A stretch of DNA of 64,000 nt, taken from positions 4,800,001 through 4,864,000 of the forward strand of contig CBDCJV010000002.1 in the NCBI GenBank assembly GCA_965217895.1. The letters are read 5' to 3'. The position numbers and the translations under genes were made by a program. The notes under the pieces are model-generated. The model saw only the letters and a list, made by a program, of their open reading frames with translations, was not told the origin of the DNA and did no database searches. This stretch comes from Waterburya sp. (lineage in GTDB: Bacteria; Cyanobacteriota; Cyanobacteriia; Cyanobacteriales; Xenococcaceae). Shown here in pieces: positions 1-64,000 of this stretch (within the stretch, counting starts at the first letter, position 1; each line of letters opens with the position of its first letter).

Positions 1-1
1 T

Positions 2-1309
2 GCAGCAGATTTACCAGAGTTACCAGAATTAGATAACTTATTTGCTCCAGAAGGCGCAATTAAAGAGGCACAAAAATTAGCAGCAAAGACTTTTGGCGCA
101 GAGAAAACTTGGTTTCTAGTTAATGGCTCTACCTGTGGCATTATGGCAAGTATTTTAGCTACCTGCGGTGCTGGAGATAAGATTATCTTACCGAGAAATA
201 TCCATCAATCAGCGATCGCAGGTTTGGTTCTCTCAGGAGCAATACCGATATTTATTAATCCCGAATATGATGCCAGGGCTGGATTAGCCTTTAACGTGGC
301 TTCAGAAGCGGTACAGCAGGCTTTAAAGACCCATCCTGATACCAAAGCCGTAATGATGCTCCATCCCACTTACCAAGGAGTTTGTACTGATTTAAAAGCG
401 ATCGCCGAAATTACCCATCAATATAATATTCCTCTACTCGTAGATGAGGCTCATGGCGCACACTTTGCCTTTGATGATGATTTACCTCCTTCTGCCATGA
501 GTATTGGTGCAGACTTAAGCGTGCAGTCTACTCATAAAGTCTTGAGTGCCATGACTCAGGCATCGATGCTGCATATCCAGGGTAAGAGAATTTGCGATCG
601 CCAAATCAGTAAAGCCTTGCAGTTAGTTCAATCTACCAGTCCTAGCTATCTGCTGCTTGCCTCTTTAGACGCAGCCAGACAACAAATGGCAACCAAAGGC
701 AAAGAGTTAATGAGTCGCACCATTGCTTTAGCGTGCGAAGCCAGAAATCAACTAGCCAAGATTCCGAACTTGTCGGTATTCAAACCAAACATAAGTCCTG
801 GCTGTCAACACTTTGACTGTACCAGACTAACCCTTAACGTCTCTCAACTGGGCATCACTGGCTTTGAAGCTGACGAAATACTTCACCAACAATTAGGAGT
901 AACCTGCGAACTTCCACTGCTGCATCACCTGACTTTTATTATCTCCCTGGGCAACACACCAGAAGATATCCAAAAACTGATCCAAGGCTGTACAACTCTG
1001 GCAAAAATAACTATTAGCTCTCAACCATTAGCTATTAGCCCTCAGCCATTAACTATTAACCCTCAACCATCAGCTATTAGCCCCCGCGATGCCTATTTCC
1101 TTCCTACCAATACTATTCCTTTTTGGCAGGCAAGCGATCGCCTTAGTGGTGAATTAATTTGTCCCTATCCTCCAGGAATTCCTGTGTTGATGCCTGGAGA
1201 AAAAATTACCCCTCAAACAATTGACTACTTACAACAGGTGCTAGCTGCGGGAGGAACTGTTACAGGGTGTAACGATCCTACGCTTAAAACAATACAAGTA
1301 CTTAAATAG
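2..1309 (+). CDS. Orn/Lys/Arg decarboxylase family PLP enzyme (5'-truncated by window edge)
   Basis: Open frame from base 2 (DLPELPELDNLFAPEG); VDEAHGAH, QSTHK (PLP lysine), STSPSY and C-terminal CPYPPGIP motifs. Confidence 0.9.
   Translation, partial: AADLPELPELDNLFAPEGAIKEAQKLAAKTFGAEKTWFLVNGSTCGIMASILATCGAGDKIILPRNIHQSAIAGLVLSGAIPIFINPEYDARAGLAFNVASEAVQQALKTHPDTKAVMMLHPTYQGVCTDLKAIAEITHQYNIPLLVDEAHGAHFAFDDDLPPSAMSIGADLSVQSTHKVLSAMTQASMLHIQGKRICDRQISKALQLVQSTSPSYLLLASLDAARQQMATKGKELMSRTIALACEARNQLAKIPNLSVFKPNISPGCQHFDCTRLTLNVSQLGITGFEADEILHQQLGVTCELPLLHHLTFIISLGNTPEDIQKLIQGCTTLAKITISSQPLAISPQPLTINPQPSAISPRDAYFLPTNTIPFWQASDRLSGELICPYPPGIPVLMPGEKITPQTIDYLQQVLAAGGTVTGCNDPTLKTIQVLK
1012..1083 (+). 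repeat. In-frame heptamer-based (STRR-like) tandem repeat inside the decarboxylase gene
   Basis: ~21-nt period (tattagc-cctcagc-cattaac variants) translating as ISSQPLA ISPQPLT INPQPSA ISP. Confidence 0.8.
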
Positions 1310-1499
1310 AACTTAAGTTAAGTAGGTAAACTGATGACTAATACTAAGTCCGATTGGGAAAAGTATCTTAAATACTAAGTTCGTAGTTTGTAGTTAGTCG
1401 TTTGTAGTCAGGAAAAAACTACTTACTACCCACTACTTGCTATCCAACAGTTAAATAATCTCCGTGAACAGAATTTAGTATAAAAACTAAAAACTAATT

Positions 1500-2090
1500 A
1501 TGCTTTGGCCTTACAAAACTCCTGGTATTCCCGATAAACTGTTCGAGCGTTTGCCTGGAATTCCTCTGAGTAAAAGAGAAGTTCGTGTTTTAATTATTTC
1601 CTCGCTGCGAATGAAGCCAGATTCAGTCCTGTGGGATATTGGTGCTGGGACAGGCACAATACCTGTAGAGATTGGTTTGCTTTGCCCTCAAGGACAAATT
1701 ATTGCCATCGAAAGAGATGATGAGGTGGCAAAACTGATTAAGCGCAATTGCGATCGCTTTGAAGTTCATAATGTCAATGTAGTCCAGGGAAGTGCGCCCG
1801 AATGTCTAGAAAATATACAGCCAAAACCAGATCTGGTTTGTATTGAAGGAGGTAAACCCATTAAAGACATACTCAAGCAAACTTGGAAATACCTTCAGCC
1901 AGAGGGACGTATTGTTGCTACCGTTAGTAATTTAGAAAATCTATATATTATTTCTGAAGGTTTAGCAGAACTTCAGGCTCGCAATATTGAGGTTGTCCAG
2001 TCGGCAGTAAATCGCTTAGAAACAAGAGGAATTCACCAGACTTTTGCAGCGGTTAATCCGATGTTTATTCTCAGTGGCGAAAAACTATAG
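1500..2090 (+). CDS. cbiT: Precorrin-6Y C5,15-methyltransferase (decarboxylating) CbiT subunit
   Basis: PGIPD..F, PLSKREVR, SAM motif WDIGAGTG. Confidence 0.9.
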   Translation: MLWPYKTPGIPDKLFERLPGIPLSKREVRVLIISSLRMKPDSVLWDIGAGTGTIPVEIGLLCPQGQIIAIERDDEVAKLIKRNCDRFEVHNVNVVQGSAPECLENIQPKPDLVCIEGGKPIKDILKQTWKYLQPEGRIVATVSNLENLYIISEGLAELQARNIEVVQSAVNRLETRGIHQTFAAVNPMFILSGEKL

Positions 2091-2333
2091 CATTAAGGGT
2101 TTACTGTTGTCGTGGGTTTAAAGTCTCTTTTAAAATGAAATAACCCTAAGTTGCGATCGCATTCATAAATATTAATACTCTGTTTGTCAACGAAAATTTA
2201 TATCTCACGGTTCGCTTAAATAAAATATTTTGCAAGAAGTAAAACAACTCAATACTCATTTAGCAATCCGATGTGAAAATAGAAAAATATGATTTGGCTT
2301 ATCTTAAAAAATACATCCTTAAGAGTTTGTATT

Positions 2334-3410
2334 GGCTTTGTTGCATGAATAAATAAATAGACAAATCAAACCCGATTGACCAAGCTGGAATTTATGGAGT
2401 AGCAACATAACTCTCAGGTTTACAAATTTGAATCATTCGATTGAGAGCAGCGCATTGTAAAAGCAACTCCCTCGCCTGGTTATCAAATTGGCGAGAGGAC
2501 AACTTACCTCCGAAGATACATTTGAGACGAAACATCGTGGTTTCAGCCAAAGAGCGACGATGATAATCACTCTCTTGTTTCCATTTTTTACGTCCCATAG
2601 TAGCGAATCGCTCTTAAGTTCTCATCTCGTAGCAAGGGTGGAGCTTTACAATTACCATGTTGTTGAATCTTGGCATTTTTACGAGGTGGAATTGCTGCTC
2701 TTGCTTGCCTTTGAGTAATTTGCTCGTAGCAATTGTTAGTGTCGTAAGCTCCATCCCCAGACACTTGTAAAATTTCATCTTCTACACCATCAAGAATGTC
2801 TTTGAAAACTTGAGAGTCATGATAATCATTAGTTGTTACTACTGCACTGATGATCTCGCCTGTCGTTTCATCTATACCTAAATGTAATTTTCGCCATGTT
2901 CTTCTTTTAGAAACACCATGCTGTCTGGTTTTCCACTCTCCCTCGCCGTAAACTTTTACCCCCGTTGAATCTACTACTATGTGACGTGCCGACTCACTTT
3001 TCTTGACTGGTAATTCAATTTCAAGACTGCTCAAACGTCTTGATACTGTACTATGGTCGGGAACAGGCAAATCTAAATTCATTAGTTTGAGTAGAGATTC
3101 GACGAACCCGATTTGGTTGTCTTCCTGCCAAGGAAAAAACGCTTTTGATGGTACTCATGGTCGCAATCGCCGTATCACTATAAGTAGCTGATGCTCCTCT
3201 TCTTCCTGTCTTTTCATTTACAAGCCACTCTTCCACTACATCTGTCGAAAACCAAAGCGTAATACTTCCTCTGAGCTTTAGTCCTGCGTTATACTTTGAC
3301 CAGTTGCGGATGCGGTATTTATTTTTCATTGGGTAGGTTTTGGTTGTGGTTAACTTCAATCTACCATTTTGACGTTTTTATCCTTCGCAAGTTTTTTATG
3401 CAACAACGCC
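2334..3410 (-). mobile_element. IS5-family (IS903 group) insertion sequence, 1077 bp
   Basis: Terminal IRs GGCTTTGTTGCAT (2334) / ATGCAACAACGCC (ends 3410); 9-bp target duplication GTTTGTATT at 2325-2333 and 3411-3419. Confidence 0.93.
2392..3329 (-). pseudogene. IS5/IS903-type DDE transposase split by two frameshifts
   Basis: Three overlapping ORFs carry YRIRNW..YN..L..RG, VDSTG.KVYGEGEW, GDGAYD and YHRRSLAETTMFRLK. Confidence 0.9.
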
Positions 3411-3426
3411 GTTTGTATTTATAACT

Positions 3427-4329
3427 TCATTTGACTCCGCTTGTTAAGCCAAAACCACTTAACACGATCTCAGTTGCTTTTACAAGAACGTCATCGCGCC
3501 ATTTCGCATCTGGTTCTTCCTGCGTGTAATAGATAGCAAGAATGATTGGCTTATGTTCCGACGGCCACAACACAGCTATGTCGTTTGCAGTGCCATAGTC
3601 ACCCGATCCCGTTTTGTCACCAATTTGCCAATTGGCAGGTATGGCAGCACGAATGCGTTTGGCTCCCGTAGTGTTACCCCGTAGCCACTTATTTAATTGC
3701 TGCTGTTGAGATATAGACAATGTATCTCCCAGGGTTAGCACTTGCAAACTGTGTGCCATAGTGGCTGGGGTAGAGGTATCACGAGGATCGCCAGGAACTG
3801 CCGAGTTCAGCTCTGTTTCCCGTCGGTCGAGACGAAATTCACTATCGCCGATTGAACGCGCATAGGCCGTTACCTCAGACGTACCCCCAAGAACTTTGAT
3901 TAGCAGGTTGCCTGCCGTATTGTCACTGTACTGAAGCGCAGCAGCACATAGTTCAGAGACGGTCATACCTTCGCTGATGTGTTTCTCGGTAATGGGCGAG
4001 TAGCTGACGAGATCGCCTGGTTTGTAATAAATTCGCTGTTGTAATAAACCGTCGATTTGAGTGCTTCGCGCCAAAATTGCAGATGCTGCAATTACCTTGA
4101 AGGTACTACACAGAGGAAAACGCTCTTTTGCGCGATGAGCGATCTGAGTATCATTTTCCGTGTTGAGAGCATACACGCCGAGGCGACCACCCGAAGCTTT
4201 TTCGAGCTTCGCGAGATTAGCTTGTGGGGTAACAACTTGTTCGCTTTTTGTAGCCTTCGCAGTGACTATAAGTGCAAGAGGAATAGTTGTCGCAGTCAGC
4301 AAAAATGTTCGGCGATTCATTATATTCAT
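3427..4329 (-). CDS. bla: Class A serine beta-lactamase with twin-arginine signal peptide
   Basis: STFK (SxxK), SDN, omega loop RETELN (E166/N170 equivalents), DKTG; N-terminal MNRRTFLL. Confidence 0.93.
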   Translation of the reverse strand: MNIMNRRTFLLTATTIPLALIVTAKATKSEQVVTPQANLAKLEKASGGRLGVYALNTENDTQIAHRAKERFPLCSTFKVIAASAILARSTQIDGLLQQRIYYKPGDLVSYSPITEKHISEGMTVSELCAAALQYSDNTAGNLLIKVLGGTSEVTAYARSIGDSEFRLDRRETELNSAVPGDPRDTSTPATMAHSLQVLTLGDTLSISQQQQLNKWLRGNTTGAKRIRAAIPANWQIGDKTGSGDYGTANDIAVLWPSEHKPIILAIYYTQEEPDAKWRDDVLVKATEIVLSGFGLTSGVK

Positions 4330-4465
4330 CAGGATAAAGTCTATTTTTCTATATAATTCTCCAGCACAAAGTGTTTAGATGGCATAACCCACATAAGATA
4401 ATGGATTTCTATCAATTATCTTATTATTGAAAATCGAGAATCTAAGCAGATTAAGTCAATTTTGA

Positions 4466-4984
4466 TTATCCGTTCGCATTCTTTGATGCTTTCCAAGCAT
4501 CTTTAGTCCTGCCGAGGTTAACCTTAAACTCGTCAAACCCCATTAGAGTACCCGCACGATCTTCATCCCAACAGGCTGAAAAAAGACCGTAGCTTAAGCC
4601 TAAAACTCCTAAACCCAAAAAGCCAAAGGATACAGCGATAGCCAGATAAGGAGGTAATTCGACGATTTCTTTGACCTTAAGCCAGTAAAAAATAAACAGG
4701 GAGGACATACCCAACACAGAGGGAATACCGCAAAATACCGCCATGCGTTTCCCCATACGTTTGCTGACTAGATCGGGAATTGCTGAAAGATTAGAGTTCG
4801 GGCGAGAATTTCTAGAAGTCGATTTGGCTTTTTTGACCTGTACCTTTGCTGATTTGGGAGATGGGGGTGTAGAAGCTTTCTGCGGCTTGTTTACTGAGCT
4901 ATTTTCCTTAGATGCAGCAGGCTTATTTTTACTGTTTTTACGGGGTTCAAATGGTAGACGACCCCGCTTAGAATCTGATGGCAT
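4466..4984 (-). CDS. PAM68-family (DUF3464) photosystem assembly membrane protein
   Basis: IP..VS.RM..RMA.F.GIP, LSYG.FSACWDE; two TM helices; downstream of rpsO as usual in cyanobacteria. Confidence 0.85.
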   Translation of the reverse strand: MPSDSKRGRLPFEPRKNSKNKPAASKENSSVNKPQKASTPPSPKSAKVQVKKAKSTSRNSRPNSNLSAIPDLVSKRMGKRMAVFCGIPSVLGMSSLFIFYWLKVKEIVELPPYLAIAVSFGFLGLGVLGLSYGLFSACWDEDRAGTLMGFDEFKVNLGRTKDAWKASKNANG

Positions 4985-4996
4985 GAGTTTTAATGA

Positions 4997-5266
4997 TTAA
5001 CGACGAATGCCGAGACGAGCAATCAGTTTTTGGTAGCGTTCAAAATCTTCTTTTTGGATGTATGCCAGAAGACCTTTACGGCGACCAATCATTTTGAGCA
5101 GACCACGACGGGAAGAATGATCTTTTTTATTGGCTCTTAAATGAGAAGTTAGTTGATTAATTCTTTCAGTTAGAACGGCAATTTGTAAATCGGCAGATCC
5201 AGTGTCGGTTTCATGGATTTGATATTCTGCCATTAATTCCTGTTTACGCTGTTGAGTCAAAGTCAT
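4997..5266 (-). CDS. rpsO: 30S ribosomal protein S15
   Basis: [29 protein letters not shown]. Confidence 0.98.
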
Positions 5267-5449
5267 GTTGGTTTAGTCTGGTATTCTCTCGTTATATTTA
5301 AACTGCAAACTATTATATTACCATCGATTTTTTAGATCTTTCATTCCGATCGCAACTGACGTTTCTGGATACAATTACCAGTCAAGATTTTGATCTGTCA
5401 TAATGGGCTGGCCTTCTATTATATTGTAAGCACTTATTTATATTTAAAA

Positions 5450-7708
5450 GTGAAATCATCTCCCGATCCTAATTCTTTACCTACTGGCTCTGATTCAGTA
5501 GTTCAAGCTACTGGCTTGGGTACATTTGGCGGTGTGTTTACTCCTTCGATTTTGACCATCTTGGGAGTGATTATGTACCTGCGTTTTGGCTGGGTAGTTG
5601 GCAATGCAGGATTGATAGGCACTCTGGCTATTGTGACTATTGCTACTTCAATTACCTTTTTGACGGCACTGTCAGTATGTGCGATCGCCACTGATAAGGT
5701 TGTGCGGGTGGGTGGTGCATATTATATGATCAGTCGCTCCTTGGGTATTGAAACTGGGGGAGCAGTAGGTATTTCACTTTATTTTGCTCAGGCGATTTCT
5801 GTAGCACTTTACACCATTGGTTTTGCTGAAAGCGTGGTTAATGCCAAGATTAATATTTTTGGTCGAGCTATTAATCTGCAAAATTATGACTTAAATCAAA
5901 CTTATGTTGCTCTAATTATCACGGTTTTAGTCGGTATTTTGGCAATTACTTCTGCTAGCTTGGCGATCAAAGCTCAGTATTTTATTATGGCAGCGATCGC
6001 CATATCTCTTTTGATGTTTGTCTTGGGTAGTCCTTTGCCCAACGTTGAACCACAGATGCTCTCTGCACCACCAAAAACCGCACTCCCTTTTTGGTCGGTG
6101 TTTGCAGTATTTTTCCCGGCGGTAACGGGCATTATGGCGGGGGTAAATATGTCAGGAGATTTAAAAGACCCGATTAAATCTTTGCCGACAGGAACACTCG
6201 CAGCAGTAGGAACAGGGTATGTGATTTACATGATCTTGCCAATTTTTATGGCAATGCGAGCAGATTCAGCCAGCTTAATTAATCCAGATGTCTTTGTGAT
6301 GCAGGAAACTGCTCTAAAAGGCTTTGGTTTTACCATGCTGTTAGGAGTTTGGGGCGCAACTTTAAGTAGTGCGATCGGCAGTATTCTGGGCGCACCTCGT
6401 GTATTGCAGGCATTAGCTAGAGATGGAGTCTTGCCCCCATTTCTCAGCTTTTTGGGCAAGGGACACGGTAGAGAAGATGAACCCCGTAACGGGACTTGGG
6501 TTAGTTTAGCAATCGCGATCGCTGCGGTTTGCGTGGGCGATCTGGATTTAATTGCTCCTGTGCTGTCGATGTTCTTTTTGACTACCTACCTGGTGTTAAA
6601 CGTTTCGGCGGCCATTGAAGGTTTTTTACAGAGTCCTTCTTATCGTCCTAGCTTTCGGGTGCATTGGTCTTTATCTCTTTTGGGAGCATTGGGCTGTCTG
6701 GGGGTAATGTTTTTGATCAATGCTATTGCTACGGTTGGTGCTGCAATAATTGTTTTAGGTATTTACATCTGGTTACAGCGTCGAGAATTGCAAACGACCT
6801 GGGGTGATGTACGTCGGGGAATGTGGATGGCATTAATTAGTCAAGGAATCTTCCAGGTAGAACAAGAAGACCCCAAAAACTGGCGACCTCATATCTTGGT
6901 TTTATCGGGCGCACCTCAAAAACGCTGGTCGTTGATTGAATTAGCCGATGGCTTTAGCCATAATCGCAGTCTGATGACGGTTTCCAGCGTTCTTCCCAGT
7001 GGTTCGCGGGATCTCAAGCAGCAGCTTAAGTTAGAAAAAACCATCCGCGACTATATTCAAAAAAGAGGAGTCAAAGCCTTAGTTAGGGTGGTGACTGCTG
7101 ACGATCCTTTTGATGGTGCAGTGCGTTTGGTAGAAACCTATGGTTTAGGCCCTCTTGTGCCTAATACTGTAGTTATGGGAGATAGCGAACAACCAGAAAG
7201 AAGAGAAGGTTTTTGTAATGCGATCGCCGAAATTCATGCTAGTCGTCGCAATGTAGTTATCTTTCATGAGAATCAACAGCAAGGATTTGGTTTTCGCCGT
7301 AGTATTGATGTTTGGTGGGGTGGGATGCAGTCTAACGGTAGTTTAATGTTATTGCTGGCATATTTACTGCGTACTGATATTAATTGGCGCAATGCAAGAA
7401 TCTATCTTAAGCTAGTTGTAGCCGATCAGTCTGCTGCTGCTGCTGCCAAAGATAATCTTAATACCTTTAGTCAAAGCCTACGTATTGATGTAATTCCCCA
7501 GGTTATAGTGGCGGAAGGTCGTTCTTTTGATGAAATTCTTAATTCATCTTCACGCAATGCTGATTTAATCTTTTTAGGTATGGCTCAACCATCGGCAAAA
7601 TTTATTGGGTATTACGAACAGCTACAAAATAGAGTGGCAGATTTACCTTCTGCCATTTTTGTGTTAGCTGCTCCTGATTTTGCTTTTGGAGAAGTCTTGA
7701 CAGAGTAA
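5450..7708 (+). CDS. Cation-chloride cotransporter-like (SLC12/amino-acid permease) transporter
   Basis: LGTFGGVFTPSILTILGVIMYLR, GGAYYMISRSLG, FFPAVTGIMAG, KNWRP, IDVWW; start uncertain (5390 or GTG 5450). Confidence 0.85.
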   Translation: MKSSPDPNSLPTGSDSVVQATGLGTFGGVFTPSILTILGVIMYLRFGWVVGNAGLIGTLAIVTIATSITFLTALSVCAIATDKVVRVGGAYYMISRSLGIETGGAVGISLYFAQAISVALYTIGFAESVVNAKINIFGRAINLQNYDLNQTYVALIITVLVGILAITSASLAIKAQYFIMAAIAISLLMFVLGSPLPNVEPQMLSAPPKTALPFWSVFAVFFPAVTGIMAGVNMSGDLKDPIKSLPTGTLAAVGTGYVIYMILPIFMAMRADSASLINPDVFVMQETALKGFGFTMLLGVWGATLSSAIGSILGAPRVLQALARDGVLPPFLSFLGKGHGREDEPRNGTWVSLAIAIAAVCVGDLDLIAPVLSMFFLTTYLVLNVSAAIEGFLQSPSYRPSFRVHWSLSLLGALGCLGVMFLINAIATVGAAIIVLGIYIWLQRRELQTTWGDVRRGMWMALISQGIFQVEQEDPKNWRPHILVLSGAPQKRWSLIELADGFSHNRSLMTVSSVLPSGSRDLKQQLKLEKTIRDYIQKRGVKALVRVVTADDPFDGAVRLVETYGLGPLVPNTVVMGDSEQPERREGFCNAIAEIHASRRNVVIFHENQQQGFGFRRSIDVWWGGMQSNGSLMLLLAYLLRTDINWRNARIYLKLVVADQSAAAAAKDNLNTFSQSLRIDVIPQVIVAEGRSFDEILNSSSRNADLIFLGMAQPSAKFIGYYEQLQNRVADLPSAIFVLAAPDFAFGEVLTE

Positions 7709-7721
7709 GTAAGAAGTAAGT

Positions 7722-7748
7722 TAGGGGCGAACGGCTGTTCGCCCGTAC
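7722..7748. repeat. REP-like palindrome (GGGCGAAC-ggct-GTTCGCCC)
   Basis: Perfect 8-bp stem; a related copy lies at 60768-60792. Confidence 0.7.
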
Positions 7749-7753
7749 TAAAA

Positions 7754-8122
7754 GTGAAAAATTATAAGTTAGGTCAATGGCAATGCGTTGCAGGCTGTGG
7801 TGCTTGTTGTAATTTGACTCCAGAAGATAGACCAGATCTAGATAAATACTTATCTAGTGCAGAGCTAGAGCTATATATGAGTATGGTAGGAAAAGACGGC
7901 TGGTGTATTAATTATGACCGTGATAATCGCCAATGCCAGATATATGAAGAGCGTCCTCGCTTTTGTCGAGTTAAGCCTAAGAACTTTCAGGATATGTATG
8001 GGATAGAGGCAGAGGAATTTAATCAATTTGCGATCGCCTGTTGTCAGCAACAAATTGCTGGTGTGTATGGCGAAAATAGCCAAGAACATGAACGCTATAA
8101 TCAGGCTATATTTTTTAACTAA
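7754..8122 (+). CDS. YkgJ-family cysteine-cluster (CxxCxxCC) protein
   Basis: CVAGCGACC, C.IYEERPRFCR. Confidence 0.85.
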   Translation: MKNYKLGQWQCVAGCGACCNLTPEDRPDLDKYLSSAELELYMSMVGKDGWCINYDRDNRQCQIYEERPRFCRVKPKNFQDMYGIEAEEFNQFAIACCQQQIAGVYGENSQEHERYNQAIFFN

Positions 8123-8275
8123 CTCCTAAGTAGGTAATGAGAAGGCTAATATTTTATTCATGCAAAAGGTCTATATAAATACAATAGTCATTTTCTAACC
8201 CACACATACTTTTGCCTTCTGCCTTCATACTTCGTTGACTAACTGATGTTACGCATTTATCGATCTGTGAAGACT

Positions 8276-8412
8276 GGGTAGTGGGGTGTTTGGGGTAATG
8301 AGGTATTTGTGGTGGTGAGGTGTTTGAGGTAATTACTCCTCTATCTCCATCACTCCACCACTCCAAAGATCGACCCTATCTTCTGTACTCCTTACTCACT
8401 ACTCCATGACCC
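8276..8412. repeat. G-rich 9-mer tract followed by C-rich 8-mer tract (dispersed repeat)
   Basis: GGGGTGTTT/GAGGTATTT units, then CACTCCAT/CACTCCAC units; similar array at 27709-27786. Confidence 0.65.
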
Positions 8413-8433
8413 CATGCTGCATAATATCAGTGA

Positions 8434-9021
8434 CTAATTTACTTTGATATATTCTATTGCTTTGAGCAAGGCATCAAGTATTACTTCAAAACTGTCATCA
8501 GTAGATCGAGGCAAAGTTAGTAATCCAGACTGTTCTAAAGTAATAAAGCCAAAAATTGTCGAATTTACCATTCGCATGATGTCAATCAATTTGGCTTTAC
8601 TTAAGCCTTGAGAATCTAAAAGAGTTTTGAATAAACCCTGAGATTGTTGAATTACCAAAGCTGATTCAGGCTCGTCTGGCTGCAACTGAAACTGCATCAT
8701 TACTTGAAATAGCCCTGGATGCGATCGCGCAAAATCTCGGCTAGCTAATCCCCCAGCCTTCAAACAAGCACGAGGTTCTTTTATATTTGCAGTTTTCTGA
8801 CTTAATTGGGCGAAATAAAGTTTATAAATCGCTAATGCTACTGCTTTTTTTAATTCTGCATTTCCTTGAAGATGTTTATAAATAGCAGGGGGTTTAATAC
8901 CCAATGCCCTAGCTACACGATTGACACCTAAAGCTGATGCTCCTTCTTGTTCGATACAGGCGATCGCTGCTTCAATTATATCTTGTCTAGTTAGAGAATT
9001 TTCTTTGGTTGGACGACCCAT
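8434..9021 (-). CDS. TetR/AcrR-family transcriptional regulator
   Basis: MGRP, HTH VARALGIKPPAIYKH; ATG at 9021 preferred over the ORF start at 9096. Confidence 0.9.
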   Translation of the reverse strand: MGRPTKENSLTRQDIIEAAIACIEQEGASALGVNRVARALGIKPPAIYKHLQGNAELKKAVALAIYKLYFAQLSQKTANIKEPRACLKAGGLASRDFARSHPGLFQVMMQFQLQPDEPESALVIQQSQGLFKTLLDSQGLSKAKLIDIMRMVNSTIFGFITLEQSGLLTLPRSTDDSFEVILDALLKAIEYIKVN

Positions 9022-9115
9022 TTTTTTTATTTTCTTCTCGCTTTGTACTTCTAGATCTTGATAATTCAGGATTAATCGCTCGATCGCTTGGTTCACAAGT
9101 AGCAGATAGCAAGTA

Positions 9116-9171
9116 GCGCAGCCTGGAGGCTGCCGACGTTGCTCCGCAACGGCGAGACGCGAAGCGCGTCT
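9116..9171. repeat. 56-nt three-hairpin mini-element, copy 1
   Basis: GC-GCAGCC-TGGA-GGCTGC-CGAC-GTTGC-TCC-GCAAC-GGCG-AGACGCG-AAG-CGCGTCT, inside a tagcaag heptamer tract. Confidence 0.8.
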
Positions 9172-9199
9172 GCAAGTTCAACCTCTGCCTGAAGTCAGA

Positions 9200-9220
9200 C
9201 AAAGGGCTTGCCCGCATGTA
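9200..9220. repeat. 21-nt small dispersed repeat CAAAGGGCTTGCCCGCATGTA
   Basis: 19/21 match to 53184-53204; related 15-nt core at 16841-16855. Confidence 0.8.
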
Positions 9221-9304
9221 TTCAATTCTTGAATTATTCTTTTATCTTTTCCTCATGAATAAGGAGGCTTTAGACCAACTTCGGAGTTTTCTTAATTGCT
9301 ATCT

Positions 9305-9360
9305 GCGCGAACTGGAGTTCGCCGACTGCACTTTGTGCAGGCGAGCCGCTCCACGCGGCT
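9305..9360. repeat. 56-nt three-hairpin mini-element, copy 2
   Basis: GC-GCGAAC-TGGA-GTTCGC-CGAC-TGCAC-TTT-GTGCA-GGCG-AGCCGC-TCCAC-GCGGCT; same length, first loop and linkers as copy 1, different stems. Confidence 0.8.
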
Positions 9361-9561
9361 TCTACTTGCTACTTTAACTCCGAAGGAGTTGGTAAAAAAA
9401 TATGGCGTTGCTGACTACAGTTATCTGAGAAGTTTAATCAAAACAATCTTCTAATTCATTATGATTGTTATAGCTGTAATTAAATTGATAATTCTAGAAG
9501 AGCGATCGCTTTAATATTAAGCGAAATTTAAGAATTGTAAAGAAGTAACTAAAGTCCATCC

Positions 9562-11382
9562 ATGAGAATTTTACTCGTAGACGACGATGAACAGTTAATG
9601 GAGGTCTTGGCTAACAAATTAGTCGAACAGCGTTATGCTGTCGATATTGCCAGCAATGGTGAAATGGGCTGGGAGTTTCTGCTGCTGTTTGACTTCGATC
9701 TAGTGGTTCTCGACTGGATGTTGCCCGATATTGATGGAGTAGAGCTTTGCCAGCAGATTAGAGCCAAAGGCTATAAAATGCCGATTTTGCTCTTGACTGC
9801 TCGCGATCGCCATAACGATAAAGTAATGGGGTTGGATTCGGGTGCGGATGATTATGTAGTCAAACCCTTCAATTTTGACGAACTTACCGCGAGAATCCGT
9901 GCTTTGTTAAGGCGGGAAATTAGCGTATCTTCACCAGTATTAGAATGGGAAAATTTGACTTTAAATCCCAAAACTCATCAAGTACATTGTCGAGAACAAT
10001 TATTACCTCTGACACCCAAAGAATATGGCATGATCGAACTGTTTATGCGCCATCCTCAACAGGTATTTAGTCCAGGAGCAATTATCAATAACATCTGGGC
10101 GGGTGAAGATCCTCCAGGGGAGGAGGCGGTCAGAACCCATATAAAAGGCCTGCGTCACAAGCTCAAGTCTGCTGGTTTAGATAAAGATACGATCAAGACT
10201 GTGTATGGTGTTGGTTATCGTCTCAAGTCTGAAGAAGATCGACAAAGCAATCTGGTTCAAACTGCTAGCGATAAACAAAAGAGATTAGCAGCAATTACTC
10301 AAACTTGGTTAAAGTTCAAAGATGCAGCATTTGGGCGGTTAGCTGACTTAGAAAACTTTGCTAAAGCATTAGTAGAAGAGCAGGTAAACCCAGAAATACA
10401 CGCTCAAGCCAAAAGTTCTGCTCATAAGCTTGGGGGTTCGTTGGGCTGTTTTGGTTTTCCTGAAGGCTCAAAAATTGCCAAGCAGCTTGAGCAATTGTTA
10501 GATAATGCTTCTATTGAAGCTGCCGATACAAAACAATTTACAGAACTAGTTTCTGCGCTTTATACCGAATTACAACATCAGCCTTTTGAAAAGACAGTTA
10601 GAGATGCTTTGAGTAAAAATATTTCATTACTGATAATCGATCGCGACCTCGATGCTGAGTATAGCCAGAAACTATTTGCCGAAGCTCAACAAAAAGGAAT
10701 GAAAGTCTTTATAGCATCTAATCTGGAGCAAGCAGGAGCAATAACAGAACGAGAATCTATCGATGTGGTGCTGCATAAAATAACATTTCCCGATGGCGAA
10801 GATCTGACATTTCTCGAACAGCTACATCAGCATTTATCCGAGTTGCCTATTGTGGCGATCGCCGAATCGCCACAACTACTAGATCGCTTAGACATTGTTC
10901 GCAAAGGCGTTAACTTAACGTTGCAGTATCCAGTAAAGCCAAATACTGCTATTGATTGTGTTACAGAATTACTTCAAAGTTCGGGGTCTGCTGCCAAAAT
11001 CTTGATTCTCGATGACGATCCACAGGTATTACTCTCATTGAAAATATCCCTTCAGCCTTGGGGTTTTGAACTAACTACTCTTAACGATCCACAGCATTTT
11101 TGGGATGTCTTAGAAGATGTCGAACCAGATCTACTAGTACTAGATATAGAAATGCCAGAAATTAATGGTATTGAACTATGTCAAGTTATTAGAAGCGATC
11201 GCCGTTATCAGCAGTTACCAATTTTATTTTTAAGCGTACATCAAGACGAAAAAACTCAATATCAGGCTTTTGCTACTGGTGCAGATGACTATTTATGTAA
11301 ACCTGTAACTGGATCGATATTAGCTAACCGTATTCTCAATCGATTACGACGCAGTAAACCTCTGACCTCTGACCACATTTAA
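9562..11382 (+). CDS. Multidomain response regulator REC-wHTH-Hpt-REC(degenerate)-REC, RcaC-like
   Basis: LDWMLPD receiver, OmpR wHTH (IKTVYGVGYRL), Hpt AHKLGGSLG.FG, final receiver LDIEMP. Confidence 0.88.
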   Translation: MRILLVDDDEQLMEVLANKLVEQRYAVDIASNGEMGWEFLLLFDFDLVVLDWMLPDIDGVELCQQIRAKGYKMPILLLTARDRHNDKVMGLDSGADDYVVKPFNFDELTARIRALLRREISVSSPVLEWENLTLNPKTHQVHCREQLLPLTPKEYGMIELFMRHPQQVFSPGAIINNIWAGEDPPGEEAVRTHIKGLRHKLKSAGLDKDTIKTVYGVGYRLKSEEDRQSNLVQTASDKQKRLAAITQTWLKFKDAAFGRLADLENFAKALVEEQVNPEIHAQAKSSAHKLGGSLGCFGFPEGSKIAKQLEQLLDNASIEAADTKQFTELVSALYTELQHQPFEKTVRDALSKNISLLIIDRDLDAEYSQKLFAEAQQKGMKVFIASNLEQAGAITERESIDVVLHKITFPDGEDLTFLEQLHQHLSELPIVAIAESPQLLDRLDIVRKGVNLTLQYPVKPNTAIDCVTELLQSSGSAAKILILDDDPQVLLSLKISLQPWGFELTTLNDPQHFWDVLEDVEPDLLVLDIEMPEINGIELCQVIRSDRRYQQLPILFLSVHQDEKTQYQAFATGADDYLCKPVTGSILANRILNRLRRSKPLTSDHI

Positions 11383-11789
11383 ACCATGTCCTGTGGACAG
11401 TAGCCCAATCTATCTACAATCTGGTCGCGAAAAATTTCAATTTCTTCGGTTTTTGGCTTTCCATAATCAACAACTACTACCTGATAGAGATTCATAACCT
11501 CAGTAGGAGATTCTCCTTGTGCTAAACTTGCCAAAGCATTAATTACCTTGGATGAAGGTTGGATAATCATACCCATTTCATCAAGAAAAGACTGAAGATT
11601 TTTTGCCGATTGATAAGGTATTGAATTTTTTAGGTAGATTTGAATTAGCCAGCGATCGACTAAATTGATAACTGCCACTGAATCTAGATATGTTTGATAT
11701 TTATTGCGCAAACGCTGAATAACTCTAAGAGTAAAGCTAGCATTGCTAAAGGAGTAGATATATTCTTTATTTTTTTTCATAGCTCTCAA
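11379..11789 (-). CDS. Hypothetical protein (probably conserved in cyanobacteria)
   Basis: 136-aa ORF directly behind the DUF2949-like gene; NASFTLRVI...LGYCP. Confidence 0.65.
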   Translation of the reverse strand: MRAMKKNKEYIYSFSNASFTLRVIQRLRNKYQTYLDSVAVINLVDRWLIQIYLKNSIPYQSAKNLQSFLDEMGMIIQPSSKVINALASLAQGESPTEVMNLYQVVVVDYGKPKTEEIEIFRDQIVDRLGYCPQDMV

Positions 11790-11969
11790 TTAAGATACTT
11801 CTAACCAATCAAAAACTTGGTCTAGCTGTTTTGTATCGAGTAACCCATATTGCCAAAGAATAATGGGCAAAATATTGGGTTCTGCAACTTGATTTCTCTG
11901 TGCCAACGAAATTGCCTCAGCGGAAATCTTCAATTCCGATCGCAGAAAGTTTATTAGTAGCTCTAGCAT
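11790..11969 (-). CDS. DUF2949-family small protein
   Basis: LPIILWQYGLL...QLDQVFDWLE signature. Confidence 0.8.
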   Translation of the reverse strand: MLELLINFLRSELKISAEAISLAQRNQVAEPNILPIILWQYGLLDTKQLDQVFDWLEVS

Positions 11970-12205
11970 TTTGGATACTCTCGATTTATATGGCATTGGC
12001 AAGCTGTATTAGTTGAATAAATTTAGAAAAAGAATTTGAGGATCTTGTGAAGAACAATAAACGTATTGCACGAATTAGAAATATCGGTTGAGAATGAGGT
12101 TAGAGGTCAAAAGTCAGGAATTACTTCCACTTAGTTAAATAAATATAAGTTACATGGTGAAAACCGATCGCCTGAATGGATTAGGATTAAAGATTAAACT
12201 AGAAG

Positions 12206-15200
12206 TTGATGCAAACTGTGTTTTTTCGCTTCATTATCCTGGCAAAAATTTTAAGACTCAGCCAATTATTAATAGTGTGTATCGATAAGTACATTGAACC
12301 TAATCCCGTAACCGTCGCGCCAAACACTTTATTAAAAGCCGCGATCGCTTTGTTTGCTCAACCAGAAATTGACTATATTTTGGTTGAGCAAACAAAATTG
12401 GTTGGAATTTTAACCAAGGGTGATGTATTAAGAGCAATATCAACAGAAATTGAGATAAAGACTACTACTGTGGCTAAGGTAATGACTCAGCCTGTAATTG
12501 CGATCGCAACCTCGCAATGCCAGAATATTCAATCAGTTTGGTCATTACTGCAACAACATTCGATTAAACATCTACCAATTTTGAACAATGAAGGAGAATT
12601 GATTGGAGTTATCGATTATCAGAAGTTAATTCAGTCTTTTCGGCAAACAGAAAAATTGCCAGCCGATACCAGCAATATTAGTCCTCAACTATCTAACCGC
12701 GGAAGGCGGCCAACCGCAAGCCCCGCATCGGAGCGCGTTCCCTTGCGCCTGACGGCGACGCGGGGTCGCTCCTCCTTTGCAAGGCGGGGAACGCTTGACA
12801 AGCTTTCTTATGTAACTGTGGAGGTGGTTGATGAACGGCAAGCTGCACGGCGCGAGGACAAACAAGCAGAAATTCTCCAGCAAGAACGAGATTTTTCTAA
12901 AGCTGTTATTAATACTGTCGGTGCTTTAGTAGCCATATTAGATCGGCAAGGAGTAATAGTTGGTTTTAATCGTACCTGCGAGCAGGTTACTGGATACAGC
13001 TTTGCAGAAGTTAAAGGTAGACCAGTCTGGGATTTTTTGATTCCCCTTGAGGAAAAGACGACGATAAGAGCCGTATTTGAGCGATTGTTGACGGGGCAAG
13101 TTCCCAATCAATATGAAAACTGCTGGATTGCCAAAGATGGCAGTAAAAATCTTATTGCCTGGTCGAATACTGCTTTGTTTGATGCTCAGGGTAATATAGA
13201 ATTTATTGTTGCTACGGGCATTGATGTCACCGAACAGCGAAGAATTTGGAATAAGTTAGAGCTTCAATATCGACAAACCAAACTCCTCACAGAAATTACT
13301 CGCAAAATTCGGATGACCATTGAGCTAGATAAAGTCCTGCAAACTGCCGTGACTGAAGTGCAGAATCTTCTAGCTTGCGATCGCGTTTTGATTATGGAAC
13401 TAAAATCAAACAATACAGCTATACCAATTAGTGAGTCGATCCTGCCCAATCTATCTTCTATGTTGGGTTATGAGCTTGCCGATCCTTTACTGATGGGTGA
13501 ATACATAGTGAGATACCGTCAGGGAAAGGTATTGCAGATTGATAATTTGGATGATGCGCCTATTTCTTTAGATATTAAACAGCTATTAAAACAGTTTCAA
13601 ATACAGGCTAAACTAGTCGTTCCCATTCTTTCTCATGGCGAACTTAAAGGTCTTTTGATTGCCCATCAATGTCATCATCCTCGACAGTGGCAAGACAATG
13701 AAATTCTAATGCTCAATCAGCTAGCCGATCAAATTGGCGTGGCTTTAACTCAGGCTCAATTATTTAATTATTCTGAGGAGCTAGTATTAGAAAGGACTAG
13801 AGAGTTAATCTGTACCAACGAATTATTACAGGCTGAAATTAACGAACGCAAGCAAAGTGAACAAGATTTAAGAGAAAATCAGCAAAAGCTAGCTGGTATT
13901 TTGGATAATGCAGATGAGGCAATTATTTCAATTAATGAAAGACAGCAGATTCAACTATTTAATCAGGGTGCAGAGAAAATTTTTGGCTATCAGGCTGCTG
14001 AAATTATGGGGCGATCTTTAGACTTTCTTCTACCTGAAGTATTTCGCCACGTCCATAGCCAGCAGATCAAACAATTTGCTAAATCTAGCGAACAGTCCCG
14101 TAATATGACAGAGCGGAGCAGTAGTGTATATGGTCGTCGTAAAAATGGGTCAGAATTTCCCGCCGAGGCATCTGTAGCAAAACTTAAAACCAAATCAGGA
14201 ATGCTTTTTACGGTGATACTCAAAGATGTTACCGAAAGTCAACAAGCTAGAGCCAAGCTACAGTCATCGAAAGCTCTCCTTGCCAAAGCCGAACAAATTG
14301 CCAAGATTGGTAGTTGGGAATATGACCATAAAACGAACAAACGAAGCTGGTCAGAAGAATTATTTAATATTTTAGGCTTTGATAAAGACTGTCCTATACC
14401 GTCTTGTCAAGAAATTTTAGCTCGCGTTCATCCAAAGGATCTTTTACTAGTTAAAAATACCCTTCGTGCCGGACATGGACAGGGAAAATCTTGGGAAATT
14501 ACTTATCGACTACTAACCCCCGACGGTAAGGTCAAGTATTTAGAAAGTAGAGGCGAACCAACAGTAGATTCTGAGGGTAAGGTTATTAAAGTATCGGAGA
14601 CAATTATGGATGTTAGCGATCGCATCCAGGCACAAAAATCGCTGCAACGCAGTGAACAACAGTTGAGATTAATTACCGATGCTTTACCTATATTAATCGC
14701 CTACATTGATAATCAACAACGTTACCGCTACAACAATCGTACCTACGAAACCTGGTATGGAAAATCCCGTTCTACTTTACAGGGACGAGCGATCAAAGAA
14801 ATAGTCGGAGAAGACAACTATCAAAAAATGCTGCCCTACGTTGAGATGGCACTGGCAGGAAAAACAGCTACTTTCGAGAACCAACGTATTTCCGAAAAAG
14901 GCAACTCTTACTGGATGAGTGCTACCTATATTCCCGATTTTGACTCAAATGGTGAGGTAAAAGGATTTTTCTCAATGGTGGAAGATATTACCGACCGTAA
15001 GGCAGTAGAACAGATGAAAAGCGAATTTATCTCCATTGCCAGTCACGAAATGCGAACTCCCTTAACTTCGATTCATGGTGTAGTAAAATTACTCTGCGCT
15101 GGTCGCTTGGGAGAACTGTCTGAATCAGGAGCCAAAATGGCAGATATGGCTCTGAGAAATAGCGATCGCTTAAAACGCTTAGTTAACGATATTCTTGACT

Positions 15201-15688
15201 TGGAACGAATGGAGTCGGGCAGAGATAGTATTGAAAAACAAAGGTGTAATAGTGCTGAATTGATCCAGCAGGCAATAGATACCACTCGCTCGATGGCAGT
15301 CGAACAGGGAGTTAGTCTCGAAAGCGATTCTCAATCTGAGGAATTTTTAGGCGATCGCGATCGCTTAGTACAGACCTTAACTAATCTTATTGGCAATGCC
15401 ATTAAGTTCTCAACTGCCGATAGTAAAGTTTCGATCTCTTCTCGATTGGAAAATAACAACGTTCTCTTTGCTGTTAAAGATCGAGGCAGAGGCATTCCCA
15501 CAGACAAGCTAGAAACTATCTTTGAACGCTTTCAACAGGTAGACGCTTCCGATGCTCGAAAAAAAGGAGGCACGGGTTTGGGTTTGGCTATTTGTCGTCA
15601 TATTGTCGAGCAGCATCGGGGAAAAATTTGGGTAGAAAGCGTTTATGGTCAGGGCAGCACCTTTTTCTTTTCTTTACCAAAACAATAA
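12206..15688 (+). CDS. Multi-sensor histidine kinase CBS-CBS-PAS-GAF-PAS-PAS-PAS-HisKA-HATPase
   Basis: CBS pair, PAS/PAC motifs (DVTE, DITDRK), CBCR-type GAF (DRV...LIAHQC..PRQW), H-box ASHEMRTPL, NAIKF, GTGLGL; start uncertain. Confidence 0.9.
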   Translation: MMQTVFFRFIILAKILRLSQLLIVCIDKYIEPNPVTVAPNTLLKAAIALFAQPEIDYILVEQTKLVGILTKGDVLRAISTEIEIKTTTVAKVMTQPVIAIATSQCQNIQSVWSLLQQHSIKHLPILNNEGELIGVIDYQKLIQSFRQTEKLPADTSNISPQLSNRGRRPTASPASERVPLRLTATRGRSSFARRGTLDKLSYVTVEVVDERQAARREDKQAEILQQERDFSKAVINTVGALVAILDRQGVIVGFNRTCEQVTGYSFAEVKGRPVWDFLIPLEEKTTIRAVFERLLTGQVPNQYENCWIAKDGSKNLIAWSNTALFDAQGNIEFIVATGIDVTEQRRIWNKLELQYRQTKLLTEITRKIRMTIELDKVLQTAVTEVQNLLACDRVLIMELKSNNTAIPISESILPNLSSMLGYELADPLLMGEYIVRYRQGKVLQIDNLDDAPISLDIKQLLKQFQIQAKLVVPILSHGELKGLLIAHQCHHPRQWQDNEILMLNQLADQIGVALTQAQLFNYSEELVLERTRELICTNELLQAEINERKQSEQDLRENQQKLAGILDNADEAIISINERQQIQLFNQGAEKIFGYQAAEIMGRSLDFLLPEVFRHVHSQQIKQFAKSSEQSRNMTERSSSVYGRRKNGSEFPAEASVAKLKTKSGMLFTVILKDVTESQQARAKLQSSKALLAKAEQIAKIGSWEYDHKTNKRSWSEELFNILGFDKDCPIPSCQEILARVHPKDLLLVKNTLRAGHGQGKSWEITYRLLTPDGKVKYLESRGEPTVDSEGKVIKVSETIMDVSDRIQAQKSLQRSEQQLRLITDALPILIAYIDNQQRYRYNNRTYETWYGKSRSTLQGRAIKEIVGEDNYQKMLPYVEMALAGKTATFENQRISEKGNSYWMSATYIPDFDSNGEVKGFFSMVEDITDRKAVEQMKSEFISIASHEMRTPLTSIHGVVKLLCAGRLGELSESGAKMADMALRNSDRLKRLVNDILDLERMESGRDSIEKQRCNSAELIQQAIDTTRSMAVEQGVSLESDSQSEEFLGDRDRLVQTLTNLIGNAIKFSTADSKVSISSRLENNNVLFAVKDRGRGIPTDKLETIFERFQQVDASDARKKGGTGLGLAICRHIVEQHRGKIWVESVYGQGSTFFFSLPKQ
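12734..12771 (-). repeat. Mini-element 'A' copy located in frame in the kinase gene
   Basis: Reverse complement matches 15796-15833 at 37/38 nt. Confidence 0.85.
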
Positions 15689-15762
15689 AGTCGCTCAAAT
15701 CAAACTTTTGACTTGTAACCTCTAACTTGTGACCTGCGAAATAAATAACTTAATAACTTATC

Positions 15763-15939
15763 TATCAACAGTTAGAGCAGTTAGAGCAGTTAGACGAGCG
15801 ACCCCGCGTCGCCGACAGGCGCAAGGGAACGCGCGAGGAAGCAGTTGAAAACCCCAATTTACCGTTAGCTATCTTAATCTCAAACAAGGGTCAAACACCT
15901 ATTATTTCGTTAACAATAAAATTTTGTCCGAACCATTGA
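15763..15939. repeat. ~150-180-bp dispersed repeat, copy 1, carrying element A (15796-15833)
   Basis: Colinear with 47459-47610 (TATCAACAGTTA...GAAAACCCCAATTTA...ATCTTAATCTCAAACAAGGGTC...TATTTCGTTAACAAT.AAATTTTGT..GAACC). Confidence 0.85.
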
Positions 15940-16042
15940 TCTATACGAACAGGATTTAGTCTAATATAGGGTTTGGAAAAAATCTCACAAAATACACATA
16001 TTTAACAGATAGGATTTCTACGACTTCTTGAGTTTTAATGAC

Positions 16043-16417
16043 ATGAGCGCAAAACGTATTTTGTTTATTGATGATGAGGATGATATTAAAACCCTAGCTA
16101 GTTTTTGTCTAGAGTCTGAAGCGGGTTGGGAAATGATGAGTGCTTCGAGTGGAACAGAAGGTCTGAAAATTGCTGAAACAGAACAGCCAGATGCCATTCT
16201 GCTAGATGCCATGATGCCAGAAATAGATGGAATACAAACGCTAGAGAAGTTACTCCATAATCCTAAAACCAAGCACATCCCAACAATATTTATTACCGCT
16301 AAAGCTCAAGCAAGCGATCGCCGTCGTTTCTATAGTGCAGGAGCGAAAGGAGTAATCAATAAACCCTTTGATTCTCTAACTCTAGCTAGCCAGATCTCTG
16401 GATTTCTTGGCTGGTAG
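16043..16417 (+). CDS. Single-domain response regulator, RcaF-like
   Basis: KRILFIDDE, LDAMMP, ITAK, INKPFD. Confidence 0.9.
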   Translation: MSAKRILFIDDEDDIKTLASFCLESEAGWEMMSASSGTEGLKIAETEQPDAILLDAMMPEIDGIQTLEKLLHNPKTKHIPTIFITAKAQASDRRRFYSAGAKGVINKPFDSLTLASQISGFLGW

Positions 16418-16450
16418 CTAACCGATATCGCAGTACGTTGATTGGTTAGC

Positions 16451-16867
16451 GGTGCGACCCCCTAAAGGGTTCAGCAGTTTGACGGGCGACATAAACGCCT
16501 TTTCGGGCGGTCAACATTCTGGGGAAACCCCACGAGGGCGATTATTCAAGGCGAACTAAATTCGCCGAATCTCGCCCTCAGAATTACGCCCTCAGAAACC
16601 ACAGGCGACGCGCCCTCCTTATGCCAGGAAACCCTTTCGACACTTTGCTCAACGGGTCATAGACCCGCAACGCAAGTGTCTCACCACCGCAACTGCTTCA
16701 CCGCGTCGGCGGTAAGAGGGCAGACCCTGCGCCGCCGTCAGGCGCGTCTTGAAAAAGTTGTTCATGGGGGAAACCCCCAAGACCACACTTTTTCGCAAAG
16801 GAACGCTGCCCTAGCAAGGGAATGCTGACTTAGCAAGAGTAAGGACTTGTCCGCAACTACGCGCACC
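16451..16867. repeat. Nested aggregate of GC-rich hairpin mini-elements
   Basis: Outer stem GGTGCG/CGCACC; inner stems GAGGGCGA/TCGCCCTC, GACACTT/AAGTGTC, AGGGCAG/CTGCCCT, GAAAAAGT/ACTTTTTC; contains interrupted copies of element A. Confidence 0.8.
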
Positions 16868-16929
16868 AAGACAGGACAGAAAAATGAACTGCTCGTAAGT
16901 AACAAGTAACTTGATGACTGCTCACCGCC

Positions 16930-19263
16930 CTAAAGGGTTTTCAACACTTTCGTATTTTGGATCAGCCAGTTTTCTCCTTTAAGTATTAGCTCATAACGCA
17001 CCAGCAAGTTATCGTCATAGGATTGAGCGTTATCTAATTTTCCAGCTTGATAATGTTTAGCAATCTCTTTAACCTCTGCATCTACCGTTGCTTTTTTGGG
17101 ATTGTTAGGATCGATTTTTGCCGAACGCACGGTAACATTGTGTTCATATTCTCGATAAGAATTGCTCTTTTGGTAGTCTAAGGCGAGCTTTTGCCAAGTA
17201 GCTAGTAAAGGCTCTGCCAAAATATTATTTAGCTGGTCAATTTTATGCTCTTTGCCAAAGGCTGCTGACTTACTGGTTAGCCAAGTTTGGATCACCTGCT
17301 GGGATTGCTCGGTAAAGGTTATTTTAGGTTTGGCTGAAACTTTAGGCTTAACGTTAGGTAACTCAACCATAGGCTGAGAAATAGCGATCGCCAAAGATGA
17401 CTGATTGGCATTTTTGGCAGGATTTAAGAACAGCTTCATAGCCACAAATGCTAACGTTCCCGTTCCCAAAATAAGACCTAAGATAAACAACCAGCCCTTC
17501 CTAACGGTAGCTGAGCTTAACTTTTTCTTACGAGCAATTCGCTTTTGCCTGGCTTTGCCCTGAGCCTTTTGGATTACCTCTGGAGGAACAGCCCTTTGTT
17601 GAGATAGGGGTAAAGAAGGTGATTTTGCTTTTGCTGGGGCAGAATAATTAACCTGAGTAGAATTTTGGGGAACTGTTTGGCGAAACCTAGGTTTACTACT
17701 AATCTTAGAAGCAGCATGATTGTTTGGCAAAGCTGTGGTGGTTTGGGCTTTACCTACTGTTACGCTAACTAGTTCTCTTTCAGGCTGAGAAACCTGATTA
17801 GATGCAGCGGTTGTTGTTTTTTCAGACGCAAATAGATTACGCCAGCGAGAAAAAAAACCTGTTTCACTATTGAGCGACTTATTCTGTTGATTACTAGCAG
17901 TATCTTGCTGATGATAATCAACAGAAGCATCAGACACCTTCGGTATCAATGGTGGAAAAGCAAGTTCTTCGAGATATGCCTGAACTTCACGATCTGCAAA
18001 ATATTCTCTGATAGTCAAGCTTATGTTCGCTAAGTCAGAAAATTGAGCTACGACATCTTCCTGCAACCACTGTTCGCTATAAAAACAAATTCCTGGCAAC
18101 AGATCTTTAGTATCTAAAGAGTGTCGCTGAATTTGTTCTAGCTTTGTTTTGTCTGAACTATTTTGAAGCTTATGAATCGCTTTTTCCGTATGCCCCAGCA
18201 GCAAAGCAGATACAGCTTGCTCCCAAGCCACATCCTGCTTTTCGCCGAGATAATCGAGCTTTCTTTGGGCGCGTAAGACTAATTCGGGCTGTTTAAAGCA
18301 AAATCCTCTGGCTAAAAGAGCATAAACGGCTAAATAATTAGCGATCGCCGAATCACTTTGGGCTTCATGATCGAATAGCTGCTGTTGTTCAGTGGAGGTT
18401 AAGTAGGTTCTTAACTGCTGCACAAAGCACAAAAACTGATCGAAGTTCAAACCAGAACGATCTTGTCCTTTGCCCTCGATTCCCTGGCGTTGTAGCAGCA
18501 TTTCTCTGAGCAATTCAAATCCTTTTGCTCTTTTGGGTGAATTTGCTTGATTTTGCGAAATTAATTCGAGAACCCTATAGGGGCGAAGCTTATATAAATC
18601 TAGCTCTAATTCTGCTTTAATCTGAGGAAATAAGTTTTCGCGATTGAGTAAATCTATTCCCATTTGACTAGAAACGGCAGCATTTTCATATTCTCGCCGA
18701 TGCCACTGTTCTCGCCCCAATTCTAAGTAAGCTAGAGTCAAAGAAAGAATAATATTCTCTTGAGCCTCTGTTCTTACTTTTACTTCTCCTTGAGATGATA
18801 GTTTGTCAAACTCTTGGCTATTGAAATAATCTACCCCTAGCTGTAAAGCTAATTCGTATTCTCCTAATTCGTGCAAAATTAGCAGTGCGCCAATCAGTTG
18901 TGAAGGAGCGACTTCGATGGTAGGATTTGCCACAGGAACATCTGACCAAAGATCTTCTTGAGTCAAAGATTCTGTAGCTAATTCTGTTGACTCCTCTTCT
19001 TCTGATACTATTGCCTCAGGAACGGAAAACTCAACTGGCTGCATATTGACCAAGAATTGAGCATCATAATTAGCCCTTTGCTTAGGATCGGCTAAAACCT
19101 GATAGGCGTGCTTAATTAATTCTTGACGAGCCTGAATTGCCAGCTCGTTATATTCTCGGCGAGGCTGCTGCCTCATGCGATCGCTATATGCTTGCTCAAG
19201 CTGGCTTGAAGTTGCTTTAACAGGAACGCTTAGGATTTGATAATAGTCTAAGGGTATACGCAC
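16930..19263 (-). CDS. ftn2: Cell division protein Ftn2 (ARC6 homolog; J-like and IMS domains)
   Basis: MRIPLDYYQIL, LYKLRPYRVLEL, C-terminal WL..KS.AFG..H and VRYEL. Confidence 0.9.
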   Translation of the reverse strand: MRIPLDYYQILSVPVKATSSQLEQAYSDRMRQQPRREYNELAIQARQELIKHAYQVLADPKQRANYDAQFLVNMQPVEFSVPEAIVSEEEESTELATESLTQEDLWSDVPVANPTIEVAPSQLIGALLILHELGEYELALQLGVDYFNSQEFDKLSSQGEVKVRTEAQENIILSLTLAYLELGREQWHRREYENAAVSSQMGIDLLNRENLFPQIKAELELDLYKLRPYRVLELISQNQANSPKRAKGFELLREMLLQRQGIEGKGQDRSGLNFDQFLCFVQQLRTYLTSTEQQQLFDHEAQSDSAIANYLAVYALLARGFCFKQPELVLRAQRKLDYLGEKQDVAWEQAVSALLLGHTEKAIHKLQNSSDKTKLEQIQRHSLDTKDLLPGICFYSEQWLQEDVVAQFSDLANISLTIREYFADREVQAYLEELAFPPLIPKVSDASVDYHQQDTASNQQNKSLNSETGFFSRWRNLFASEKTTTAASNQVSQPERELVSVTVGKAQTTTALPNNHAASKISSKPRFRQTVPQNSTQVNYSAPAKAKSPSLPLSQQRAVPPEVIQKAQGKARQKRIARKKKLSSATVRKGWLFILGLILGTGTLAFVAMKLFLNPAKNANQSSLAIAISQPMVELPNVKPKVSAKPKITFTEQSQQVIQTWLTSKSAAFGKEHKIDQLNNILAEPLLATWQKLALDYQKSNSYREYEHNVTVRSAKIDPNNPKKATVDAEVKEIAKHYQAGKLDNAQSYDDNLLVRYELILKGENWLIQNTKVLKTL

Positions 19264-19497
19264 GATAATAATTCCTCTGAACGGCTTTAACGTCCTGGTA
19301 AGTGACTTGATAAGTGAAAAAATATAGATTAACTATGGCTGACGATCAAAATCTTGAATAATGGCAACAGTCTAACTAACCTCAAGACTGATACTTTACT
19401 TTTTGCCATGAATTCTAACGTAGTTTTGATAAACTGCATAAAAAATTTAGAATTTAGTTAAATAAAATACAAACAATTGTAAATTTTGTTAGCAACT

Positions 19498-20823
19498 ATG
19501 AATCCAGCACAGCCGAAGATTATTGTTCTCGATGACGATCCTACTGGTTCACAGACAGTACATAGCTGTCTGTTACTCATGGATTGGGATGTAGCTACCC
19601 TAAAACTTGGTTTGCAGGATGATGTACCAATTGTATTTATTTTAAGCAATACTAGGGCGATGAGTCCGCAAGATGCAGCAGCAACCACACAACAAATTTG
19701 TCAAAATCTCAAAATTGCGATCGCTCAAGCAGAAATTAAAGACTTTTTAGTAGTTAGCCGTAGTGATTCTACCCTTCGAGGACATTACCCCGTCGAGACT
19801 GACATTATTGCTCAAGAATTAGGAGGGTTTGATGCTCATTTTCTAACTCCCGCTTTTTTTGAAGGAGGCAGAATCACCACAGACAGCACTCACTATCTTT
19901 TAATCGATGGGGTAAAAACTCCTGTGGCAAAGACAGAATTTGCCCGTGATTCGGTGTTTGGCTATAGTCACAGCTATCTACCCGACTATGTTGCACAAAA
20001 AACTGCGGGCAAAATTCCTGCTACAGAAGTAGTTAAATTTTCTTTAGAAGACATTCGCAGTGGTCAAATTGAGCGACGCTTATTAAAACTTAATAATAAT
20101 CAATGTGTTGTTGTTGATGGTGAAACTCAAGCAGATTTCGATCTAGTTGCCAAAGCAATTTTACAAGCCACCGCTAAGGGAAAACGCTTTTTATTTCGCT
20201 CTGCTGCCAGTCTATTGACCTCTCTAGCTCAGTTAGGAGAACAGCCAACCGCTGCTGAAAACATGGGCGATTATAAGCCTACAGATAAACCTGGAGTAGT
20301 TTTGGTTGGTTCTCATGTGCAGAAAACCACTCAACAGCTAAATCAGCTATTGAAAGAAGATGATGTAGTCGGCATTGAAGTTGATGTAGTCCGTTTACGC
20401 GATCGCCCTCAAGAAAAAAACATCATTTTGCAACAGACCTTAGATGAAGTCAAACAAGCATTTACTCAGGGTAAAACCCCCGTAGTTTATACCAGCCGTC
20501 AAGAGTTAAGTTTTGCAAATACTCAACAGCGTCTTCACTTTGGCACCGAAGTTTCGGCACTGCTGATGGAGATTGTCCAGGGTCTGCCCCAGGAAATTAG
20601 TTTTTTGATTAGTAAAGGCGGAATTACTTCCAACGATGTTCTTAGCGTCGGTCTAAATTTAACCGCTGCCAGACTTCTAGGACAAATCTTACCAGGGTGT
20701 TCCGTAATTAAGACTGAGGCAGAGCATCCCCAGTTTCCCAATTTACCAGTAGTTTTATTCCCTGGAAACGTTGGCAATCAAGATAGTTTGACTGCTGCTT
20801 GGCATCGCTTAAGAATTTTCTAA
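19498..20823 (+). CDS. Four-carbon acid sugar kinase family (DUF1537)
   Basis: KIIVLDDDPTGSQTVH, SRSDSTLRGH, SKGGITS, FPGNVG. Confidence 0.88.
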   Translation: MNPAQPKIIVLDDDPTGSQTVHSCLLLMDWDVATLKLGLQDDVPIVFILSNTRAMSPQDAAATTQQICQNLKIAIAQAEIKDFLVVSRSDSTLRGHYPVETDIIAQELGGFDAHFLTPAFFEGGRITTDSTHYLLIDGVKTPVAKTEFARDSVFGYSHSYLPDYVAQKTAGKIPATEVVKFSLEDIRSGQIERRLLKLNNNQCVVVDGETQADFDLVAKAILQATAKGKRFLFRSAASLLTSLAQLGEQPTAAENMGDYKPTDKPGVVLVGSHVQKTTQQLNQLLKEDDVVGIEVDVVRLRDRPQEKNIILQQTLDEVKQAFTQGKTPVVYTSRQELSFANTQQRLHFGTEVSALLMEIVQGLPQEISFLISKGGITSNDVLSVGLNLTAARLLGQILPGCSVIKTEAEHPQFPNLPVVLFPGNVGNQDSLTAAWHRLRIF

Positions 20824-20917
20824 TTTTCGATTAAGAGAAACTTACGTTAGTATGTGAAGCGTGAAAACTACCTAAAAAGTAGATATACGTAGATATACGG
20901 ATGATCAGGATGGTTGC

Positions 20918-21757
20918 ATGACTGTTGAGCCTACTATCTCCCTAGACAAAGTTGACGATCAGCTTGATTTGTCTCCCTTAGTTAATCGCTATTCCCAGAT
21001 CTGCCTGAAAAATGACGGCGAGCAATTTTTGCTGGTGCTGCCAACTCAGGCAGAAATTAATTCTGATTTACCTTGGTCAGAAACTTGGCAAGAATTAAAA
21101 CATCTGTTACAAACCAAAGAGCAGTCTTGGCAAGTAGGGACGAAAGTATGTTTGGTTGCTAAAGATCGATTACTCGATTCTCGGCAGCTACAAACTATTG
21201 CCGAAACTTTAGATGAGGTTCAGCTATCTCTGGCAACCATTAGCACTAGTCGTCGGCAAACGGCGGTAGCAGCAGCTACTAGTGGCTATTCTGTTGAGCA
21301 GAAAACTATTGCTGAATCTTTAGGAGATAATCTGACTAACCTGACTCAGGAATCTTCTCTAGCTTTGGCAGAGCCATTATACTTACAAAATACGGTACGC
21401 TCTGGAGTGGAAATACGCCACCCAGGAACAATCGTGATTTGTGGGGATCTAAATCCAGGCGGAAAAGCGATCGCCGCAGGGGATATTTTAGTCTGGGGAC
21501 GCTTAAGGGGTATTGCCCATGCGGGAGCGCAAGGAAACCATCATTGTCGCATTGCTGCACTACAGATGGAATTTACGCAACTGCGTATTGCCAATGCCGT
21601 GGCAAGAGCGCCCAAAATAAGACCAAAAAATTTATCGCCAGAGTTGGCTTTTATGACTACAGAGGGAATTCGTTTGGCTCAAAACTCAGAGTTTGCCAAA
21701 AATTATCTTTTCTCTCTGTCACAAAAGGCATGGGTTGATAAACATCAAGCAAAATAA
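20918..21757 (+). CDS. minC: Septum site-determining protein MinC
   Basis: TVRSG, GDLNPGG..IAAGDILVWGRLRGIAHAGA. Confidence 0.93.
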   Translation: MTVEPTISLDKVDDQLDLSPLVNRYSQICLKNDGEQFLLVLPTQAEINSDLPWSETWQELKHLLQTKEQSWQVGTKVCLVAKDRLLDSRQLQTIAETLDEVQLSLATISTSRRQTAVAAATSGYSVEQKTIAESLGDNLTNLTQESSLALAEPLYLQNTVRSGVEIRHPGTIVICGDLNPGGKAIAAGDILVWGRLRGIAHAGAQGNHHCRIAALQMEFTQLRIANAVARAPKIRPKNLSPELAFMTTEGIRLAQNSEFAKNYLFSLSQKAWVDKHQAK

Positions 21758-21787
21758 TTACAGCTACACAAATCGTAAGTAAGCAAT

Positions 21788-22585
21788 ATGAGTCGAATAA
21801 TTGTTGTTACTTCTGGCAAAGGAGGAGTGGGTAAAACCACTACCACATCAAATTTGGGAGCCGCAATAGCCAAACAAAATCGTTCTGTAGCTCTCATTGA
21901 TGCTGACTTTGGATTAAGAAACTTAGACCTACTATTAGGATTAGAAGAACGAGTAGTTTATACGGCGATCGATGTACTGGCTGGCGAATGTCGTCTGGCA
22001 CAGGCATTAGTCAAAGATAAACGTCTCAAAGGTTTGGTGCTGCTTCCTGCTGCGCAAAATCGCAACAAGGAATCGGTAAAACCAGAACAAATGCAAAAAA
22101 TAGCTACGGCTTTAGCCAAAGGCTATGATTATATCTTGATTGATTGCCCGGCGGGGATTGAATTGGGTTTTCGGAATGCTATTTCCGCCGCCCAAGAAGC
22201 CTTAATTGTCACAACTCCCGAAGTTGCTGCGGTACGAGATGCCGATCGCGTGATTGGACTCTTAGAGGCAGAAGGAGTCAATAAAATTAACCTAATCGTC
22301 AATCGGGTTAAGCCTCACATGGTTGAGGAAAACAAAATGATGAGCGTTGAAGACGTTTTGGAATTGTTGGGAGTACCATTGATTGGTGTTGTTCCTGATG
22401 ATGAAAAAGTGATTGAAGCAACCAATAGAGGCGAACCTCTAGTATTAGCAGACTATGAATCTGTCCCAGGGACAGCATATACTAATATCGCTCGACGTTT
22501 AGAAGGAGAAAAAGTACCATTTCTTGATTTGATGGCAAATCAAGGCAATCTCTTGTCTCGTCTACGTCGGATGTTTGGTGGCTAA
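21788..22585 (+). CDS. minD: Septum site-determining ATPase MinD
   Basis: SGKGGVGKTT, DFGLRNLDLLLGLE, DCPAGIE, C-terminal amphipathic helix. Confidence 0.97.
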   Translation: MSRIIVVTSGKGGVGKTTTTSNLGAAIAKQNRSVALIDADFGLRNLDLLLGLEERVVYTAIDVLAGECRLAQALVKDKRLKGLVLLPAAQNRNKESVKPEQMQKIATALAKGYDYILIDCPAGIELGFRNAISAAQEALIVTTPEVAAVRDADRVIGLLEAEGVNKINLIVNRVKPHMVEENKMMSVEDVLELLGVPLIGVVPDDEKVIEATNRGEPLVLADYESVPGTAYTNIARRLEGEKVPFLDLMANQGNLLSRLRRMFGG

Positions 22586-22640
22586 TCAGCACAATAAAAT
22601 TTACAGACAACACCATTAATTATTGTGTTCGTTTTTGACC

Positions 22641-23042
22641 ATGCAACCAATCTTAAACATGATTCACGGATTTGTGGAAATGCTTTTTCCCTGGAATAGT
22701 AACGCTAATAGTCGATCTCACGCTAAGAGCCGTTTAAAGCTCATTATTGCCCATGACCGCGCCAGCATCAATCCAGATATGTTGCAGTCAATGCGGGAAG
22801 AAATTCTAGACGTAGTTGCTCGCTATGTTGAAGTAGATCGCGAGGAAATGGAATTTTCTCTTTCCAACGATCAGCGTATGACTTCTTTGACCGCTAATTT
22901 ACCTATTCGCCAAGTTAAAAGAATGGGTGAGCTTAGAGAACAGATAAACAAAATAAACAAAAATAGTTCCCTTGATGTGCAAAAACTAGAAGTAGTGGAA
23001 GTCAATCAAGGCAATGAAAGCACTGATGCTAAACCGCAGTGA
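22641..23042 (+). CDS. minE: Cell division topological specificity factor MinE
   Basis: [25 protein letters not shown]; start uncertain. Confidence 0.92.
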
Positions 23043-23357
23043 AATAAATTCGGGTTGACCAGAAGCAACTAAGATACGATCAATATTTATTTATCGATCG
23101 TTACTTAGAACTATTGCTAATGGTCAATTTGAAGAAAGATCGTGAACAACAAAGTTATTAAGTAAGCGATGGCAATTCGGCTCGATACTATAAATATTGT
23201 GTCCAATCTGCTTAAAGTAGCATTTTCTACCATTGCTCCTTGTCATATTCGCTATTTTCTAGCTGTCTATGTAGATTTGTTGTTCATATTTTTTTGGCTG
23301 CTAATTATAATATTTGCATAATACTTTTAACTAAAATCCTCTAATAAGATTAGAAAA

Positions 23358-23933
23358 ATGACTCACACCATTAATATTAAAGCCTTTACTGATTCGATCA
23401 GCGATCGCGCCTTAGAGCAGCTATGTAGCGAAAATCCCGATCTTAGATTTGAAACCGATGCCAACGGCAAACTAATTATCATGTCGCCAACAGGAAGCGA
23501 AAGCGGAAAATTCAATATTAGTTTGGCTTTTCAAGTCGAACTGTGGAATCGACAATACAAGCTAGGAGTAGTATTTGATTCCTCTACTGGGTTTAAGTTA
23601 TCAAATGGTGCTACGCGATCGCCTGATGTTAGTTGGATTACAATTGAACGCTGGAATAGCTTGAGCGACAAGCAAAAAAGAGGTTTTGCGCCCATCGATC
23701 CTGATTTTGCGATTGAATTGATGTCTCCCACGGACAACCTAATTGAAACTCAGCAGAAGCTGATGGAATATCTTAGTTGTGGGGTCAAGCTAGGTTGGTT
23801 AATTAATCCCGATCAAAAAGAAGTAGAAATTTATCGTTCTGGTAAAGATCGAGAGCTACTCAGCAATCCTAATAGTTTATCTGGTGAAGATATATTACCA
23901 GGATTAAATGTAGATTTGTCCGATATTTTTTAG
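23358..23933 (+). CDS. Uma2-family (PDDEXK-like) protein
   Basis: MSPTG, FDSSTGF.L.NGA.RSPD.SW, PDFAIELMS, LGWLINP. Confidence 0.9.
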   Translation: MTHTINIKAFTDSISDRALEQLCSENPDLRFETDANGKLIIMSPTGSESGKFNISLAFQVELWNRQYKLGVVFDSSTGFKLSNGATRSPDVSWITIERWNSLSDKQKRGFAPIDPDFAIELMSPTDNLIETQQKLMEYLSCGVKLGWLINPDQKEVEIYRSGKDRELLSNPNSLSGEDILPGLNVDLSDIF

Positions 23934-23989
23934 ACAAGTACACTTTCAATGTTTAATGATCAATGTTTAACGTTAAATGATAAAAACGA

Positions 23990-24595
23990 ATGATTTTGCT
24001 GCGATTATTAAAATTCCTACTTTCTAACCATAAAAATCGGTTTCAATTGAGGCAATTTATTACAAGAATTGCAATGTGCCTATTAATAACTATTTTTTCT
24101 TTTTCTTGGATATCTCCGACTTTAGCCAGCATAAATGACGATCGCTATGAAGGCAATATTTTTGTTCTGTATGGTGGCAACGGTTCTTTAGTTCCGCCTC
24201 GTATGGATTTACCCACCTCTTTAGCACGAGAAAAGCCAGCGATTTTAGTATTCTACGTCGATGATAGTAGTGACTGTAAGCAGTTTTCTGGTTTAGTAAC
24301 TCGCCTCCAAGAGTTTTATGGACGAGCAGCAAGTATTATTCCCGTGACCGTTGATTCCTTTATCGATCAGCAGCAATATACCCCTAAAGATCCAGCTTAT
24401 TACTACAATGGCATAGTGCCTGAAACCGTCATCTTAAATCAGCAGGGTAAAGTGGTTTATGACGGTAAAGGACAAGTCCCCTATGAAGAGATAGACGATG
24501 CTTTAAGAGAAGTTTTTGATTTATTACCCCGCTCAGAATCTGAAGTTCTAAAACGCCGCTCCTTTAATGAATTTAATTCAGGAATGACTCAGTAA
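23990..24595 (+). CDS. Thioredoxin-like thylakoid protein (PSI accumulation factor-like)
   Basis: DDRYEGNIFVLYGGNGSLVPP, FYVDDSSDCKQ, RSFNEFN; signal peptide. Confidence 0.7.
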   Translation: MILLRLLKFLLSNHKNRFQLRQFITRIAMCLLITIFSFSWISPTLASINDDRYEGNIFVLYGGNGSLVPPRMDLPTSLAREKPAILVFYVDDSSDCKQFSGLVTRLQEFYGRAASIIPVTVDSFIDQQQYTPKDPAYYYNGIVPETVILNQQGKVVYDGKGQVPYEEIDDALREVFDLLPRSESEVLKRRSFNEFNSGMTQ

Positions 24596-24732
24596 TTACC
24601 GATCAATGCTTGTTCAGGTTAAGAAAATTAAACGGTTAGGAAAGTATAGAGATGAAGAAAATTTTATCTCAAATTACAAATCTTAATAACTAATAAGCGA
24701 TCGCAGTTTATTTTAATCTATCAACTTTAGAG

Positions 24733-26409
24733 TTAGCGCGAGTGGGTAATACGCCAGCTTAAGAAAATTACGGGGATTATACCGACCAAAATGATCGCTA
24801 AAGCTGGTGCAGCAGCTTCAGCCAGTCTTTCATCTGAGGCATATTGATAGACTCTAATGCCCAATGTATCGAAGTTAAACGGACGAATTACTAAAGTTGC
24901 AGGCAGTTCTTTCATCACGTCAACAAAAACCAACATCGTCGCGGTCAATAGTCCTCCAGACATTAAAGGAGCATGAATTTTCCAAAGAGTACTTGTTGAG
25001 CCATATCCCAAACTGCGAGAAGCATCATCTAAGCTAGGAGAAATTTTGTTGAGGCTAGATTCTACTGAACCAAAACTTACTGCCAAAAAGCGGACTAAAT
25101 AGGCAAAAACCAAAGAAGCAATTGTGCCAGAAAGCAGTAAACCAGTAGAAACATTAAATGTGGCACGCATCCAGCTATCAATGATATTGTCCAAGCCTGC
25201 CACAGGAATTAAAACCCCGACGGCAATAACTGAGCCAGGAATAGCATAACCCATAGCTGCAATTCGTACTGCTGTTTTCATTGACCAGTTGGGTTTTAGC
25301 CTTTTGCCATAAGCCATAAATAAAGAGACAATCATAGCTGCGATCGCCGTTATCATCGCTAAAGTAAAGCTATGCCGTGCTAAATCCCAAAAACCATCTT
25401 CAAACGCTGATTCTAAATTATTTAAAGTTAGCTGTAATAAATAAACAGCAGGAATTATAAAGCCCAAAGTTACTGGCAATAAACAGGTGGTTATTGCCAA
25501 GATGCTCCGCCTAAAGCCCAGTTGATAGGGAGTTATGCGTTTTAGCGAGTTAGAACTTTCATAATATTGCGCTGCGCTACGCGATCGCCTTTCTAAGACA
25601 ATTAAGACTAAGACAAAGATCATCAAAAAAGCTGCCAACTGGGCAGCAGCAGCTCTATTTCCCATGCCTAACCAAGTGCGATAAATTCCTGTAGTGAAGG
25701 TATTGACCCCAAAATACTCTACCGTCCCCAAATCATTGAGAGTTTCCATCAAAGCTAAAGCTAAACCCGCCATAATTGCAGGTCTGGCTAGAGGTAAAGC
25801 CACAGAAAAAAAACTTTGCCAGGGATTAGAACCTAAAGAGCGACTAGCTTCAATGGTACATACTGACTGTTCGAGGAATGCGACTCGTGCCAAAAGATAA
25901 ACATAGGGATATAGCACCAATAACAGCATGACTGCTGCCCCCCACAGAGAACGAATTTCAGGAAACCAATAGTCTTGAACACTTGTCCAGCCAAATAAAC
26001 TGCGTAGCCCCGACTGTACTGGACCAAAGTAATCCAGCATACTAGTGTAGGCATAAGCCAAAAGATAAGCAGGAGCAGCCAAAGGTAGCAATAGCAGCCA
26101 TTCAAACCAAGTACTGCCCCAAAAACGACACATTGTTACTAACCAAGCAGTACCAACGCCGATTAGACAAACACCAATGCCAACTACGAGCATCAGCAAT
26201 AAAGAGTTAACTATGTAGTCTTTCAGAACAGTATTAGCTAGATGTTGCCAAATTGACCCAGATTTGCTAAAAATACTGCTAAAAATAAAAAATATTGGCG
26301 TGGCGATGACCAAAGCGATCGCCATTACCAAAATTGTCCAACCACTAACAGCAAAACGCCTAATTGTTTTACTGAGTGGAGAGGTGATTACATTAAATTT
26401 CCCGTTCAC
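24733..26409 (-). CDS. futB: Fe(III) ABC transporter permease, FutB-like
   Basis: Two EAA loops (IEASRSLG, LDDASRSLG), KELPATL.IRPFNFDTL, ASDERL. Confidence 0.85.
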   Translation of the reverse strand: MNGKFNVITSPLSKTIRRFAVSGWTILVMAIALVIATPIFFIFSSIFSKSGSIWQHLANTVLKDYIVNSLLLMLVVGIGVCLIGVGTAWLVTMCRFWGSTWFEWLLLLPLAAPAYLLAYAYTSMLDYFGPVQSGLRSLFGWTSVQDYWFPEIRSLWGAAVMLLLVLYPYVYLLARVAFLEQSVCTIEASRSLGSNPWQSFFSVALPLARPAIMAGLALALMETLNDLGTVEYFGVNTFTTGIYRTWLGMGNRAAAAQLAAFLMIFVLVLIVLERRSRSAAQYYESSNSLKRITPYQLGFRRSILAITTCLLPVTLGFIIPAVYLLQLTLNNLESAFEDGFWDLARHSFTLAMITAIAAMIVSLFMAYGKRLKPNWSMKTAVRIAAMGYAIPGSVIAVGVLIPVAGLDNIIDSWMRATFNVSTGLLLSGTIASLVFAYLVRFLAVSFGSVESSLNKISPSLDDASRSLGYGSTSTLWKIHAPLMSGGLLTATMLVFVDVMKELPATLVIRPFNFDTLGIRVYQYASDERLAEAAAPALAIILVGIIPVIFLSWRITHSR

Positions 26410-26491
26410 TGTTAGTTATTAGTTATTAATTATCTTTAACCTGTAGCGATCAAATTATAGATATAGATATAGATTAGGATATTTCTAAATT

Positions 26492-26517
26492 TCTTTGCGT
26501 CTCTGCGCCTCTGCGCG
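26492..26517. repeat. Octamer tandem repeat (CTTTGCGT/CTCTGCGC)
   Basis: tctttgcgtctctgcgcctctgcgcg. Confidence 0.55.
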
Positions 26518-26562
26518 AGATAATTGTTTATGACTGCTAAAACTTTTTAACCGCCAGCTAAT

Positions 26563-27648
26563 ATGCCCAATATAAACGTAAATTTGCCTCAAGACTCTTA
26601 CGAAATAGCGATCGCTCCTAACAGTTTAGGACAATTGGGCAGCAAAATGAAGCAATTAAAGATCGGCAAAAAAGTTTTAGTGGTTTCTAATCCAGAAATA
26701 TTTAATTACTACGGAGATACCTGTCTTAAATCCCTAAAGAGTGCTGGTTTTGAAACCTGTACTCATTTAATACCCCCAGGGGAAGAACACAAACATCTTC
26801 AGTCCATACAGCAAGTATACGATACTGCCCTGGCTAACCAGATAGAACGCTCTTCTACCTTTGTTGCTTTAGGAGGAGGCGTTGTGGGAGATATGACAGG
26901 GTTTGCTGCTGCAACTTGGTTACGGGGAGTAAATTTTGTCCAAGTCCCCACTTCTTTATTGGCAATTGTCGATGCTTCAGTTGGTGGTAAAACAGGAGTT
27001 AATCATCCCCAGGGCAAAAATCTGATCGGTGCTTTTTATCAGCCAAAATTAGTAGCGATCGATCCGAATCTTTTAAAAACTCTTCCACCCAGAGAATTTC
27101 GGGCGGGAATAGCCGAGGTAATCAAATACGGCGTTATTTGGGACAAGGATCTATTTACCAAATTGGAACACGCCGAATGTTTAGACAGCCTAGAATATAT
27201 AAGCGACGAACTACTCGAAACTATGATTACTCGCTCCTGTCAGGCAAAGGCAGATGTGGTTAGCCAAGATGAAAAAGAAGCAGGTTTGAGAGCAATTCTT
27301 AATTATGGACATACCATTGGTCATGGGGTAGAAAGCTTAACTAACTACAAACAGTTTGTTCATGGGGAGGCTGTAGCTGTTGGCATGGTTGCAGCAGGAA
27401 AAATTGCCCTAGAGATGGGTATGTGGACAAAAGAAGAAGCCCAACGCCAAGATAATCTAATTGCGAAAGCTGGTTTACCCACTGACATTCCTCTAGAGTT
27501 GACCACAGAAGCTATTTTAGAAACTATCAAAAGCGACAAAAAAGTAAAAGCAGGAAAAGTACGCTTTATCTTACCTACAGCCATTGGTAAAGCAACTATA
27601 AGCGATCGCGTAACTCCAGAAATAATCAAAAAAGCTCTCAGCTTTTAG
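26563..27648 (+). CDS. aroB: 3-dehydroquinate synthase
   Basis: [33 protein letters not shown]. Confidence 0.97.
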
Positions 27649-27708
27649 CTACGTCTAAAGTAATCTTAGAGACTGTTTGTAAAAAGAAAAGAAAATTATC
27701 CTGCTATT

Positions 27709-27786
27709 AGGTAGTGAGGTATTTGGAGTATTTGGGGTATTTGGAGTAGTGAAGTTTCTACTCCATCTTCACCACTTCTCCATCCT
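27709..27786. repeat. G-rich 9-mer / C-rich tract repeat, second copy
   Basis: GAGGTATTT GGAGTATTT GGGGTATTT GGAGTAGT then CTCCATCTTCACCACTTCTCCATC; resembles 8276-8412. Confidence 0.6.
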
Positions 27787-27892
27787 TAATATTTACTTTA
27801 CAAACATTTTCTTAAAAGTAAAGTTCTATTAGTAGCTAGATTTGCATCAAAGGCTAACTAAAATTAAAATTGTTTATAATATTTTAGTATTC

Positions 27893-27911
27893 AGTACAAT
27901 AAAAAGTACAA
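27893..27911 (+). promoter_or_regulatory. Putative YefM operator (two AGTACAA boxes 12 bp apart)
   Basis: AGTACAA at 27893 and 27905, just upstream of the antitoxin ATG; GTAC core as in known yefM-yoeB operators. Confidence 0.55.
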
Positions 27912-27927
27912 CTATTAAAATTAAATC

Positions 27928-28191
27928 ATGGACGTTCTCAGTGCCAGTCAAGCAAGAGCTAATCTATTCAAATTACTAGAGCAAGTAAATCAAGATAGCA
28001 AACCACGAATTATCACTTCCCGTAAAGGAGATGGAGTTTTAATTTCTAAAGATGATTGGGAAAGTTTGCAAGAAACACTCTATCTACAGTCAGTACCAGA
28101 ATTAGTAGAATCAATCAAAGAAGCTGAAGCAGATGATGAATGGGTGTCAGAAAGAGAGTTTATGGACAAACTAAATGGTTTGGACGATTAA
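27928..28191 (+). CDS. yefM: Phd/YefM-family antitoxin
   Basis: SQARANLFKLLEQV, VLISKDDWESLQETLYL. Confidence 0.9.
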   Translation: MDVLSASQARANLFKLLEQVNQDSKPRIITSRKGDGVLISKDDWESLQETLYLQSVPELVESIKEAEADDEWVSEREFMDKLNGLDD

Positions 28192-28435
28192 GTTTCCTCG
28201 CAATACTCTCAAAGATACTAAAAAGCTTCGCTCTGCTAACTTAATTTTAAAAGTTAATCAACTAGTTGAGATTCTCAAACTAAATCCCTATCAACCCCCT
28301 TATGAGAAACTTTCAGGTAATCTCCAAGGCTATTATTCCCGACGCATTAATATTCAACATCGTTTAGTCTATTCTATAGATGAAGTAAACAAGGTTATCA
28401 AAGTGGTTTCTGTGTGGTCGCATTATGGAGAGTAA
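28175..28435 (+). CDS. yoeB: Txe/YoeB-family toxin
   Basis: EKLSGNLQGYYSRRINIQHRLVY, C-terminal HY; overlaps the antitoxin. Confidence 0.9.
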   Translation: MVWTIKFPRNTLKDTKKLRSANLILKVNQLVEILKLNPYQPPYEKLSGNLQGYYSRRINIQHRLVYSIDEVNKVIKVVSVWSHYGE

Positions 28436-28548
28436 TTCAATCGGGTAGATTTATTTCTTTGAAGATTTAGAAAAATGCGATCGCTTGAGATTTACTTTCT
28501 GCTTTTTCGATAAAATAATTCAGACATCAAGGATGAATTAGAGGCGAT

Positions 28549-29940
28549 ATGGTTAATAGACGAATTGCAGACATTCTTAAAAATGGTAAGCCAGATGAAT
28601 CTGTAACCATTCAAGGCTGGGTACGTACTAAAAGAGAATTAAAAGGGTTTTCTTTTGTAGAAGTTAATGATGGTTCATCTTTGGCAGGTTTACAGGCAGT
28701 TTTAGATCGGGACTTAGCAGATTATGAAAGTATCTTAAAACAGCTTGCTACTGGTGCATCGGTAGAAATTAAAGGCAGTTTGGTAGAGTCTCCAGGCAAA
28801 GGACAACAAATAGAGATGAAAGCCGACTCCGTAACCGTATATGGTACTGCCGATCCTCAAACTTATCCTTTACAAAAAAAACGCCACTCTTTTGAATTTT
28901 TACGCACAATTAGTCATTTGCGATCGCGCACTAATACTTTAGGTGCAGTTTTTCGAGTACGCAATGCCTGCGCCACGGCAATTCATCAGTTTTTTCAAGA
29001 GAAAGGCTTTTTGTGGATACATAGCCCCATTATTACCGCTAGTGACTGCGAGGGTGCAGGAGAATTATTTACCGTCACGAATTTAGATCTAAATAATCTA
29101 CCCAAAAACGACCAAGGCGAAGTAGACTATAGCCAAGACTTTTTTGGCAAACCTGCTTATTTAACAGTTAGCGGACAGCTACAGGCGGAAGCGATGGCAA
29201 TGGCGTTTCAGAATGTCTATACTTTTGGTCCTACTTTCCGCGCCGAAAATTCTAATACTTCCCGCCATTTATCGGAGTTTTGGATGGTTGAACCTGAAAT
29301 GGCTTTTTGCGATCTAGAAGGAGATCAAAACTTAGCCGAAGAATTTCTCAAGTATATTTTTAAGTATGTATTGAAGCATTGCCCTGACGATATAGAGTTT
29401 TTCAATAAGTGGGTTGATAAATCCATTTTGGCTAATGCAAACAATATTATTAGCAATGAGTTTGAGCGAGTAACTTATACCGAAGCTGTGACTCTTCTAG
29501 AAAAAGCGAAAAAGAAATTTGAGTTTCGGGTAGAGTGGGGAATAGATTTACAGTCAGAACACGAACGCTATTTAGCCGAAGATCTGTTCAAAAAACCCGT
29601 AATTGTTACCAATTATCCCAAAGATATTAAAGCCTTTTATATGCGTTTAGATGAGGAAGAAAAAACCGTCTCGGCAATGGATGTATTAGCCCCAGGAATC
29701 GGCGAAATCATTGGTGGTTCACAACGAGAAGAAAGGCTAGATGTTTTAGAAAGACGCATCCAAGAAATGAACATTGAGGCAGACGATATTTGGTGGTATT
29801 TAGACTTGCGCCGTTATGGCACTGTACCCCATGCTGGATTTGGTTTAGGTTTTGAAAGACTGGTGCAGTTCATGACAGGAATGACCAATATTCGAGACGT
29901 TATTCCTTTCCCTAGAACTCCTTTAAGCGCAGACTTTTAA
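28549..29940 (+). CDS. asnS: Asparagine-tRNA ligase
   Basis: [35 protein letters not shown]. Confidence 0.97.
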
Positions 29941-29952
29941 TTCAGAAAAAGA

Positions 29953-29997
29953 CAGCAATAGGCTTAGTTGAGATTTTTCTAATTAAGCCTATTGCTG
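29953..29997. terminator. Intrinsic terminator-like hairpin between convergent genes
   Basis: CAGCAATAGGCTTA...TAAGCCTATTGCTG 14-bp perfect stem. Confidence 0.75.
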
Positions 29998-30016
29998 ATA
30001 GAAAAAAATAGTTAAT

Positions 30017-30235
30017 TTAGCCAGTAAAACCTTTAAAAACATAGCCAAAAAACATACCAGTTAGTAATGCCCAGACTTGCCCTGAGTCAATGAAGTCAAA
30101 CCAAGCATCTTGAATCTGACCTAAGATATCTGGATCTTCAATGTGTTGGGCTAAAAGACTCGATACGGGTAATAAATAGTTATGATGAATCTCAATAATT
30201 GTTGGCACGAGTTGCTCGTTAAATAAAATTTCCAT
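30017..30235 (-). CDS. Small membrane protein, hypothetical
   Basis: F..SGQVWALL.G..FGY hydrophobic C-terminus. Confidence 0.65.
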   Translation of the reverse strand: MEILFNEQLVPTIIEIHHNYLLPVSSLLAQHIEDPDILGQIQDAWFDFIDSGQVWALLTGMFFGYVFKGFTG

Positions 30236-30496
30236 TGGATTAACAACTTATATATCGGATAAAACTGAATCCAATTTAGTCTCAGATAATTCAAACCGCC
30301 ACTAAAAAGAATTATTAAAGCTAGATTATTAAATGTTGGGATAGCCACAACTGGGACAGGATAAAGTTAACTCTGACATCATTTAACTTTCTACATAAAT
30401 TACACTTCTATTTTCCTTTATGGCACTACCAATAAAGGATGTCTTGTCACAATTAGACTGAACCTGTAACTAGAATAAAAGTCTGTTCCGTTTTCG

Positions 30497-30757
30497 CTAT
30501 GGAAAAATACCTAGCAATTTGACTGCTCCACCAAGAACCAGTAGAATCATGCCGATAAAAACGCCCCGATTGGCAAATTCTATATTGCCAACTCGCTTAT
30601 CCATTTGCTCAAATTTACTATCTAAGGTTTCTATTTTACCTTCTAGTTTGACTTGACCTAGCTTAAGCTCGTTTATCCCCTCGCTTAGATTATCTAACTT
30701 ATTGTTTATTTGATTCAATACTATTGCTAAATCTGTTTCGACTATTGGATTTGCCAT
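30497..30757 (-). CDS. Small coiled-coil protein with C-terminal TM helix
   Basis: Heptad pattern followed by a hydrophobic tail. Confidence 0.65.
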   Translation of the reverse strand: MANPIVETDLAIVLNQINNKLDNLSEGINELKLGQVKLEGKIETLDSKFEQMDKRVGNIEFANRGVFIGMILLVLGGAVKLLGIFP

Positions 30758-30897
30758 ATAATATCAATTGTCTCCTAACTGTCTAAATCAATAGGGGACA
30801 CCCTATCTTTTATGATACTACTAAAAAGCGATCGCTGTCACAAATTCACGACTATCAAAGAGTTAAAATAGGGATATAAATTGAAGTTTTGAAAATC

Positions 30898-31523
30898 ATG
30901 AAAATCGAAGTTTTAAGTGGCAGTATTACTAAAGGGAAATGGAGTTATATTAAAGCAAACAAAACTCTTTTTAGAGGCAAACTAAATTCTATCAAACTAT
31001 TAAATTAAAAGGTAATATTAAATCTGTTACTGTGTTGGACAAAGACAACATTAAATCTTTTATTGGTAAAGCTGGATGGGGTTTTGTTGGTACTTATGCA
31101 GGATATATAATCAATCCCGTAGGAGCGATCGCTGGTCTTAGGGCTGGCTTACTGTCAGGTGGTAATAAATCACAATTGACTATTGCTGTTGAACTGTCCG
31201 ATGATAGTAAGTTTTTGGCTGTTGTAGATACTAAGTTGTATCGAGAATTAGAAGGCTTAACCTGCGCCGAAAAGCAATCATCTTTGGTTGAACAAAATAA
31301 CTTATTTAGCTCATTTAATTCTCAAGAATATCAGGCTCAGGTCGTCGCCAGAAATAAGGCACAGATAGAATGGTTTAATGCGCGATTACCTTTGGAGCAA
31401 AAAATTATCATCGGTGGAGTTGTTGCATTCATTTTGATGACTTTTGGTTGGCTGATTCAAGAGAACCAAAAGATCCAGCAGGAAAGATATTCTATTAATG
31501 TATCTGAACAAATACAGGTTTAA
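30898..31523 (+). pseudogene. Hypothetical membrane protein, possibly frameshifted near its 5' end
   Basis: ATG 30898 frame stops after 36 codons, while the 31032 frame is open upstream (YQTIKLKGNIKSVTV). Confidence 0.4.
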
Positions 31524-31626
31524 AGGCGCGATCGCGCCCCAACTCTAAATTAATTTGTTTATTTGCCTTGCCGATCGCGATCGCAGTCTATTTACAAACT
31601 AGACAAATTCAATAACAATGCTTGAA

Positions 31627-33069
31627 TTATTCAATCGCTTGAATTTGCATCACAATCGAGGTCATGTCGTCTCCACCTTTGCTATTTACGCCACTAAATC
31701 GCTTAACCTGGTCAAAAATGTGATCTAAGATTTCATCTGGGTTTTCTAGGTGCTGACAAGCCCATTTAAAGCAAAGACAGAGGTTTTCTTCATCAAAGCG
31801 ATCTCCATCTTCGTTAGCAGCATCAGTAAAGCCATCTGTGTAATAAATAATTGTATCCCCAGGAGCAAGCTGCACCGTTGCATCTTCATACTCTGACTCC
31901 ATATCTAGACCGATCAGCATTCCCCAACTGTCTAATTTTTCTATGGTATTTGTTGCCTTGCGCCACATCAAAGGAGGATTATGAGCCGCATTAGTAAAGG
32001 AAAGGGTTTGCTTTTGTGGATCGTATTCTGAATAAAACATACTCACAAAGCGGTGAGAATTTTCTAGATCGGCGTACATTACCCGATTAAGATGACGCAT
32101 AATTTGAGCAGGAGAATGACGATTGAGAACTTCGGCTCTTAACATTCCTCTGGTCATGGTCATAATTAAGCCTGCGGGAACTCCTTTGCCCATCACGTCG
32201 CCAATAACAATGCTCCAGGGAACATCGGCTGTAGATTCTGACTGGTTTTCTACAGAGTCGTAGTTGGTGCGAATAAAGTCATAGTAGTCTCCCCCTACGC
32301 GACTGGCGGTTTCGCATTTAGCGGCGATCGCTAATCCTTTGATGTCAGGACACTTACTAGGTAAAAGCCGTAACTGGATTTCTGAGGCGATTTCCAATTC
32401 GCGATCTTGTCTTTCTTTGGAGCGTAATTCGACGGTTAGATCGTGATTGGCGATCGCCACAGCGGTTTGATCGGCTACTAGTTGAGTTAACTTCCTTCTA
32501 GTTGGAGTCCAAACATAGTCAGGATCGGTACTAAAAACATAAAGGCGACCTTGATCGACGTTTCTAACTAGAATTGGCGTGCCAAAAGATTGAATTTTTA
32601 GTTTTAATTCTTGACTGAGTTTTTCATCAACAATTTCTGACAGTCGCGAAGGGGAATTAACTGTTCGATCGTAAAGCAAATTTGTCTGATTAATTTGCAG
32701 GTTTACTTGCTCAAAGACATGGCGTATTTCTAAACCAATATTGCTGTCTTGGCAATGAATGTGTTCTAAGTGTACTTTATTACCTTTATATAAAATTAAT
32801 GCTCCACCAATAGAATCTGTGACCCTGGCTGCCATTAAAGGAGTTAATTCTAAAAACTGATTCAAGTTACTAAAACTACGTAGAGCGAACCCTAATGAGC
32901 TAAGTAAATCTTGAATTTTGTTTTGCTCCCTTTGGAGATTAGCCACTAATTCTTTTAGTGCCACAATAGGATTAGAATCCTCTGCTGAGGAATCGATAAC
33001 ACTATCATTTCCTGGAGAGGGATGGCTATGGGAAGATGCGACAGTCATTGCCTCTACAAATTTAGACAT
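31627..33069 (-). CDS. GAF-PP2C (SpoIIE/RsbU-type) Ser/Thr phosphatase
   Basis: VGGDYYDF, IGDVMGKG, YTDG, DDMT. Confidence 0.9.
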   Translation of the reverse strand: MSKFVEAMTVASSHSHPSPGNDSVIDSSAEDSNPIVALKELVANLQREQNKIQDLLSSLGFALRSFSNLNQFLELTPLMAARVTDSIGGALILYKGNKVHLEHIHCQDSNIGLEIRHVFEQVNLQINQTNLLYDRTVNSPSRLSEIVDEKLSQELKLKIQSFGTPILVRNVDQGRLYVFSTDPDYVWTPTRRKLTQLVADQTAVAIANHDLTVELRSKERQDRELEIASEIQLRLLPSKCPDIKGLAIAAKCETASRVGGDYYDFIRTNYDSVENQSESTADVPWSIVIGDVMGKGVPAGLIMTMTRGMLRAEVLNRHSPAQIMRHLNRVMYADLENSHRFVSMFYSEYDPQKQTLSFTNAAHNPPLMWRKATNTIEKLDSWGMLIGLDMESEYEDATVQLAPGDTIIYYTDGFTDAANEDGDRFDEENLCLCFKWACQHLENPDEILDHIFDQVKRFSGVNSKGGDDMTSIVMQIQAIE

Positions 33070-33332
33070 TAATTTTTCAATTCATTAGTCAAGAATATAT
33101 TTCAAGCAAAGTAAGACTTTAGATATTCAATTAGATAGTAACAAAACGCTTTTTGCAACTTAACTTAATTGACCACCATCTAACAACAAACTAATCAAAA
33201 CAGTAGTTATATTTTATTTGCCCAGATATTAGGTTGATTTATGATAACCTGAATTAGTTAATCCGCCAAGAAAGCAATATAAAAACACAAAAACTTTAAA
33301 TTTAAGCTAGCAGTTGGAATTATATATTCCCT

Positions 33333-34820
33333 TCAGCCGTTTAATAAAGCCTCAACAAATTCATAGCTAGAAAAAGGGCGTAAGTCTTCAATCCCTTCCC
33401 CTGCACCGATAAAGCGAATTGGCAAGTTTAGCTGTTGAGTAACCGCTAAAGCTACACCACCTTTGGCACTGCCATCTAGTTTAGTTAAAACCACGCCGCT
33501 TAAGTTTGCAGCCTCAGAAAACACTTGAGCTTGACGTAAACCATTTTGTCCTAGAGTTGCATCTAGAACTAGTAAGGATTCTACCCTAGCCTCAGGAGCT
33601 TTTTTATCTATAATTCGACGGATTTTAGCTAATTCCACCATCAGATTTTGCTTATTTTGCAATCTTCCTGCGGTATCTACTAATAGTAATTCAGTATTTT
33701 TAGCTTGAGCAGCAGAGATCGCATCAAAGACCACTGCAGCAGGATCGGTATTCTGACCTGGATTGGCAATCACAGGGGTATTACTCCTGGCTCCCCATAC
33801 TTTTACTTGTTCTACCGCAGCAGCGCGGAATGTATCAGCAGCAGCAATCAGGCAGGTGTAGCCAGATTTTTGACCTAAATTTGCCAGCTTACCAATGGTG
33901 GTAGTTTTACCTGCGCCATTAACACCTGCCAATAACCAGATATTAAACCGATCTTTTTCAGGCACAAAAGCTTTGTCTTCTTGTCCTGCCAAGGGTTTAT
34001 CTAAAATATCTTGGAGGATAGTTTTTAAATAGGCGATCGCCCGCTCTGGTGGTAAAGCTTCTTGTTTTAATTTTGACTGTAGGGTTTCAATAATATAGTC
34101 AGTAGCTTCTATCCCTACATCAGCCTGTAGTAATAGACTCTCAATTTCCATTACTGCATCGTCGTTTAAAGGTCCTTTGCCAACGATGGACTTTAACTGA
34201 TTGATTAAGCCAATGCGGGTTTTACCTAATCCTTGACGTAGTTTAGTCAGCCAACTAATTTCTTCTTCGGATACATCTTCTGCTGCTCTACCGCTACCCG
34301 CTAATACTTTAGATGACCAGATAAAATCTTCGTCTAGCTCTACTTCTTCTGTGGCTAATTCTTCTGCTGCGGGAGTTTCTATTGCAGTTTCTTTTAACTT
34401 TTCTAAACCCTGAGATTTCTTCATCCAAGCAGGAACATTTACTGCTGGCGCGGTAACTTCTTCTGTTTTCTCTTCTGCTATTGCTTGTTCTTGATTATCT
34501 TCAGGAGTTGACTCTGCTACTAACTCTTGTTCTTCAGTATCCGCTTCTTCTATCTCTGCTTGAGTGGTAGATTCGTCTTCATCTGCTTCAGATTCAGATT
34601 CTGATTTCTCTATCTCTTCTACTGATGTGGCTTGGCTTTCTCCTTTTCGCTGCTGAATATTTTGATAGGCAGCCTTAGCAAAAGCAAGATAATCAGGTTC
34701 AGCTAACTCTGTCTCAGATTCCTCAGTTATCTCGATACTCTCTTCAGGCTGAGTTTCTGGGGGAGTGGCTTTTGACTGTTGTTGCTTTGCTTTTTCGTTA
34801 CGGCGAAACCAATTAAACAT
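33333..34820 (-). CDS. ftsY: Signal recognition particle receptor FtsY
   Basis: Acidic N-domain, GVNGAGKTTT, DTFRAAA, DTAGR, TKLDG. Confidence 0.97.
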   Translation of the reverse strand: MFNWFRRNEKAKQQQSKATPPETQPEESIEITEESETELAEPDYLAFAKAAYQNIQQRKGESQATSVEEIEKSESESEADEDESTTQAEIEEADTEEQELVAESTPEDNQEQAIAEEKTEEVTAPAVNVPAWMKKSQGLEKLKETAIETPAAEELATEEVELDEDFIWSSKVLAGSGRAAEDVSEEEISWLTKLRQGLGKTRIGLINQLKSIVGKGPLNDDAVMEIESLLLQADVGIEATDYIIETLQSKLKQEALPPERAIAYLKTILQDILDKPLAGQEDKAFVPEKDRFNIWLLAGVNGAGKTTTIGKLANLGQKSGYTCLIAAADTFRAAAVEQVKVWGARSNTPVIANPGQNTDPAAVVFDAISAAQAKNTELLLVDTAGRLQNKQNLMVELAKIRRIIDKKAPEARVESLLVLDATLGQNGLRQAQVFSEAANLSGVVLTKLDGSAKGGVALAVTQQLNLPIRFIGAGEGIEDLRPFSSYEFVEALLNG

Positions 34821-34991
34821 TAGAGAAGATGAACTTAGTTGTTATCAGTTGTATAGATGATACCAAGGTTCACTCGACTATTGATTTTTTGCTTTGGTGG
34901 TAATTACACTACAAATTATGCAGTTACCAGCGATCGCAATTTGTCATGCTTACCATAACTATAATTGACATATGTATTTCATTATTTGGCT

Positions 34992-35594
34992 ATGACTTCA
35001 TCCAAGGTATCGGACAGCAATAATTATCTTGTATTGCAGATGTCTCCTGCATGGGAAATAAGCGCAGAGAGTTTTTTTGATTTTTGTCAACTTAATTCTC
35101 ATCTTCGTATTGAACGTACCGCTACAGGAAAATTAGTAATTATGTCCCCAGCAGGTTCTGAAACAGGAAATTGCAATTTTAAGTTAATTCAACAATTAGC
35201 TAACTGGTCAGATCGAGATGGCAGTGGAAGTGGTTTTGATTCTTCTGCGGGATTTATCTTACCTAATGGCGCAACTAGATCGCCTGATGCTAGCTGGATT
35301 AAATTGACCAGATGGAATGCTTTGTCTGCCGAACAAAAAACTAAGTTTGCTCCTATTTGCCCAGACTTTGTAGCGGAGTTAAGATCTCTTAGCGATAGTC
35401 TTAAAATTCTTCAGGATAAGATGCAGGAATATATTGATAATGGTGCATCTCTTGGTTGGTTAATCGATCGCACTACTCGTCAAGTTTACATCTATACACC
35501 CGATAGTGAACTAAAAGGCTTAGATAATCCTCAAACTATCAGTGGAAATCCAGTTTTATCGGGTTTTGTGCTGAATTTAGCTAAGATTTGGTAG
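34992..35594 (+). CDS. Uma2-family protein
   Basis: MSPAG, FDSSAGF.LPNGA.RSPDASW, CPDFVAELRS. Confidence 0.9.
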   Translation: MTSSKVSDSNNYLVLQMSPAWEISAESFFDFCQLNSHLRIERTATGKLVIMSPAGSETGNCNFKLIQQLANWSDRDGSGSGFDSSAGFILPNGATRSPDASWIKLTRWNALSAEQKTKFAPICPDFVAELRSLSDSLKILQDKMQEYIDNGASLGWLIDRTTRQVYIYTPDSELKGLDNPQTISGNPVLSGFVLNLAKIW

Positions 35595-35676
35595 TATTTG
35601 AAATAATATATTTTAAGGAAATGCGATCGCATTTCCCACAATAAACAAACTACTACAGCTTTAAATCAACGTAGAT

Positions 35677-35991
35677 TTATAAATCAGGTTGCCAACGATA
35701 TTTGCTGAGATCTATTTTGCCGTTGTTTTTGAACTCAATTCCTTCCTCTTCTAACAAAACTTTTTGCAGGTAATCTCCACCCTGACGCTGCAAAGAATAA
35801 GAAATTTCTCCTTGAGAATTAATCACTCGATGCCAGGGAATATCATCTTTTATATCCACACGAAAGAGGGCATATCCTACTAAACGAGCTTTACCATATA
35901 GTCCTGATAGATCGGCAATTTGTCCGTAGGTAGCAACTTTGCCAAGAGGAATCTGGCGGACAGTATTATATATGCGATCGTATTGAGACAT
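35677..35991 (-). CDS. Alkyltransferase-like (ATL, MGMT-family) protein
   Basis: IPLGKVATYGQIA, PWHRV (Trp in place of the catalytic Cys of PCHRV). Confidence 0.88.
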   Translation of the reverse strand: MSQYDRIYNTVRQIPLGKVATYGQIADLSGLYGKARLVGYALFRVDIKDDIPWHRVINSQGEISYSLQRQGGDYLQKVLLEEEGIEFKNNGKIDLSKYRWQPDL

Positions 35992-36004
35992 TAGAGTGAA
36001 TTAT

Positions 36005-36820
36005 TCACTTAGAGGGATTGAAATTATCACTAAGTAAAATCCAGTTTTCCATAGTCAGATCCTCGGCTCTACATTGGGGACTAAACTTTAATTTTTCTAA
36101 TAGTTGACTCAAATCATTAATGTCAATCAAACTTTTTAAATTATTGCGCAGCATTTTACGACGACTAGCAAAACCCAGCTTGATTAATGTTTCTAGCTGA
36201 CGGGGATTATTAGCAGGATTAGCTAATCTTCTAGGACGTAATCTAATTACAACTGAATCTACTTTTGGTGGCGGATAAAAAGCTCTGTGGTTAACATCAC
36301 AAATTAATTCACAACTGGCTAGATATTGAACGCGAATTGATAATGCACCAAAAGCTTTAGTCCCTGGCGTGGCTACTAACCTTTCTCCTACTTCTTTTTG
36401 GACTAGTAATACTATGGATTCATATTGCTGTGGCGAGGGAGTAGCAATTTTGCCTAACAGCTTTTCAATAATTGGACCTGTGATATTGTAAGGAATGTTA
36501 GCAACTACTTTATTGGAATTCTGAAACTTGGGAAAGTCTGTTAACGTTGCTTCCAAGTTTAGCTGTAAAAAGTCACCTTGAGCCAGGAGAAAGTTATCAT
36601 ACTCTCCATACTTTCTGGCTAATTTTTTGCATAAATCGCGGTCGATTTCTACAGATACCAAAGCGTTGACTATCGAGAGGATTTTAGTGGTTAAAGCTCC
36701 TGTACCAGGTCCAATTTCTAAAACGCGATCGCTTTTCCTTAACTCCGCAGCAATGATAATTTGCTCTAAGACACTTTCATCTTTTAACCAATGCTGACCA
36801 AACTGTTTACGAGGTTTCAA
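36005..36820 (-). CDS. rsmA: 16S rRNA m6(2)A dimethyltransferase
   Basis: FGQHWL, LEIGPGTG, ANIPYNIT, FYPPPKVDS. Confidence 0.96.
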   Translation of the reverse strand: MKPRKQFGQHWLKDESVLEQIIIAAELRKSDRVLEIGPGTGALTTKILSIVNALVSVEIDRDLCKKLARKYGEYDNFLLAQGDFLQLNLEATLTDFPKFQNSNKVVANIPYNITGPIIEKLLGKIATPSPQQYESIVLLVQKEVGERLVATPGTKAFGALSIRVQYLASCELICDVNHRAFYPPPKVDSVVIRLRPRRLANPANNPRQLETLIKLGFASRRKMLRNNLKSLIDINDLSQLLEKLKFSPQCRAEDLTMENWILLSDNFNPSK

Positions 36821-37062
36821 ACGGCTACTGTTTTTGCTTTTTTAATTAATGCCATCAAGTTTATTAAATGCTCAACGGCTTATAGCAGTATTTTAGAATC
36901 AAATGGCACTTAAATTCAGCCAAAAAAAGGCTTTTACTTAAAGTCTAAATAACCCTGGTTTAGACTAAGGAAAATAAAAGACGTAGGGTCGCACCGCTTT
37001 TCCCCTTTCCTCTTTAACCAATCCTAACAAATTAATTTATTTCTTAGAAGTTGCAATGACTT

Positions 37063-37170
37063 CTAGTTCATGATTTGATTGTAATAACTGTTCTTTTTAA
37101 CCGAATTGTTAACTAACCTGCCATCTTCCATCTGAACAATGCGATCGGCAATATCTAAAATGCGATCGCT
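37063..37170 (-). pseudogene. Orphan 3' fragment of a DevA-type ABC ATPase gene
   Basis: Translates to SDRILDIADRIVQMEDGRLVNNSVKKNSYYNQIMN*; begins at a HIP1 site (37162-37169). Confidence 0.7.
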
Positions 37171-37179
37171 TTTGGTTTA

Positions 37180-39561
37180 CTAAGCTTCATTTGTATAATA
37201 AGACAACTTTTGATCGAGTCTTTGTTGAGCTTCTATCAATGACTCAAAAACTTCACATCCATTCACATTGCGATCGCTTACCATATTTTCTTTAGCAAAC
37301 CCGTCTGGATGTCGGAAGTAGCTAATCAGACTAACTCCAAGATTAGGAGCTTCAAAGAACAAAACTGGAAGCATATCCTCATCTGGAACGTAAAATCCAA
37401 ACTTTTCCATAGCTTCGTCTGCAACCTCTTCGCCAACTAAATCTGAGCCTGCAAAAATAACTTTGCTACCAGGAAATATCATCGTGTTGATAAAAATTTC
37501 ATCAAGAGCATACCAGTCTTCTAGAGTTGCACTTTTCGTTAGTTTTGTCCATTCATGTTTAGACTCCAACAAATGTAAAAAAGGCTCGTATACTCTATAT
37601 TCTGGATGCCAATTTTCACTTTTATTAATTAGCAACATTTGAAAATACCAGCCTCTCCGTCGTTCACGAAAGAGCATATTAAACTGATTTTTATCATTCT
37701 GCTTCTGCCAGAATATTAAACGTACTGGTTCTCCATATATGTATTCACAAAATTGAGAAAAATTATGGCTCATTTCTTCATAACTATTATCTTCATAGTT
37801 ATCTGGACTAGATGGAAGTGGTTCAACAAAATTGTCTTCTTTTATGTCGTTTAATTGCCAAATTAGTTTTAATGTTTTAACTAAATGTATTTGTCTGGTT
37901 TTGACTATTTCTGGTGTCCATTCTTGCTCTTTCAAGACTTGCACTGTCAAAGCAAATGTAGAAACTGGACTATTAAAATACTTCTCTTTCTTTGATTGGA
38001 AGTCATAATTATTTGCAGAACTATTTTTCTGGCGAGAAAGCAAAATCAAATTTCCCAAACAGTGTAAATATTTTTCTTTTTCTTCTATAGAAAACCAATT
38101 TAACCACTGACTATCAAATTTAGGATTTTGAGGAAGAATATGTTCAATGGTAATTTTTCTATAACCATCGTAGTTAGGATTACCATCGGAAATAGCACTA
38201 TCAAGACGCAAGAGAATATACAATCTTGCATTACGAGCTTTGTAAGTATTGTAAATATCTCCATTAAGGCGATCGCAAATTTCTTGTTCTTCTTCTGATT
38301 CTAATTGCAGTGGCGAATAATAAGCAAATAAGTTACCGTTGCTTTCAATTACCTTAATAATATCTGCATAACGTTTAATACGTTTATCAATATTAGCTTT
38401 CAAAATCATCAAACCAGCAGCTAAACGTTCTAAATAAGTAAAGAATTTTAGTAATTGTTCTGGCTCGTGGCGATATTTCGTAAGATATAAAATTCCTGGT
38501 GCAATCCAGTCGAAATGACCTATTCTTTGTAACCAGCGAAATAATTGATTGATTTTTGATGAGTTTATCGTACTAACAAAAGTACAGTTTTTAATATTTT
38601 CTAATGCTTTAGCATAGGGTTCTATAACCCTATCAATCAAATAGCATGGAACTTTATTCTCTTCTAGTTCTAATACGTAAGTCCGAAAACTCTTAAGCAC
38701 TGATGACTCTAGTTTATTCTGAGCATAAATCATCCGAATATGAGAAAAAAGCTCGGTAAAATCTTTTCTACCCAATAATTGTTCTAAATCTTCCCATTTG
38801 CGAGTATATTTTTCTTCCTGTTCTTTATATTGGGATAACTTACCAATCACATCAGCTTTTAAAATATCTGTAATCGATAAATCTAAACCGCGATCATTTA
38901 GTACAGAGAAGATTTTATAAGCAGAATCAAAATCTGGGGTGTGAACTATGACTAAATAGCAGCGTTGCAAGAGAAATTGAGTTAAACGTAACTTTTGCGA
39001 TTCTTCTGGTAATTCTGCTGCAATTCTATCAAGTAATAAACGAGTATTTTCAACGATATTACGTTGACTGTCAGAAAGCGAATCTGAATGAATCTTTTGT
39101 AGTCTTTCTATACCATTTGCTTTTTGAATATACTCTTCAAAAAAATCGCGATCGCGTTCTCTTAACTTCAATCTAGGACGCTCAGGAGTTGCTTCAAATA
39201 TATCTTCTGGTTGACAAATGTATTTAGTCAAAGAGTTAGTCAAAGCATCATCTTTCAGTAGCTTTTTTAAAACCGCAAAAAGTATCGTGAGAGTCGTCAA
39301 TCTCTGTTGTCCATCAACGACCTCAGATTCCGATTTATCTATCGGCTTGATTAAAACAACATTGCCCAAAAAGTAAGGAGGAATTTTATTAATATCTGTT
39401 GATTCATCTTCTAGCGCGTCAATAAGATCTATGAGTAACTGTTCTGTTTCTTCAGTTGTCCAAGCATAGGGACGTTGATAATTGGGAATGTTGAAAACAA
39501 AATTGTCACTAAAGACTTTTCTAATTGGATATCCCGCCCCTTCAATGGTAATCGCTGTCAT
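37180..39561 (-). CDS. GmrSD-family (DUF262-DUF1524) type IV restriction-like nuclease with extra C-terminal region
   Basis: IPNYQRPYAW, VVDGQQRLTT, FSVLNDRGLDL (DUF262); IEHILPQ, LGNLILL..N (DUF1524 HNH). Confidence 0.88.
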   Translation of the reverse strand: MTAITIEGAGYPIRKVFSDNFVFNIPNYQRPYAWTTEETEQLLIDLIDALEDESTDINKIPPYFLGNVVLIKPIDKSESEVVDGQQRLTTLTILFAVLKKLLKDDALTNSLTKYICQPEDIFEATPERPRLKLRERDRDFFEEYIQKANGIERLQKIHSDSLSDSQRNIVENTRLLLDRIAAELPEESQKLRLTQFLLQRCYLVIVHTPDFDSAYKIFSVLNDRGLDLSITDILKADVIGKLSQYKEQEEKYTRKWEDLEQLLGRKDFTELFSHIRMIYAQNKLESSVLKSFRTYVLELEENKVPCYLIDRVIEPYAKALENIKNCTFVSTINSSKINQLFRWLQRIGHFDWIAPGILYLTKYRHEPEQLLKFFTYLERLAAGLMILKANIDKRIKRYADIIKVIESNGNLFAYYSPLQLESEEEQEICDRLNGDIYNTYKARNARLYILLRLDSAISDGNPNYDGYRKITIEHILPQNPKFDSQWLNWFSIEEKEKYLHCLGNLILLSRQKNSSANNYDFQSKKEKYFNSPVSTFALTVQVLKEQEWTPEIVKTRQIHLVKTLKLIWQLNDIKEDNFVEPLPSSPDNYEDNSYEEMSHNFSQFCEYIYGEPVRLIFWQKQNDKNQFNMLFRERRRGWYFQMLLINKSENWHPEYRVYEPFLHLLESKHEWTKLTKSATLEDWYALDEIFINTMIFPGSKVIFAGSDLVGEEVADEAMEKFGFYVPDEDMLPVLFFEAPNLGVSLISYFRHPDGFAKENMVSDRNVNGCEVFESLIEAQQRLDQKLSYYTNEA

Positions 39562-39802
39562 ATTTGTTCCAGGAATTCTGCTTAATTTATCTCTATAAAT
39601 TAGATTTCCCTAAAAAGAACTAAATGAAACAGTCTTATCTTGCCGATATTCTAATTACTTTATGATTAGCTACTTATAAAAAAATTAGTGTAAGAACCAA
39701 ATCTGTTTTTTACTCAGGTTGAGTTCGCATTATTAAATTGTTTTAAATTAAAATTGAGTCTAATTTTAAAGCAATTATCTTGAGTTACTATTTATACAAC
39801 CG

Positions 39803-41530
39803 ATGACTATATCAGTGCCTTCTCGCTCTCGCGCCCAAGAATCTAGAGCAGCGATTGAGCGAATTTATGTAATTATGCGCCATTTGTTTGTGCGTGGACA
39901 TTATAAGCCTGGTGGTGTTTCGGGTTCGGCTTTGAGTGAGGCTTTGCTAACTTTGCAGCCCGAAATTTATGGTTCAATGGCTGATACAGAAAAAGTAGAG
40001 CTTGACGGACTGGCTTATGTAACTGCTCGTTTACCAAAAGGGATTGAAAAGTGTCGTTTCATTAAGCTAATTGCAGCCGAAGGCTATAACAATTCCAGTT
40101 TTGAAAAAATTGTTCCTGCCAAACGTCGTCGCAATTGCTATCGAGTTGATGAAGAAACAATGTTAATTGAGGTAACTAGAGGGCGTAGCGAAATTTATGA
40201 TATTCTTACCCATCTTACTTTTATTTATATCGAAGCCGATAAAATTAGGGCGCACGCTTTAGATGATGGTCATCCTACCCAAGAGTGGCTCAAGTTAGAA
40301 AAAATAGTTTTAGAGTATTCAGCAGGTTCTTCTATTGAGGAGGCTGAAATTAGAGAACAGGCTATTTCTTACACCAGCACTTTATTAGGTCGCACTTTTG
40401 AAGAGACGCTAGCAGCAGAGCGTCGGTTTTTCCAAGGCGAACCCTACAATAACAGTTTATTTCAAATAGTTTACTGGTTGGGAAGAGTCGCAATCGAAGA
40501 AATGCAGCAGAAGCGCGATCGCCAGGTTACCTTTAGTTCAGCATTACGAGAACGTATCGGTAATCATATCCACGGCGAAAAATGGGCAACTGAGGTAAAG
40601 AAGTTTCTCTGGTCACATAATTTATGGCAGCGTCCTTTACATATTATTAGTGCTAATTTGCACAGTATTCTTAATTGTCTTTATGCCTTTCCGGCATTAA
40701 AACAGACGCTAGAAAAAGAAGAAACCATCGAAAAAATTGCTAGTGAGCTTAGTCTGCCCGAAAATGCCACCCTCAATCAAGAAGTACTGGAATTTGCGCT
40801 ACAGAAGGGAATGTATTTTCTCGAAGATCGAGCGGGGACAAATATTCATGTGCAGATTTTTGATATTTCTTTATTACCTCTAGATCTGCTTTCCCCTGAA
40901 TTAAAAGTAAATCGAGCTTTGGTAGAAGCACAACCAGTAATTCTCGTGATGGATTATGCTTTTGGCGAACAAGCCTTTGAGCTTTTTGATGAGTTGCTCA
41001 AGCCTTATAAAACTGAGGGAATATCTCAAAAACTAAATCTTTACTCAATTTCCGTGATGGGTAAAGCAGGAACTTTAGTCGGCAACAGGGGAGATTTAAT
41101 GTTGCCAACAGCTCATATTTTTGAAGGTACAGCCGACAATTATCCTTTTGATAATGACATGAGCCAGTCAGACTTTGAACAAGTAGAAATCCCTGTTCAC
41201 GAAGGAGCTTTGTTGACCGTTTTGGGAACATCTCTGCAAAATGCCGATGTCTTAGAATATTTTAGAAGTTCTTCTTGGAATGTTGTCGGTTTGGAGATGG
41301 AAGGAGCGCATTTACAAAAGGCAATTCAAGCAGCAGCAAAGATTCGTAAGAGCATTAATGAAAATGTCATCTTGCGATACGTTTACTATGCTTCGGATAA
41401 TCCCTTGATGACTAATGCTACATTAGCATCAGGAAGCCTGGGACAAAGCGGAGTCAAGCCTACTTATGCGATCGCTCTAAAGTTTCTGCAAAAGATCTTG
41501 GGTCAGAAAAATAATCATTTCATGTCGTAA
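39803..41530 (+). CDS. Conserved hypothetical protein (DUF6909-like) with nucleoside phosphorylase/hydrolase-like C-terminus
   Basis: MGKAG, GLEMEG, ASDNP resemble PNP/UDP-fold motifs; family label from memory. Confidence 0.6.
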   Translation: MTISVPSRSRAQESRAAIERIYVIMRHLFVRGHYKPGGVSGSALSEALLTLQPEIYGSMADTEKVELDGLAYVTARLPKGIEKCRFIKLIAAEGYNNSSFEKIVPAKRRRNCYRVDEETMLIEVTRGRSEIYDILTHLTFIYIEADKIRAHALDDGHPTQEWLKLEKIVLEYSAGSSIEEAEIREQAISYTSTLLGRTFEETLAAERRFFQGEPYNNSLFQIVYWLGRVAIEEMQQKRDRQVTFSSALRERIGNHIHGEKWATEVKKFLWSHNLWQRPLHIISANLHSILNCLYAFPALKQTLEKEETIEKIASELSLPENATLNQEVLEFALQKGMYFLEDRAGTNIHVQIFDISLLPLDLLSPELKVNRALVEAQPVILVMDYAFGEQAFELFDELLKPYKTEGISQKLNLYSISVMGKAGTLVGNRGDLMLPTAHIFEGTADNYPFDNDMSQSDFEQVEIPVHEGALLTVLGTSLQNADVLEYFRSSSWNVVGLEMEGAHLQKAIQAAAKIRKSINENVILRYVYYASDNPLMTNATLASGSLGQSGVKPTYAIALKFLQKILGQKNNHFMS

Positions 41531-43023
41531 CCAAATAAATTGGCATCTACTTCTTGTAAATCAATATCTCCTAAACCGTATTCTTGCCAACGTCTAGTTA
41601 CCATCGCCTCCGTATCGGCATCAGATTCAAGCGGTTTACCCCATTCATGGTCAGTTTCAGGGGAAATTTTGGTAGTGGCATCTATACCCATGCGTCCGCC
41701 TAAACCTATTTTCTCACTGGCAAAATCTAGGGTATCAAAGGGAGTATCAGGCAAAATAAAGACATCACGGCAAGGATCGACTTTAGAACTAATTGCCCAA
41801 ACTACCTGACGCGGATCGCGGACATTAATATCTTTGTCTACCACAATCACAAACTTAGTATAGGTAAATTGAGGTAACGCACTCCAAAAAGCCAAGGCTG
41901 CCCTGCGGGCTTGTCCAGGATAAGCTTTATCAATGGAGATAATCGCTGCTTTGTAGCTTAAAGCCTCCATGGGTAGGAAGAAATCGACTATTTCTGAGAC
42001 TTGCTGGCGTAAAATAGGGGTATAAATCCGATTAAGCGCGATCGCCATCATCGCTTCTTCTTTGGGGGGACGACCACTAAAAGTAGTGAGATAGATCGGA
42101 TCTTTACGGTGAGTCATACAGTGGAAACGCACCAGGGGCGAATCTTCCACACCGCCGTAATAGCCCATGTGATCGCCAAAAGGACCGTCGGGCAACATTT
42201 CTCCTGGTGTAATTGTCCCTTCTAAAACAAATTCGGCATCTGCTGGCACTTCTAGATCGACGGTTTTACATTTAGCTAGTTTAACGCCACTACCGCCATA
42301 CAACCCTGCAAACAACCACTCAGACAGATCGACGGGAATGGGTGTGGCTGCTGCCATGATAATCATCGGATCGACTCCTAAGGCGATCGCAATTTCTAAT
42401 TTTTTACCTGCTTCGGCTGCTTTACGCAGGTGTCTTGCTCCACCCCGCACCGATAGCCAGTGAACCGTCATGGTAGTTTTAGACTGTAGCTGGAGTCGAT
42501 ATACTCCCACGTTAGGCGTACCAGTTTCTATATCTTTAGTAATTACCAAACCCAAGGTGATAATTTTGCCCCCATCTCCACTGTAAGGACGGATCATCGG
42601 CACTTTATTTAAGTCTACTTCTTCTCCTTCTAGGACTACCTGATGACAGGGAGGAAAGAAATCTCGTCCTGGCTTGGCTTTTAAAACATCGAACAGCACC
42701 TTGCCAAAATCTACGGCTTGCTTGATTTTCTTAGGTGGCTTAGGTTGCTGTAGCATGGCTAGCTTTGACCCCAAAGTTTCTAATTCTTCTGGGGCTTCCA
42801 TATTCATTGACCAGCAGATTCGCTCTACTGTACCCATAAGGTTTACTGCTACAGGAAAAGGAGAGCCTTTCACATTCTCAAAAAGTAATCCAGGTCCACC
42901 AGCCTGTAACATTCGATTAGAAATTTCGGCAATTTCTAAATCTGGATCGACCAACGCTGAGATGCGTCTAAGCTGTCCTTTTGATTCTAAAATTTTAATA
43001 AATCCCCGTAAGTCTCTAGCCAT
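41515..43023 (-). CDS. ubiD: UbiD-family prFMN-dependent decarboxylase
   Basis: DLRGFI, NVGVYRLQ, DGPFGDHMGYY, GRPPKE, MGIDAT. Confidence 0.93.
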   Translation of the reverse strand: MARDLRGFIKILESKGQLRRISALVDPDLEIAEISNRMLQAGGPGLLFENVKGSPFPVAVNLMGTVERICWSMNMEAPEELETLGSKLAMLQQPKPPKKIKQAVDFGKVLFDVLKAKPGRDFFPPCHQVVLEGEEVDLNKVPMIRPYSGDGGKIITLGLVITKDIETGTPNVGVYRLQLQSKTTMTVHWLSVRGGARHLRKAAEAGKKLEIAIALGVDPMIIMAAATPIPVDLSEWLFAGLYGGSGVKLAKCKTVDLEVPADAEFVLEGTITPGEMLPDGPFGDHMGYYGGVEDSPLVRFHCMTHRKDPIYLTTFSGRPPKEEAMMAIALNRIYTPILRQQVSEIVDFFLPMEALSYKAAIISIDKAYPGQARRAALAFWSALPQFTYTKFVIVVDKDINVRDPRQVVWAISSKVDPCRDVFILPDTPFDTLDFASEKIGLGGRMGIDATTKISPETDHEWGKPLESDADTEAMVTRRWQEYGLGDIDLQEVDANLFGYDMK

Positions 43024-43090
43024 GTTAAGAAATATAAAGTATTTACTATTAGTCTAGAAGAGTTAGGGATTAATCTCCAATCTCTTTAGA

Positions 43091-43258
43091 CTAGAGATTA
43101 GGAGCTATTTCTTTATTCATCGCATCAATGATGTTGTGTAGAGCTTCAATAAAAGTTCGTTCAGATTTAGAATTCAAAGCGTTGAGTAAGTAAATTCTGC
43201 CACCTTGAGGCTGACAGAGAAACTGAAGCACTTGTTTTTCATTACTTTGCTTAGACAT
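43091..43258 (-). CDS. Small hypothetical protein (55 aa)
   Basis: MSKQSNEKQVLQFLCQPQGGRIYLLNALNSKSERTFIEALHNIIDAMNKEIAPNL*, below the ORF-track cutoff. Confidence 0.4.
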   Translation of the reverse strand: MSKQSNEKQVLQFLCQPQGGRIYLLNALNSKSERTFIEALHNIIDAMNKEIAPNL

Positions 43259-43812
43259 GGGAAAAGTTGACTTTAGTAAGTGTTATTAATAATTAGATAG
43301 TCTCAAATTATCTACTTTTGGTGAGTCATATTTCGTCAGCCATTTGGCTGAAATAAATCCCTAGTTAAAGCTACATTTTTTTATGTTATCTAACCTATGG
43401 TAGATGTTTAAACGGGCATTTTGCAATTCTAATGGAAAAAAATTAAAGGTTTGTTTAGGAAACACGATTAGAACTATCTTTTCAAACAGGCTATCCAAAG
43501 AAATAAACTCTTGATAATCACTAGATAAGATATAGTATGTTCGGTCAAACCATTTGGACAGACTAAAAATCCTCGAAAACAAAATAAGAATTTTGGCTTG
43601 TCTTGCATTCTAAAGCCCGATCTTAAATTGATTGAGACAACATTTCCCTTTAAGGCGATCGCTCTAATCATAGATACATTTTTGCTTTGTTGGTATTGTC
43701 TTGCTAATCTAAGAAACGCTATAGTGCCAATAAAATCTAGTTTCTATATTTATTTTTGGCGAAACATACCCTATAACTACTCGATTATGGATACAATTTG
43801 ATTTAAAAATTA

Positions 43813-44844
43813 ATGAATCTGCGCTTAATTAAATTTTTCTTGCCCTTAGCTGAAGAAAAAAATATAAAACAATTGCTGTCTTCTTATCCTTGGTTAGAAA
43901 CAGAATCTATTTTTAGATCGCAACATCAACTTTTGGTCAACATCTTGCTTGAAGAAAAACAGGTTGAGACGGTAGTTGCCGATTTGAATCATAAATTAAC
44001 ACACCTTCCAAACTTAGAACTACTTCTATTGCCAGTTGAAACCAGATCAAATCAAGTAAATATTCAATCGCCAAAATCCTCCGACCAAGATCGAGACAAG
44101 CCTGTCCATCAACACGAAGTTTACACTCAAATATTTGAAAGCACTCATCTTAATAGCACCGAAGTTTCACTGGTTATTCTGTCTACGGCGATCGCAGCTA
44201 TCGGTTTAGTGGAGGGAAATCAAGTAGTAATTATCGGGGCTATGGTCATCGCCCCTTTACTCAAGCCCAACATGGCATTAGGCGTAGCTACTACTTTTGG
44301 CGATTTATCCTTGGCAGTTAGAACCATACGAGTTGGTTTGACACAAATTTTTATATCTTTGGTACTGTCAATTTTATTAGGTATTTTTGTACCAGTAGAT
44401 TTGGGGATGAAGGAAATTGCCATCCGAACTAGCGTCAATCTTTCAGATGTTGTTTTAGCTTTTGCTTCGGGAGTAGCAGGAGCAATTTCTTTGACAGCAG
44501 GAGAGCAAAAAGCAGTAGTAGGAGTTATGGTTTCAGTAGCACTATTGCCTCCTCTAGTAGTTTTAGGAATGCTAATTGGTTCTCAGCTATGGGGATCTGC
44601 TGTTGAAACCTTTGTTTTAGTGTCTACTAACATTGTTTGTCTAAACTTAGCTGCGATCGCAACTTTTTGGATACGGGATGTTCGTCCCCAGCACTGGTGG
44701 CAAAAATTTCAGGCTAATAAAATAACTGGAATTGCCACTACTTTTTGGGTAATTATTCTGGCTTTATTAATTAGCGTTATTTTTATGTTTCAGTTTAATC
44801 AAGCAAATGCAAGTACTTTCATATTATTCATATTGTCCTGGTGA
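43813..44844 (+). CDS. TIGR00341/DUF389-family membrane protein
   Basis: VIIGAMVIAPLL.P, VGVMVSVALLPP. Confidence 0.85.
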   Translation: MNLRLIKFFLPLAEEKNIKQLLSSYPWLETESIFRSQHQLLVNILLEEKQVETVVADLNHKLTHLPNLELLLLPVETRSNQVNIQSPKSSDQDRDKPVHQHEVYTQIFESTHLNSTEVSLVILSTAIAAIGLVEGNQVVIIGAMVIAPLLKPNMALGVATTFGDLSLAVRTIRVGLTQIFISLVLSILLGIFVPVDLGMKEIAIRTSVNLSDVVLAFASGVAGAISLTAGEQKAVVGVMVSVALLPPLVVLGMLIGSQLWGSAVETFVLVSTNIVCLNLAAIATFWIRDVRPQHWWQKFQANKITGIATTFWVIILALLISVIFMFQFNQANASTFILFILSW

Positions 44845-44918
44845 TTTGATCGCAGTAATATTACTGTTTCCGATTCACGACTGACACAGATATGATTTAC
44901 TTTTAGAGGGTAAATTTT

Positions 44919-46442
44919 ATGCGCATCCTAATTGTAAATCCGCCCCATTTATCAATAGGTAGTCGTATTCCCCGCGAACAATTACCACCATTAGGACTTT
45001 TATGCGTTGGTGGATCTTTGCTAGATGCTGGACATAATGTTACTTTGCTTGATGCCGAAATTGGTCCGCTAACTCATGGTGAGATCGTTCAGCGAGTTGT
45101 TGCTCATTATCCTGAAGTACTTTTAATCGGTCATTCTGGCTCGACCTCAGCCCACCCAATAGTAGTTGAACTGACTCGCTGCTTTCGTGAAGAGTTACCA
45201 GACTTAAAAATAATCTACGGTGGCGTATTTCCCACTTATCATTTCCGCGACGTACTTATTCATGAGCCTCAAATTGACACCATTGTCCGTGGAGAAGGTG
45301 AAGCTACTGTACCCAAACTTATTGCTGCTATTGAAAATAATGAAGATCTTGCTAGTGTAAACGGTATTGCTTTCCACCGTAACGGTCAAATTATTGAAAC
45401 ACCACCTGCACAGATGATTGAAGATCTTGATGCTTATCGTGTTGGCTGGGAATTAATCGACCCCAAACGCTATAGCTACTATGGCGGGAAACAAGCTGTT
45501 GTCATGCAGTTTTCTCGTGGATGCCCTCATCTATGCAATTACTGCGGTCAGCGTGGTTTCTGGGCGCGTTGGCGACATCGTGACCCAAAGAAGTTTGCTC
45601 AAGAAATTGCCTGGCTGCATCGTACTCACGGGGTCGAATTAATCAACTTGGCTGACGAAAATCCGACAGTAAATAAAGCTGTCTGGCGTGAATTGTGTGA
45701 AGCAATTATTGCCGAAAACATCAATGTAACTATTATTGGCTCGACTCGTGCTGATGATATTGTTCGTGATGCGGACATTTTGCACTTATACCGCAAAGCT
45801 GGTGTTGAAAGATTTTTAATGGGAATGGAAAACACCGATGAAGCCACTCTCAAGAAAATTAAGAAAGGAGGTGCAACCCAAAAAGATCGTCAAGCTATTC
45901 GCTTATTACGGCAACACGGCATTCTTTCTTTGGCTACCTGGGTTACAGATTTTGAAGAAATAACCGATCGCGATTTTATCCGTTCTCTAAAACAATTACT
46001 TTGGTACGATCCAGACCAGATTATGACCTTATACGTTACCCCCCATCGTTGGACTAGCTATTATCGTCTTGCAAGCGATCGCCAAGTAATTCAACTCGAC
46101 CAACGGCTATGGGACTACAAACATCAAGTACTCAAGACAGTGAATATGCCACCTTGGCGTATTTTCCTTTGGGTCAAATTTATCGAACTTGTTTTGCAAG
46201 CTAGACCAAAAGCATTGTGGCGATCCTATTTCCAGTCTGATAAAGCAGCCCGACATGGCATGAATTGGTTTACCCGTATGGGAAGAAGGGTTTTATTACA
46301 TGAATGGTGGAATTTCTGCTTTCGCGATCGCCGAGTAAAAGATGGTCCAACTCTAGAGCAATTCTGGGGTGCGCCTCAAGATCATCAAGAGATTCCTCTA
46401 CAGATTCAATCTGAGGATAAACTCGTTGAGTCTTCTAAGTAG
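44919..46442 (+). CDS. B12-binding radical SAM enzyme, BchE-like
   Basis: PPLGL, GG.FPT, VRGEGE (B12-binding region); SRGCPHLCNYC. Confidence 0.85.
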   Translation: MRILIVNPPHLSIGSRIPREQLPPLGLLCVGGSLLDAGHNVTLLDAEIGPLTHGEIVQRVVAHYPEVLLIGHSGSTSAHPIVVELTRCFREELPDLKIIYGGVFPTYHFRDVLIHEPQIDTIVRGEGEATVPKLIAAIENNEDLASVNGIAFHRNGQIIETPPAQMIEDLDAYRVGWELIDPKRYSYYGGKQAVVMQFSRGCPHLCNYCGQRGFWARWRHRDPKKFAQEIAWLHRTHGVELINLADENPTVNKAVWRELCEAIIAENINVTIIGSTRADDIVRDADILHLYRKAGVERFLMGMENTDEATLKKIKKGGATQKDRQAIRLLRQHGILSLATWVTDFEEITDRDFIRSLKQLLWYDPDQIMTLYVTPHRWTSYYRLASDRQVIQLDQRLWDYKHQVLKTVNMPPWRIFLWVKFIELVLQARPKALWRSYFQSDKAARHGMNWFTRMGRRVLLHEWWNFCFRDRRVKDGPTLEQFWGAPQDHQEIPLQIQSEDKLVESSK

Positions 46443-46572
46443 AATTAAAAATATACAGCGCGCGATCGCAACTTCAGATAATTCAAACACAGCAACTATT
46501 ATCTGGAGAGGAAGTGATAAGGTGTTTTTTAGTCCAATAATATGTTGCTAAAACACACCCTACATACACTAT

Positions 46573-47355
46573 CTAATCCTCATGTAGTTCTACTGAACGA
46601 CCATTCAGCGGTTGAATAGGTCTGGCATTGTAGGAATAAATGCTTTCAAAAGTTTTTATTTGTTCTGGCGAAACTTCTATAGGCTCTGACAATATATTCC
46701 AGCTTACCTGTTCACTACAGGGCGGAGTTGTTAACGAACCAGAATAACTGACAAAGGTTTTATCTTTTGGCAACAGTTGGGCAGCATCAAGGGTGATTTT
46801 ATTGCCTTCTGCCCGATCATTGGCAGGGATGGCATTCCAAACGCTGGCAATGATAGGATTTTTTTGTCCTGCATTCATCATTACACCAACTACAGCTAGT
46901 TTTCCTGCTTTATTTTTATGCACAAAGTGCAGTTCCATAGCAGCAGCGTCGCCTTCAATTTCGTGTTCACTAGGAGTATGGAAATGAAACTGTACTAAGT
47001 CGTAAACTTTTCCGTTGATTTTAACCGTACTACCAGGTTCGTAGTTGGCTTGAATAGTATGACCAGTGTTGACTACTTCTACAGTGCTGGGTTGATAGTC
47101 AAATTCAATTGTAGCAGCTTTTCCTTTTTGAGTCGTGGTTATATTAACAGGCGACTGATTAGTACCTGCTTCACAAGACTTGTATTCAGATGATAGTTCA
47201 CCCCAGTGGGTTGGGTTATTAGATCCTCCATATTCCCAATCTGGTTTATTTTCGTCTGCTAATAATGAATTAGGATTAACAATAATCATTGATGTAGCAG
47301 TTAGAAATATCGCACCTGCAAAAAGTTGACGTTGCCACAATTTACTCTTTTTCAT
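46573..47355 (-). CDS. Alpha-class carbonic anhydrase, secreted (EcaA-like)
   Basis: Signal peptide, WEYGG, QSPVNI, QFHFH.PSEH, ELHFVH, GSLTTPPCSE, NARP.Q. Confidence 0.93.
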   Translation of the reverse strand: MKKSKLWQRQLFAGAIFLTATSMIIVNPNSLLADENKPDWEYGGSNNPTHWGELSSEYKSCEAGTNQSPVNITTTQKGKAATIEFDYQPSTVEVVNTGHTIQANYEPGSTVKINGKVYDLVQFHFHTPSEHEIEGDAAAMELHFVHKNKAGKLAVVGVMMNAGQKNPIIASVWNAIPANDRAEGNKITLDAAQLLPKDKTFVSYSGSLTTPPCSEQVSWNILSEPIEVSPEQIKTFESIYSYNARPIQPLNGRSVELHED

Positions 47356-47458
47356 CAGCTTATTTAATAGATTTGAATTGGTATTGATAATAATCTTCAA
47401 TTCAAAATATCACAGAAAGTAGCATTAGAATTTAGTCGGTATTTCCTAGCTTTTGATA

Positions 47459-47610
47459 TATCAACAGTTAAGTAGTTAGACGAGGGAACGCGCAAAAGAA
47501 GCAATTGAAGCAGCTTGAAAACCCCAATTTAGCGTTAACTATCTTAATCTCAAACAAGGGTCTGATGCCTACTTATTTCGTTAACAATCAAATTTTGTTA
47601 GAACCTTTGA
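47459..47610. repeat. Dispersed repeat, copy 2 (most of element A absent)
   Basis: Colinear with 15763-15939. Confidence 0.85.
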
Positions 47611-47669
47611 GATACAGCTATTTTAAAAAGTTGTGTAACAATTATTTACAAGGCTAAATTATTAATAAT

Positions 47670-49061
47670 ATGCAGACGATCAAAAATTTCAACACAGCAA
47701 AACTATTACCTGGTGGTAGTGACTCTACTGTTTTCGATCTGCAAGAAGCATGGTATCCCATTTACTATGGTTCAGATTTGGATAAGCATAAACTCACTCG
47801 ATTTACTTTACTAGAAAAAGATCTAGTAATTTGGTGGGATAAGTCGGCGCAGACATGGCAGGTATTTGAAGATAGATGTCCTCATCGTCTTGCACCGTTG
47901 AGTGAAGGAAGAGTAAACGAAGAGGGACTATTAGAATGTCCCTATCATGGCTGGGCATTTTCAGGAGATGGCGAATGTCAAGTGATTCCGCAACAGCAGC
48001 CAGGAAAAGAGGCACATAATTCTGCTAGAGCTTGCGTTAGATCTTATCCTACTGCGATCGCCCAAGGATTATTATTTGTTTATCCTGGCATAAAAGACAA
48101 TGCACTTCATACCCCCATACCAATTATCGAACCTATGGAAGAAGATAAAGATGATTGGGTTTGCTTAAATATTTTCCGCGATCTTCCCTATGATGCTCTA
48201 ACTCTGTTGGAAAACGTAATTGATGCTAGCCATATTCCCTATACTCATCATAAAACCGTTGGTAATCGTTCTAATGTTGCGCCTGTGGAATTAGAGGTAA
48301 CTGAATCAGGCAAACAGGGTTTTAAAGGTGTTTGGCAAGAAGGACCTCGTAAGGGTCAATTAGGCAAGCAATATACGACTTTTACTGCACCCAACCTGAT
48401 ATGGCACGATCTTACTTCCAAGCAGTTTGGACGCACTCTAACAGTGGTTTATGCAACACCAATTAGTAAGGGAAAATGCCGTTTGTTTGCTCGTTTTCCG
48501 TTCAAGTTTGCTTCGCCTTTTCCTCGCTTTTTTATTAAGCTTGCGCCTCAGTGGTATTCCCACATTAATCAAAATGGAGTTTTAGAAGACGATCAGATTT
48601 TTCTGCATCATCAAGAGCGTTATTTAACAGCCTTGGGTGGTGGCGAGAAATATAGCCAGGCTTTTTATCTCCCTACTAAAGCGGATTTGTACGTATCCCA
48701 GTTGCGCCAGTGGGTTAACTTATATCATGGCGATCCTTTTCCCCATCAAGATTTACCGATCGCCTTATCAAAAGAACAACTGCTAGATCGTTATCATTCC
48801 CACACCAAAAACTGCGCTAGCTGTAACCAGGCTTTGAAGAATATCAAAAGAATTAAGGTAGTTGCGATCGCACTTGTCATCTTAATTTGGGCAACTATTC
48901 CCCCGATCTCTTTATTTGTTGAGATACCTTCAACTTGGAGCGTAATAAGTTTATCTGCAACCTTACTTATCTCCAGCCTAGCTTGGTGGCAACTTAATAA
49001 GTTGGAAAACAAGTTCTATCATGGCGTAGAAATTCCACCTCGCAATTTACCAGGAAACTGA
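47670..49061 (+). CDS. Rieske non-heme iron oxygenase, pheophorbide a oxygenase (PaO)-like
   Basis: CPHRLAPLSEG, CPYHGW, EN.ID.SH...H, HT..C.SC. Confidence 0.88.
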   Translation: MQTIKNFNTAKLLPGGSDSTVFDLQEAWYPIYYGSDLDKHKLTRFTLLEKDLVIWWDKSAQTWQVFEDRCPHRLAPLSEGRVNEEGLLECPYHGWAFSGDGECQVIPQQQPGKEAHNSARACVRSYPTAIAQGLLFVYPGIKDNALHTPIPIIEPMEEDKDDWVCLNIFRDLPYDALTLLENVIDASHIPYTHHKTVGNRSNVAPVELEVTESGKQGFKGVWQEGPRKGQLGKQYTTFTAPNLIWHDLTSKQFGRTLTVVYATPISKGKCRLFARFPFKFASPFPRFFIKLAPQWYSHINQNGVLEDDQIFLHHQERYLTALGGGEKYSQAFYLPTKADLYVSQLRQWVNLYHGDPFPHQDLPIALSKEQLLDRYHSHTKNCASCNQALKNIKRIKVVAIALVILIWATIPPISLFVEIPSTWSVISLSATLLISSLAWWQLNKLENKFYHGVEIPPRNLPGN

Positions 49062-49089
49062 TAATTGTTAATTGTTAATTGTTAATTGT

Positions 49090-50124
49090 TTAAAGACTAA
49101 TTCCTCGAAGACTGTCACGGGGATTGTCACTACGAATATCACGAATTTTTTGATAATATTCTCTTTCTTGATTAGTAATTCGTTTTGGAGTAGCAATAAC
49201 AATACGTACTAGCTGATCTGTACGACTACCTTGAGGAGAAGACCAACCCTTGCCTTTAAGCCGCAATACCTGACCCGAATGGATTCCCGCAGGAACTTTC
49301 ATACTGACTATGCCATCGGGGGTAGGAATGCTAATTGATGTACCCAAAACTGCTTCATCAGGGGTAATAGGTACTTCGCATACCAAGTTGTCCCCCTCAA
49401 AGTCAAAGAAGGGATGGGATTTTAACTTAACGTTAAGATATAAATCTCCTCTTGTTTGACCATAACCACTCTTTTGACCTTTCCCCGCTAAACGTATACG
49501 AGTACCTGGTTTGACACCAGCGGGAATCCGAGCTTCTAAAGACTCTATGCCTAAGTTTAGACGTTTAGTAGTACCTCTAAATGCTTCAGAGAAGGTTAAA
49601 TTAATACTGGCTTCGCTATTGACTGGTTTGGATTGCTGATTAAAACCGTCGATGTCTTGATAAGTGCTATCAAAATTGCTGTTGGAATATGACCCTGTGG
49701 TGTTACTTTTAGTGGAAGTTCGATAAGAATAAGTTTGATTGCTATTGCCTGTACCAGGAGTAGAAAAACGTCCCAAAAGCTCGTTAATAAACTCTTCAAA
49801 GTTACCGTACTGGCTAAAATCTGTGCCACCAAAGTCAACTTGAGTATTAGTATTGGAGGTGGTGTTGCTAGAATACCCTGTAGCCGAACTATTTTCCCAA
49901 TACTTGCCAAAGCGATCGTATTTGGCGCGTTTATCAGCATCAGAAAGCACTTCATAAGCTTCGCTGACTTCCTTGAATTTAGCTTCGGCTGCTTTGTTCC
50001 CTTGATTGCGATCGGGATGATATTTTAAAGCTAGCTTACGAAACTTTTTTTTGATTTCATTTACACTTGCTGTTTTTTGGATTCCCAAAATAGCATAGTA
50101 ATCTTTAAATTCAGTGGAAGACAT
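49090..50124 (-). CDS. DnaJ class B (CbpA-like) co-chaperone
   Basis: J-domain with HPD, no zinc finger, DnaJ C-terminal domains. Confidence 0.92.
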
Positions 50125-50343
50125 TAATAGCTATCTCCTGATAAAACTTTCTAGTTTGAATATGCGGGGCAATATATATAAAAATAGTGATTTTAGATAA
50201 TATTACTTTAAAAGTTTAACTCTATAATTACACATCAATCAGGTTTGAACCTGCTTTCTATGACTTTGTTTAATCTTCTCAAAAATAAGCAATATAACCT
50301 TGACAGCTTTTTCTCAAACATATTGAGATTATTTATATTTATC

Positions 50344-50377
50344 AAAAAAAGAGTGTAGCTAATACAACTACACCCTC
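50344..50377 (-). terminator. Probable glgC terminator
   Basis: GAGTGTAG...CTACACCCTC stem followed by a T-run on the minus strand. Confidence 0.5.
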
Positions 50378-50470
50378 GGCAATATTTTAAATTTTTGCTA
50401 GTGGACTAATCACAACAATTGTTGTTTTCAAAACTAACTTTTAAAAAGTTGATTACTACAGTTTAAGCTC

Positions 50471-51760
50471 TTAGATAACCGTGTTATCCGCGATCGTTGC
50501 ATTTTTTAAAATGACAACAATACCACTACGAATATAGAAGCCTTCATCTTCTTTCTGAGATTCTTCAACCCGATCTTTATTGATAATCTGCACATTACGA
50601 CCAATACGCGCATTTTTATCGACAATGGCATGACGCACTGTTGTTCCCTCGCCAATGCCTACAGGAACTCCTCCATTTTGCAAACCAGAATTTCTTTCGG
50701 CAAAAGGCTCATAAAAATCTGCCCCCATAATCAAAGTGTCTTCAATGGTGCAATTGCCCTCAATTCTGGTTCTCACGCCAATTACAGAATGATTAACATG
50801 ACAGTTTTTCAGGATACATCCTTCGCCGATCATGGATTCGCTAATTTGACAATCCAGGAGCTTGGTTGGTGGCAAATAGCGAGAACGGGTGTAGATAGGG
50901 TATTTTTCATCATAAAAACTAAAATCGGGATGAGGCTGCTTCGTAAGAGCCAAATTTGCCTCATAAAAAGATTCAATTGTTCCAATGTCTTCCCAATATC
51001 CCTTAAATAAGTAAGCCTGAAGATTGTGGTCTTTAGCTGCACCAGGAATAATTTCGTTGCCAAAGTCAGTTTGGTCTGAGTTACTTTCTAATAAATTGAT
51101 TAAAACATCTTTTCTAAAGACATAAATCCCCATAGAAGCAATGTAAGGACTTTCTTCAGCTTTTTCAGCCGTCAGACCCAATACGCTTGTATCCACCTGC
51201 ATTTTTTTGAGTTCTTCTCCTTTGGGCTTCTCGGCAAAATCGATAATCCTACCTTGATCGTCGATTTTCATCAAACCAAAACTAGAAGCTCTGCGATCGT
51301 CAATTGGCACTACGGACAAAGTAATATCCGCTTTAGTTTGCCGATGATGCTGGATAAACTGGCTGTAGTCCATACGATAGAGATGATCGCCTGAAAGAAT
51401 GATGATTTCGTCAACATCCCAAGCCTTAATCGAATCAATATATTGACGAACAGCATCAGCAGTACCTTGAAACCAACCAGAATTGTCTTTGGTTTGTTGT
51501 GCTGATAATACCTCTACAAAGCCTTCTCTAAACCCAGAAAAGTTATAACTGCGATTTAAATGTCGATTAAGAGAAGCTGAATTAAATTGAGTCAGAACAT
51601 AAATTTTGAGAATCTCTGAATTTATACAGTTACTGACGGGAATGTCGATTAAACGATATTTGCTGGCTAGAGGTACTGCTGGTTTTGCCCTTAACTTAGT
51701 CAGGGGATATAAACGAGTACCCGCACCGCCTCCAAGAATAATACCTAATACTCTTTTCAC
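50471..51760 (-). CDS. glgC: Glucose-1-phosphate adenylyltransferase
   Basis: [44 protein letters not shown]. Confidence 0.98.
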
Positions 51761-51996
51761 TTCTTATAACCTCTTGACTGCCTGTGCCTCTCCAAATAAA
51801 GTTTATCCGAATGGGGGACAGATTCGGCAAAATGAAGTGGAAAACGATGTGTTTTGCTAAAGTAATAAGTGAATGTAATATAAGCGATGCCGACAGTTAA
51901 CTACCTGACCTCAAGGCTAGGGTCGCTAATCTCCTGTCTTTGAAGCTAGAATTGTCAACTTATATTTTAATTTTTTAAGATATTTATTTGCGAACA

Positions 51997-52446
51997 ATGT
52001 CAATGTCATCAGCAGAAACATCATTACCTCCCAAGCTAGAGAAAATAGTCGAACGCTTTAAACGTCGTTCAAACCCCAAACAAAAGTATGAGCAATTGCT
52101 TTGGTATGCTAAAAAGCTGCCAGCAATGCCAGAATCAGCTAAAACAGATAACAATAAGGTCAAAGGATGTGTATCACAGGTATATATCACTGCCAGCCTA
52201 GAAAACGGTAGGGTGTGTTATCAGGGTGATTCTGACGCTCAACTAGTTAAAGGTTTGGTAGCTTTCTTAATTGAAGGACTAAACGATTTACCTCCCGAAG
52301 AGATTATGCAGGTAGAAGCAGATTTTATTGAAGATACAGGATTAAAGGTCAGTCTTACCCCTTCTCGTGCTAATGGTTTCTTTAACATTTTTCAAATGAT
52401 GAAGAAAAAAGCTCTTGGTTTTAGTTTAGGCACCCTCGAACATTAG
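51997..52446 (+). CDS. sufE: SufE-family cysteine desulfurase activator
   Basis: KVKGCVSQV, GDSDAQLVKGL, LTPSRANG. Confidence 0.92.
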   Translation: MSMSSAETSLPPKLEKIVERFKRRSNPKQKYEQLLWYAKKLPAMPESAKTDNNKVKGCVSQVYITASLENGRVCYQGDSDAQLVKGLVAFLIEGLNDLPPEEIMQVEADFIEDTGLKVSLTPSRANGFFNIFQMMKKKALGFSLGTLEH

Positions 52447-52475
52447 GTAATAGCCAAGAACATTTAGGGTGACTA

Positions 52476-53006
52476 CTAAGTTAACTTTCTTGTCTCTTCT
52501 TTAGCTTCTCTTTCAGAAATTACACGAGTACAGCACCAATCTGTAGGCAAAGCAGATGGCCATCCTTTGCGAATAGCTTCTGGGCAAATAGTCATTACCG
52601 TTAACTGACAATCAATAAGTTGAAATCCTTCTTTCTTACACTGCTTTAAGCTGTGTTTTAAAATTGTATCGTCTCTAAATTCAATAGTGTTATTACACTG
52701 AATGCAGACAACGTGATGGTGATGATGAGGATAAGGTTGATTCAGTTCATAATGTTTGTGTCCTTCTGCTAATTCTAATTCGCGCAGAATACCCATACGC
52801 GCCATTAGCTTGACGCTGCGATAAATTGTAGATAAGCTAATAGACTCACCTCGCTGTTCTAGAAGAGCGTGTAACTCTTCCGCGCTCAAGTGATCGCCTT
52901 TAGGAAGATTTTGAAACAGATGGAGAATTTTTTCTCTTTGTGGAGTCATGCGCCAGCCTTTAGAGTTGAGTTCTGCTTTTAAGGAATCTGCCGTGTAGTA
53001 AGCCAT
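52476..53006 (-). CDS. fur: Fur-family transcriptional regulator
   Basis: GWRMTPQREKIL, HLSAEEL, SLSTIYR, HHHHH..C..C. Confidence 0.88.
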   Translation of the reverse strand: MAYYTADSLKAELNSKGWRMTPQREKILHLFQNLPKGDHLSAEELHALLEQRGESISLSTIYRSVKLMARMGILRELELAEGHKHYELNQPYPHHHHHVVCIQCNNTIEFRDDTILKHSLKQCKKEGFQLIDCQLTVMTICPEAIRKGWPSALPTDWCCTRVISEREAKEETRKLT

Positions 53007-53183
53007 ACCAATCTTTTATCATTTATTTCTTGCTTATTGACAATGATAATGTTCTCACGCAAGCTTTGCAATAAAGTTTAGTTACAGCAATTTTTCTGAG
53101 AAAAGCTAGCAATTTAACCAAAATAAAAACGATTATTATAGTCATTCCAATTAAGTTCCTCATGATTGGCTGGTCAGAAGTCA

Positions 53184-53204
53184 CAAAGGACTTGTCCGCA
53201 TGTA
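53184..53204. repeat. 21-nt small dispersed repeat CAAAGGACTTGTCCGCATGTA
   Basis: Interrupts a GTCAGAA heptamer tract; matches 9200-9220 with one compensatory base pair. Confidence 0.8.
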
Positions 53205-53272
53205 GTCAGAAGAATTTGAGGTACTTACAAAATTTCCCCTTTTTCGTATGGTTTCTATTTGCGAGTGACAGA

Positions 53273-54240
53273 TTATACTAAATCCGATTTATAAAGTATG
53301 TAAACAACAAGCGTTTTTTAGCCAATGATAGTTAGTCAATTTACGAACTTCATCTTTCATTTCACTGACTACACAACAACGCTCAACTAAAATGTCCTCT
53401 ATCTCATTGATAGTTTCAAAATATTGATTTACCAGAGGTTCATCTACTAACTGCCATAACCTTTCGGCTGGCTGTAACTCTGGAGAATAAGGAGGTAAAA
53501 AATCAATCTTTATTCCCTCTGGAATAATCGCTTTTTTGCTGTGATGCCATCCTGCATTATCTTCTATCAAAAGAATTTTTTTTGATTATTAATTCCAGCA
53601 TCAATAGCAAACTGTTGATAAACCAGATTCAGCCAATTTGTATTAACTCTGGGAATTAGATACCATAAAGTTTCTCCAGTTTTTGGCTTAACGAACCCAT
53701 AAACATACAATCATTCGTATCGATGTTGTACTATTGCTTCTGGTCGATGACCAACTTTTGACCAAACCTTTTTTAGTATTGGTTTTAATCCTACTCTATG
53801 CTCGTCGAAAAACCACAGTTCTACCTCCACATCTGGATTTTCTTGTTCAAGTTGCTTAAGTTTCAATGGCAAGTTACTTTTGAACATCTCTTGCTCTAAT
53901 TTATTGGCTTTTTTATGTGTTGGTCTTGGACTTTGCCAAGAGTAACCGCACTTTTTTAAGTAGTCCCATCCTCTCTGATTCCCGACTTTTTCTCTGCCCG
54001 TTTCTTTTTCAATCCAGCGAGCTACCTTAGTTCCTGTCCAGATTCCTCCGTCTGGTAACTCTTTGGCGATCGCTTTTGTTAGTTTTTCTAATTGTGGTTG
54101 TGATAGTAACCTTTTTTTTCCTCTAACATGATTGCTGGTTTTATTTTGGCAATTTTTGACCCCTTCCTCTCCATAGAGGTTGTACCGACCGAGAATCTTT
54201 TGAGCATAAGAATAAGAACATCCCACAGCGAGCGCTATAA
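53273..54240 (-). mobile_element. Truncated IS630-family element, transposase pseudogene
   Basis: wHTH (IWTG.KVARWI), FFDEHRVG, DNAGWH, LPPYSPELQPAE; premature TGA at 53711-53713, frameshift in the A-run near 53580, 5' end missing; boundaries approximate. Confidence 0.85.
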
Positions 54241-54243
54241 TTT

Positions 54244-55128
54244 TTACTCTAAAGATATTTCCCGACCGATCTGCTTGAGCTTGTCGGGATTTCTGACACT
54301 ATAAATTGACTGGATACGACCATCGACAATTTCTAGAGTTATCGCGCTATGAATCTTGCCATTTACATACTGGATAATTCCAGGTTGCCTATTGATTTCG
54401 ACTAAGTGCGAAACCAAATTAACATTAGTCAACCATTTGCGCCGAATGGCCAAAAACATCCGAGCTATCTTCCCCGCCCCATGTATTGGCTTGAGGGTTG
54501 CAACTACCTGACCGCCACCATCTGACAAGAAGGTAACATCCTTAGCAAATAACAGTAGCAAATCTTGCAAGTCACCATTGGTAGAAGCCTCTAAAAATTG
54601 GGCTGTAATTTGTTCTTGCTGTGGTCGAGAAACTGGAAAACGAGAACCTTCGGCAACCAAGTGCTGCTTTGCCCGTCGGAGAATTTGGCGACAGTTGGTG
54701 GGACTCTTGCAGACCATGTTACTAATCTCTTCATAATCATATTCAAATACATCGCGGAGCAAAAATACTGCTCGCTCAAGAGGAGATAAACGCTCTAGTA
54801 CAGCTAAAAAGGCGATTGAAAGTGAGTCTGCTAATTCCATCAAATTGCTTGAATTATCGGCTTGTTGTGTTAACATCGGTTCTGGTAGCCAGGTACCAAC
54901 GTATTGTTCTCGTCGAACGCGAGCGGAGCGTAAATAATCGATGCAGAGACGAGTAATGATGGTAGCTAAATAAGTTTTTGCCGAACGCACCGTTTCGTTG
55001 GCTGTTTGATGCCAGCGTAGAAAAGTTTCTTGTACCATATCCTCAGCATCGGTTACAGTGCCGAGCATTCGATAGGCGATCAAGAACAGCAGCGGACGAT
55101 GTTCATTAAAATCATCGAGAGAACTCAT
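54244..55128 (-). CDS. ECF41 (SigJ-like) sigma factor with SnoaL-like C-terminal extension
   Basis: DAEDMVQE, YVGTWLPEP, DGGG, RNPDKL signature motifs. Confidence 0.92.
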   Translation of the reverse strand: MSSLDDFNEHRPLLFLIAYRMLGTVTDAEDMVQETFLRWHQTANETVRSAKTYLATIITRLCIDYLRSARVRREQYVGTWLPEPMLTQQADNSSNLMELADSLSIAFLAVLERLSPLERAVFLLRDVFEYDYEEISNMVCKSPTNCRQILRRAKQHLVAEGSRFPVSRPQQEQITAQFLEASTNGDLQDLLLLFAKDVTFLSDGGGQVVATLKPIHGAGKIARMFLAIRRKWLTNVNLVSHLVEINRQPGIIQYVNGKIHSAITLEIVDGRIQSIYSVRNPDKLKQIGREISLE

Positions 55129-55532
55129 AAGACCTTCTCCGATTGCTGGGATGTTTTTAATACCTGTATGCTAATCCAACATCCCAATCCATCAACAATT
55201 AATATGACAATAGCTGTAACTTGGAATAGAATTCCCCAGCCTATAAAGGAGACTTGCGAAACGTGGTCTGGGCTAATGACAATAAAATGATTGTAAAGAC
55301 CAAACAAGAACGAGCCACCTATCGAACCGAGTAAGAGCCAACTACCAAGACGATAAAATTGTGTCCAGAGTAGAACGACTGCAACGAGCGGTATCAAAAA
55401 AATCACAATACCTACAAACGAACTTTGAAGCAAAGAAAGGGCAACTGGAATTTTTATATGTGCTAAGCCGTGTAGTCCGTTGGCGATCGCATGAAAAACT
55501 GCGATCGCTGTTCCAGATTGAGCAATTTTCAT
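55125..55532 (-). CDS. Four-TM hypothetical membrane protein
   Basis: Hydrophobic helices with several His (HG.AH, NHF, PDH); overlaps the sigma start by 4 nt. Confidence 0.7.
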   Translation of the reverse strand: MKIAQSGTAIAVFHAIANGLHGLAHIKIPVALSLLQSSFVGIVIFLIPLVAVVLLWTQFYRLGSWLLLGSIGGSFLFGLYNHFIVISPDHVSQVSFIGWGILFQVTAIVILIVDGLGCWISIQVLKTSQQSEKVL

Positions 55533-55588
55533 TTTTCTGCTTGCTAAGTAAAAAACTACAAAAGATTAATTGTCAATTTATGCTTTAC

Positions 55589-55687
55589 CATGAGGTGCAT
55601 TCCCTTGCGTCTTACGCCGAACGGCACTCACGTGCCATCGCCTGCTTCGCAGGCTCTGAGGCGTTAGCCTCTGTGGGTCAGCTCATG
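55589..55687 (-). repeat. Element A-like copy containing three hairpins
   Basis: Minus strand: CATGAGCTG-ACCC...TTCGGCGTAAGACGCAAGGGAATG-CACCTCATG; internal stems GGCAC/GTGCC, GCCTGC/GCAGGC, GAGGC/GCCTC. Confidence 0.7.
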
Positions 55688-55772
55688 AAATCAGCAACGC
55701 CTAATTTAATTGTGAGGGCTGCACATGAGCAGCTTTAATTAATTCCTGTTGATGGAGTGTCGTTATAGGCAA

Positions 55773-57332
55773 TCATGTACTGACAGCTTGGGGCGTTTGT
55801 TCGGGACTGTGCCTTACGCCTTTAATTAAATCGGCTGCTTTTTCGCCGATCGCAATTGTGGGCGCGTTGGTATGTCCCGTAATTATAGTTGGCATAATTG
55901 AAGCATCGACGACCCGCAAACCCTCAACCCCATATACACGAAGTTCTGGATCTACAACCGCCATTGGGTCGTTTCCCATCTTGCAGGTGCCAACTGGATG
56001 GAACAACATACCACAAACTTCCCGAATGTAAGCTTCGAGAGCTTCATCGCTACTTACGTCAGCATTAGGGGCAACTTCTCTGCCTCGAAACTCATCAAAA
56101 GCACTGGTATCAAACAAATTGCGGATTAATTTTACTCCTTCAATCAGCTTTTGTATATCGCATTGACTTTGAAGATAGTTCAGGCGAATTATTGGTGCGT
56201 CTTGGGGATCTGGCGATCGCAAACTGACACTACCAATGTTTTGGGGATGAGTCAAAGCAACTATACCCGTGAACCCCAAACTAGAGTGAGCAGAGCCAGG
56301 AGGTGTCAACACAATAGGACCGAAGAACAGCTCTAAATCTGGTGTAACCTCCAGATTACCCTCACTATGCAAAAACAATCCAGCTTCGGCAATCCCATTA
56401 CTAGTAGTTGCTGTATGCAAATCCTGAGTGGCTTCGTAGGTCACAGGAACGAGAATATGGTCTTGGAGATTTTGACCGACACCTGGCAAGTCAACAACGA
56501 CAGGAATCCCTAATGCTTGTAGTTGTTCTTTATTACCAATACCTGAAAGCATCAGCAACTTGGGCGAATCAAACGCGCCAGCACTTAAAATCACTTCCCG
56601 ATTGACTTTAACCTGATGTAGCGTTCCGCCCTGCTGATATTCCACGCCAACAGTGCGGTTGTCCTCAAACAATAACCGAGTTACTAATGCTCCAGTAATT
56701 GTTGCCAAATTAGGACGCTCCAGAATTGGGAGGAGGAATGCTGCTGCTGCACTGTGACGCTTACCATCTTTGACAGTAAACTGAAAATATCCTGCACCCT
56801 CTTGCTGTATGCCGTTGAAATCAGGATTACGGTCGTATCCTAATGCCACCGCTGCATCTACAAATTTTTGGGAGATTGGAGCGGGGGAAATAATATCGGT
56901 CACGCTCAATTCGCCATTAACACCGTGGTATGCGTCAGCACCCCGTTGCTGGTTCTCGGATTTCTTGAAATAGGGCAATACATCTTGGTAACTCCAACTA
57001 GGATTACCTAATGACTCCCAGTGGTCGTAATCACGATAGTTGCCTCTTGTATAGAGCAAGAAATTAATCGAACTGCTGCCACCCAAGACTTTGCCACGGG
57101 GACAAAAGATTTTGCGGTTGTTTAGATACGGTTCTGGTTCAGAGAAGTATCCCCAGTCTACTTCGCTACCTAATAGGTGGGTGCATTCTAAAGGAATTTG
57201 AATCTCTGGTTTCGTATCTCGATTGCCAGCTTCGAGCAACAACACGGTTGTTTCACTGTCTTCTGTCAAACGGTTGGCGACAACGCAACCTGCCGAACCT
57301 GCACCAATTACAATATAGTCATATTGAGTCAT
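55773..57332 (-). CDS. GMC oxidoreductase (choline dehydrogenase-like)
   Basis: GAGSAG, RGKVLGGSSSIN, GVGQNLQDH, HPVGTCKMG, VVDASIMP. Confidence 0.93.
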   Translation of the reverse strand: MTQYDYIVIGAGSAGCVVANRLTEDSETTVLLLEAGNRDTKPEIQIPLECTHLLGSEVDWGYFSEPEPYLNNRKIFCPRGKVLGGSSSINFLLYTRGNYRDYDHWESLGNPSWSYQDVLPYFKKSENQQRGADAYHGVNGELSVTDIISPAPISQKFVDAAVALGYDRNPDFNGIQQEGAGYFQFTVKDGKRHSAAAAFLLPILERPNLATITGALVTRLLFEDNRTVGVEYQQGGTLHQVKVNREVILSAGAFDSPKLLMLSGIGNKEQLQALGIPVVVDLPGVGQNLQDHILVPVTYEATQDLHTATTSNGIAEAGLFLHSEGNLEVTPDLELFFGPIVLTPPGSAHSSLGFTGIVALTHPQNIGSVSLRSPDPQDAPIIRLNYLQSQCDIQKLIEGVKLIRNLFDTSAFDEFRGREVAPNADVSSDEALEAYIREVCGMLFHPVGTCKMGNDPMAVVDPELRVYGVEGLRVVDASIMPTIITGHTNAPTIAIGEKAADLIKGVRHSPEQTPQAVST

Positions 57333-57354
57333 GATTCTTGCTCCAAATTATTAA

Positions 57355-58290
57355 CTAGGATGAGTAATTGAGAGTTCCAACGAGCCATTCCAAAGGTCGA
57401 GGTTGAAAGTCTAGTTCGCGTTTTGCTTTAGCATTGGATGCGCCTCGCATCTGAGTACCGTAGTAGACGGCATCGGCACCACCAATCTGCAAAGCTTCTT
57501 TAACTGATATTTGCGGAGGTGAAGGAGCATTGAGCCATCGGGCATAAGCAGGCAGCCACTGGCTTACTTCAAAAGGTCGATCGTCAGTAATCTGGTAAAT
57601 GCCAGGATTACCCCGTTCTACTGCTGCAACTGTGGCGATCGCTGCATCTTCGATATGTAACCACGACCATACGCCTTCGCCATTACCGACAATTGGAAAC
57701 TGCTTCTGTCGCACCTGATTAGCAACGTCGCCATCGGCAGCAAACCAAGTACCAGATCCGTAAAAGAAGCCGTACCGTAGAATAATTCCTTCTAGGTTGG
57801 GCGTTTCAAGTAAACTATGCTCTATTTCAGTTACCGTGCGAACATCTGCCTTAACCGCGGGCGAAGCATCCAAAGCTAGTGGTGTTTCCTCGTCCGCCAA
57901 ACCTTTACCAGGAACTCCCCAGAATGCGATCGACTGCCTCAGATAGCGACGCACGCCAGATACTTGGGCTGCTGCCAACACATTAGCACCCCCCTCTAGA
58001 CGAATACGCTGGCTCAGTGGTGCAGCAGCACTCATCGACTCACCAGTATAGGTTTTGGGCAGAGCGGTAAGTTGCTCGATTACCACTTCTGGCTGAGCGC
58101 GAATCACAGCAGCTTTAACGGCATCAGTATCGAACACATCGGCGATCGCTGATTTTACACCCTGTTGATTTAAATTATTAGCTTTTTCTTGAGAACGGGT
58201 TAGAGCCGTTACATTGTGTCCTTGGGCAAGTAATTGTGCCAGTAGCGGACGACCGATTGCCCCAGTCGCTCCCGCAACAAAAATCTTCAT
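57355..58290 (-). CDS. NAD(P)-dependent epimerase/dehydratase (extended SDR)
   Basis: GATGAIG, LRYGFFYG, HIEDAA, SNAKAK.EL. Confidence 0.9.
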   Translation of the reverse strand: MKIFVAGATGAIGRPLLAQLLAQGHNVTALTRSQEKANNLNQQGVKSAIADVFDTDAVKAAVIRAQPEVVIEQLTALPKTYTGESMSAAAPLSQRIRLEGGANVLAAAQVSGVRRYLRQSIAFWGVPGKGLADEETPLALDASPAVKADVRTVTEIEHSLLETPNLEGIILRYGFFYGSGTWFAADGDVANQVRQKQFPIVGNGEGVWSWLHIEDAAIATVAAVERGNPGIYQITDDRPFEVSQWLPAYARWLNAPSPPQISVKEALQIGGADAVYYGTQMRGASNAKAKRELDFQPRPLEWLVGTLNYSS

Positions 58291-58329
58291 CTGTAAACCT
58301 CTTGAGGTATTTGAACCATCTACAGATAA

Positions 58330-58356
58330 GACGATAGAGCATCATTTTTTGTGACA
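58330..58356 (-). promoter_or_regulatory. ECF41-type promoter TGTCACA-N16-CGTC
   Basis: Minus strand reads TGTCACA aaaaatgatgctctat CGTC, about 40 nt upstream of the epimerase ATG. Confidence 0.85.
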
Positions 58357-58361
58357 GTATG

Positions 58362-58393
58362 CTGTCTCTCTTCTGTCTCTCTTCTGTCTCTCT
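58362..58393. repeat. 11-nt tandem repeat (CTGTCTCTCTT) x~3
   Basis: ctgtctctctt ctgtctctctt ctgtctctct. Confidence 0.8.
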
Positions 58394-58458
58394 AAGCAGA
58401 AAAACAAGAAAAATTATCCCAAATATAGATTAAATAAATTGATATTGGACGTAATTGG

Positions 58459-59151
58459 TTATTTAAGGCGGTGGCGATATAAATTACTCAGTTTATCGGC
58501 AGGGATGCCCAAATAATACCCTGCAATTACTAGTTGATTGATTAAAGTTGTTTGCCAAACTCCTAACTTTTGCCAACGCCTACCAGATGTAATTACTTGT
58601 GCAGGAGCGATCGCAATTTTTCCCTGACGTTTAAGTCGCTGTACTAGCTCAAAGTCTTCCATGATTGCTAAATCAGCAAATCCCCCCACCTCTTCAAACG
58701 TCTGTTTTTTCAGAAAAATTGCCTGATCTCCATAGGGTAAAGACAACAGACGCGATCGCATTTTGACCATGATTTCAATCCAGCGGAGGGATTTGTCTGT
58801 TCCTGCGATCGTCAATTCAAACGCTCCTGCAATCACTCCAGGTTGTTTTAGAGTGTGGACGGCAAAATAATTAAAATCTAAAGGTAGTTGAGTGTCTGCA
58901 TGGAGAAATAATACAATATCGCCTTGGGCAATAGCTGCGCCTGCATTCATTTGGGCTGCTCGTCCTTTACCTGCTACCGTAAGCACTTTAGCCCCTGTTT
59001 GCTGTGCTAGAGCTACAGTATTGTCCTGACTTCCCCCGTCAATTACAATGATCTCGACACCAGAATTTTCTTGAAGTCGCCCTACAGTTTGTTGAATAAT
59101 CCCTGCTTCGTTAAGAACTGGGATAATAATGCTAATAGTATATTGGGTCAT
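58459..59151 (-). CDS. GT2 glycosyltransferase, TIGR04283 family
   Basis: IIPVLNE, DGGSQD, GRAAQMNAGA, FLHAD, PYGDQ, TSGRRW. Confidence 0.88.
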   Translation of the reverse strand: MTQYTISIIIPVLNEAGIIQQTVGRLQENSGVEIIVIDGGSQDNTVALAQQTGAKVLTVAGKGRAAQMNAGAAIAQGDIVLFLHADTQLPLDFNYFAVHTLKQPGVIAGAFELTIAGTDKSLRWIEIMVKMRSRLLSLPYGDQAIFLKKQTFEEVGGFADLAIMEDFELVQRLKRQGKIAIAPAQVITSGRRWQKLGVWQTTLINQLVIAGYYLGIPADKLSNLYRHRLK

Positions 59152-59160
59152 ATTTTAAAG

Positions 59161-59982
59161 ATGAGGGGCAAATCAGCTTTTAACGATCGATTCTTTAAGT
59201 TGGATCTAATTAAGCATCAGCTAGTAAACAGCTTGTTAATTTTATTAGTTTTGCTAATGATGTTTAGTGCTGACTCTGTATTGGCAGCACCGATTGCAGA
59301 GCGTCTGCAACAATTCCCTCAGTGGCACGATAAACCACCAGTACAGCTTGCTAAAGGAGATTTAGAATACCCTGAGTGGATGGCTGGAACATGGAACGTA
59401 GAAAGCACATTAATCGAAAAAATAGCTCCTCTTGCCCCAGAGATTGTCACTCCTGGCTTTGAAGATAACAATAATTATCTCAATCAGGCGATCGCTTTTC
59501 AGGTTAGATTTGGTACAGAATACTATTCTCCCCCCACAGGGTTATTCTCGAAGTTTAATTCTTCTCCACCATTTGTAGTAGCAGATAGAGCATTTAACGG
59601 TAAAAAAATTGCCCAGGCATATTTAGGAGATGACAACGTTTATCAGGTAAAAATCGATCCTAATAATGCCAATCAGCAGATTACTTTTTTGCGGGGTGAA
59701 CGCAAGCTTATCTCTAAAATAACAGGACGAGCAAAAGAAATTCCTAGTCAGGAGCAATTTATTGCTACCGAAGTTACTCAGCAGCTATTTAGATCTCCTC
59801 AAAGACTCTATTTAAATGAAGTAGAAACCACTTCTAACTATCATTTATTAGACTCAGAAAACATTAGTGCCGAGCAAATTACGGCTATTTATCTTTCTCC
59901 TCAAGATCCTGATTATTTTAGAGCAGGCGATCGTCCTGTGGCACTATATCGCTATCACTTAAATTTATTTAAAGAGTCTTAA
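59161..59982 (+). CDS. Conserved exported protein (DUF6816-like)
   Basis: GDLEYPEWMAGTW, ADRAFN, YLSPQDPDYF; start uncertain. Confidence 0.65.
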   Translation: MRGKSAFNDRFFKLDLIKHQLVNSLLILLVLLMMFSADSVLAAPIAERLQQFPQWHDKPPVQLAKGDLEYPEWMAGTWNVESTLIEKIAPLAPEIVTPGFEDNNNYLNQAIAFQVRFGTEYYSPPTGLFSKFNSSPPFVVADRAFNGKKIAQAYLGDDNVYQVKIDPNNANQQITFLRGERKLISKITGRAKEIPSQEQFIATEVTQQLFRSPQRLYLNEVETTSNYHLLDSENISAEQITAIYLSPQDPDYFRAGDRPVALYRYHLNLFKES

Positions 59983-60010
59983 TAATTATCAATTATCAGT
60001 GACTTAATAT

Positions 60011-60652
60011 TCATCTTCCTAAATCATGCAGAGAATTGATTACAGTAGCGCATCGATCTGTCACGGCTTGCAAATCTTCTTTGTTCAAGGTTGCTGGCGG
60101 TGCGATCGCCTCACCAATACGTACAGTTATGGGTACAGATTTTGGGAAAGATGAACCTTTAGTTAATATTTTTTCTGTTCCCCAGAGGCTGACAGGTAGC
60201 AGAGGAACTTGAGCCTTACAGGCAATCCAGGCTGCTCCTCTTTTGGGGTCGGTAATTCTGGCATCAGCAGCGCGAGTTCCCTGCAAGAAAATCGCCGCTA
60301 TCCAGCCTGATTCCATAGCTTTTAGGGCTGCACGTAAAGCTGTGCGATCGCCTGAACTGCGTTTAACGGGATATGCACCATAAAGCTTAATTCCCTGCTT
60401 AAATACTGGAATTTTGAATAATTCTTCCTTTGCCATAAATGCCACGGGACGACCAACACAGTTAGAAATAATTGGCGGATCGAAATAGCTAGCGTGGTTG
60501 CTGACAAGAATTAAACCACCAGACTGAGGTACTTTTTCCGCCCCATAGATCTTAATTCGAAAATAAGTATGCAATAAAGGACTAACTACCGACCATTTCA
60601 ACAAATGATATAGTGCTAAACTCGCGAACGGCTCTCTATTTTTCCCTTCCAC
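60011..60652 (-). CDS. plsC: 1-acyl-sn-glycerol-3-phosphate acyltransferase
   Basis: NHASYFD (HX4D), FMAKEELF, FLQGTR. Confidence 0.9.
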   Translation of the reverse strand: MEGKNREPFASLALYHLLKWSVVSPLLHTYFRIKIYGAEKVPQSGGLILVSNHASYFDPPIISNCVGRPVAFMAKEELFKIPVFKQGIKLYGAYPVKRSSGDRTALRAALKAMESGWIAAIFLQGTRAADARITDPKRGAAWIACKAQVPLLPVSLWGTEKILTKGSSFPKSVPITVRIGEAIAPPATLNKEDLQAVTDRCATVINSLHDLGR

Positions 60653-60767
60653 AAACTTATCTCAATTAATAACTTGTTAACTTCTAACTATATCTTTTCT
60701 TGGGATGACAAAGACAGCAAACAACCATTTGTCTTTATGGTTTTTGGTTTGGGGACGACAACAAAGA

Positions 60768-60792
60768 GGGCAAATAGCCATTTGCCCCTACA
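60768..60792. repeat. REP-like palindrome with GTAG foot
   Basis: Reverse complement TGTAGGGGCAAATGGCTATTTGCCC; stem GGGCAAAT/ATTTGCCC. Confidence 0.65.
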
Positions 60793-60793
60793 G

Positions 60794-61645
60794 TTATTGT
60801 TTTTCTGCCTTTTCTTCTTTAACTATTTCAGCTTTTTTAATACCTTGAACTAACTGTTCCATTTCATCGCCAATTTGATCTTTATATTGCTCTGGTGCAG
60901 CAATGTAGGCTTTTTCGAGGATTGGTTTTGCTGCTATTAAATCGCCTTGTTTTCTTAAAACTAGAGCTTTTGCCAAAATTGGACGAAAATCGTCTTCGTT
61001 TGCTTTAGCTAGCTTATCGTAAAGAGCGATCGCCTCAGTGTATCTTTCTTGATTGGTATAAAGCTCTCCTAATAGTAATTCCACTGAATCTCGATCAATA
61101 GAGTCAGCCTTGGGGCTATCATTGCTTGCTACTCCGATAGTTTTCTTTAATAGAGCGATCGCTCTTTCGGGCAAGTCTTGAGCTAGATATAGATTAGTTA
61201 TTCCCCCCAAGGCATATACATCTCCTGGATGTTCGGCTAAAATTTGGCTGTATGCTGCTGCTGCTCCTTCATAGTCTTCAATTTGTTGCTTTGCTTGAGC
61301 TAAGAGGACTCCATATTGTGTTTGCTCTGAGTTAAGTTTCGCTAATTTTTCTAAAGGCGCGATCGCCCCTGGAATATCTTTTTGCTGTAGCTTAATTTTT
61401 AACAAGCCGCTTAAAGCAGTGTTGTTATCAGGTTCTCTTTCCAAGACTTTTTGATAGCCAGAAGCTTCGGCTTCTAGCTTGGCTAATTCTTGCTGAGAAA
61501 GTACAACCACCTCACTGTTAGGATTTCTATCAAACTTTGTACCTTCGACAACGCTTCCTACTAAAGGAAGAGCCGAAACAGTGATCAGGGAAAATAACAT
61601 TACCCCCAAAACTAGATAAATCCAACTACTACGCTTTTTTTTCAT
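60794..61645 (-). CDS. Membrane-anchored TPR protein
   Basis: N-terminal TM helix, TPR-like helices, DFRP.LAKA. Confidence 0.8.
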   Translation of the reverse strand: MKKKRSSWIYLVLGVMLFSLITVSALPLVGSVVEGTKFDRNPNSEVVVLSQQELAKLEAEASGYQKVLEREPDNNTALSGLLKIKLQQKDIPGAIAPLEKLAKLNSEQTQYGVLLAQAKQQIEDYEGAAAAYSQILAEHPGDVYALGGITNLYLAQDLPERAIALLKKTIGVASNDSPKADSIDRDSVELLLGELYTNQERYTEAIALYDKLAKANEDDFRPILAKALVLRKQGDLIAAKPILEKAYIAAPEQYKDQIGDEMEQLVQGIKKAEIVKEEKAEKQ

Positions 61646-61856
61646 GCTCTTATCACTAAATTAAGATCGGCAGATTATACTTGACTTGTTTGCTATAGTC
61701 ACCGTGTCGCTTCTAGTATGGTTTATCCTCAACCATAAAGCCAATAGTACAGGCTGTATTTAGCTGATAAAAACTGCGAGTTATTCTAGCTTCCATGAGA
61801 ATATAAAAGATGATCTCTCTTACTATTGAATAATATTTCTGCTATTTATTCTCTTA

Positions 61857-62663
61857 ATGAATTTGGCTAAAAATAATTCTCTTAAAAAATCAGATCCACT
61901 TTTTACTGCTGCCAATCAATCTGCCGAGTCAATCATGTCTAATCAATCTCAAGATTCTGCCTTACCTACTTCCTCCGCTCAATCTAGTCCCGAAAGACAT
62001 CAACCAATTCCACCTCCTTCCCATCCTCGACAGTATCGGGCTATTGGCTTGATTCAAGCTAAATATCAGCAAAGTGCAGAACAGATGACCCAAGGTACTT
62101 TGATCACTACAGACGGAGCAGAAATCGAGGCTGTTCTATTAGGTCGGCTGATCAGCCTGATTAAAAACCATCTAGATTTAGAACAAGAGCATTTGTGGGT
62201 GGTTTATCCACGAACCAAGACAAACGAAGATCGTCTCCACGTGCAAATTGTCGGCGTTTGGGAACCAGAAACCCTCAGCCAAGATGGAGATCAGGCAGAA
62301 ATAACTGGCGAAGAAGCCGAACATGGTTATTTTTCGATTAGGGGCGAGGTAATTTTTTACTCAACTGAAGAAAACCACGTAATTGTGAAGATTAAGCAGT
62401 TTCCTCGCAAGGAAGGAGAAAAGCCTAAGTTCTTTAAACTCAAATTACAGGGTATTCCAGGAGAAAAGCCCTTAAAGCGTTTTTGGGATTTAAAAGTTCG
62501 TTTGGAACAAGAAAATTTAATTATTGAATCGGGAACAGATTTAGGCTTTGCTCAAAAACGCAAACCAAAATTTAAAAAAGATTCCAAAAAGATTCAGCTT
62601 AAGTCTTCTAGAGTAAGTAAGCCCAGTCCTACTGCTCGACCAAAACCGAAGAAAAAGAATTGA
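61857..62663 (+). CDS. Hypothetical protein (probably conserved in cyanobacteria)
   Basis: PIPPPSHPRQYRAIGL, HLWVVYPRT, QIVGVWEPETL; start may be 61935. Confidence 0.75.
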   Translation: MNLAKNNSLKKSDPLFTAANQSAESIMSNQSQDSALPTSSAQSSPERHQPIPPPSHPRQYRAIGLIQAKYQQSAEQMTQGTLITTDGAEIEAVLLGRLISLIKNHLDLEQEHLWVVYPRTKTNEDRLHVQIVGVWEPETLSQDGDQAEITGEEAEHGYFSIRGEVIFYSTEENHVIVKIKQFPRKEGEKPKFFKLKLQGIPGEKPLKRFWDLKVRLEQENLIIESGTDLGFAQKRKPKFKKDSKKIQLKSSRVSKPSPTARPKPKKKN

Positions 62664-62685
62664 TATACGGAAGTAAGGATTTGTA

Positions 62686-62973
62686 TTAGGCTTTTTTAAT
62701 ACGTGGTCGTTGGGATGCACGAGTTTTTTGCTTCCCAAAGGCTGCTGCAACCGTTAGCAACAACGATTGAAAATCACTTTGACGTTCATGCTGAACTGAT
62801 ATCGCTACCTGTCTCCAAACATGGAGGCGGGGAAAGTTAAAAGTCTCTGAGATAGAGCTTGCTGTGATACAGAAGTTGCTTTTGCACACAAGTAGGTTTT
62901 CCCTGGCTAACATTCGATTGAGTTCTCGGTACGAAGGCACTTGTCGCCAGACTAGTAGGTAATAGTGTTCCAT
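62686..62973 (-). CDS. Hypothetical protein
   Basis: 95-aa ORF with ATG; no recognised motif. Confidence 0.35.
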   Translation of the reverse strand: MEHYYLLVWRQVPSYRELNRMLARENLLVCKSNFCITASSISETFNFPRLHVWRQVAISVQHERQSDFQSLLLTVAAAFGKQKTRASQRPRIKKA

Positions 62974-63000
62974 TCTCGAATCTTAGTTTTTTAGTAAGTT

Positions 63001-63486
63001 CTAATTGCTAAAAATTTCCTGGTCAACTGTATTTACCGAGGCAACTACTTTAGCTGTTGTAATTTGGCTTAACTTAGTTATAAATTCTTCCCCCACATCT
63101 CCTGAGGCTAAATTGCAGCCATACAGCGAAAGCTTCGGCAAAATGTCTAAGTTAGGAAGCTTATGATCGATGAACCAGCTTTGAAGCTCTAAACTATATT
63201 GAATTAGGGTGTTTATGCTTAATTCACTATTTCCCAAATATATGCATCCTGGGTAGCCTTGAGCAACAATATAAACTTCTTGACAATTACTATTTACTAG
63301 TATTTGAGTTATTGCTTTGATTCCATCGGTTTGGGAGCCAATTATAATGGCTCTGGCTTCTGGTGTAACCTTTTGCACCAAAGTATCATAGTTGGGAACT
63401 GCCGAATCGATAAAAACTATAGCTCTACTGTCTTTGTTTTTGAATCGTATTCTGCTGTTTTGAAACAGATGAGCTAAAAAAGACAT
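63001..63486 (-). CDS. Stand-alone DUF4347-domain protein
   Basis: IVFIDSAV.NY, DGI..IT, G.PG.IYLG, LYGCNLA.G..G. Confidence 0.75.
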   Translation of the reverse strand: MSFLAHLFQNSRIRFKNKDSRAIVFIDSAVPNYDTLVQKVTPEARAIIIGSQTDGIKAITQILVNSNCQEVYIVAQGYPGCIYLGNSELSINTLIQYSLELQSWFIDHKLPNLDILPKLSLYGCNLASGDVGEEFITKLSQITTAKVVASVNTVDQEIFSN

Positions 63487-63712
63487 AATAACTTGCTTGA
63501 ATTAAATTTATGAAGCATAAAATTGTTCGCAATCCACGAATGATTGATAACAATCTCTTCAGATTAATTTCTCGAACAATTAGCAGCTTAGTAAAAAGAT
63601 TACACTTTTTTGAATTGTAGAAGCTCAGACAAGACTCTTCTTGATTAAAACTTTAATAAGATTTGGCTATTTGTGAAGTGAAGATAAAGAAAAAATATTC
63701 TAGTTATTGAAT

Positions 63713-63764
63713 TAATAAAAAAGCGATCGCCTGTTACTTCCTTAAGGCGATCGCTTTTTTATTA
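63713..63764. terminator. Terminator hairpin whose stem contains two HIP1 sites
   Basis: Perfect 20-bp IR TAATAAAAAAGCGATCGCCT / AGGCGATCGCTTTTTTATTA. Confidence 0.8.
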
Positions 63765-63801
63765 TTAGTTACTGACAGATTAATTTGTTTCTTAGGATTT
63801 A

Positions 63802-63999
63802 TCAAGCAACCTTTGAGTCATTTAAAAGAGCCTGAACTTCTTCTGTTTTTAGGCGTGCGCCCAAACTAGTAACTATCTTTGAAGAAGCCAGAGAAGCTAA
63901 ACGTCCTGCTTCTGTATAGCTCATGCCGTTAGTAATACCATACAGAAACGCTCCTGCATACATATCTCCTGCGCCAACAGTATCGATCGCCTTGACAGG
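63802..63999 (-). CDS. PfkB-family carbohydrate/adenosine kinase, C-terminal part (5' end outside window)
   Basis: [21 protein letters not shown]. Confidence 0.88.
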
Positions 64000-64000
64000 G

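Follow-up and report, generated by a model that had tools for sequence, protein, structure and literature searches.

A three-hairpin, gene-less DNA cassette in Waterburya that usually replaces five target bases

The DNA analysed here, called the window, is a stretch of 64,000 nucleotides from a Waterburya sp. chromosome (C2:4800001-4864000 of the source genome, labelled G000). A TetR-family regulator ORF (8434..9096, minus strand; the true start is likely at about 9020, where orthologue alignments stop) and a divergent multi-domain response regulator with receiver, Trans_reg_C, and Hpt domains (9562..11382, plus strand) flank a 300-bp miniature element of the IS200/IS605 type (9092..9391, minus strand). 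This host element is PATE-like, as follows. It has neither a transposase nor terminal inverted repeats, it carries at its left end a subterminal hairpin of 6 bp with a 3-nt loop (9376..9390, minus strand) that is kept in all copies compared, and its target tetranucleotide is TTAC (9392..9395, minus strand). There are 27 two-ended copies, ranging from 171 to 367 bp. All 27 have TTAC at the left end, TTAC having been part of the search pattern, and in both of the copies for which there are empty sites, the TTAC is retained once and is not duplicated, which is the IS608-type target rule. The host element contains two heptamer tracts. The first (9096..9117, plus strand) is the target of slot 1. 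The second, recognised from sequence and from paralogues, is the target of slot 2 (9295..9374, minus strand) and is split by the second of the two cassettes described next.

A sequence-only reading had singled out two stretches, 9116-9171 and 9305-9360, as 56-nt three-hairpin elements with perfect stems. Both are real, and the layout is as described: a stem of six bases closed by a TGGA loop, CGAC, a stem of five bases around three free bases, GGCG, and a third hairpin, with every stem perfectly paired. Their folds have z-scores of -4.2 (cassette 1) and -5.1 (cassette 2), and none of 200 shuffles folds as well. The limits of the elements, in contrast, need correction. The leading GC (9116-9117 and 9305-9306) varies across the family and belongs to the target, so that the cassette proper is 54 nt; the last two bases of the slot 1 tract are this GC. 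Cassette 1 (9118..9171, plus strand) consists of a left arm of 6 bp with the TGGA loop (9118-9133), a central arm (9134-9154) whose base, CG-A-C..G-G-CG, contains one mismatch and whose loop is 3 nt, and a right arm of 7 bp with a 3-nt loop (9155-9171). Cassette 2 (9307..9360, plus strand) has its left arm at 9307-9322, its central arm at 9323-9343, and its right arm, 6 bp with the 5-nt loop TCCAC, at 9344-9360; all six arms are given on the plus strand. The CGAC and GGCG "linkers" thus are not spacers: they pair with each other around the one mismatch and form the base of the 21-nt central arm. Both cassettes were delimited by sequence, descriptor, and fold, and a covariance model scores them at 60.3 bits on the plus strand and 36.6 on the minus strand (cassette 1) and at 60.8 and 35.8 bits (cassette 2). 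As had been read, the two heptamer tracts are mutually inverted and the two cassettes have the same orientation.

Further copies were readily found by the descriptor and covariance-model searches that the sequence-only reading had called for. The original descriptor matches 33 loci in the source genome (66 rows, each locus being counted twice), and a looser two-arm descriptor matches 36 chromosomal sites and none in each of five shuffles. Clusters of at least three hairpins number 79 on the chromosome and zero in one shuffle. The covariance model, built from 25 variants, gave 94 strand matches when 150 of 1149 candidates were scored, and these strand matches were merged by us into 56 loci. An Rfam scan of the elements returned nothing at gathering score (best E 0.72), so that the family matches none already catalogued there.

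The distribution is narrow. The pattern is present in 9 of 36 genomes of the same genus and in 0 of 24 from other families. A genus search matched 11 of 38 genomes, two of them by unpaired chance matches, leaving nine with copies; the richest genome, G028, has 127 strand matches. Among 250 genomes of the order, paired copies beyond the genus were seen only in one genome (G069), the matches in 16 others being unpaired, and the covariance model found one borderline match across 150 genomes of the class (38 candidates scored per genome). Thirteen of the 31 matches listed in a GTDB scan are cyanobacterial, and the 18 non-cyanobacterial rows were left out as unpaired chance matches; among the matches listed, true copies in named records come under the labels Waterburya, Pleurocapsa, Hyellaceae, or unclassified cyanobacteria. 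Four copies lie on three metagenome stretches, and the viral contigs searched gave 0 matches. On two metagenome contigs, L247 and L249, the cassettes sit in heptamer tracts and the ORFs are phage-like by eye, a possible route for horizontal spread.

Across the family, the three arms abut without any unpaired base between them, and the junction letters are fixed: GC..GC for the left arm, CG..CG for the central arm, and A..T for the right arm. The left arm has a TGGA loop in 62 of 68 variants. The central arm reads CG-A/C-C..G-G/T-CG at its base, with one mismatch near the base, and the right arm has a TCCA or TCCAC loop in 37 of the 68. Since TCCA is TGGA on the opposite strand, each strand often opens with a TGGA hairpin; the covariance model scores both strands, and both fold alike. 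Most cassettes are 53 or 54 nt long, with a range of 49-57 nt in a relaxed scan. Such elements or their remnants account for 42 of the 43 central arms and 69 of the 71 TGGA-loop hairpins in the source genome. A single stand-alone arm as the unit is ruled out for that genome, in which the 21-nt central arm is found alone in at most one of 43 cases. At four sites (C2:2426730, 2547760, 4116270, and 4524090), there are 17-nt remnants in which the left and right arms are fused through the TCCA loop letters that they have in common.

The stems were taken to covary, and they do. Pairing holds in 98.7% of cells for the left and central arms (44 sequences) and in 98.6% for the central and right arms (25 sequences), with nine and ten pairs, respectively, changed on both sides. 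The covariation score exceeds that of 500 of 500 shuffles and of all slid controls, whereas the count of further pair types is not above shuffles. The distinct stems comprise 275 Watson-Crick, 2 G-T, 3 A-C, and 11 other pairs. The arms are modular: two left and two right arms are seen in all four combinations, central arms reassort too, and the central arm occurs in both orientations, in a ratio of 45:23. Between co-directional genes, 18 cassettes are sense and 13 antisense. The scarcity of G-T pairs, the alike folding of both strands, and the flipping and reassorting of arms favour folded DNA over RNA. The sequence-only reading had supposed selection on a single-stranded DNA or RNA fold. The fold is indeed kept, but it makes more sense as something that a selfish mobile element needs than as a function serving the host, and DNA is the better fit. 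Perfect pairing alone is no proof of selection, since template-switch correction also makes hairpins perfect.

Comparison with empty sites, also suggested by that reading, revealed a footprint: the cassette replaces, mostly, five target bases. Of 104 distinct flank pairs, 38 could be matched to an empty site and 66 could not. Outside heptamer tracts (n = 20), the commonest gap is 5 nt at 14 sites, 4 nt at three, 6 nt at two, and 7 nt at one. In heptamer tracts, the gap is 5 or -2, which are the same modulo 7, at 18 of 18 sites. In this context the cassette looks as if it were flanked by a GC repeat, resembling a 2-bp duplication. A two-base target duplication is ruled out by the 5-nt replacement at the non-heptamer sites, and the apparent GC repeat is an artefact of that replacement. 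For cassette 2, the paralogous slot, when empty, has 5 bases in its place; this empty form is also present in sequencing-run contigs (two runs of one sample), and contigs assembled from three sequencing runs contain the known paralogous forms only. An empty hairpin in G028 has five bases at the position where filled copies have the cassette. When the family nests in itself, the inserted cassette replaces the five bases that form the 3′ half of another copy's central stem.

Insertions into coding genes tell the same length. Compared with the homologues shown, the 53-nt cassette produces a net gain of 48 nt in tnpB (10 of 10) and in DUF5895 (6 of 6), and likewise against one IsrB-like homologue; another TnpB gains 16 amino acids from a cassette. 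A 49-nt variant within tnpB adds a net 45 nt, which implies that four bases were lost. The replaced length is thus usually five and is not absolute, and the variation in arm length (49-57 nt in total) weakens a strict ruler model. The target is biased. Of 64 flanks, 63 have a pyrimidine at -1 and 58 have G at +1, for a consensus of (G)Y^NNNNN^G, that is, Y^N5^G. Among 372 column pairs at 48 sites, no cassette base predicts a flank base one-to-one. The filled and empty pairs speak for mobility, although neither an intermediate nor a new insertion came to light; many copies have spread passively and hence are not independent.

The host element is the chief landing place, holding 33 of the 56 cassette loci. 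Neither it nor the five-base replacement figured in the sequence-only reading. Of the 26 chromosomal host copies, 14 have two cassettes, five have one, and seven have none. Slot 2 is empty in one paralogue and contains other variants, in either orientation, in others. The window's two cassettes had been thought to have inserted independently. Comparison of the paralogues shows that they did enter the two slots of an ancestral host element in separate events; the pair, however, came to the present locus together, since a 304-bp host copy at C2:141175, 98.7% identical, carries both. At C2:191882-193355 and in about seven paralogues, a broken element, ISAs1-like by eye, contains a TTAC element that in turn contains three cassettes, and the three levels of nesting have been copied as one.

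Direct coding insertions were seen seven times, five in tnpB, one in an IsrB-like gene, and one in a DUF5895 gene; these are loci chosen by us and filtered by purifying selection, and the TnpB in L280 was called by eye and from its tnpA neighbour. Further landing sites are heptamer tracts, other micro-repeats of 45-70 nt, which are many in the genome, the cassettes themselves, and a site upstream of an IS110 gene. In G028, a lone 17-nt arm lies within a cassette (L280:2796-2866), where another copy has a complete one; the gain is 60 nt net, with the TnpB frame left open. A short stretch of tnpB (L206-L211, from G198, G030, G026, and G013) has been struck by at least three kinds of micro-repeat in different genomes, which makes it either an insertion hot spot or a tolerant loop. 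In the window, a GC-rich micro-repeat array at about 12700-12830 (core 12733-12771) lies in frame in a large sensor kinase ORF (12206-15688), and its core is among the commonest cassette targets elsewhere.

Micro-repeats of other families are found in the window at 15786-15847, 16684-16745, and 55597-55680, the last of which includes a different three-hairpin element (C2:4855623). Unrelated three-hairpin families with GCA..TGC or ACA..TGT ends occur at C2:192352, 819498, 872576, and 4524140, at L146:2574, and at L178:1244; where an empty site exists, their minimal replaced length is 4 nt, and they are also present in genomes that lack the TGGA family. Elsewhere in the window, an ORF at 3427-4329 (minus strand), resembling a class A beta-lactamase in its motifs, adjoins a split IS5-like transposase (2588-3359, minus strand).

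No mobilising enzyme emerged among the candidates tracked, Y1, IS110_2, and PF05635. Y1 transposases are present in 30 of 38 genus genomes irrespective of the cassette, one genome (G020) has cassettes and no Y1 match, and as a tracking enzyme, Y1 fails across 39 genus genomes. PF05635, a four-helix bundle, is present in 39 of 39 genomes and does not track either. IS110_2 is found in 7 of 10 cassette-bearing and 9 of 29 other genomes and is rejected, being absent from G028, the richest genome. The source genome contains eight RT matches, ten tyrosine recombinase matches, one TnpB, IS110 genes, and a single RAYT, which is frameshifted and flanked by its own REP-like repeats. Eight ORFs between repeat islands were inspected by eye for an autonomous gene, and none is obviously a mobility gene; the neighbourhoods of 13 RT, integrase, and TnpB loci held nothing informative. 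A stand-alone RT-like ORF of 528 amino acids (C2:1232462-1234048, minus strand) is unlike group II intron RTs and is possibly a defence-type RT.

Our proposal is that the element is a gene-less cassette of 49-57 nt, likely non-autonomous, that is recognised as folded DNA and inserted in trans by a putative enzyme that removes five target bases; we give it a probability of about 0.6. Fold, footprint, target bias, and hosts are there to be seen; what we infer is an enzyme, an intermediate, and the geometry of the cuts. The trans-acting enzyme would recognise the three-arm DNA, would likely cut the target before and after the five bases, and would join the cassette ends to the target. By a first route, the cut would be staggered by 5 nt, the 5′ ends of the cassette would be joined to the 3′-OH ends of the target, and the overhangs would then be trimmed. 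This route fits the near two-fold symmetry, in which each strand has a TGGA loop on its 5′ arm. By a second, a single strand would be exposed and cut twice. The Y and the G on either side of the site would close a four-way junction, and the bias toward IS605 genes would stem from exposed single-stranded DNA and from tolerance of insertions there. It is tempting to go further and to imagine a class of micro-transposons defined by the shape of a single-strand four-way junction, in which a hitherto undescribed "cut-and-replace" chemistry swaps a modular three-arm cassette, its arms freely exchanged, for five bases, and which parasitises IS200/IS605 single-strand intermediates; this extension is tentative, and we think it possible rather than probable.

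An RNA route would have the cassette transcribed, folded as RNA, and copied by reverse transcriptase, either by target priming, a second nick being made at a distance of 5 nt, or by RNA-templated gene conversion, which a study of the Nostoc SDRs reportedly proposed. RT genes are at hand, in the source genome and in five of five cassette-bearing genomes examined (only cassette-bearing genomes were surveyed), and target-primed retroelements such as R2 are able to remove a set number of bases from the target. A group II intron end is found about 250 nt from one cassette, and two cassettes lie in DNA that is intron-like by eye and has no Rfam match. Nevertheless, the near absence of G-U pairs, the central arm's occurrence either way round, the lack of a clear sense bias, and the equal folding of the strands all argue against a folded transcript, and there was no sign of a poly(A) tail, of 5′ truncation, or of an RT partner gene. 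We regard this route as unlikely.

Insertion of folded DNA by a known type of enzyme, an IS200/IS605 TnpA or a RAYT (Y1 HUH), with the cassette parasitic on IS605 single-strand intermediates, seems to us rather less likely still. The attraction is that Y1 enzymes recognise short hairpins in DNA and leave the target unduplicated, as outlined in PMC3116915, that the cassettes are concentrated in the TTAC element and in tnpB and IsrB genes, and that the SMR-A elements of Haloquadratum are likewise described as targeting PATEs (PMC3119063). One IS605 of G028 even carries two cassettes. These are passengers, however: of the 56 Y1 loci scanned, only one has TGGA-loop cassettes close by, and these lie inside the element. 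None of these 56 loci, a minority of those in the genus, has an autonomous tnpA parent sharing the ends of the host element. Moreover, known Y1 insertion loses no target base and uses a 4-5-nt guide, whereas the 48 sites show no one-to-one base link; the cassette has no GTAG/CGTC tag, and the presence of Y1 does not track with it.

Could the footprint arise with no dedicated enzyme, through host repair and template switching between heptamer tracts or hairpins, with quasi-palindrome correction perfecting the stems? Passive copies do show inverted loops and deletions at microhomologies between the two TCCA loops, and many sites are repeats. But insertions into unique coding DNA that has no homology to the cassette still drop five bases, and the letters at the junctions and the terminal loops are fixed and have a polarity, so that we consider this very unlikely. 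It is hardly credible that the host selected the cassettes as a regulatory structure, RNA or DNA (a terminator, stabiliser, or protein-binding site), for the divergent tetR/response-regulator pair: the cassettes are stably folded and lie between divergent genes, but they are carried by a mobile element, have a patchy distribution in the genus, elsewhere interrupt genes and one another, and overlap no terminator-like site, and the tetR orthologues of four relatives inspected have different upstream DNA without cassettes, which also leaves the present locus without an empty site.

How very small cyanobacterial repeats move has been an open question since 2008. The cassette family offers a sharp, testable footprint, made up of a fold whose free and fixed positions are known, a Y^N5^G target, and a near-constant loss of five bases, and so permits a protein pull-down bait and a plasmid hop assay. 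To our knowledge, DDE, Y1, IS110, and tyrosine-recombinase insertions do not normally leave a five-base loss. The 53-nt form adds 16 codons in frame and can thereby remodel proteins such as TnpB. Annotators should be aware that seeming 2-bp duplications in heptamer tracts can be replacements. Should the tentative micro-transposon reading be true, the enzyme would amount to a new DNA insertion tool guided by structure, and it could account for SDR movement.

No published description of a three-hairpin, target-replacing element was found in the literature searched; Elhai 2008 and its supplements may bear on novelty. Among known systems, the PATEs, as set out in PMC3119063, match the 300-bp host, with no terminal inverted repeats, a subterminal hairpin, a fixed TTAC target, and no duplication. 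The cassette, in contrast to PATEs and IS200/IS605 elements, has no fixed tetranucleotide target or guide pairing, and it removes bases. REP and REPIN elements and their RAYTs, as outlined in PMC3116915 and PMC3733652, resemble the cassette in being short imperfect palindromes that are non-autonomous and form DNA hairpins with a mismatch, in a near two-fold layout. REPINs, however, are described there as doublets with a spacer, whereas the cassette has three abutting arms, stems free in sequence, and a loss of target bases. In place of a GTAG/CGTC tag, upstream flanks vary over 64 flank pairs, GTAG occurring only within one heptamer type, and no cognate RAYT is flanked by cassettes, as judged from the sole RAYT and the 56 Y1 loci. 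The SMR-A/B elements of Haloquadratum walsbyi, in the account of PMC3119063, similarly lack a transposase and a duplication, have a mover that is not known, and prefer PATEs, IS605, and other mobile DNA. They differ in their 80-110 bp, terminal inverted repeats, and high sequence identity, and target loss and three-arm covariation do not figure in that account. MITEs such as Nezha, as presented in PMC3184786, are likewise small, non-autonomous, and cyanobacterial, with mobility shown through filled and empty sites. Unlike DDE-type MITEs, the cassette, with ends GC and T, has no sequence TIRs and no target duplication, and target bases are lost.

The closest likeness is to SDR1-8, which, like the cassette, are very small, gene-less, cyanobacterial, and hairpin-forming, with a mover that is not known. 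The SDRs of the Nostocaceae (Elhai et al. 2008, Genome Res 18:1484) are reportedly 21-27 nt long, show compensatory changes, and are embedded in heptamer tracts, minitransposons, and themselves, as the cassette is. They are given as about 20 bp in PMC2884548, and according to PMC5861425 none was reported beyond the Nostocaceae. SDR5 is described as inserting precisely inside HIP1 (PMC4390886). The source chromosome has 5798 HIP1 sites and, in contrast to SDR5, no listed cassette flank is a split GCGATCGC (HIP1). The cassette further differs in its 49-57 nt, its three reassorting arms, its replacement of about five bases, and its occurrence in one non-Nostocaceae genus and one other genome. It works, then, like a cyanobacterial SDR and is too long to be counted as one, and it is set apart from SDR1-8 by description rather than by consensus sequence.

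Follow-up and report, generated by a model that had tools for sequence, protein, structure and literature searches.

The window analysed here is the whole 64,000-nt stretch C2:4800001-4864000 of G000, a 5.29-Mb genome of 39% GC, and the subject of this work is a block lying in the spacer between two convergent genes, a response regulator gene and a J-domain gene. The neighbours and the repeat that hosts the block have the following window coordinates.

16028..16417, plus strand: single-domain response regulator, left neighbour of the block
16930..19263, minus strand: J-domain protein, right neighbour, with weak DnaJ matches only; the name ftn2 given to it in the earlier note is putative
16425..16447, plus strand: left part of the host, a miniature-transposon-like repeat of ~90-100 nt with imperfect terminal inverted repeats, recognised by empty-site copies and the fill series
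16873..16910, plus strand: right part of the host, without the 3' terminal repeat

The response regulator and the J-domain gene are adjacent in G000 only. In the four closest relatives compared (G017, G019, G020 and G023) they are distant or on separate contigs, and since the genes are unlinked there, the G000 junction is a rearrangement, without an orthologous spacer. The host repeat lacks its 3' end, which, together with the adjacency found in G000 only, points to window positions 16417-16930 as a rearrangement breakpoint.

Within the host lies a nest of ten gene-less hairpin inserts of 21-58 nt. Bases 16448-16872 (425 nt) are made of these inserts, belonging to seven families (A three times, E twice, and B, D, F, G and H), and of one 25-nt deletion, and the nest reaches six levels inside the miniature transposon. 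The pieces, with the evidence for each in brackets, are these.

16448..16872, plus strand: A1, the outer A copy, 51 nt when empty, no base lost, enclosing the whole nest (evidence includes the singly filled host copy C2:2917862)
16460..16700, plus strand: B1, 58 nt when empty, a small hairpin and a long stem, in the C-run of A1, no base lost (empty junctions)
16482..16617, plus strand: F, 44 nt when empty, within B1, no base lost (empty junctions)
16501..16594, plus strand: G, lodged in the F loop, 46 nt when empty, two bases (GG) replaced (empty junctions)
16532..16579, plus strand: H, a 48-nt bulged hairpin within G, the sixth and deepest level (empty G in a relative; same site filled in other G variants)
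16635..16683, plus strand: E2, a 49-nt hairpin within the inner hairpin of B1, 2-3 bases replaced (empty junctions; 7 contexts with net +47)
16701..16716, plus strand: inner stem common to A1 and the middle copy A3, after a probable 25-nt deletion between direct repeats (sister nest C2:5000298; length sum)
16717..16813, plus strand: A2, the inner A copy of the two-base-replacing variant, 46 nt when empty (12 sister contexts, 2 bases replaced, net +44)
16744..16794, plus strand: E1, a 51-nt hairpin within A2, no base lost, with a 2-base GC ambiguity (empty junctions)
16814..16832, plus strand: 3' half of A3, the middle copy, whose 5' arm is deleted
16838..16858, plus strand: D, a 21-nt element in place of GGA of A1 (judged from sister copies)

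A1 contains B1, A3 and D; B1 contains F and E2, F contains G and G contains H, while A3 contains A2, which contains E1. The 3' end of A1 occupies 16833-16872 and is split by the 21-nt D. Net lengths (51+58+44+44+48+47+44+44+51+18), less the 25 nt of the deletion and plus one extra base, give 425 as observed, with 425/425 bases assigned. The A arm missing through the deletion is retained in the sister nest at C2:5000298 (minus strand); this nest also has an internal segment inverted between short inverted repeats that belong to F and A.

An earlier note on this DNA had described the block as nested small elements; all the letters it quoted occur where it placed them, and the nesting is real and deeper than it claimed. 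Its limits for the nest, 16451-16867, fall inside the actual ones, 16448-16872, and the ends of elements were under-called: the hairpins it gave as 16534-16579 and 16639-16680 exist, but are only the cores of 48- and 49-nt inserts, and the 21-nt repeat, reported as a core at 16841-16855, is complete at 16838-16858. Three copies of A are present instead of two, and the piece at 16814, assigned by the note to the outer copy, belongs to A3, a copy that has lost its 5' arm and has 16832 as the end of its 3' arm. Also overlooked in the note were three inserts of larger size, B, F and G.

In a BLAST comparison of the block with the G000 genome 158 matches were obtained and other copies cover every module, so the multiplicity that the earlier note had proposed to check holds for each of them. 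The block as a whole folds strongly (z = -6.9; 0/100 shuffles as good), and of the single modules H reaches z of -6.2, E2 -4.4, E1 -4.3 and D about 0.1. Strong folding and the position between convergent genes could be taken as signs of one functional non-coding RNA or of a terminator region, a reading which we find hardly credible. A search of the block in Rfam gave no match and the block is not conserved as a unit, so that neither of these two conditions, which the earlier note had named as refuting its own view, arises; positions 16448-16872 hold no promoter-like site, and terminator-like signals are at chance level. The flanking genes are unlinked in the closest relatives, and the empty and partly filled alleles described below refute such a reading.

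Empty alleles were searched for in G000 and the fetched relatives by exact flanks of 10 bases per side with one mismatch, and were found for six of the nine junctions. Counts in the genome and in the relatives, respectively, were 9+2 for A1, 14+29 for B1, 12+4 for F, 6+1 for E2 and 20+32 for E1; the G junction is empty 5+3 times, 5+2 of them with GG and one with GGG. For H, A2 and D no empty allele with the block's own flanks came out of this exact-flank search of G000 and relatives. An empty G seen in a relative fixes the length of H at 48, and H occupies an identical site in several G variants; A2 and D, as they lack an own-flank empty allele, both rest on sister copies. Patterns of the collapsed forms matched once for G, once for F, six times for B and 0 times for A2. 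The host itself can be followed within G000 through a fill series: empty, +A, +A+D, +A+B+F+D, +A+B+F+A+D (with the internal inversion) and then the block itself; its copy with A alone, C2:2917862, is A1 in collapsed form. Empty and partly filled alleles, which the earlier note had hoped to see, are available in G000 and its relatives in the empty, singly filled and multiply filled states. A near copy of the left half of the nest lies at C2:802244-802700 (272 nt, 94% identity), with a different A variant and with compensatory changes in B and G.

Two other places of the window carry A, one of them within a coding frame.

12698..12799, no strand assigned: 102-nt in-frame insert in the kinase gene, composed of a 54-nt host and A (absent/54/102 series)
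12726..12773, minus strand: 48-nt A copy within the 54-nt hairpin element, keeping the frame of a PAS histidine kinase gene (three-state series across relatives)
15793..15839, plus strand: free A copy within a 9-mer tandem repeat

The kinase gene is empty in G023, has the 54-nt insert in G019 and G020 and the 102-nt insert in G000.

The same elements move in unique DNA. Among 90 A-bearing loci taken from G023, G019 and G020, many are without an orthologue or have larger nested indels, and a few are shared; where a G000 orthologue and a simple junction exist, A is a clean insert of 47-51 nt (L074, L081, L083, L086, L104, L125, L131, L143 and L155, among others). An unbiased comparison over 800 kb gave 87 indels of at least 14 nt, including A, D and other hairpin inserts. 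The element D, of 21-22 nt and of the pattern A-NN-AAGG-N5-7-CCGCA-NN-T, has a strict junction: of 110 contexts examined, 32 had an empty allele, at about 14 distinct sites, and in 32/32 exactly three bases are replaced; one weaker 4-base and one 2-base alternative alignment are due to G-runs. An independent alignment test over 204 contexts gave three replaced bases in all 16 empty orthologue or paralogue matches, a set that includes unique DNA and one site struck by two D variants, and two further matches were filled with a variant D. The lost triplets are purine-rich (GGA, AGA, ATA, AGG, GGG, AAA, TGA, GTA); in 134 reduced contexts, weighted toward the search pattern that gathered them, A occupies position +1 in 103 and position +3 in 3, and T occupies position -1 in 4. 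With 21 nt in and 3 nt out, the exchange adds a net six codons.

Other families obey their own rules. An empty allele was found for A in 62 of 139 contexts, several rows of which are ambiguous in tandem repeats; the commonest arm variant brings +51 nt with no loss, others bring 47-49, and the variant of A2 and A3 loses two bases for a net +44 (12 contexts). The whole A family ranges from +42 to +51 net, and some tails resemble microhomology with the target; given such variable junctions and tails, a single geometry would not suffice for all families. B loses nothing in 20 of 21 contexts (33 examined), E loses 2-3 bases in seven and none in four (66 contexts examined), and F and G, recoverable in 3/10 and 1/5 cases, lose nothing apart from G in F. 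Loss is fixed by the variant at 0, 2 or 3 target bases, always 3 for D, and no target duplication was seen for any insert beyond an ambiguity of 1-2 bases.

These junctions bear on a possibility that most insertions are ready-made composites, copied by recombination or gene conversion and carried along on larger elements, with new insertion being rare. The near copy at C2:802244 fits such copying, and so do the deletions and the inversion between short repeats in sister nests and the 10/10 A copies of G111 that lie in one multi-copy transposase gene. We nevertheless regard it as very unlikely to be the main process: the 47-51-nt A inserts and 21-nt D swaps in unique DNA are clean and have no flanking homology, and hosts that differ by compensatory changes bear an identical insert at an identical base. 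Copying accounts for part of the copy number and not for the junctions, and it is weakened by the unique-site insertions.

The claim of the earlier note that several non-coding families insert into each other is borne out, and the insertion takes place at fixed bases. Out of 94 D copies in G000, 22 sit at one A site, in 9 sequence variants and with an orientation of 22 to 0; a B-type start occurs in A at 50 to 2 by a loose pattern, B being placed at one A site in many arm and stem combinations, and H recurs in G variants. Taking each variant a single time leaves 9 of 65 distinct contexts, and with the share expected by chance set generously at 0.2%, the D-in-A enrichment has p about 2e-14, a value inflated by kin copies and by the tolerance of neutral DNA to inserts. 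A and B also insert in GTAG repeats.

The A pattern is present in 39/39 genomes of the genus, at 1-126 copies with 0 in the control, and outside the genus in two genomes among 301 of the phylum; D gives 4-205 matches per genome in the genus (control 1-10), with 94 copies in G000 vs 3 in its control, and 0-17 in 115 other genomes of the order (control 0-21). In the Nostoc-scale family f7 and the other sampled families neither pattern rises above control level. The genomes of 80 listed D-motif loci are mostly Waterburya, Pleurocapsa, Hyella, Xenococcaceae and other cyanobacteria, the 8/80 single matches in other phyla being taken as chance. Copy numbers of A and D correlate across the 39 genomes with rho 0.67, which we read as partly independent amplification; G006 has 48 A and 10 D, and G344 has 2 A and 78 D.

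A number of copies sit in genes of other mobile elements. In viral contigs D has 0 matches and A has one, a 48-nt copy at L260:2990-3040 that keeps the reading frame of a small gene in a phage head-tail module. All ten A copies of G111, a genome of a different family, lie at one site of a multi-copy transposase gene (L269, L274, L277, L280, L282-L287), which we take to be IS701-like. Five of five group II intron reverse transcriptase (RT) genes (L261, L262, L263, L264 and L268) have extra in-frame sequence in an identical loop before the RPLGIP motif, and the insert of L261 is an A copy enclosing D; RT genes with such inserts are likely a vehicle for spread. One multi-copy insertion sequence (C2:192125-192973 and five other copies) has a 48-nt hairpin insert in the transposase frame and a D copy, and at C2:687713 an insert of ~23 nt within a HIP1 octamer recalls SDR5.

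As for structure, the 31-nt sequence that the earlier note called A is indeed the invariant core of the family, but the mobile unit also comprises covarying arms of 6-7 bp and short tails. Arms without the core were never met, save in a few internally deleted copies; a candidate view of the core as a separate insert into pre-existing arms was rejected, there being no empty arms. Arms occur in 43 combinations, and in 24 copies hand-chosen to span the arm variants 6 of the 7 outer-stem pairs vary on both sides, with covariation of 0.37 vs 0.09 in shuffled and at most 0.06 in slid controls. D is nearly unfolded alone (z about 0.1), and its structure rests on paired terminal variants.

The inner part of A is compatible with two folds, one of which has a T-G wobble in 15 of 24 rows. 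Its loop C-G-N-N-A-G is invariant, as imposed by the search pattern and true of all copies found, with a pyrimidine as third loop base in 75 of 126 contexts. DNA mini-hairpins, in the available passages of PMC13037366, may have GNNA loops on GC-GC or CC-GG stems and are much more stable than the RNA forms, for which the motif is GNRA. The A loop fits the former and not the latter, from which we infer that single-stranded DNA may be the substrate of A. Against this count the T-G wobble, which also suits RNA, and a lean of A to the sense strand of transcription (45 to 27, p about 0.04, hand-computed with crude ORF calls). D has no such bias (30 to 33); the GC skew of G000 is weak and the origin position is not deducible from it.

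The earlier note had proposed that a trans-acting enzyme, HUH/RAYT-like or RT-linked and absent from the window, drives the insertions. No autonomous gene adjoins the modules, in line with its absence, and no autonomous parent, with a gene in the loop or flanked by modules, was found, the sole enriched neighbours being copies of one insertion sequence; the enzymes it named received no support, either from a GTAG foot, from RAYT loci or from gene counts. Spearman coefficients over the 39 genomes, which treat kin genomes as independent, are 0.18 and 0.28 for A and D vs RT, -0.30 and -0.27 vs Y1 and 0.03 and 0.01 vs IS110, so the co-occurrence expected by the note is not seen. IS110 matches are weak (E 4e-5 or worse) in G000, G019 and G020, with none in G021, G023, G011 and G344. 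TnpB, Cas1 and Rep_1, searched in five genomes each, are each absent from at least one element-rich genome; a Y2 search in five genomes pointed to nothing specific to the element-rich ones, but as it matched no control genome it is uninformative, and tyrosine recombinases are present in 5/5 genomes tested, without discrimination.

RTs occur in 37 of the 39 genomes of the genus, and those of G000 are of the group II intron type together with one Drt4-like protein (C2:1232462-1234111, E 2e-47, under the curated cut-off). The elements could accordingly be imagined as short structured RNAs, inserted through target-primed reverse transcription by a group II intron protein or a Drt4-like RT, a staggered second cut giving the fixed loss; the wobble in the inner stem of A and its mild sense lean would suit this, and R2 retrotransposons do have a fixed target loss of 2 bases. 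We consider this route unlikely, as RT counts do not follow A or D and the RT-rich G333 has 1 A and 6 D, as D flanks have no priming homology in common and D has no strand bias, and as most A loops break the GNRA rule, and the block is without a promoter-like site.

RAYT relatives were found in 33 of the 39 genomes of the genus, and G000 has an intact subclass-2.4-like RAYT (C2:3520723-3521277) with a GTAG repeat inside the gene, which the PF01797 search missed. This profile matched a single frameshifted RAYT-like gene in G000 and nothing in G020 and G017; since it misses some RAYTs, zero Y1 matches mean an incomplete absence, and an initial candidate conclusion that RAYT is absent from element-rich genomes was rejected when the motif scan found the missed gene. 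Another reading would make them REP-like passengers without a tag, to which a resident RAYT (TnpA-REP) or an IS200/IS605 Y1 transposase lends mobility. Bulged hairpins, a single orientation and the lack of target duplication fit HUH chemistry as it is presented in the parts of PMC8266576 at hand, and GTAG repeats serve as targets of A and B. Yet none of nine modules has a GTAG or GTGG foot on either strand (a CTGA foot is present on the reverse strand only of G, and the feet of H are unrelated to CTGA), and 0/21 RAYT loci carry A, B, D, F, G, H or the inner hairpin common to B and E, while 21/21 carry GTAG repeats. The trend of Y1 with A and D is negative, the genomes that harbour intact close RAYT relatives have 1-6 A copies, and no such relative turned up in G023, with its 103 A and 168 D; a fixed 3-base loss is not among the HUH features described in those parts of the source. 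We hold such cross-mobilisation to be quite unlikely.

It would be logical to suggest, and we would give it about an even chance, that the ten inserts, which represent seven families and sit each at a fixed base within one that came before, were placed as folded single-stranded DNA by a trans-acting candidate nick-and-join enzyme. Such an enzyme would read shape, that is an outer stem with a conserved bulge or loop, and not terminal repeats. If the target strand is cut once, there would be no loss, and if it is cut at two points a few bases apart, the loss would be fixed, with a hairpin whose ends are held together replacing up to three single-stranded bases. Earlier inserts would be preferred as targets, being neutral DNA in which folded single strands rich in purines lie exposed, and the nests may then travel on larger mobile elements, namely miniature transposons, insertion sequences, group II introns and a prophage. 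Against this explanation we count that none of the enzyme families searched (Y1, RT, IS110, Y2, Rep_1, TnpB and Cas1) is specific to element-rich genomes, that no gene family is flanked by modules, that D alone hardly folds, that A has the T-G wobble and the sense lean, that A junctions vary, and that nested copies do not count as separate events.

We may even suggest, tentatively and with rather less expectation of being right, an undescribed 'swap-in' class of mobile DNA, in which hairpins from 21 nt up would be exchanged for a fixed number of bases by a candidate shape-reading single-strand recombinase, and in which every family would offer landing sites for the next in a self-feeding ecosystem. 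If true, this would amount to a programmable, scar-defined editor for short inserts, with a chemistry unlike that of DDE, HUH and IS110 enzymes or of retroelements. The rules at the junctions are exact (D brings 21 nt and removes 3, B and F remove nothing, and G, E2 and one A variant each remove 2), copy numbers span 1-126 for A and 4-205 for D across relatives, and kinases, transposases, intron RTs and a phage protein have gained residues through inserts; taken together these give defined substrates and products for finding the enzyme. The in-frame inserts also show a route of protein loop growth.

To our knowledge, the movement of the smallest mobile DNAs has been an open question since the small dispersed repeats (SDRs) of Nostoc were described. 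Elhai et al. in 2008 reportedly defined SDR1-8 of Nostocaceae, of about 20-27 nt, with a structure maintained by compensatory changes and a mechanism said to be unknown; heptamer repeats and minitransposons are said to host them, and SDR copies to be nested in themselves. Our literature search found no account of the A-H families or of base-replacing micro-insertions, Elhai 2008 itself being compared through papers that cite it. In the passages available, SDRs are ~20-nt, possibly mobile, untagged repeats (PMC5861425, PMC4390886, PMC3733652, PMC2884548, PMC3116915), SDR5 inserts precisely in HIP1 (PMC4390886), and SDR-like repeats had not been reported outside Nostocaceae (PMC5861425).

The present families share with SDRs, as these are depicted there, the lack of genes, the scale of about 20 nt (D only) and precise insertion at a fixed base with empty alleles. 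Compensatory structure is found here too, in the A outer stem and the D terminal pairs, as it reportedly is in SDRs. Unlike SDRs, they belong to another lineage (Waterburya, Pleurocapsa, Hyella and Xenococcaceae), six of the seven families measure 44-58 nt, and cross-family nesting goes six deep; the fixed 3-base swap of D may be a further difference from SDR1-8, as these are described in citing papers.

REP and REPIN elements with TnpA-REP (RAYT) are likewise short, bulged, non-autonomous hairpins with a single-strand logic, and subclass 2.4 also makes in-frame insertions in genes, as far as the passages of PMC3116915, PMC8266576 and PMC6006769 go; our modules differ from what is given there in having no GTAG/GTGG foot, doublets or RAYT adjacency and in the loss of target bases. 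Derivatives of IS200/IS605 agree in the lack of target duplication, in hairpin-defined ends and in strand-specific insertion. However, no ends in common with any Y1 element came to light, copy numbers do not follow those of Y1, and a module is one hairpin, not two ends, with fixed loss of target bases; the rule of that family (no loss, 3' of a fixed tetra- or pentanucleotide) does not describe D, which loses 3 bases at a loose target. Cyanobacterial MITEs are also non-coding, dispersed and nested, and the host of the nest is of the MITE type, whereas the inserts have neither fixed-sequence terminal inverted repeats nor target duplication. The nest works like SDRs and is not a REP, a MITE or a known RNA; nesting has probably been described in kind already, and the surprising parts are the fixed 3-base swap of D and the targeting of one family by another.
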